The notes: a model not told the origin generated them from the letters alone. A stretch of 32,000 bases of DNA from Zygophlyctis sp. KS116 (GCA_054661495.1 BAAFSQ010000008.1:30001-62000), one strand, 5' to 3'. Counted from the stretch's first letter, positions 1-32,000 are shown. Translations and numbers: made by a program.

Positions 1-1255
1 GAAAGAAATCCAAGGTTCAATTGGGAGTCTTTGAGCCTAATTTAGGCGGAGCTATCAAGGCTGAGATGGGTATCGATTGTGTATCCAATGAAGTTATCAA
101 AGAATTGATGAGAGGGATTAGGTTACATGGTGATAAATTACTTAAACAATTGGTTTCCGGTGCGAATGAAAAGGCACAATTGGGTCTTGGACATTCATTC
201 TCAAGAGCTAAAGTGAAGTTTAATGTTAACAGAGTTGATAACATGATTACTCAATCTATTGCATTATTAGATCAATTAGATAAGGATGTGAATACATTCT
301 CAATGAGAGTTCGGTAATTTATTTTATTGTAAATTTTAGAGAATGGTACTCTTGGCACTTTCCAGAATTAGGAAAACTTGTTGCTGATAATGCAATTTTT
401 GCTAGATTAGTCAAATTAATCAAAAACAAGGGAGATTTAAAGGACTCTAATTTAGGAGATATTGAAGAAATTACATCTGATCCCATTAAAGCTAAACAAA
501 TTATTGATGCTTCAAAGTCATCAATGGGAACTGATTTATCAATTGTTGATATGATTAATATTGAACGTTTTGCAGATCGTGTTATATCATTAAACAATTA
601 TAGAAAATCCCTTTATGGCTATTTAGTTAACAAGATGCATGCTGTTGCACCCAATGTTTCTGCATTAATTGGTGAAATTGTTGGAGCTAGATTGATTGCA
701 CAAGCAGGATCATTAACAAATTTAGCAAAATATCCTGCATCAACAATACAAATTTTAGGAGCTGAAAAAGCCTTATTTAGAGCCTTAAAAACCAAGGGAA
801 ATACTCCAAAATATGGATTAATCTATCATTCTACATTTATTGGAAGAGCTGCTACTAAAAACAAGGGTCGTATCTCTCGTATTTTAGCTAATAAGGTTTC
901 TATTGCTTCTAGACTTGACTGTTTCCTTGAAACTCCTACATCTAAATTTGGAGAAATTTTAAGAGAACAATTAGAAGAAAGACTAGAATTCTATGAAACT
1001 GGAAAAGTCCCTAGAAAGAATATAGATGCAATGGCAAGTGCACTTTTGACTGTTGGAGTTCCCGTTGATGAAACAGAAGAACAAGTTGCTGTACCAGAAC
1101 CTACCAAGGAATCTAAAAAGGACAAGAAGAAGCGAAGTCATGATGATGAACCTGCTGCCGGTGAAGAAAAGAAAAAAAAGAAAAAGAAGGCTATTGAATC
1201 TACTGAATCTGTTGAAGAAAAGCCTAAAAAAACCAAATCTAAAAAGAAAAACTAG
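1..1255 (+). CDS. NOP56: Nucleolar protein 56, box C/D snoRNP core protein (5' partial; intron 314-339)
   Basis: Motifs [38 protein letters not shown]|[11 protein letters not shown] (restored by removing the 26-nt GT-AG intron 314-339), [25 protein letters not shown], and a K/E-rich tail. Confidence 0.96.
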
Positions 1256-1379
1256 ATGGATACTCTCGAGAATTTCTAGGAATTTGTTAAAAGTTTCTTG
1301 TAGTCTCTTGAAAAAGTCAAAAAAAATTTTATTTTTAGCGCAAACAAATTTTTCTTTTTCTTATCTATCGAGAATATCA

Positions 1380-3198
1380 ATGAATAGAGCAAAGGAATTG
1401 AGTCGGGAAATCTCAAATTTGGAAAAACTTGGGGAATTTTTTAAAGATTTAGGAGAAATTGAAAGAGACTACTCTAGAAAATTGAACAATTTGAGGAAAT
1501 ATAACTCAAATTTCCAGGATTTATTGGAATTTTGTTTGGAAAAATCATCAAATTCTTCAGAATTCTGTTTAGAAATTCAAGAAATTCTAAAATCCATTAA
1601 TTCTACTCTTGACAGAAAAGATCATTCCAAAAAAAATATTAATACTTGGCTTCAGAAAATAGAGTCTGAAAAGGATAAATTCAATTCAAATGTTGGAAAA
1701 GGAAAAGAAAACTTTGATAAATCTTGTGATTCTGTTCAACTGCTTCAGTTAAAATTGGGAAAAGTTGCATTGCCCAAACTACAAAAACTAAAAAAGGAAC
1801 TAAACTCTAAAATAATTGATATGAATAATGATAAAAATGACTATATAACTATGATAAAGGGAGTAAATTTAGTCAATCAAGAATTTAATGATAACTTTCA
1901 ACCCCAAATTTTAGAAAATATTCATGATTCAACAGAAACGGTTGTCAATGCTATCATCAAATCTTGTAAAGCTTTTCAGGAAAAACAGGCAAAGAACTAC
2001 TCTGAAAATTTAGAAAATTTAGATAAATTTAAGAGGAATTTAGAAAATTTTGATACTAAAAAGTACTTGCAAGAGTTGAGGCAAGAGGAGCCAGTTCAAG
2101 AAATACAGCAATATGAATTTATTTCTTCAGGTTTATGGAAGGATACGAATGAATATGTTTTAGACGAAAATTCAAAAGTTTATATGTGGAATTCAAAGGA
2201 AAAATTAGACAAGAGAATTCAAAAAATACAAGAGGAATTAGAAATATTAGAGAATGGAATACAAGGGCTAAATTCTTTGAAATTGGCATATTCCAAGGAT
2301 GATAAAAATAAGGATGATTTAGATGTAGTAGATGAAAATATTTTAGATTCAAAGAGATCAAAGTTGTTGCTAATGTTAAATTTATCATATTACTCAAGGC
2401 AGCTTGATGAAATTTCTCCATATGTTCAAGGTAACTATTTCAATATCTAAAGTAAAGCCATGTCAAATGTTAATCCTCATCAATTAAAAAGTTCAATGTT
2501 TACTATTCCAACTGCTTGTGATTTGTGCACGCAATATATATGGGGGATATCTAAACCTGGATTGACTTGTAAAGCTTGTTCAATGAATGTCCATCTAAAA
2601 TGTGAAATGAAAGTAGCTCCTGATTGTTCTATAGTCAAAGAAAAGAGAGTAAGGGCCAAAACTAGCTCCCTCTTATCTTTCTCAAATAGCAGACTGTCAA
2701 TATTATCAAACAATACTGAAATTACAGGTATATATTCATAATCTGACCAAAGTAACAAATTTAACCGCTTTGCCAAAGGGAGCTTATGCCACTGCTTTAT
2801 ATGATTACATTCCTAATTCTTCTGATATTGATGAATTAGATATGGTCGCTGGTGATGAGCTTTTTGTAATAGTCGAAGACGATGGCTCAGGTTGGACCAA
2901 AGTCTCAAGATCAGGAAGTGAAGGGTTGGTCCCAACTTCATATATTCAAATTAAAACAGAGACAGAGCTCACACCTTCTCATCTAGCATTAACAGCCGAG
3001 AAAACTAAATTTTCTGGATCATTGGCAAAAGTTTTGTTTGACTATCAAAAAAAGGAACACGATGAACTAACCGTGTTTGCTGGGCAATGTATCTGGATTG
3101 TGGAAGAAGACGACGGCTCAGGGTGGACGAGAGTCACAAACGGAACAGAAAGTGGACTGGTTCCTTCAACCTATATTTCGAGAACAGAATATCAGTGA
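1380..3198 (+). CDS. BZZ1: BZZ1-like F-BAR/C1/SH3/SH3 actin-endocytosis adaptor, ~588 aa (introns 2431-2457, 2728-2752)
   Basis: Helical F-BAR-like N-terminus (EIERDYSRKL), C1 zinc finger (HQLKSSMFTIPTACDLC..C..C..HLKC), and two SH3 domains (ALYDY..DDGSGWTKV..GLVPTSYI; VLFDY..DDGSGWTRV..GLVPSTYI). Introns of 27 and 25 nt join the three ORFs in frame. Start inferred at ATG 1380. Confidence 0.88.
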
Positions 3199-3214
3199 AT
3201 TCTTAAATCACTTT

Positions 3215-4847
3215 TTATTGGCATACTAAGTCCATCAACGACTCTTTTATTGCATGATAGAATCTTTTCCATTCTAATGGATCTCCCTATAATATTATAT
3301 TGATTTATTACCCTGCTTTTTCTGAATGTTACCAAACATAGATGCTCTCCTCCAACTAGTTGAACGCAGACTTCCCCCTGCATTGAGCATTTTCGCTTAT
3401 CTACAGTACTAAACCCAACGGTATTAAGCGTTTGGTTTTCCCGGTATTGTACTAAGAATGTATCAAAAGCAATGCAAACTCTTTGAGTAATATACTCAGG
3501 AGCAGCCGGCGAATAAAACCGTGTAATTCTTTCTGAGGGAAATATATCCATAAAAGATGTACTTGGGCTTCCTAAATAACTAGCAGGAAATCCATCTTCC
3601 GAATTTGTACCGAAATCGCGATTATTCGGCTGAGAAAATGATAAAACGTGAGGTCCTGAAGAGTAATCCATCATTTGGGACTGCTGATGAATATTCATTC
3701 GAAGATCAGTCGGCTGAGAATATGCTATACTATATTGATTATTTTCCAAATGTATTACGGTTCCTCTGCAACAATAGATTCTCCAGAGAGATTTATTGTA
3801 GATTTCATACGCTCTGCGACCGCTGCAGGATTATTTAACCTTCCATTAGTCAGCATTGGCTGGGGCATTTGAAACCAATCCGATCTTTGAATATCATTTA
3901 TTGTAAATCTTTGATCGTCATTTATATTCAGTATCCCAACAAGAAGTTCTATAATCAAAAAGAATAATTCTACCCAAAACAGGACGTGAAAAGCGGTTCC
4001 ATGGCTCATAATTTAGCCCTACATTATACTGCTGTATATATTGGACGAATTCCTTATGTTTAGCAGAAATGATTTACTTCATCATGTTGTGTTGGTTCTG
4101 CCCATGGAGTATCTTCAAATTAGTAAAATATTTCTTACTTCCAACTAGCATTACGTATAAGATGACCCCCATACTCCAAATATCGGACATATCTCCTCTA
4201 TACTTTTGAGTATGAACCTTCTATTAAAAATCTTTCTTTACCTCTGGACTAACGTATGGAGGTGATCCACAAGGAGTATTGAGGATCCTATCGCATAAAA
4301 ATCACACTTTACCTAGTGACTCCTTTATGCTTAAACACTGTTGCAAGCCCAAAGTCTATTATTTTCAAGTTTCCTTGAATGTCTAAAAGCAAGTTTTCAG
4401 CTATATTTAGAAATTGAAAATGATGATACGCTTAAGATCACGATGTGCGATTCCAAGTTGATGACAATATTTCATCCCACTTAACAATTGTTGGAAAAAC
4501 AAATGACATAAATCCTCTTCTATGCCTACATCTGGAGCGATCCTATCAAACAACTCTCCTGAATGCGCAAATTCCATTATCAAGTACACAAAAGAATTAT
4601 CTTCAGTAGTCGTGAATAATTTAATGATATTTTTATGTGAAACCGAGCTATGTATCTTTACTTCTTTTAATAAATTATTCATCATCTGCTGGCCCTGTGG
4701 ACCATTTATTTTCTTTATGATTTTGATTGCGACTGGCTCATTAGTGTCCACTTTTAAACCCAATTTTACTTTCGCATGACCTCCTTCTCCAATAGTCTGT
4801 CCTATTTGATATCCAATTGATGATAATGCAGTCGATTGAGAAAGCAT
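3215..4847 (-). CDS. CHK1: Checkpoint kinase 1, ~474 aa (introns 4401-4429, 4288-4312, 4218/4221-4241, 4113-4138, 4053-4077, 3949-3973, 3730-3758, 3287-3311)
   Basis: GELFDRIAPDVG, HRDLKPENLLLD, DFGLAT, CGSPPYVSPE, GNTPW, SQ motifs (YSQP, FSQP) and a C-terminal KA1 region (RITRFYS, STVDKRK, FRKSRGDPLEWKRFY). All are restored by eight GT-AG introns of 24-29 nt. Confidence 0.93.
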
Positions 4848-5034
4848 TAATCAAAAATCAAAATCAAGTTGTAATGAGATGAAGAGTCTCCGCCAAACAG
4901 TCAAGATCAACTCTTGACATTGATGGTAATAATAGCATAAGTCCATTATGTTGATTTTACTAGAAGCGATTATTTCTATATCAATTAGATCATGAGTAAT
5001 CTGATGGATTATTTCATGATTGTGGCACCTGAAA

Positions 5035-6711
5035 ATGATCCGATGTTGGGTTAGACGACCAACGGTCCAAGTCTCTAATAGAATACAGAAAGCTAATTCA
5101 TCAAGCTTTTATATCTTGCAAGAGTTAGGACCAGCTGGATTTCTTTTAAAGTCGGGAAATCAAAAGTGGAAAGTCTTGATTGGATCTAATCATTCTTGTA
5201 ATTGCCCGCATTTTCAGACAAAAAGGGACCCATGCATTCATATTGTAACTGAAATGTATTTAAAGAATAGCTATGGGTTTTATTAAAGGTTTTTCAAATT
5301 TCAGCAGATTCTGAACTAATATTTCAGTCTGGACTGATAGAGCGGGAAATTACTGAAATTATCCAAGAACGAGGAAAAGTAATTATAATACTCTCACAAT
5401 TCAGATAATTCAAATCAATTCAGTACCAGTAGAAAAAATTGGTCAAAATGAAATCGTTGATGTGGATCAAGGCTTAGTCGCAAGACCAATTACTGAATCT
5501 GATATTTGTCCGATCTGCCAGGAATCGCTACAATCTTCAAACTTGACTCTGACGCATTGCCGTCTGGGTTGTGGAAATAATATTCATCTCAAATGTATAA
5601 AAGTTCTCATGGAACATCAAATAGGATCAATGGGGTTTCAAATGGTCAAATGCCCATTATGTAGATGCGATTTTAATACGGTAGAGGGACTTAAAATTGA
5701 AATTCAAAATTCTTGTACCTCTCAAAAGAAAAGTTACAGACAACCAATCCAGTATGGAGTTTCTTGCAGTAATTGCAAGAAAGATCCGATTATTGGAAAA
5801 TATCATAAATGTAATGCTTGCAAGAATTTATATTTATGTGATGATTGTTTTATAAATGGCTCTCATGATCAACACACTTTTCAAAATAGACTATTTAGGA
5901 ATAGCAAATGGATACCATCTTCAAGAAATGTGGCACCGGTACTACCTTCGGGATTCATCAATGAATTGCAAAATAGAGATATTACAGATGAAGATTATCA
6001 GACTCTGATTTTATTAGACTCAGGTCCCTCCAAACAAGCATCTATACCTCTTCATATTGTAAACTCTTTTCCTTTATCAAAATACTCGAGTACTAAGTCA
6101 GGTAAAGGAGAAAGATGCAAGATTTGTGGCGACTTGTACAATGTAGGAGTAATGACGAGGAAAATTCCATGGTAGATTTTAAATCCTTATAATTATTAGT
6201 TCGCATTCATTTCATCAGAGCTGCATAGGTATTATATTTGTCTAACGATATAGATCGATGGCTACTAAATCAACGAACCACATGTCCTACATGTGGTCTG
6301 GCTGCTTATTCGGCAATTGACGAGGAAAGTGAAGAATGTAAAGAAGAAGCTATGTTTATAGCAAAACATTACGAGAACAAAACATTAAAGAAGGCCGTTA
6401 AAGAAGAAAAAACTTTTGTAGTACCTCAGAATTTCATGGAAATTATTGGGACTGGAGCATCAAAAGTTGACAAATGCTTTGAAAGCTTGTCTTTGCAACC
6501 AAGAAAAAATTCATATGATAGCTGTTTTGGCTCAAATAAGACTATTGGTTGGCCAAAGATTTCATCGAGGCGGTCTACATTACATGAAAAAAAATCAAAA
6601 GGAAAAGAATCACTAGAATCCTTTATTCTGGTTCAAAGTATATCGCCTCTTCTAACCTTTTCATCTTCAAATATGAATAGGCGAATTAATGTTGTAAACA
6701 AAGATAGTTAA
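5035..6711 (+). CDS. ZSWIM2: ZSWIM2/MEX-like E3 ubiquitin ligase (SWIM-RING-ZZ-RING-H2), ~523 aa (introns 5245-5270, 5379-5404, 6172-6199, 6229-6253)
   Basis: YILQELGPAGFLL, SWIM finger HSCNCPHF..PCIHILWVLLK, GLIEREI, RING CPICQE..HCRLGCGNNIHLKC..CPLCR, ZZ finger CSNC..KCNAC..LCDDC, and RING-H2 CKIC..IPCSHSFHQSCIDRWL..CPTC (which needs the 29-nt micro-exon 6200-6228). Confidence 0.85.
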
Positions 6712-6750
6712 ATTTCGGAAATGCTTTGCAATTATTTGCTGCCATGATGA

Positions 6751-8802
6751 TTATTTGCGATTCGTCAATTGTTTTAGATTGATTTTTGAGTTTGAATCTG
6801 TCTTTAAATTTTGATTTGAATCTACTACCATTCTCTGTGTTTCTATATTTTGCGACTTGATTGCACTTGATTTTAAAAGTAGACAAAACCTTTTATATGG
6901 GTCTTTTTCCATTAGCCCTGTTATATGAGATACTGCTAAACTGTATATTTGATAGTGGGCTGGCTCCAATTGTTGATGACCTTTGAACAACGGTTCGAAT
7001 AGTTCGATGAGATTATTTCTAATCGAAGAAATGATATTGATTTCAGAAGGGGCACCATCTCTGATATAATCTTTATATATCTGCTTAGCCAACTTATCAA
7101 AATCTTTCAGCACAACTTTTTGCTCCAAATTCCTGCAAGCAAGAATAAAATTCAGATTTTCTTGAGAAAATTCATTTTTGAGGTACTTATGAAACTCTGT
7201 CAATCCTTTCGGATCTTGCAATAAATAATAAATTCCTGTTGTCCAGCATTGAATTTCTTCTGGGGATATTCTACATATAATTATTTTACTTCATCTTACG
7301 CATCGTTTTCCCCAACGGGTTTATCGCCTGATATCCATGGATTTGAAGCAGAATTCCCAGTTAATAAAGCATCAACACAAGAGACTGCTAAGCAGTGATC
7401 TTTTATACTAAAATTAGCCCATTTTCTATCAAAATTACTATTTGCAGGCTTTTGACATTTTCAATCTTGTTAACTTTGGCATTTCTACCTGCTTTATATT
7501 TACGATAGCTATTTTCCGTTTTTTCACCAAATTCGATCCTTGGTTGAGAAAATCATAAGAATCTGGCTAAATAATATCAGATTTAATATGCTAATTACAG
7601 AGGGTCGATAAACTCTCCAGAACGTTTGCTGCTGCAGCTTTAACACATTAACGTGATCTTTATCTCCTTTCTTAAATAATGCAGTATCTTTTTGAGCTAG
7701 AGTCTCTATTTCAATCCAAGACCTAGAGAAGGATTTCTTGAATTTTTCAAGTATTTTGAGTTCATAATCCTGCAATTTAAACTTATTGCTGTTGACTCTC
7801 CTTACAAGATACCGTGCATAATCTATTCGATAAGATACAATATTTGTAATTACCGAAATCTGAAGGAACACCAGCTGCAATTGGAATCAAATATGGGGCT
7901 TGTAAAATGTAAATTGAATCGTCTGCTACAAATCTTGTGCAAGTTTTTTCCGATGGCACAATAAATCCCATGAAAAACAGTATGTTACAGATATTAGTAG
8001 CATCAGTACTATCAAAATCATTCAAATCTTTGCCAAGAAAAGACATAAAATCATCTTCATTAGAATCAAAGTTGTCAAAAATCCACTTATAAAGGTCTTG
8101 TCCTAAAGATTAAGATGATAAATTACCTAGAAAAGAATTTTTTGGATTTGTATTTGCTTTTACAATTCCAACTTCAGGATCATTCATCATGAGATACAGC
8201 CCAGTCAATTTCTTGATACGTTTTTTTGTTCCATTTGAATAATTACCTTCAACGTAATCGAAAGAAAAAAATAAATCAGAGTCTTTATCATCTTGAAGTG
8301 ACTTTGTTGAATCTGTCATGAATAATCTCATTGGTTTCTTAATATAGCTCCATATTCGCTTGGGCTTTTTCAATTTGGGTTCATCTTTAATACGTTTGGA
8401 AATTTCCCCCGAATAATCAAGGATACCAGATCTGTTTGATCTAGCTTTTTGTGCATCGAATTCATCTGTTAGATATTGAGCTTCGCTTGTATCTTCCGCG
8501 AATGAATCAATATCTTCTTGTGAAGAGGAGCTCTCGGACAAGTTCGAAGATACCACTGACATTGAAGATAATGAAGAATTTTGGTTCTCTTTTTGAACAT
8601 TTACTAGCTGATTACAAGAAAGGTTTTTGTATGTCTTGTTTAATTCACCAGCAGGCTTGTCAACTTCGACTTGAGTTATATTGGACAATGATCGAGGAGA
8701 TGTAGAATTCGTAGAAATGAGCTTTTCAGAGAGCTCTGGCTTCAAGTTATTTCTCCTTTGTTTTGCCAGAGCTGGAGATGGAGCTATATTTATTTCGGAC
8801 AT
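6751..8802 (-). CDS. R7-family regulator of G-protein signalling (DEP-DHEX-GGL-RGS), paralogue A, ~634 aa (introns 8103-8126, 7823-7853, 7567-7598, 7408-7438, 7271-7299)
   Basis: The spliced product has DEP (SFLGQDLYKWI..LFFMGFIVP), DHEX (DYARYLVRR; QQQTFWRVYRPSPD), a G-gamma-like domain (RLKMSKACKYIKDHC..DALL..SNPWISGD) and an RGS box (LLQDPKGLTEFHKYLKNEFSQENLNF..EINI..MEKDPYKRF). Confidence 0.88.
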
Positions 8803-8900
8803 GTCAAAATTGAAAGAAATCTCCGGAAAAATCCGATTATCAAATGTTCATTTTATAATCGAAATAAAACGAAATCCACCAATGATCAATTCGCAACTTA

Positions 8901-11229
8901 TCATGCATTATTAGAAAATAATTCCTGCTTGACAAATCTAGCATATGAATCCTTCTCAATCAGTTTCAATATATGATCTTCTGCCCGATTGAATAAATCA
9001 GTCTGTTCCGGAAGCAGTGATTTCTTATTTTTGAAAAGTGGTATAAATATGCCATGCAATTCTTTTTTGATATTAGATCCAATATTTATTTCTGCCGTCG
9101 CTCCTTGCTTTACAAACTCCAGGTAAATATGCTTTGCTTTTCTATCAAATACTTGCATAGTTGTCGACTTTTGAAGTTCTCTGCAAGCGCTAATAAATTT
9201 GAGATTTTCTTCAGAAAACTCCTTTTTGCTAAATTCCCAAAGAAGATCTACTCCTCTTTTATCCATCAAGAGGAAATTTAGACCAGATTTCCAGTATTTG
9301 ATTTCATTGACTGTTATTGGCCTTACGTTTACTACGTATAAAAATACCTATTAGGATCCCAAGCTGATTCATCTTCTGATATCCATGGATTAGATGGACA
9401 GGGATCAAATAGAAATGGATCAAGAAGGGAAGTCGTACTACAGTGTTCAATCAAACTAAATGTGAGAGTTATAAAAAATACGATGAGGATTCAACTGACA
9501 ATTTTGTAACCTTGAGAGCTAGCAAGTCCTTAAGCTCAAAAATCTTTCTTTGACTCCAACTGTGTAGAGAATCAGGATTATTTGTTAAAGATTGCTATTT
9601 GATTATATTTATCAGTTTTACCTCATATTCTACATCTGTTAGCCTTTGCTTCCTTAAAAAATCTGCTTCTTCATCCAAAAAATGTTCACAAGAATCCGGC
9701 TAATTGTAAAAAATATTTCAAATTTACTGCTGAACGTTGTACACACCAAAATCTATGTTCCTGTAACTTAAAGATTCTAGCTGTAACTTTTGACTGCTTT
9801 GCTAAAAAGGAAATATCAAGATCAACTTGTTTTTCAATTTTTCCCCATTCTCTGTCAAACAATCTTCGAAGCATCTCTAAATTTGTATTTTCCCAAGGAA
9901 ACAGCTTATATTTACTGCTTGGAAAATAGGATCTTCGAAGTAAATATCTAGCATAGTCTGAATGCGAAGGAGTTCCAAATTCACTAGGTAAAAAGAATGG
10001 AGCTTGAAATATATACGGCTTGTCACCGTCTGTAAAAACCAGACTTCTATCAACAGAAACTATAAATCCCAAATGAAAAAGTAATCTACAAACTGTCAAT
10101 GCATCCAATACAGTATCATCATAAAAATTCCCTTTAGAAACCTTTTCAATTTTTCTTTGAGCCCAAAGAATTAATCCACTTCCTAAAAATTATTTAATTG
10201 ATTTAAAATACCTGTAAACCAAGTTTTCAAGTATCTTGTATTTGATACCTTTCCAGAAGTGTATTTGACACCATTTTCAGAGTCTTTTATTTCATTGTAA
10301 ACATTTTTCAAGATCTTTAGTCTTTTTATAGTCCCTAAAGAGTATGATTTTTCAGTATAATTCTGTAGATTTGGAATAATTGGAGTCCAATTCACTTCAG
10401 AATGAATCGAATCTACATTTTTCTTAATTTCCAAGATTGATTTAACTACATTTTCTGAATTTTTTGTAAATAATTTTTGAAATAGTCCTTTTTTAGTCTT
10501 TGGCTGATCTCCATTTTCTTTTTTATGATTTGAGCCTATTGAAGTATCGTTTAATCCTAGAATACTTCGTGATCCTCTCATTGAATCGTTTATTGCCATA
10601 ATACTTCGTGATCCTCTCATTGAATCATTTATTGCCATAATACTCCGTGATCCCTTTCTAGAATCCTGATTCACTCTAGATTTATGTGTCATTGAAATAA
10701 GATCATCTACTGCCTGTGCATCTTCATCCTTGATCAGATCATCTGATCCTAATAGTAATGTATCTGTACTCTCTGTATCCATTTCACGAGATCTATTATG
10801 AATAATTTTATCCATGATAATACTTCCACGAACATGATTAAATTCAACAGGAGACGTAATATCACCAATCAGTACTGCTACACTTGTATGAATTTTTTGA
10901 ATTTTATTGTCCAAAGGCTTAATAAACTCCTTTCTACTGTTATTACCAGGAACCATATTTAATTTAGCTAGTGCTTTTTGTATCATATCATCATTTGACC
11001 GAATTGACACATTTCTATTTTTAATTTCTTGAATAGACTGATCTATAATATCATCGACTGAATGATAAAGTCTTGGCTCTTCAGAGTTTCTGATACTCTG
11101 TCTTGAAATTCTAACTTGTTGTCTATCAACTAATTCATTGCTAGAGAGAGAAGATATATTTGGAGTAGATACACAGACTCCCTGTCCGTCTATATCATTT
11201 TCATCATTTTTAGAGTAATTATTGTCCAT
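8901..11229 (-). CDS. R7-family regulator of G-protein signalling (DEP-DHEX-GGL-RGS), paralogue B, ~730 aa (introns 10183-10211, 9700-9727, 9595-9621, 9456-9481, 9322-9347)
   Basis: The spliced product has DEP (WFTGSGLILWA..LFHLGFIVS), DHEX (DYARYLLRR; QEHRFWCVQRSAPD), GGL (KLSVESSSLIEHC..LDPFLFDPCPSNPWISED) and an RGS box (EFSKKEFSEENLKF..EINI..IEKDSYARF). Confidence 0.88.
10561..10653. repeat. 39-bp coding tandem repeat (about 2.4 copies; 13-aa unit GSRSIMAINDSMR)
   Basis: AATACTTCGTGATCCTCTCATTGAATCGTTTATTGCCAT at 10561-10599, a near-identical copy at 10600-10638, and a partial copy at 10639-10653. Confidence 0.9.
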
Positions 11230-11251
11230 TTAATAAACTCCTTTTCTGTAT

Positions 11252-11259
11252 TGACGTCA
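11252..11259. promoter_or_regulatory. Palindromic CRE/ATF-type element TGACGTCA in the 51-bp RGS-B/CatSper divergent spacer
   Basis: Exact match to the bZIP CREB/ATF consensus, centred between the divergent ATGs at 11229 and 11281. Function is inferred only. Confidence 0.45.
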
Positions 11260-11280
11260 TTACCAATTAGTCCGTCCGCG

Positions 11281-12503
11281 ATGTCCATGCATGGCAGCAA
11301 TCCAGAGTTTCATGATCCACTTGAGGAATCTAATAGACAGAATAGTATAGGAGAGTATGAGTCAAGTACATTATCATTGTCTCACAAGGTTCTACAAGGC
11401 GCATCGACTACTCACAAGACAGTCTTTGCTATTGTGGAATCTAGTACATTCAACTATTTTATATTGACAATAATTATAGTAAATGCATTAATACTGGGAC
11501 TAGAAACTAATATTAATATTATGAAATGGTATAGTTGGTATTTTCTGTTATTGGAGAATGTATTTCTGGGGATATATTTATTTGAACTTGGAGCTAAAGT
11601 ATACAGTTTAAGAATGGAATACTTCAAGTCAAGTTGGAATATTTTTGATTTAATTGTTATTTTATCATCTTTAATTGCATGGATAGTCAAGGAAACAGTT
11701 GATTTGACTGTTGGAGTCTCAAAGTTGTGTAGTATAATTCGTGTCTTTAGAGCAGTTCGAATTATTAGATTCTTAAAGGAACTCAAGGATGTAAATTATC
11801 TCAAATCACTTCAACTTATTATTGAAACAATATTTACTTCATTTCCAACAATTGGAACAATTGGAGTTTTAGCAGGTGTTTTCTTATACGTGTGCGCTGT
11901 TGCATCAGTTATTTTATTTGGAGATATAAATCCATATAAATTTGGATCAGTTGGAAAATCGGTAGTTGCATTATTTGAAGTGATTACTCTAGATAGATGG
12001 TATTTTATGATTTTAAAAAAAACAGGGCTGAAATATATACTCATAATACAGATTATAAAAGTATTTGGATCTTGGGATTCGTTATAATCATTTTTGAGAC
12101 TTTTGTCTTTGAAAAGTAATCTTTTAAAATTTAAATTTATAGTCTATTTGTGGCAGTTATTGTCAATAATCTAAAAGGATCTAGAGAATTAATTGAATTA
12201 AGAAAGAAAAAGAGACACTCTAAATCTTTAAAACTCAAGGGAAATGATCGGGCTGCTTCTAAAGGTTCACTCGGACGAGATAAATTAGAGACTGAAGGAC
12301 TGGGAAATTTATTTGAACAGCAACACGGTATAGATGATTACTATCCTCCATATTTATCTAATCGTTTAAAAGAACTGCTATCATCGTATTATATGAATTT
12401 AGCTTCAATTGATCATGCTCAGGAATCTTATCAAAGACAACAAAAAGTTTTGGATGATCTTTTAGATCTTGGTATTAATTATCAAAATAAAGAATTTGAT
12501 TAG
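11281..12503 (+). CDS. CatSper-family single-domain voltage-gated Ca2+ channel alpha subunit (most like CatSper1), ~389 aa (introns 12000-12025, 12116-12142)
   Basis: 6-TM ion-transport domain: S1 FNYFILTIIIVNALILGLET, S3 WNIFDLIVI, S4 IRVFRAVRIIRFLK, pore FEVITLDRW, S6 NLFVAVIVNNL. The C-terminal coiled coil ELLSSYYMNLASIDHAQESYQRQQKVLDDLLD resembles the CatSper1 tail as I remember it. Confidence 0.8.
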
Positions 12504-12572
12504 TTTTATATTTTTTATACTACAAAATAGCAAAAAGAATTGTATTATGCATTTTCAATTGGATAGTTAAAT

Positions 12573-13253
12573 TTACCATTCAAATTCACCCGAAGACTTA
12601 CCATTAAATTTGAAAATTACCTTGTTAAAAAGATGGTCTTTTCCATTAACATTTATTACACCATCCTTGAAAATGCATTTCCATTTATTCTTGACTCTGC
12701 TTACTTTTTCATACTGACACAGCATTAAATTTGATGTTTCTGCATCTGCATCTTCTTCAGATTCATCCAAATCTGAATTTATATTATCATCATCATCCAA
12801 GTCTTCCTCTAAATCATCTTCATCATCAGCTCCATCGTTTTGTTGTACTCTTTTCAATCGATTAAACAATTGTTCATCTATAGACTTTGAAGACTATTAA
12901 AAATTAAGAATTATAGAATACAATTTGAGTATGTTCATCATTAGATCCGTCGTTTTGTGAGACCTGATATCCTAAAAATTACAAATATGACTTACCAGTT
13001 TCATTTGGGGGAAGAAACGGTCGACCGTGCTCATCAACAGATGGCAGTACTTTCATACCAGAGAGTTTATGCTCCCAATTCTAGTTTCAGTTGATGCAAA
13101 ACTCACTTGTTGCAGTTCAATTAGAATATTCTCATCAATACCCAATTCTGCAAAGTGCCGATGGGATTTCTCAATAACATCTTCAATGATCCATTTATAA
13201 ACTGATGGCTAGCGTTAAATTTCAAATAAACTTACTACGACTGTATTTGACAT
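12573..13253 (-). CDS. TOA1: Transcription factor IIA large subunit, ~183 aa (introns 13209-13235, 13081-13106, 12972-12995, 12894-12921, 12597-12620)
   Basis: N-terminal MSNTVVPSVYKWIIEDVI..GIDENILIELQQNWEHKL, QNDG motifs, an acidic tract INSDLD, and C-terminal NLMLCQYEKVSRVKNKWKC..GKDHLFNKSSGEFEW. Confidence 0.92.
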
Positions 13254-13340
13254 TAGCCAACGCACACCTACCAGCACTCATCAGACTCAACTTAGATTTT
13301 CTAAGCCACTTGTCAATACACACATTCAATATATTACAAC

Positions 13341-15221
13341 TTATAATTTCAATGATCCCAGACCATCAGATACCCCTGAATCAGTATCTATTACTGGTTT
13401 TGTGTCACTTATAAGTGGAGAAGTCCCATCAGCATAAGCTGGTCCGAGATCATTCATTGGGGTTAAACTGCCAACTTCCATAACTAAGCGTGCAGATTTT
13501 GATACCTTCTCTTTAAGAACATGAGATCCATTTTCTAAGCCCCCTAATTCCCTGAATAATTCTTCAAAATTTTTGATGAGTGTTTTAAGGCCCAAAAGAT
13601 ATCCTTGATCTGGTCCTTTTGTAGTTGGAGGATAATTGACACGAATTGCAAATTCATCATGATCTATTTCAGCAGATTGATCATATAAATGATCTGCATT
13701 TACAACACAGTTTGAGAAATCAATCATTTTAACTTGAACTTCCATATTTGTTTCAAAAGTGCTTCCGTCATATATAATAAGAAGACTGCTAGCATAGAAT
13801 CTACATTTCGGTAATTCCTGGATTACAGCTGATAAATCTACAAGTTTTTTAATTATTTGAGGAATATATCCAATTAAATAATGTGTTCCATTGTCTAAAA
13901 AGGATAAAAGAGACGTTTTAAAATTAGCAGCATGAATACCCCTTCCAACGTATTTGTCCAAATAAGCAAAACTACCAGTATCATTTTTAAACGCCTATAA
14001 ATTAAAAAATCCTCAAGTTTACTTGCATTCCACAAATACGAACACCAATCTTCTTTGAAGTAGACCTTTCGCATTTTCTCTCCTGAGACTGCTTTTTTTC
14101 TGGAGTAGCCATTACTCCGTGCTGCCTTGTACCCATTTTCAAATCTAATATACACGGAAAATCAAGTCCATGTGTTAAATCTTGCAAAAGTAAAAATTGA
14201 TGAGGAATTTTAGTGCCTGTTTTACTTGTACTTGCCAATTTTGAAACTTGATTAGAATATAAATGAAGTGACCAAGGATTAAACTGTTCTTGATCCAAAA
14301 TTTCATCATTATTTTTCTCCAAAATTGATTCTTCATCATCGTCAGACATTTGAAATATCGGACCCATGGTATCAGTTGAAATCTTATTTTTTTTAGATCC
14401 AGCAAACTTTGAATGTGTTAAAGAAACTTGTGAACCCACTGATAGTATACTTGCCTCATCAGCCTCTTTTTCTTCCTTTGCAAAACTTAACCTGCCCTTA
14501 TTCAGTGCACTTTGTGCTTGATTCATATTTTCATATCTTTTAATTATTTATCATATGTCTCTTACCTTGCTCTTATACTCTTTGGAGACCATGCCTAAAA
14601 TATTATCTTTAAATAATCGAAAGTAATATAAAGAATAATACGAACCTCTTTAAAAATCTGTCTCTGCATCTTCCTATTAAGCGATGTCCTAGAGCTATTC
14701 AGGTCTGCTTCTAAATCCAAATTAGGATCATCTACTAAAAAGTGTTTATTATCATCCAAATGAACGACCGGAACCCAAGACCACCAATCACTAATCGGTT
14801 CCTTAAATTTAACATTTACACATCCCAAGTATGATGCTACAAAAGGCTTTAGATCTATCAAGAAGAGTGATTTATCTAGCGTTTCATAAAAATCACGTTC
14901 CCTTGTATCTAACGGCTTACACAATGCCTTTTCTGAGAAGCGTAAAAATGAAGTATGGCCTCCTACCTGATTTTTAAACGGTGTTAGAGGTAAAGCAATT
15001 TGTGATTCAATGGGAATAATTTCAGAGTCATCGTCTGCTTCCATCCTCAAATTTAGCGGAAGATCCTTTGGCTGAGACTTTGAAAACTGTCCTTCGACCG
15101 CCTTCTTTTCTGTTGTCAGTGACGAATGTCTTCTTTCGAATCTATCTTTATTCACATTCGGGCTTGGAATAGAAACAGCTTCTTTCGTCAATGTAATAGA
15201 ACTACCTGCGCCTTGGTTCAT
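13341..15221 (-). CDS. KCS1: Inositol hexakisphosphate kinase (IPK family), ~590 aa (introns 14595-14645, 14537-14565, 13995-14022)
   Basis: [36 protein letters not shown] (IPK signature), [42 protein letters not shown]. Confidence 0.9.
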
Positions 15222-15342
15222 TTTAACGTTTCAACTCAAATTAAATTTTTGACGCTTTTACTGATCAATAATCTAATCAATAAAATCACTCTATAATTCG
15301 ATGACTTGTCTCAAATTCAACATTTTATTGTTAATTAGTTGT

Positions 15343-17054
15343 CTAATGCAATCTTCTCTTTTTATGGAAGATCTGCATGGGAGATCCCTCCACATTCTTG
15401 CTCCATTCAATCTAATATTAAAACTTGATATACTTACCATTGACTTATAATCCATGGGAGAAATATTCAATCTAGATCTTTCTTTATCTGTCCACAGAGA
15501 CTGTTCTTCAATCTTCTCTAAAAGTACACGCACATTCTTATTCATGTATGGGTTTTTAGATTTCTTTGACCATCTTTTGAGAAAGGTAGAGATTGGAATA
15601 CATAATTCAGGAAAAGAAATTGAAGGAATAGCGAAATAATCGTAAAATAGATCTAAAACGCATTCAAAGAGTCCCTTTTGATACACTGACGTAGACATAT
15701 AGCCAGAAGGTACGACTAAAAGTCCTGAAAAATCCAATGGTTTAAGAGTGCTAGGTTTTGCTTTTGCAGTTATTTCAGAACTTGATAAAATTTCCATTAG
15801 ATAAGGAGTAATTGGGATAAATACACCAGTTTTTTCACTTAAATTTAATAGAGTCTGAAGAATAATGTGATGCATTGGATAATTCTTTGAATTTGGACAT
15901 AGTCTTAAAGCTCCAATAGATATTTGAACTAGAGGATATACTAAATGCTTTAAATTTTCTCCACCATTTGGAGAATTTCCATAAGTAGCAATTACATCTG
16001 CCCATAATCTAATAGAGTTTACAAAAGGCCAGGAATGTATAACTGTATAATCTGAAGTTGAAGTAGCATTTTTCAAAGATAGAGCCAATTCTCTAATTCC
16101 TAAAAACCCAAAAGAATAAGTATTATGAAGAGATAACCCACTTAATTCCACCAAACATGAATTCATAAACTTGAGTTTAGTTAAAGAGAATGAATTAAAA
16201 TTTGAAACTTGATTAATTGCTTTAAGTGCACCTTTAAAAACCTTTTCCAAGAAAACTGAAGGACAAGACAAACAACACCTTCTTAAAACCAAAAATGCCG
16301 CCACTCGAACTCTTTCATCTCCTACACTCCAAAATTCCAATAATTCTTTATAAAACTCCTTTAAAAGTTTAGGAAAACTCGTATAATATGTGATAAATCC
16401 AGTTGATTTCTTTATAATTTCCACCAAAACTTTAGAATCTGTAGTATTCTTCATTACTTTCAGTAAATTTGTAAGAAAAGACTTTATAACTGGAGCCAAC
16501 TTTTTCCATTTTTTAGATTTTTCTCTATTTTCTTTACTAAGAATAACATTGAGCCCTTCTGGAACCACATCTAAAGTAGTAGAAACAATTTCATTGATCA
16601 TATTTTCATCCCAATCCAGACATTCCTCTTCTTCTCCCATATTTGCAACACTCTTAAAAGCCTTTGCTAATTTGACTAGAGACTTATGATTTGAACCTTG
16701 TTGAATTTTCTTTGCAAGACTTTTAATCTCTTCTATCTGATCTATGCGATCTTCCATGTCATCATCTTCCAACTTTTCCAACTCATCCTCCTTATCCTCT
16801 TCAGCGTCTTCAAGATCAGAGTCTGCAAGATCATCTTGGAGCCCATGCAGATCATCCTCCTCCTGATCATCCTGATCTGAATCATCAGAGAAATTTAGCA
16901 ATTCCTGATCATTTTCTTGCAGATAATTATAAAATTTGGGATCCTTGTCCTTTAATGCCTTGAGTTGATTCTTGTGGTGAGTCTTTCTAGGTTTCTTGAC
17001 TTTTGACAACTTGTTTTTCTGTAGAAACTTGATGGTCGATTTCTTCAATTTCAT
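15343..17054 (-). CDS. NOC2: Nucleolar complex protein 2 (intron 15412-15437)
   Basis: KSTIKF, HKNQLKALKDKDPKFYNYLQENDQELLNF, an acidic tract, VRVAAFL, FLGIRELA, LVYPLVQI, SISFPEL. The 3' end is inferred after a 26-nt GTAAGT..TAG intron. Confidence 0.92.
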
Positions 17055-17055
17055 T

Positions 17056-17117
17056 TCAAATTTGTATTCTTTTTTTCTATCCTCAACCTATAGAAGAGAA
17101 AAAAAGAATAAATTTGA
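17056..17117. repeat. Imperfect inverted repeat in the NOC2/SOF1 divergent promoter
   Basis: TATTCTTTTTTTCT (17065-17078) pairs perfectly with AGAAAAAAAGAATA (17097-17110), and TCAAATT (17056-17062) pairs with AATTTGA (17111-17117). Confidence 0.7.
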
Positions 17118-17156
17118 CCGCCAAAGAGCTAAAACTTGAACACCTAATTCTTATCA

Positions 17157-18514
17157 ATGAAAGTAAAAACCATCTCAAGATCTGATGATCATTCAGATCT
17201 GGCTTCTAGAGAGACTGCATTAGACATTTATAAAGTTTATAGAAATCATGATCCTCTACTGCATCCATTTGAGAGAGCAAGGGAATATACAAGAGCATTA
17301 AATGCAACAAAGTTATCTAGACTATTTGCTAAACCTTTTCTAAAGGCGTTGGATGGTCATATAGATGGAGTTTATACAATGACAAAATTTCCTTTACACA
17401 CAGGACTCTTGGCTTCAGGAGCTGGTGATGGAGAAGTCAGGCTTTGGGATTTATCAAGTGGAAAAACTTTATGGTTTGCGAAAAATGCTCACAAGGGATT
17501 TGTAAAAGGACTTACAGCTTCAGCAGCTGGGAATATTGTTTCTGTCGGAGATGATAAAACTGTTCAGATTTGGTCAAGAGATGATTATAAATCAATCTCA
17601 ATTTTTCATGGTAAAAATGCATTCACTGGTGTGGATCATCATAAATCTGAAAAAATGTTTGCTACTTCTTCTACAAAAGTGGATATTTGGGATTATTCAA
17701 GATCAGATCCGATAAATTCTTATACTTGGGGATCAGATACAATTACTACTGTTAAAATGAATCAAACAGAGTCAAATATTCTTGCTTCAGCTGGTACAGA
17801 TAGGTCTATAATTCTTTATGATTTAAGAACTCATTCTCCTATAACAAAGGTAATCTTGGAAATGAGAACAAATGCTATTTCTTGGAATCCAATGGAAGCA
17901 TTTAATTTTTCAATTGCTAATGAAGATCATAATATTTATACTTTTGATATGCGAAGACTAAAAAGAGCTTTGAATATTGGTAAAGATCATGTTGCAGCAG
18001 TTTTGGATTTAGATTACTCTCCAACAGGACAAGAAATAGTTACAGGTTCTTATGATAAAACTATAAGAATTTTTGATGTCTCTCAAGGAAGATCAAGAGA
18101 AGTTTATCATACAAAAAGAATGCAAAAAACCTTTTGTGTAAAGTTTTCAATGGATGGCAAGTTTGTTCTTTCTGGAAGTGATGATGGAAATATTAGACTT
18201 TGGAAGGCTAATGCTTCAGAGAAATTAGGAGCTGTAATATTCTTTATTTTTAACAATTATAGCTTACTGTTCGAGAAAAGAATTCCAAGAAATATAATAA
18301 TGCACTTCAAGAAAGATACAAGCATATGCCTGAAGTCCATAGAATCGCAAGACAGCGTAAAGTACCATCTGCAATCAAGACTACAACATCAAGAAAACGT
18401 GTCATTTTGGACTCAATATCTCGAAAAGAAGAAAACGTTAGGAAGCACTCAAAACCAGGATCGAAACCATATATTTCAGAACGAAACAAGCATATTGTTG
18501 CTACAGAAGAATAA
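17157..18514 (+). CDS. SOF1: U3 snoRNP WD40 protein Sof1/DCAF13, ~442 aa (intron 18234-18262)
   Basis: MKVKTISRS, DPLLHPFERAREYTRALNATKL, WD40 repeats, SREVYHTKRMQ, SGSDDGNIRLWKANASEKLG, and the Sof1 C-terminal HMPEVHRIARQRKVP after a 29-nt intron. Confidence 0.96.
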
Positions 18515-18520
18515 AAACAC

Positions 18521-19300
18521 TTACAAATCTTCATTCTGAGTTACTTCAGAGTCTTGAGTAGATTCCAACTGCCAAGCAGGAATTAATGGTTTACTTACGG
18601 CAGTGACTAGACCACCTTGGCCAACATTATGTGATATATTTGAGCTTAGTAAATTTTTCAATGAAAGTACTTCATTATGCAAATCTTTAACTAGTGATGC
18701 TTGATTTTCCTTGTGCTTTTCCATCATCTAACAAAATTAATATTGGTATAAATATACCTTGGGCAGTAAATTCTTGATCCCTTCAATTTCCTGCACTAAT
18801 CCCTGAATTAATTCTTCTTTTTCTTTATTTGCCTCTTCAAAAGCCTTGGACTGAGCGTCCAACTTTGAAGTTGATTCGATAACTTGATCATTCAAATCCT
18901 GAATGATTTTAAGTAATTCACTATTCGCCTTTTCATTAGAGTCTATACTTTTTGAGATATTATCTAAAGATTCTTCCATTTCAGACGTAGATCCAATCAT
19001 ATAAGGTGCCACGTATGTACTAAAAAGTTGGTATAATCCATAACTCCCACCCACCACTCCAATCATACAGAGAGCAGTGTCCTTCCATCCCCATTGAGAA
19101 TCATAATGAGCCATTGTACCAATCGGCATCTGCATAGATGAACCTGATGCTGATCCATTAACAATTGCCAATGCCTTTTGAATATCTTGCTGTGATAGTC
19201 CTTTAGATTCTAGAAAACTGATTCTCTTTGCAAGCGGCGCTTCTTGAACTTGAGGATCAGAGAGAAACTTTATCGCAGAATCCATTAAATCAGAGCTCAT
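18521..19300 (-). CDS. PEX14: Peroxisomal docking protein Pex14, ~249 aa (intron 18728-18757)
   Basis: Pex14_N motif SAIKFLSDPQVQEAPLAKRISFLESKGLSQQDIQKAL, a hydrophobic segment after WGWKD, a coiled coil, and IPAWQL near the C-terminus. Confidence 0.93.
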
Positions 19301-19319
19301 TTTAAGAATGAAGAATTTA

Positions 19320-20474
19320 TTAAAGACCTAAGCGATCGAAACCAGAAGCCATTAAATCCCAAATCACAAGTTTCCCATCGACTCCAGAAGACGACAACTT
19401 TATAATCTGACTTCCAGATAAAGAAAATGGACGAATAGACCTATAATATTAAAGGAAATAATATTTACGTGATTGTGTTTTGATGTACAGTTTTTAAATC
19501 TGTATTTGAAAAAGCTTCAGACTGAGCTTTAGAATCCATTTGTTTAAACTTGTTAAAAGCAGAATTTCCAGATAAACTAGCCTTTTTAGACCCCTGATCA
19601 ATTTTATCTATAAATTCCCAAACTCCATTTTTACAAGAAAACAATACTGGACAACAATCATGACCAGCAGCAATTATTTGAGTTTCAGAGACAAAAACAA
19701 GAGTCATAAAAGGTAAATTAGAGGTATTTACAGACATTACTTGTTCATTAGGACCATTTACTATAGAAAGAGAAGAATCATGTCCAACCCAACCTATAGT
19801 ATTCCCTAAAGGAGCCCAAGCCACTGAATGAACCCAAGAATTTGTCAAAAACTCTCCACAAACCGTCCCAAAAGGTAATTTCTCTCCCCAAATTGCATGA
19901 GAAGCTTTAGAATCTATTCCTTTTATCCAAGCAGAAAAAACCAAAACTTTTTTATCACAACCTCCAGTTACTAAAAGTATATTTTCTGGATGCCAATCTA
20001 GACAAAGTACAGTAGAAGTTATTGGTTTTTTCAAGTGTTTAGAAACCCACCAATCATTTTCCTGTTCAAAATAACAAATTGAAACCAATTTATCCCCAGA
20101 CGCGACTGCAAACTTATTCTCTAGAGGCGACCATTTCACAAAAGTAGCCGCTCTATTTATTCTTAGTAATACTAGAGTTGGTTTCCAAGAATTATTTTCA
20201 TAATTCCAAACATATGCATTTCTATCTTGAGAGCAAGATACAATCCTATTAGATTCAGGAGCCCAGTCTATAGCTGTAACTAATTTATCATGCTATAATT
20301 AACTATTATGTAAAATACCTGAATCAGAGAGTTTTCCAGAACCCATTGCCCCCCTGTATTCTTGTAGATAAAGACTATATTAGAGTTTGGAACAATAGCT
20401 ACGAGACTCTTGTCCTTGTTGAAGGCATGACAAGAGATTGGACCAGTTTCTTTTGGGAGATTTATCTCTGACAT
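19320..20474 (-). CDS. ARC40: Arp2/3 complex subunit 1 (ARPC1/p41), ~366 aa (introns 20293-20318, 19441-19468)
   Basis: PISCHAFNKD, HDKLVTAIDWAP, SCSQDRNAYVW, KPTLVLLRINRAATFVKWSPLENKFAVASG, ENDWWVSKHLKKP, TVHQNTIT, SSGVDGKLVIW. Confidence 0.95.
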
Positions 20475-20512
20475 TTGGTGATTAGAAGTTTGATTTTTTA
20501 GGTTATAACAGT

Positions 20513-20680
20513 CGTGTTTTAACAACCAATAGTCTACCGATGGTTAACTACCGATACCTAGTGACCGATATGCGTGTTTTAACTACCTACAACCGTGTGT
20601 CCTAGTGTAGTGACCAATAGTATAAATTTGCCTGTTTCACTGCCCTTAATATTTTTTTAAAAACCATAGAGTGACCGATA
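20513..20680. promoter_or_regulatory. Cluster of repeated ACC(G/A)AT / AGTGACC(G/A)ATA motifs in the ARC40/ESA1 divergent promoter
   Basis: ACCRAT at 20525, 20536, 20550, 20564, 20613 and 20674; AGTGACCRATA at 20560, 20609 and 20670; CGTGTTTTAAC at 20513 and 20573; TATAAA at 20621. Confidence 0.55.
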
Positions 20681-20693
20681 AAAAGAGCTGTAA

Positions 20694-21968
<1,275 letters not shown>

Positions 21969-21977
21969 AAGAAATGT

Positions 21978-23132
21978 TTATGATTTTGTAATTGGTCTTG
22001 GCCACCAGTCTGGCGCAAAGCCTTTAACACGAGTTCCTCCCTTGAGTAACAACCCATCTTTACCAACATATTCTAATCTTAAAAGTACAAGTCCAAGATT
22101 ATTGATTATAGATCCCATCTTTCCTATTGGTCGAGAGTTGCTAGCATTTGAACTAAAAATATCTTCAAATTCTGATATTTCCTTTTTAAACTGTTTATCC
22201 TCGTTTAATTGGATTGAACTTGGCGAACTGATGCATTAAATGTCAATTATTACCAATCATTTTCATTATATAGTACAACAGGAACGATCCTCTTCCTTGT
22301 TACACCTATATGATACGTTCTAATTGTTAATTCTTGTCCCAAATAGCATCCTTTACGAAAGTCAACTAAATCATTTAAATAATCAATATTACTCCCAGAC
22401 ATGTAATCAAAATTTGATTCCAATGGTAGTGCGACACCAGTCTGAAGATCCTTCTGACCTTCAGGAATTCCAAGTAATATTCTTCGTACATGATAATCAT
22501 CCATAGTTGCTTCATTAAATCCATTTAGCAAATGCACTAAATAATTAAAATAAAGTTTTTTACGGTTATTTAGTCTTGAATCTTCAACCACGAATCTAAT
22601 ACCCAAAAGTGGATGCCTAGGATCTTTGCATCCAATATCAACCAATCCATCTATTAATCCCTGCTTTGCTACAAATGATCCTAGAGGCAATTTACTTGAC
22701 ATTGGTGATACAGACTGCCCCCATAATTGCTCAGTCGACGGTCCCCATGCTTGAATGATCCGATGATCAGTTTTAGCAACATTAATTTTAGATCTTAATT
22801 TGTACTTTTGTAAATGTAATTGAATAAAATCAGCCATTTGTTTGTCTACATCTATAATAACAGACGGGATCTGAGTTCCGATCGATTTATTGACTGGATA
22901 AATGAATGCATCAGCGATCACTCTTCCCTGATCATTAATTAGACGATTTTACATTTGCCTGCAGGAACAAGGACAAAACTCCTTCGCCGCCCTGTTCAAT
23001 CTTATTCATTTGATTGGAAGTCAGTCCCTGCAAAAACTTGAAACAGTCAGGACCAGATATCTGTAGGCATGATCGATTCTTCAAGATTACGAATGCATCA
23101 AGAGAACGACTCAAGATTCGATTATTTTGCAT
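21978..23132 (-). CDS. IBA57: Mitochondrial Fe-S assembly factor Iba57/Caf17 (YgfZ family), ~349 aa (introns 22928-22952, 22537-22563, 22366-22392, 22228-22253)
   Basis: ISGPDCFKFLQGLTSN, GRVIAD, KYKLRSKI, DPR, the YgfZ signature GIDFRKGCYLGQELTIRT (spliced), GVTRKRIVPV, and C-terminal PDWWP. Confidence 0.93.
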
Positions 23133-23134
23133 TT

Positions 23135-25267
23135 TTAGGGCAATTTACTAAATAATTTATTAAGCAAGATATCAATAGATAATTGTATAGAACCAATCTT
23201 TAGAATTCTAATGTCGTAAAGTTTCTTTTCCAATAAATCATCCACCCAAAAGTGAAAATCCAACTTTTGGGTTTTTTTATCATTCAGAACAATTAGTATT
23301 ATACCAGGCTGCTTCATAGATATATGAATTGATAAAGATCTTGGGTTTGGTACACTATCATTGCTGATAAGGCCCATCTTGACTCCTTTACTGTATTTAA
23401 TTATCAATGGTTTCTTTCTGACACTGATCTGAGCCCGTGTACAAGTATGAAATACTTTATAGGCTTCATGCTGGTTTACCAAATATATGTGATATAATTT
23501 GATTTGTTCCAGGTAAGAACCAAGATGTTCTACATCGGATTTAAGGCCCATGATGAATACATTGGTTTTTGGCATCTACCATTAGTTCTAAATTGATTGA
23601 TTACATCTTCCAAAACTTCCATGAAAAAGATACTTTCAGAACCAAAAACAATTCCTGGTTCAATGTGTTCCAAATCTTCTAGTTGCTTTTGAATTAAGGA
23701 AGCACGTCTGGAACCACCTTTATAGTTGCTAGCAGTTTTGAGAATTGATAAAATATTGTCCTGAGAAATATTGGCGATTTTCATCATTAAAAGTAAATCT
23801 ATCAAGGATGCTTTTGCATCCATATAAAGTGCATCCAAGGTAGATAAAGAATCTTGAAGTAAAATTGAAGGTGTTGCTTTCATGCTGCTCAAGGACCACC
23901 TATTAAATAGGTTAAGCGATAATGACTTTTGTTGTTGAAATGGCTTGGCTTTGGGAAGTTCCATTTCTTCTAGAAACTTTTGAAGAATCGTCCCATCTTC
24001 AATATTATCCACCAATAATTTTTGATCTTTTGATATGATAGAATGAAGAAAATAAACATCTTCAGAACTCATTTTCAACGTGTTTGATTTGGCTAAAAAT
24101 AAATATTGTTGAATCTATATTTTATATTTTATAAATTACCTGTAATTCCCTATGGAAATCAGAAACATCACATATGGTATCTATAAGTATTTCCAGTTTA
24201 ACTGTCATGAGTGGATAAAATAAAAAGAATGCTCCTTGATCAATTTTCATGTGATCTGATTCACAAGACTGACCAACTTTAACCAATACTTCCTTTAAAT
24301 TACAAATGCATTCTTGATCTAAATCAGCAGACTCTTCAAATTGTTGGATAATTTTTCTTATAAAAAACAGATAAAGTTCTTTATGTATAGTCTTTACCAT
24401 TTCTTGAGATTTTCTTCTCCTCTAAAAAGTTAAAATATTTAGAATTACTCGTAAAAAGGACCTCATTTGCTTAAATATCCACCGGACACCATAAGGAATA
24501 CGATCTACGCACAAATATAATAGATCAAGTGTCTTTTTCGCTATATCCAAAACAAAATCTAATGTTAGATTACTGCTATATCCTAATGATTTATATTGAT
24601 CACCATTTTCTTGCGCTAGCGATTTGATAATTGTTGAAAATAATACATGCGCTCCTGTTCGACTAGTATTTAGTTTGGAATATTACATCCAATATGCATC
24701 AAATATTTTCGTGAGGACCAATGCTTCAACATCATTACTAAAAGATCCACAATGATCAATTTCATGCGTTAAAATTAGATAAATTAATGTTAAAAACAAA
24801 TATTCATCCCTATCAGTTTTCTGAAACAAGCATGAGCATGCAATATTTATCAATCTATCAGCATCTTTTGGGCTTGCATTAATCAAAAGCCTTGAATAAT
24901 GGCCCGGTTCGGTTTGTAAAGCAGACATCAGGTTACCATAGATCTGTTTCTGATGATCTGATACTTCGATCCCATCAATCCCAGTTGTATTATGAAATAA
25001 CTGTGCTAGACATGATATTCGCGAATCTAAATACGCAATACTCTTCTTTAGTTCATGATTCTCCACAGTTTCTTGATAAATCTTGAGCATTAAATCCTGT
25101 CTTTGCTCTACTAATTCTGTTGTGTTTGTTAATGTGTATGATGTGGAATCAGTCCGAAGCGGAACGGGCTCAAGTGCACCAATCGAACAATTACCAAAAC
25201 TCTGGTTAATTATTTCCTTTGAAGAAAGATAAAGGGATGAATCATGCATTGAATGCAAATCATACAT
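23135..25267 (-). CDS. Divergent Gap1/Sar1-type (IQGAP-related) RasGAP-domain protein, ~675 aa (introns 24663-24686, 24422-24448, 24115-24139, 23576-23604; possible extra 5' exon 25326-25361)
   Basis: YLDSRISCL, YGNLMSALQTEP, RDEYLFLT, IPYGVRWIFKQMR, FFIRKII, ICDVSDFH, QHEAYK and DDLLEK echo fungal Gap1/Sar1 RasGAP and RasGAP_C motifs. The start codon is uncertain. Confidence 0.72.
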
Positions 25268-25362
25268 TATATGCAAGAGCTTCCACTAAAAAATCAAAGT
25301 AAAATGATCCGCAGATAATCCGAACATCAAAATCAATCCTGACAATGTCCGCATGGCCCATT

Positions 25363-25640
25363 TTATTCCCAAGGCTTCTTGATTGGATCTTTTGTGGCGA
25401 TGCTCATCGCTTGATCATTGTATCGCTCCTGAATGATTTTACTTGGGATCGGTATTCCCTTAAGCACCATATCCATTGTTTCCTGAAAACTCCTATTGAT
25501 TATCGGATCTGAAGGATTAGAAACTACAAGTCTTATATTAAAACTACTAAACTAAAATACTGAACTTCATTTTCTGCCAAATCTTGTCGATCAGCTCCAT
25601 CATGAGCTCCATCATCAGCTACTACTTTATCTGCAGTCAT
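25363..25640 (-). CDS. PEX39: 82-aa KPWE-motif protein, PEX39/C6orf226-like (intron 25532-25560); absent from the ORF track
   Basis: Spliced translation: MTADKVVADDGAHDGADRQDLAENEVQLVVSNPSDPIINRSFQETMDMVLKGIPIPSKIIQERYNDQAMSIATKDPIKKPWE*. The pattern SF.E....v..G.PIP....KPWE-stop matches the KPWE-domain family. Confidence 0.75.
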
Positions 25641-28600
25641 TTTAATCCTAACGCTATTTCACGAAGAGTTTTCATCTTGTTGTGAGGAAAGAAGCTAAGG
25701 AAATTGAAAAATATTAACCTCTATGCTTTAAATTAATTTAACATACCCATGAATTAGGAACTTGAAATTGACCGTCTGAATTCAGACGTGTCAAGAATAA
25801 GACACTAGAATTAAAATTTAAAATATTACCTAAATAATAATGTTGCAAGTGATAAGTAATTCTCTCCGTGTTCCCTTGTGCCATAGTGTATTAATTGATC
25901 CACCAAATAAATATATTGAAATGAATAGTCATCTGCTCTGCTGATCATCATGTTCTAAATTTATTATTTTGGAAACATTACATTTTCTTCCATTTCAATT
26001 AGAGGCATTTCTTTTACTAGAAAATTATATATAGATAACTCTAATCGATCAAAAGAGAGACGAGATCCAGAAGCATACTTCAAATTAGAGTAAATAATTT
26101 ACATGAAACTGTTCAAGACTACCAAGACAAAGTTTGATAGGAATCCAGCGTTTTTCTTGAGGTCTCCTCCTGTTATAGATGGTGATATATTCCAGAATGT
26201 AGCGTTCCTATATTGTTATTCATTTCGAAATCATACCTTTCGTAGGTATTCGATATGCTCCATTAAGAGATCACGTCGAGGAACAATACGAAGCTGTATA
26301 GACGCCTCTGGTTGAATTAAAAACGTCGGGTTTAGACTGCTACATTCTCCGTCCAAATTAAGAACTGAAAAGTATACAGATTCATTAATCACCAAACATT
26401 CTAATTCATCTCCCAAAAGATTACCAATGGAAAGCAAATCTTTACTGTCTTGCAGAAAGCTGAGCTGCCATAGCTCACCGTTTTCAGGATAATAAGCGTT
26501 ATTCTCTAAAGTACCATTAAAAGTGAATTCATGCACAGAAAGACACATCTGAGGCTGTCTACAAGCCGCCTTAAATTGAACCACCTTGGAAAAATCTTTA
26601 ACTAAACGGCAATTAATCATGATCTCTGCAAGTTTCCAGATAGGCTTACTCGCTTCATCTAAAGTCATTTGAGATAATGGTTTTGATAATGGCTTGACCT
26701 GTTTCGGGGGACAAAAGCGAACATAAACCCTCACGCTGGACTCCGCATCTACAACCAAATATCTGAAGAGTTTAGCAGTAGTTCTTGATAGCTATATGTT
26801 TTAAAAAATATTATTTACCGAAAATATAATTTCACCATCACCTGGATATTCTAAAGTAGTATTTAAAACAAATTCTAAAGGAACTGATTCATGGTTTTGA
26901 ATAATCAAGCTCTTTGCAGAATCAGTTTCGTCAAAGTACACATCTTCAATCTCTATCAGACTAATTTCCGAACTGAGACCACTAACATAAACGTCAAACG
27001 CATGATTTGGAGCCTGAGAATCGGAAGGAGTAGCTGTTTCTACAGCAGTTCTCTTAAAATTATGTGAAGCCACCACATCCATAACAACTTTTATAATCTT
27101 GCAATCCTCAGCATTCTCCATATTTTCCAATAACACATATGTTGAATAAGATCCTCTCACACTAGGAATCACACTAATGTTAATTATGTGGGTTTCTTTT
27201 TCATTTGTATTAGTTCCAGGGAATCCTTCAAAAACTCCATTACTTTGGCTAAAATTGAGCCAAGATATGTCTTTTTCAAGTATTCGAATACGGTATGCTA
27301 TTCGTTCCCTTGTCGGATTTTCAAGGTAAAGCTTTCTGATTAATGAGTTTAGACCAACATCCTGTTGGCCCAATTCTAATAAGAAAAATCCCCCTGCTTT
27401 CAAAATCCCACCTGACACAGGGTCAGATATTCGCTTGCAACCGCGAACAGCAATTATCGGAGGGCGCTTAGTAGATATGTTTGCAGGCGAAATATTCGCG
27501 GCATTTCTATCAGAAGTGCGTCCTTGACTTGAGGTTATCATTAAATTCTCGCTTGGATCAGAGTCCCTCATATTCAAGTCAGTGTTGGAAGAATATTGAG
27601 AGCCGACTCTAGATAAATTCTTTACTGCATCGAGATTTGTCCCTATATTCGGTGGCAGTATCTCTTCTATTCCAATAGCGATGATTTTTGGACCCAGCTG
27701 TATAGAATTTATGTCCATGATTTGAATTCTGATATCCTCTGACAGACCATCTCTTTTCGTGTCTAGGAAATCGACACGAAATGCTTGGGAGGAGTTGGGG
27801 GCTATTGATACCATCATATTATCACTTATTCCGATGATTTGGATCACAGACATTGAACTTGATGAAATTTCGACTGGAAGTTCAATTTTGATCTTAAGCT
27901 CTAGAGTTGAGAATGTAGACAGATTAGTGATTGTAAATTGTTCGGATTGAGCAATGTTTGGTGTTACCGCAGAATTATCCCAAACAGGGAAAGTTTGGAA
28001 ACGAATGTTTTCTGTAGATAGTTCAAATTGTGATTTTTCAACGAAAGAACCATATATAGGGATAGACTCTGCTATTTGCTTTTCGTCATAGACCATACCA
28101 TCGAACGTAGATACTTGTAAAGCTCCGAATGTAATTACAGACTTTGAAAATATCCAGCTGCATCTAGTATCATTCTTTGACAGTACTAAATTAGGCTTCA
28201 ATGTGGCCTTAATTTTGATTTCATCGCCTCTATTAGGGGATATTGTGATCGGACCGTTTACTTGCGTGTTTGAAGATCTAATCAGAATGTTAAATTCCAG
28301 GATATCAACCAACTCTGACGAAATTAAAGGCGTAAATTCGACCTTCTTCTCTTGAATTGAAAGATTTGTCACACAGAAACAAAAATCAGTGGCAGCAGCA
28401 GATGGCACCAAGGGATATGAAATTGGATCGAGAGATATCACATTATTGTGCAACCTTTCGATACGAATTTCTGGTATTGTTAGAACTGCTTTTATGCACA
28501 CTCGAAGATTATTAGCAGGATTAAATAAGTTGGTTATTGATATATTGAATATTTTCTCCCCGATCGATAAATCTTCTATAAGTCTTGGTTGAAGCAAGCC

Positions 28601-31600
28601 ATGATAAGAAAGAGACTCAAAAGGTTCGATCTGAGCCTGCTCGGGATCAAAGACTTTCCCGTCAGAATCATGAATGAGAATACATGATGGGTAAGAGATA
28701 CTGTAACAAAATGGTATTTCAGAAGAATTAGAAATCTTGAATGTGAAATATGACGGCTCCCAGGAATTAAAATGACCAATTTGACCAAGATCGATGTCAC
28801 ATTTGTCCAGAACTCCTATTGATTCACAGTAGCCTATATGGAGTTTTAATACCTGCAATGTATCGTTTTTTGTTGTTTCAAAAGTCAAGATTCCAGAGCT
28901 TTTAATCAATTGAGATGAATCAACCACTTCATCTGCAAAAATTGGTGAAGGGATATCAACGATAGCAATCGCCGCTTGATGTGGGTGAAGCATCAGACCA
29001 TATCCACAGATTACCAATTGATTTCTTGATGAAAAGGAAACATTCGGATCACAATGTTCCATTATGAATCCAGCCCCAGGTGCAACCAGCCATGTTAAAT
29101 TTAAAACAAGACTACTTTTGGGGTATAATTCCACTAATTCTTCTGATTTATTGTGAATTTTTAACTGATATCCCTGTTCGCATGATGCTGAGCTGATGAT
29201 TTCAAATTTCGTTGGATCACTGCTATTTGCGGATATATAAACGCTTTTCCAATCTAATACATCAGGTATTGGAGCGTCCACACAACTTACACCCAAAACA
29301 TTAGGATCAACAAACAGCATTACATCAACAGACAATTGCTGAACAGAGTTGTAGACATTATCAACCCTTATAAAATCTTTGAGTAGGCCATATTTCACGG
29401 CTTTCACTTTAACTCTTACTTTGTAGGAGTCCATATTCATTGAATCGGCAGGATCCAATTTTCCTTCGAGCAGATTGGTGCTAATCCATGAATTCATATT
29501 TACTAAACGAAAATGCATAGGCAAGTGAGGTGTCTTGTTGAAGATGATCAACTCTTCTTCAAACTCCTTCTGAAGTTGTTGAGTTGTTCCTAGATAAATT
29601 GTTGTTCTCTTAATTTCGATCAAACTTTGACCCGTAACCGCTTGAAATTTGACCACATGTGTTCCAACAATTACTGAAGACGGATCTTCATCATCTCGAA
29701 TATGAAACTTCAGACCTCCAATTAAGTTGCGAACCTCGGACACAGATATCGGATTTTGAGCTAAATTATTTTTCTTTACATTCGTACCCCCTCCATAAGG
29801 CTGAACAACCAAATATAAAATTTTAGAGTCACCCACAGATAACGAAAAGCTATCTATTAGAACCTCTAATGCCTCATCGAAAAATACCAAAAATTGCTGG
29901 GCTAAATTTGAAGTGATGGTTATGTAGAGAGCTTGATCTGTTATATTAGCAACCTTGATCGGAAAAGCCTGAGTATATTTTTTACTAGGATCAATAAAGC
30001 AATAACCAAAATTAATATCATCCACTAGAGTGTCCGAGATATCAGTACAGCGAAGATAACCCGATAATACCCCATAAAATTCAAAATTAATTTGAACCTG
30101 CGTTCGATCTTCTGTACATTCAATAAAAAGGGAGTGATATTGTTTTCCTTTTTGATTTGGAAGCAAGTCCACCATAATCTTAAGAGAGGACTGCGGAGCA
30201 ATTGATCCATATTCAGTTTTGAATGTAAAAATACTAGGCGTATCAGGCTTTAAAACTTTAAAACTTTTTTCTATCACTCCATCATTGCGGATGGTAAAGT
30301 AGCATTGTCTAAGTGTATTGATTTCGAGCTTTCCAAGATTGATGACGGAAAGATCTGCTGCAAAAGATCCTACAGGAGAATTCAAAGAAGGAATATCATC
30401 TATCTTACTAGGAGCTGACATTGATGGAGTGGTAGAATCTTTAAGATTTGCTACTGAAGGTTCATTGCCTTGAGATAATAACATATGATAGTTGAAATGA
30501 TCAAAACACACTACGCAATGAAAACTGACCTTTTTAATCAAATCTGAATTCTTATATTCTTGTACATAAATTGTTCCAGAGATATTTTTTGACGGATGAG
30601 GAGATTCCTAGTAACGTCAAAAATATTATTAATACCGAAGAAATCAATCCGCTATTTATAGCTCTAAATGATACCAGGACTGTTCGAATAGACCTCGGTT
30701 GAATCGAGAAAATAATGCTAGAGTTCGTCTTTTTTGTCCTGAAAGAGTTGATCCTACTTTCTATCCGGAGGCTTGATGATTGATCCGATCCTGCCGGCAA
30801 ATGAGTGTAGTCAAATTCATAATCATCTCCTACCAATCCACTCCTCAATCTGTCAATTTTGTCAGTAATCTTTTTCATCTTGTCTTTGCGCCCCTTCCTT
30901 CGGGCTATCTTAAGTTTTTGTTCCAAATTTTCTATTTGCTCTTCTACCTCTTTTGAAAGTATTGTAAGTTTTCGAAAGGTTTTACTACTTTTGGAGCTAT
31001 TCATTGAGTCCACATTGTCATTTTCTGACATTTCAAACTCGACTTCGCCTTCTAGGCCGCACTCTAACATTTCGGAAGGATTGAACTTGACCTCCATAAG
31101 CCGTGCATGTTTAGAGCTTGAGTTTGAGATGGTAATCTGCTGTACATGTGATGCCTTTTCATTAATCAAACAAACACCAAAATCAATGTCAAGACTTTCG
31201 ATAAAAAATGGAGTCGCCTTTCTCACGTTAGCCTTGATTGTGAGAACTTGATTGAAGTTATTATCGAGAACGTTTTCAATTATAAGTTTTTCATTGAATG
31301 CGCCAGATAGAGATGGCTCAAAAATAAATACTACTTCTTTTTTTCCGTACCCCCTAATGATTCCATTCTTATCATCTCCGAGCATTATATCTCCAGAAGA
31401 TATGGATCCTGATTTTTTTATATTGTAATACAATGGAACTTCAGCGTTGTTTCTGATTAGTATGGTCTTTGAACGTTTTTCATTTTTCTCTACAAGTCCA
31501 AAATTAATATGTTTCTGCCCCAATTCCATTACCGACCTGCAAATAGATGAGCGTATTAACAGTTCGCGAACAGGGATTTCAATTTTTCCAAAATTTGAAA

Positions 31601-32000
31601 CCGATTGCTTTTGTATCGCCTGATCAAACTCTATCAACTTGATAGAAAGTTTGAAATCATGCTTTTTTAACTTACCCTGACAAATAAGAAAAATAAACTA
31701 TACCTGAATATATGGTTTATCCGACCCATCAGGAGTAAAAATTACATAAATATTCTTTTGTGATTCTGGTGCAATTTCCAATGTTGATACCGGTTTCAAA
31801 AGCTGACCTTCTAACGCTTTCTGTAGTTCATGTAGCAGCAGAATCTTCAACAATACTGAACTCGCCTCGAAAAATGCTTTAGGGTATGTGCTGTTAGTAG
31901 CGTTGCCATTGCTGTCCAATAATACAAGTGCTAATTCCAGAGGATCTTTACAGGCCCTATACATTTCTACTAAATCGTCTTCATTCATGTATTCACTACG
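25637..32000 (-). CDS. Large uncharacterised protein with repeated Ig-like (ASH/PapD-like) beta modules; about 2050 codons inside the window, 5' end outside (introns 31677-31703, 30608-30635, 26792-26818, 26208-26236, 26078-26102, 25955-25981, 25805-25829, 25721-25746)
   Basis: Eight 25-29 nt GT-AG introns join four ORFs and five small unannotated exons into one frame ending at TGA 25637-25639. Recurring module starts include INFGLV..ILIRN, IDFGVC..ITISN, INLGKL..FTIRN, INFGYC..IKVAN and IDLGQI..FKISN. Confidence 0.75.

Follow-up and report, generated by a model that had tools for sequence, protein, structure and literature searches.

Two R7-type RGS genes beside a CatSper1-type channel gene in a zoosporic fungus: a gene neighbourhood retained within one clade

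Four genes were found at positions 5035-12503 of the window, the 32,000-nucleotide stretch of Zygophlyctis sp. KS116 DNA analyzed in the current study. In order, they encode a ZSWIM2-like E3 ligase (+ strand), two tandem RGS7-type paralogues, RGS-A and RGS-B (both - strand), and a CatSper1-type channel subunit (+ strand). All four lie at the coordinates first given by a sequence-only reading of the same DNA, whose gene order and gene names (two R7-RGS, CatSper and, by domain architecture, ZSWIM2) were borne out by Pfam, PDB matches and named relatives; they are real, intact genes of a freshwater zoosporic fungus. The ZSWIM2-like gene and RGS-A are convergent, with stops 39 bp apart, and 98 bp separate the RGS-B stop (8901) from the RGS-A ATG (8802). 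The start codons of RGS-B and the channel gene face each other across a divergent spacer of 51 bp (11230..11280), the RGS-B ATG ending at 11229 on the minus strand and the first CatSper ATG lying at 11281. The 51 and 98 bp distances had been noted before and hold on sequence reading.

The block is flanked by genes for a protein kinase, TFIIA, an inositol-polyphosphate kinase (IPK), Noc2, a WD40 protein and a MYST acetyltransferase, most of which are housekeeping genes. The best named relatives of Noc2 are chytrids (36-37% identity). A CFAP65-like flagellar gene is located in the same window at 26801-31637. The draft assembly (12.7 Mb, 1175 contigs) is compact, with introns of 26-44 nt; at the density seen in the window, roughly a gene every 2 kb, it would hold about 6,000 genes.

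The ZSWIM2-like gene (5035..6711, +) has at least three exon blocks, at 5035-5286 (SWIM), 5462-6175 (RING and ZZ) and 6238-6711 (end of a second RING-like finger). Pfam placed SWIM (26.2 bits at 5020-5286) and ZZ (23.8 bits at 5462-6175) above the cut-off and RING_2 (23.5 bits) below its cut-off of 27.3 bits, and the second RING-like finger was spotted by eye across the exon 2/3 junction. The predicted SWIM, RING, ZZ and second RING-like finger follow the same order as in vertebrate ZSWIM2 (MEX), making the gene a candidate ortholog by architecture. Its nearest ESM Atlas clusters are SWIM/ZZ/RING proteins, chordate ZSWIM2 included, with scores of 0.81-0.85, which stay below 0.9 and are leads only. 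Vertebrate ZSWIM2 is a testis-enriched SWIM/ZZ/RING E3 ligase, which says nothing on this fungus.

RGS-A (6751..8802, -) was recognized by the Pfam RGS and RGS_DHEX models. Its RGS domain exon lies at 6751-7221 (65 bits), followed toward the N-terminus by the C-terminal half of a GGL domain (7299-7460, Pfam G-gamma), the N-terminal GGL half (about 7441-7533, recognized by eye), DHEX (7524-7880, 44 bits), a DEP-like region (7783-8046) and a poorly conserved N-terminal exon (8110-8802). RGS-B (8901..11229, -), its tandem paralogue identified by Pfam and PDB matches, has the corresponding parts: the RGS exon (8901-9269, 71 bits), the C-terminal GGL half (9335-9490, Pfam G-gamma), further GGL and linker micro-exons (about 9472-9699), the end of DEP with DHEX (9686-10108, 42 bits), and an N-terminal exon carrying a three-fold short serine/arginine-rich repeat (10183-11229). 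Both RGS_DHEX scores exceed the Pfam cut-off of 22.5 bits, and a PDB search with the RGS-B segment at 9686-10108 gave RGS7 (E 5e-14, residues 88-202), RGS9 and nothing else. DEP is split by an intron in the window; the Pfam DEP model reached E 2.7e-9 in the orthologue of metagenomic locus L004 and 7e-4 in that of L001.

The GGL exon pieces matched G-gamma as their sole Pfam family, below the cut-off (E 0.061 for RGS-A 7299-7460 at model positions 31-63, E 0.1 for RGS-B 9335-9490, and E 0.021; model positions 31-67 overall). A five-sequence profile of the GGL piece (A2) had RGS7 (residues 282-317, E 5e-6) and RGS9 (E 7e-4) as its sole matches in the whole PDB. Alignment to RGS10 indicated that the G-alpha-contacting asparagine of the conserved N-I/V motif is retained in the RGS domain. 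With RGS, DEP/DHEX and GGL parts found in both, RGS-A and RGS-B are R7-type RGS genes as judged from their predicted domains.

The domain order DEP, DHEX, GGL, RGS is shared with the animal R7 RGS proteins (RGS6/7/9/11, EGL-10/EAT-16), and RGS7 and RGS9 are the only solved structures matched by the DEP/DHEX exon and by the GGL piece. The genes of the window differ from the animal members in the long, poorly conserved extension of 230-348 aa ahead of DEP in each, in a GGL interrupted by introns (about 27-44 nt, as read in RGS-B), and in an insertion of about 11 residues in an RGS domain whose similarity to R7 members does not exceed that to RGS10, RGS2 or RGS18. RGS7-type genes in chytrids are already on record: de Mendoza et al. 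(2014, PMC3971589) reported the RGS7 architecture from chytrid fungi as well as holozoans, and described G-beta5 as the product of a duplication in holozoans. The present genes are likewise R7-type RGS genes of a zoosporic fungus in which that duplication was not found, but they form a tandem duplicate in the lineages of the window and L001 (a single gene in L113), and the head-to-head arrangement with CatSper1 is not described in that paper.

The channel gene (11281..12503, +; exons 11281-11999, 12026-12115 and 12143-12503, splice sites by sequence reading) encodes a pore-forming subunit with a single six-transmembrane repeat. Its introns are 26 and 27 nt long, and transmembrane helix S6 runs over exons 2 and 3. 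The Pfam Ion_trans model scored 93 bits at 11251-12087 (model positions 2-201). CatSper1 was the only CatSper among the best 60 PDB matches (9ubw_A, 2e-22; 7eeb_A, 8e-21), a bacterial sodium channel scoring equally (1.4e-22), and the best named relatives, from Blastocladiella, Sorochytrium and Amphiura, are labelled CatSper1. By these matches the predicted channel is probably CatSper1-type. That CatSper occurs in zoosporic fungi is evident from public gene names, and a 2014 paper is said to have reported it.

The presence of other CatSper subunits had been set as a test of the proposed sensory-motility module, and such genes were found elsewhere in the genome: one that matches CatSper2 only (contig C2), a CatSper3-like gene with CatSper3 as its sole CatSper match (C21), a gene matching CatSper1 and CatSper4 weakly (C217), and the CatSper-beta domain CATSPERB_C (C56, E 8e-27 and 1e-5). 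The CATSPERG and CATSPERD beta-propeller Pfam models, for which there was no positive control, had no matches in the genome. Sperm CatSper (mouse 7EEB, with orthologues in blastoclad fungi and Thecamonas) thus has in common with the present set a single-repeat voltage-sensor-plus-pore subunit, four alpha-type genes in one genome and the CatSper-beta C-terminal domain. The differences are the weakly assigned fourth alpha subunit, the unmatched gamma and delta models, the lack of a long histidine-rich N-terminus in the subunit of the window, and its pore motif TLDRW (T-x-D-x-W). Most relatives have TLDDW; across the relatives compared, the arginine is common only to the clade of the window and Polyrhizophydium.

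The block had been proposed to be a co-regulated module joining GPCR/G-alpha shut-off to flagellar calcium entry, and G-beta5 had been set beforehand as a requirement of that module. The sole true G-beta is G-beta1-type: one gene passed the Pfam WD40_Gbeta cut-off (contig C312, 356 and 201 bits), the runners-up, at 82 bits or less, being ordinary WD40 proteins. The C312 protein scored 353 bits against GNB1 in the PDB, and GNB5 was absent among its best 60 PDB matches. No G-beta5 was found with the WD40_Gbeta model, an absence that is unproven because the assembly is a draft of 1175 contigs; it is in line with the placing of the G-beta5 duplication in holozoans (PMC3971589), and it sets this genome apart from the animal pairing of R7 RGS with G-beta5.

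One G-alpha gene exceeded the Pfam cut-off, of Gi/o/t class and hence of the class that animal R7 proteins act on, and one G-gamma gene was found. Six RGS-domain loci are present in the assembly, two being RGS-A and RGS-B and one of sorting-nexin type (PXA, RGS, Nexin_C). The single G-alpha has no multidomain (R7-type) GAPs other than RGS-A and RGS-B, so these two probably act in all heterotrimeric G-protein signalling of the organism, and a role reserved for one effector is unlikely. The proposed analogy with RGS9 in phototransduction is also unlikely, given that the genome has microbial-type rhodopsins, a cyclic-nucleotide-binding-domain (CNBD) channel and only a single weak class-A GPCR.

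The RGS/CatSper pair was present in seven related metagenomic loci (L001/L002, L003, L004, L015, a JGI contig and L113), with CatSper1 identities to the window of 52-95%, and was unbroken in every lineage of the clade seen. In L113 it was retained despite a GC content of 45% and only 40% Noc2 identity. In L004 the RGS-CatSper block is inverted once, with breakpoints exactly at its edges, so that the ZSWIM2|RGS and CatSper|TFIIA junctions are broken while the pair itself is intact. Orthologous ZSWIM2-like pieces occur in L001, L003, L004 (within one gene of the pair) and L113, and the kinase, ZSWIM2, TFIIA, IPK and Noc2 are also collinear in L001, L003 and L113. The housekeeping flanks being equally conserved, the clade shows no excess conservation of the pair.

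Outside the clade, neither the 10 kb to each side of CatSper1 in Irineochytrium, Allomyces, Blastocladiella and Sorochytrium nor the 5.7-kb contig of a further metagenomic relative (L106) showed any similarity to RGS, DHEX or ZSWIM2. The linkage expected across zoosporic fungi was therefore seen only in one clade with collinear flanks, and the RGS/CatSper pairing is not conserved among zoosporic fungi at large.

The 51-bp spacer would force the promoters of RGS-B and CatSper1 to overlap, which would favour co-expression, and shared transcription from so small a spacer is possible. In clade loci with a readable spacer its length is at most about 76 bp, and a good alignment was obtained only with the relative of 95% identity. 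Sequence reading also showed a CRE-like palindrome (11252-11259) in the spacer, which is not enriched: the window has one copy where 0.26 would be expected, a count reached in 24 of 100 shuffles, and genome-wide 33 times against 29 for a control word. RGS-B and CatSper1 might rise together as zoospore-stage genes acting in separate pathways, and be held together since both would suffer from any disruption of the spacer. Consistent with this, the pair was never broken while both neighbouring junctions were lost in L004, the genome has many short divergent spacers (102 bp for Noc2/WD40 and 187 bp for kinase/ZSWIM2, besides the 51 bp here), and both the R7-RGS and CatSper families are confined to flagellated fungal lineages (PMC3971589; PMC13358043). 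However, the Noc2/WD40 and kinase/ZSWIM2 pairs are equally conserved, so retention of RGS-B/CatSper1 needs no co-expression, and this explanation is considered rather unlikely.

Among the metatranscriptomes, parts of the 5.9 kb were present in a single RNA run, as two short contigs that fall on RGS-B (9058-9311) and CatSper1 (11355-11568). Their position speaks for a true sensory-motility module, in which one bidirectional promoter would drive RGS-B (together with RGS-A) and CatSper1 when zoospores form, RGS/G-beta would time a chemoreceptor-to-Gi signal that gates or biases CatSper calcium entry and hence the flagellar beat, and ZSWIM2 would be a third, ubiquitin-dependent component. The head-to-head pair with its short spacer, its presence in all seven related loci across the inversion and the GC shift, the nearby ZSWIM2 in four of them, and the co-occurrence of the other CatSper subunits with a minimal Gi/G-beta/G-gamma set also point in this direction. 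Both RNA contigs, however, lack splice joints and may be DNA carry-over, one continuing unspliced into a predicted intron, and the literature searched gave no report linking R7-RGS to CatSper. Together with the linkage missing outside the clade, the equally conserved flanks, the general role suggested for the two GAPs and the unenriched spacer motif, these observations make such a module improbable. Since the pair is retained only within this clade, the results do not establish a working sensory-motility module, and the proposal is unsupported on two counts, the clade-limited linkage and the failure to find G-beta5.

A further form of the proposal is equally improbable. In it, a bidirectional promoter of about 50 bp, shared by both genes, would tie an RGS7-type GAP of this uncultured clade to CatSper1, and the GAP would pair with the ordinary G-beta and not with G-beta5. 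Chemoreceptor-to-Gi shut-off and flagellar calcium entry would then be expressed together and serve a single steering pathway, the ZSWIM2-like ligase being a third part linked to them.

The explanation preferred here, with moderate confidence, is that the block consists of four intact genes whose adjacency is inherited micro-synteny of the clade; no result links the RGS genes to CatSper in particular. From what is known of these families, RGS-A and RGS-B would speed GTP hydrolysis on the single Gi/o-class G-alpha, and their GGL may pair with the single G-beta1-type subunit, since no G-beta5 was found. The CatSper2-, CatSper3- and CatSper4-like subunits and CatSper-beta would join CatSper1 in a flagellar calcium channel. 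The divergent RGS-B/CatSper1 pair would simply have stayed together along with its housekeeping neighbours. Counting against mere micro-synteny are the survival of the pair in all lineages of the clade seen (L113 and the inverted L004 included), the position of the sole RNA contigs, the 51-bp spacer, and the restriction of both families to flagellated fungi. For about 6,000 genes, direct adjacency of any of about five CatSper-complex genes to either of two R7-RGS genes has an estimated, post hoc chance of about 0.003.

The four genes that the sequence-only reading had named in the block at 5035-12503 were confirmed in coordinates and domain identities. In the ZSWIM2-like gene (5035-6711, + strand), SWIM lies at 5020-5286 and RING with ZZ at 5462-6175, and 6238-6711 forms a third exon block. 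RGS-A (6751-8802, - strand) carries an RGS domain at 6751-7221 and RGS_DHEX at 7524-7880, and in RGS-B (8901-11229, - strand) the same domains lie at 8901-9269 and 9686-10108. The channel gene (11281-12503, + strand) has Ion_trans at 11251-12087 and a further exon at 12150-12503. The spacings claimed were also exact: the ATG of RGS-B (11229, - strand) is 51 bp away from the first ATG of the channel gene (11281), and 98 bp separate the stop of RGS-B (8901) from the ATG of RGS-A (8802). Genes for a protein kinase, TFIIA, an inositol-polyphosphate kinase (IPK), Noc2, a WD40 protein and a MYST acetyltransferase flank the block.

The assembly containing the window comprises 12.7 Mb in 1175 contigs (~33% GC), and genes in the window are interrupted by very small introns. 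The best named relatives of the window's Noc2 were the chytrids Rhizophlyctis, Clydaea and Gorgonomyces (33-37% identity), followed by Mortierellomycota; closer relatives were metagenomic proteins (46-96% identity), and the stretch itself was found in metagenomes from fresh water and estuaries. At 26801-31637 (- strand), a pair of long open frames of 1246 and 361 aa has HYDIN/CFAP65-type Ig domains and probably forms a CFAP65-like flagellar gene, indicating a flagellated organism, and the genome also carries a CatSper set. We read the organism as an early-diverging, flagellated fungus whose genome is compact, the Noc2 comparison placing it only as nearest to chytrids.

Both RGS-A and RGS-B scored above the Pfam cut-off for RGS_DHEX, a domain found specifically in the RGS7 family. 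The RGS and CatSper database searches covered single exons. Across the whole PDB, the RGS-B exon at 9686-10108 (DEP and DHEX) had no matches but RGS7 (residues 88-202, E 5e-14) and RGS9. DEP is split by an intron in the window, and was detected by Pfam in the orthologues of two metagenomic loci, L004 (E 2.7e-9) and L001. The GGL domains of both genes are hidden by introns of ~27-44 nt. For their C-terminal half, the Pfam G-gamma model was the sole family match, below cut-off, and its positions 31-67 were matched by the pieces from RGS-A, RGS-B and L004 alike. A profile of this piece, built from a five-gene alignment and including an invariant N-P-W motif, picked out RGS7 (residues 282-317, E 5e-6) and RGS9 (E 7e-4) alone in the PDB. 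The RGS domain by itself does not diagnose the subfamily, its best PDB matches being RGS10, RGS2 and RGS18; it has an insertion of ~11 residues and retains the G-alpha-contacting asparagine. By sequence, both genes are R7-type. They are also paralogues, each being 57-65% identical to its own L001 orthologue and 37-45% to the other copy; L113, a more distant metagenomic relative, has only one RGS copy. RGS7-type genes in chytrids are already on record, having been reported with this architecture by de Mendoza et al. 2014 (PMC3971589), and the tandem R7-RGS duplication is a modest novelty.

A G-beta5 partner, to which the sequence-only reading had looked, was not found in the 1175-contig draft, where the sole G-beta over cut-off is G-beta1-type. 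This gene, on contig C312, was the only one above the Pfam WD40_Gbeta cut-off genome-wide (356 and 201 bits), all other matches being ordinary WD40 at 82 bits or less. It scored 353 bits to GNB1, and GNB5 was absent among its best 60 PDB matches. The genome has one G-gamma gene and one G-alpha above cut-off, of the Gi/o/t class. Since G-beta5 is a holozoan duplication (PMC3971589), we infer that fungal R7 RGS presumably uses ordinary G-beta. Six RGS-domain loci occur in the genome, including RGS-A, RGS-B and one of sorting-nexin type; this makes RGS-A and RGS-B the leading candidate GAPs for the sole G-alpha and speaks against their being dedicated to a single effector. An R7 RGS whose sole candidate G-beta is G-beta1-type, in so small a genome, is also modestly new, and the locus offers a clean example of RGS7-type proteins without G-beta5, bearing on the G-beta partner of the ancestral GGL domain.

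Among its best 60 PDB matches, the window's channel gene had CatSper1 as the sole single-repeat CatSper chain (2e-22, 8e-21), with a bacterial sodium channel scoring equally. In a library-wide search, its best named relatives were annotated CatSper1 (Blastocladiella, Sorochytrium and the brittle star Amphiura), and homologues from Allomyces and Thecamonas were also recovered. A metagenome scan with an alignment including one bacterial-like sequence returned bacterial sodium channels at ~30% identity and no fungal loci. A search for other CatSper subunits was rewarded: the genome holds four alpha-type genes (one weakly matched) and CatSper-beta. The three further single-repeat channel genes lie on contigs C2 (CatSper2 only matched), C21 (CatSper3 as sole CatSper match) and C217 (weak matches to CatSper1 and CatSper4), and the CatSper-beta C-terminal domain was found on C56 (E 8e-27). 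The genome gave no match to the Pfam models of CatSper-gamma or CatSper-delta, which says little because these models lacked a positive control. The channel gene is predicted to be CatSper1-type, with the complex probably present, and this very compact fungal genome provides an almost complete set of CatSper parts, namely four alpha-type genes and beta. Work by Cai and Clapham in 2014 reportedly points to CatSper in zoosporic fungi. The public-database CatSper1 names of blastoclad genes support this too, as does PMC13358043.

The channel gene is intact: two GT-AG introns, 26 and 27 nt long, separate its exons at 11281-11999, 12026-12115 and 12143-12503 (+ strand), and transmembrane helix S6 spans exons 2 and 3. 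Its pore motif is TLDRW (11990-11999); most other CatSper1 relatives have TLDDW, and Irineochytrium has TFDLW. The arginine is common to Polyrhizophydium and all members of the clade, i.e. the relatives keeping the RGS/CatSper1 pair; the locus records it as a clade-specific residue of the CatSper1 pore. The Irineochytrium annulatum protein KAJ3193010.1 (JADGJL010000256.1), named TFIID subunit 5, is a fusion model of a TAF5-like protein and a downstream CatSper1-like channel (residues 643-849).

Head-to-head RGS (with DHEX) and channel genes were found in the metagenomic loci L003 (CatSper1 identity 95%), L001 and L002 (63%, tblastn), L015 (60%), L004 (54%) and L113 (52%, with Noc2 at only 40% identity and 45% GC), and in a JGI contig (57%). 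ZSWIM2 adjoins the pair in L001, L003, L004 and L113. The kinase, TFIIA, IPK, Noc2 and WD40 genes are likewise collinear in those loci, and conservation of the pair is therefore no greater than background micro-synteny. This micro-synteny is very stable, as L113 keeps the gene order despite its higher GC and distant Noc2; its 16.7-kb contig reads Noc2, IPK, CatSper1(-), a single R7-RGS(+) and ZSWIM2(-). One inversion in L004 has breakpoints flanking the RGS-CatSper block, which shows the pair moving as a unit. This is weak evidence, because a break in a ~50 bp spacer damages both genes whatever their function.

Neighbourhoods outside the clade were examined by annotation and tblastn. Within 10 kb of CatSper1 in both directions, Irineochytrium annulatum, Allomyces macrogynus, Blastocladiella emersonii and Sorochytrium milnesiophthora showed no RGS, DHEX or ZSWIM2 similarity, and neither did the 5.7-kb contig of the metagenomic relative L106. 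Among the loci examined, the synteny expected across zoosporic fungi is thus confined to the clade, which on the sequence-only reading's own terms counts against a conserved module. While the gene identities stand, the proposed co-regulated sensory-motility module is not supported, since the linkage belongs to one clade and is no stronger than background synteny, and G-beta5 was not found. The clade-wide divergent pairing of R7-RGS with CatSper1 is a modest novelty. Were it functional, genomes would here give their first hint of heterotrimeric G-protein signalling feeding into CatSper, a link that is disputed for sperm and would become testable in fungal zoospores.

The 51-bp spacer contains a perfect CRE-like palindrome (11252-11259), which was considered as a shared regulatory element and is rejected on present evidence. 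Its single occurrence in the window was reached by 24 of 100 shuffles, and genome-wide it has 33 copies vs 29 for a control word. The spacer could be aligned only with the 95%-identical relative, and the palindrome is not kept in L001. Two RNA contigs were likewise rejected as a sign of transcription or co-expression. They come from a single metatranscriptome containing 6% of the sampled words of the stretch, and are the only ones on 6700-12600, covering parts of RGS-B (9058-9311) and CatSper1 (11355-11568). Neither has splice joints, one extends 42 nt beyond the RGS exon into the predicted intron, and the library may include DNA.

On contig C71 (25549-28121, - strand), open frames of 385 and 334 aa contain two strong matches in tandem to microbial-type rhodopsin, at 72 and 61 bits; C38 and C43 gave weaker ones. 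They are candidates for the photoreceptor in zoospore phototaxis. Class-A GPCRs gave one weak match in the genome and class-C GPCRs none. An Ion_trans channel on C221 (4617-7979), by eye, has a voltage-sensor-like domain and a cyclic-nucleotide-binding domain (CNBD); an FHA-like open frame adjoins it. In Blastocladiella, phototaxis runs via rhodopsin, cGMP and a cyclic-nucleotide-gated (CNG) channel. The rhodopsins and the CNBD channel suggest a similar cGMP-based light pathway here, and this route seems more likely than one through a G protein. The analogy drawn with RGS9 in phototransduction is accordingly unlikely. Two other voltage-sensor domains were read by eye: a stand-alone, Hv1-like one followed by a coiled coil (positions 139-735 of a locus on C1018), and one preceded by EF-hands (676-1872 of a locus on C229).

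The RGS-B N-terminus (348 aa) is poorly conserved apart from a serine/arginine-rich unit of ~13 residues, present in three tandem copies in the N-terminal exon (~10500-10640, - strand). A related strain from a freshwater metagenome has a 2-bp insertion just behind the RGS-A start codon at 8802, and its RGS-A start may differ from the window's. Introns in the block include GT-AG introns of 26-28 nt and others of ~44 nt (12000-12025, 12116-12142, 9600-9720), and the channel S6 and, in both RGS genes, the GGL domain are split by such introns.
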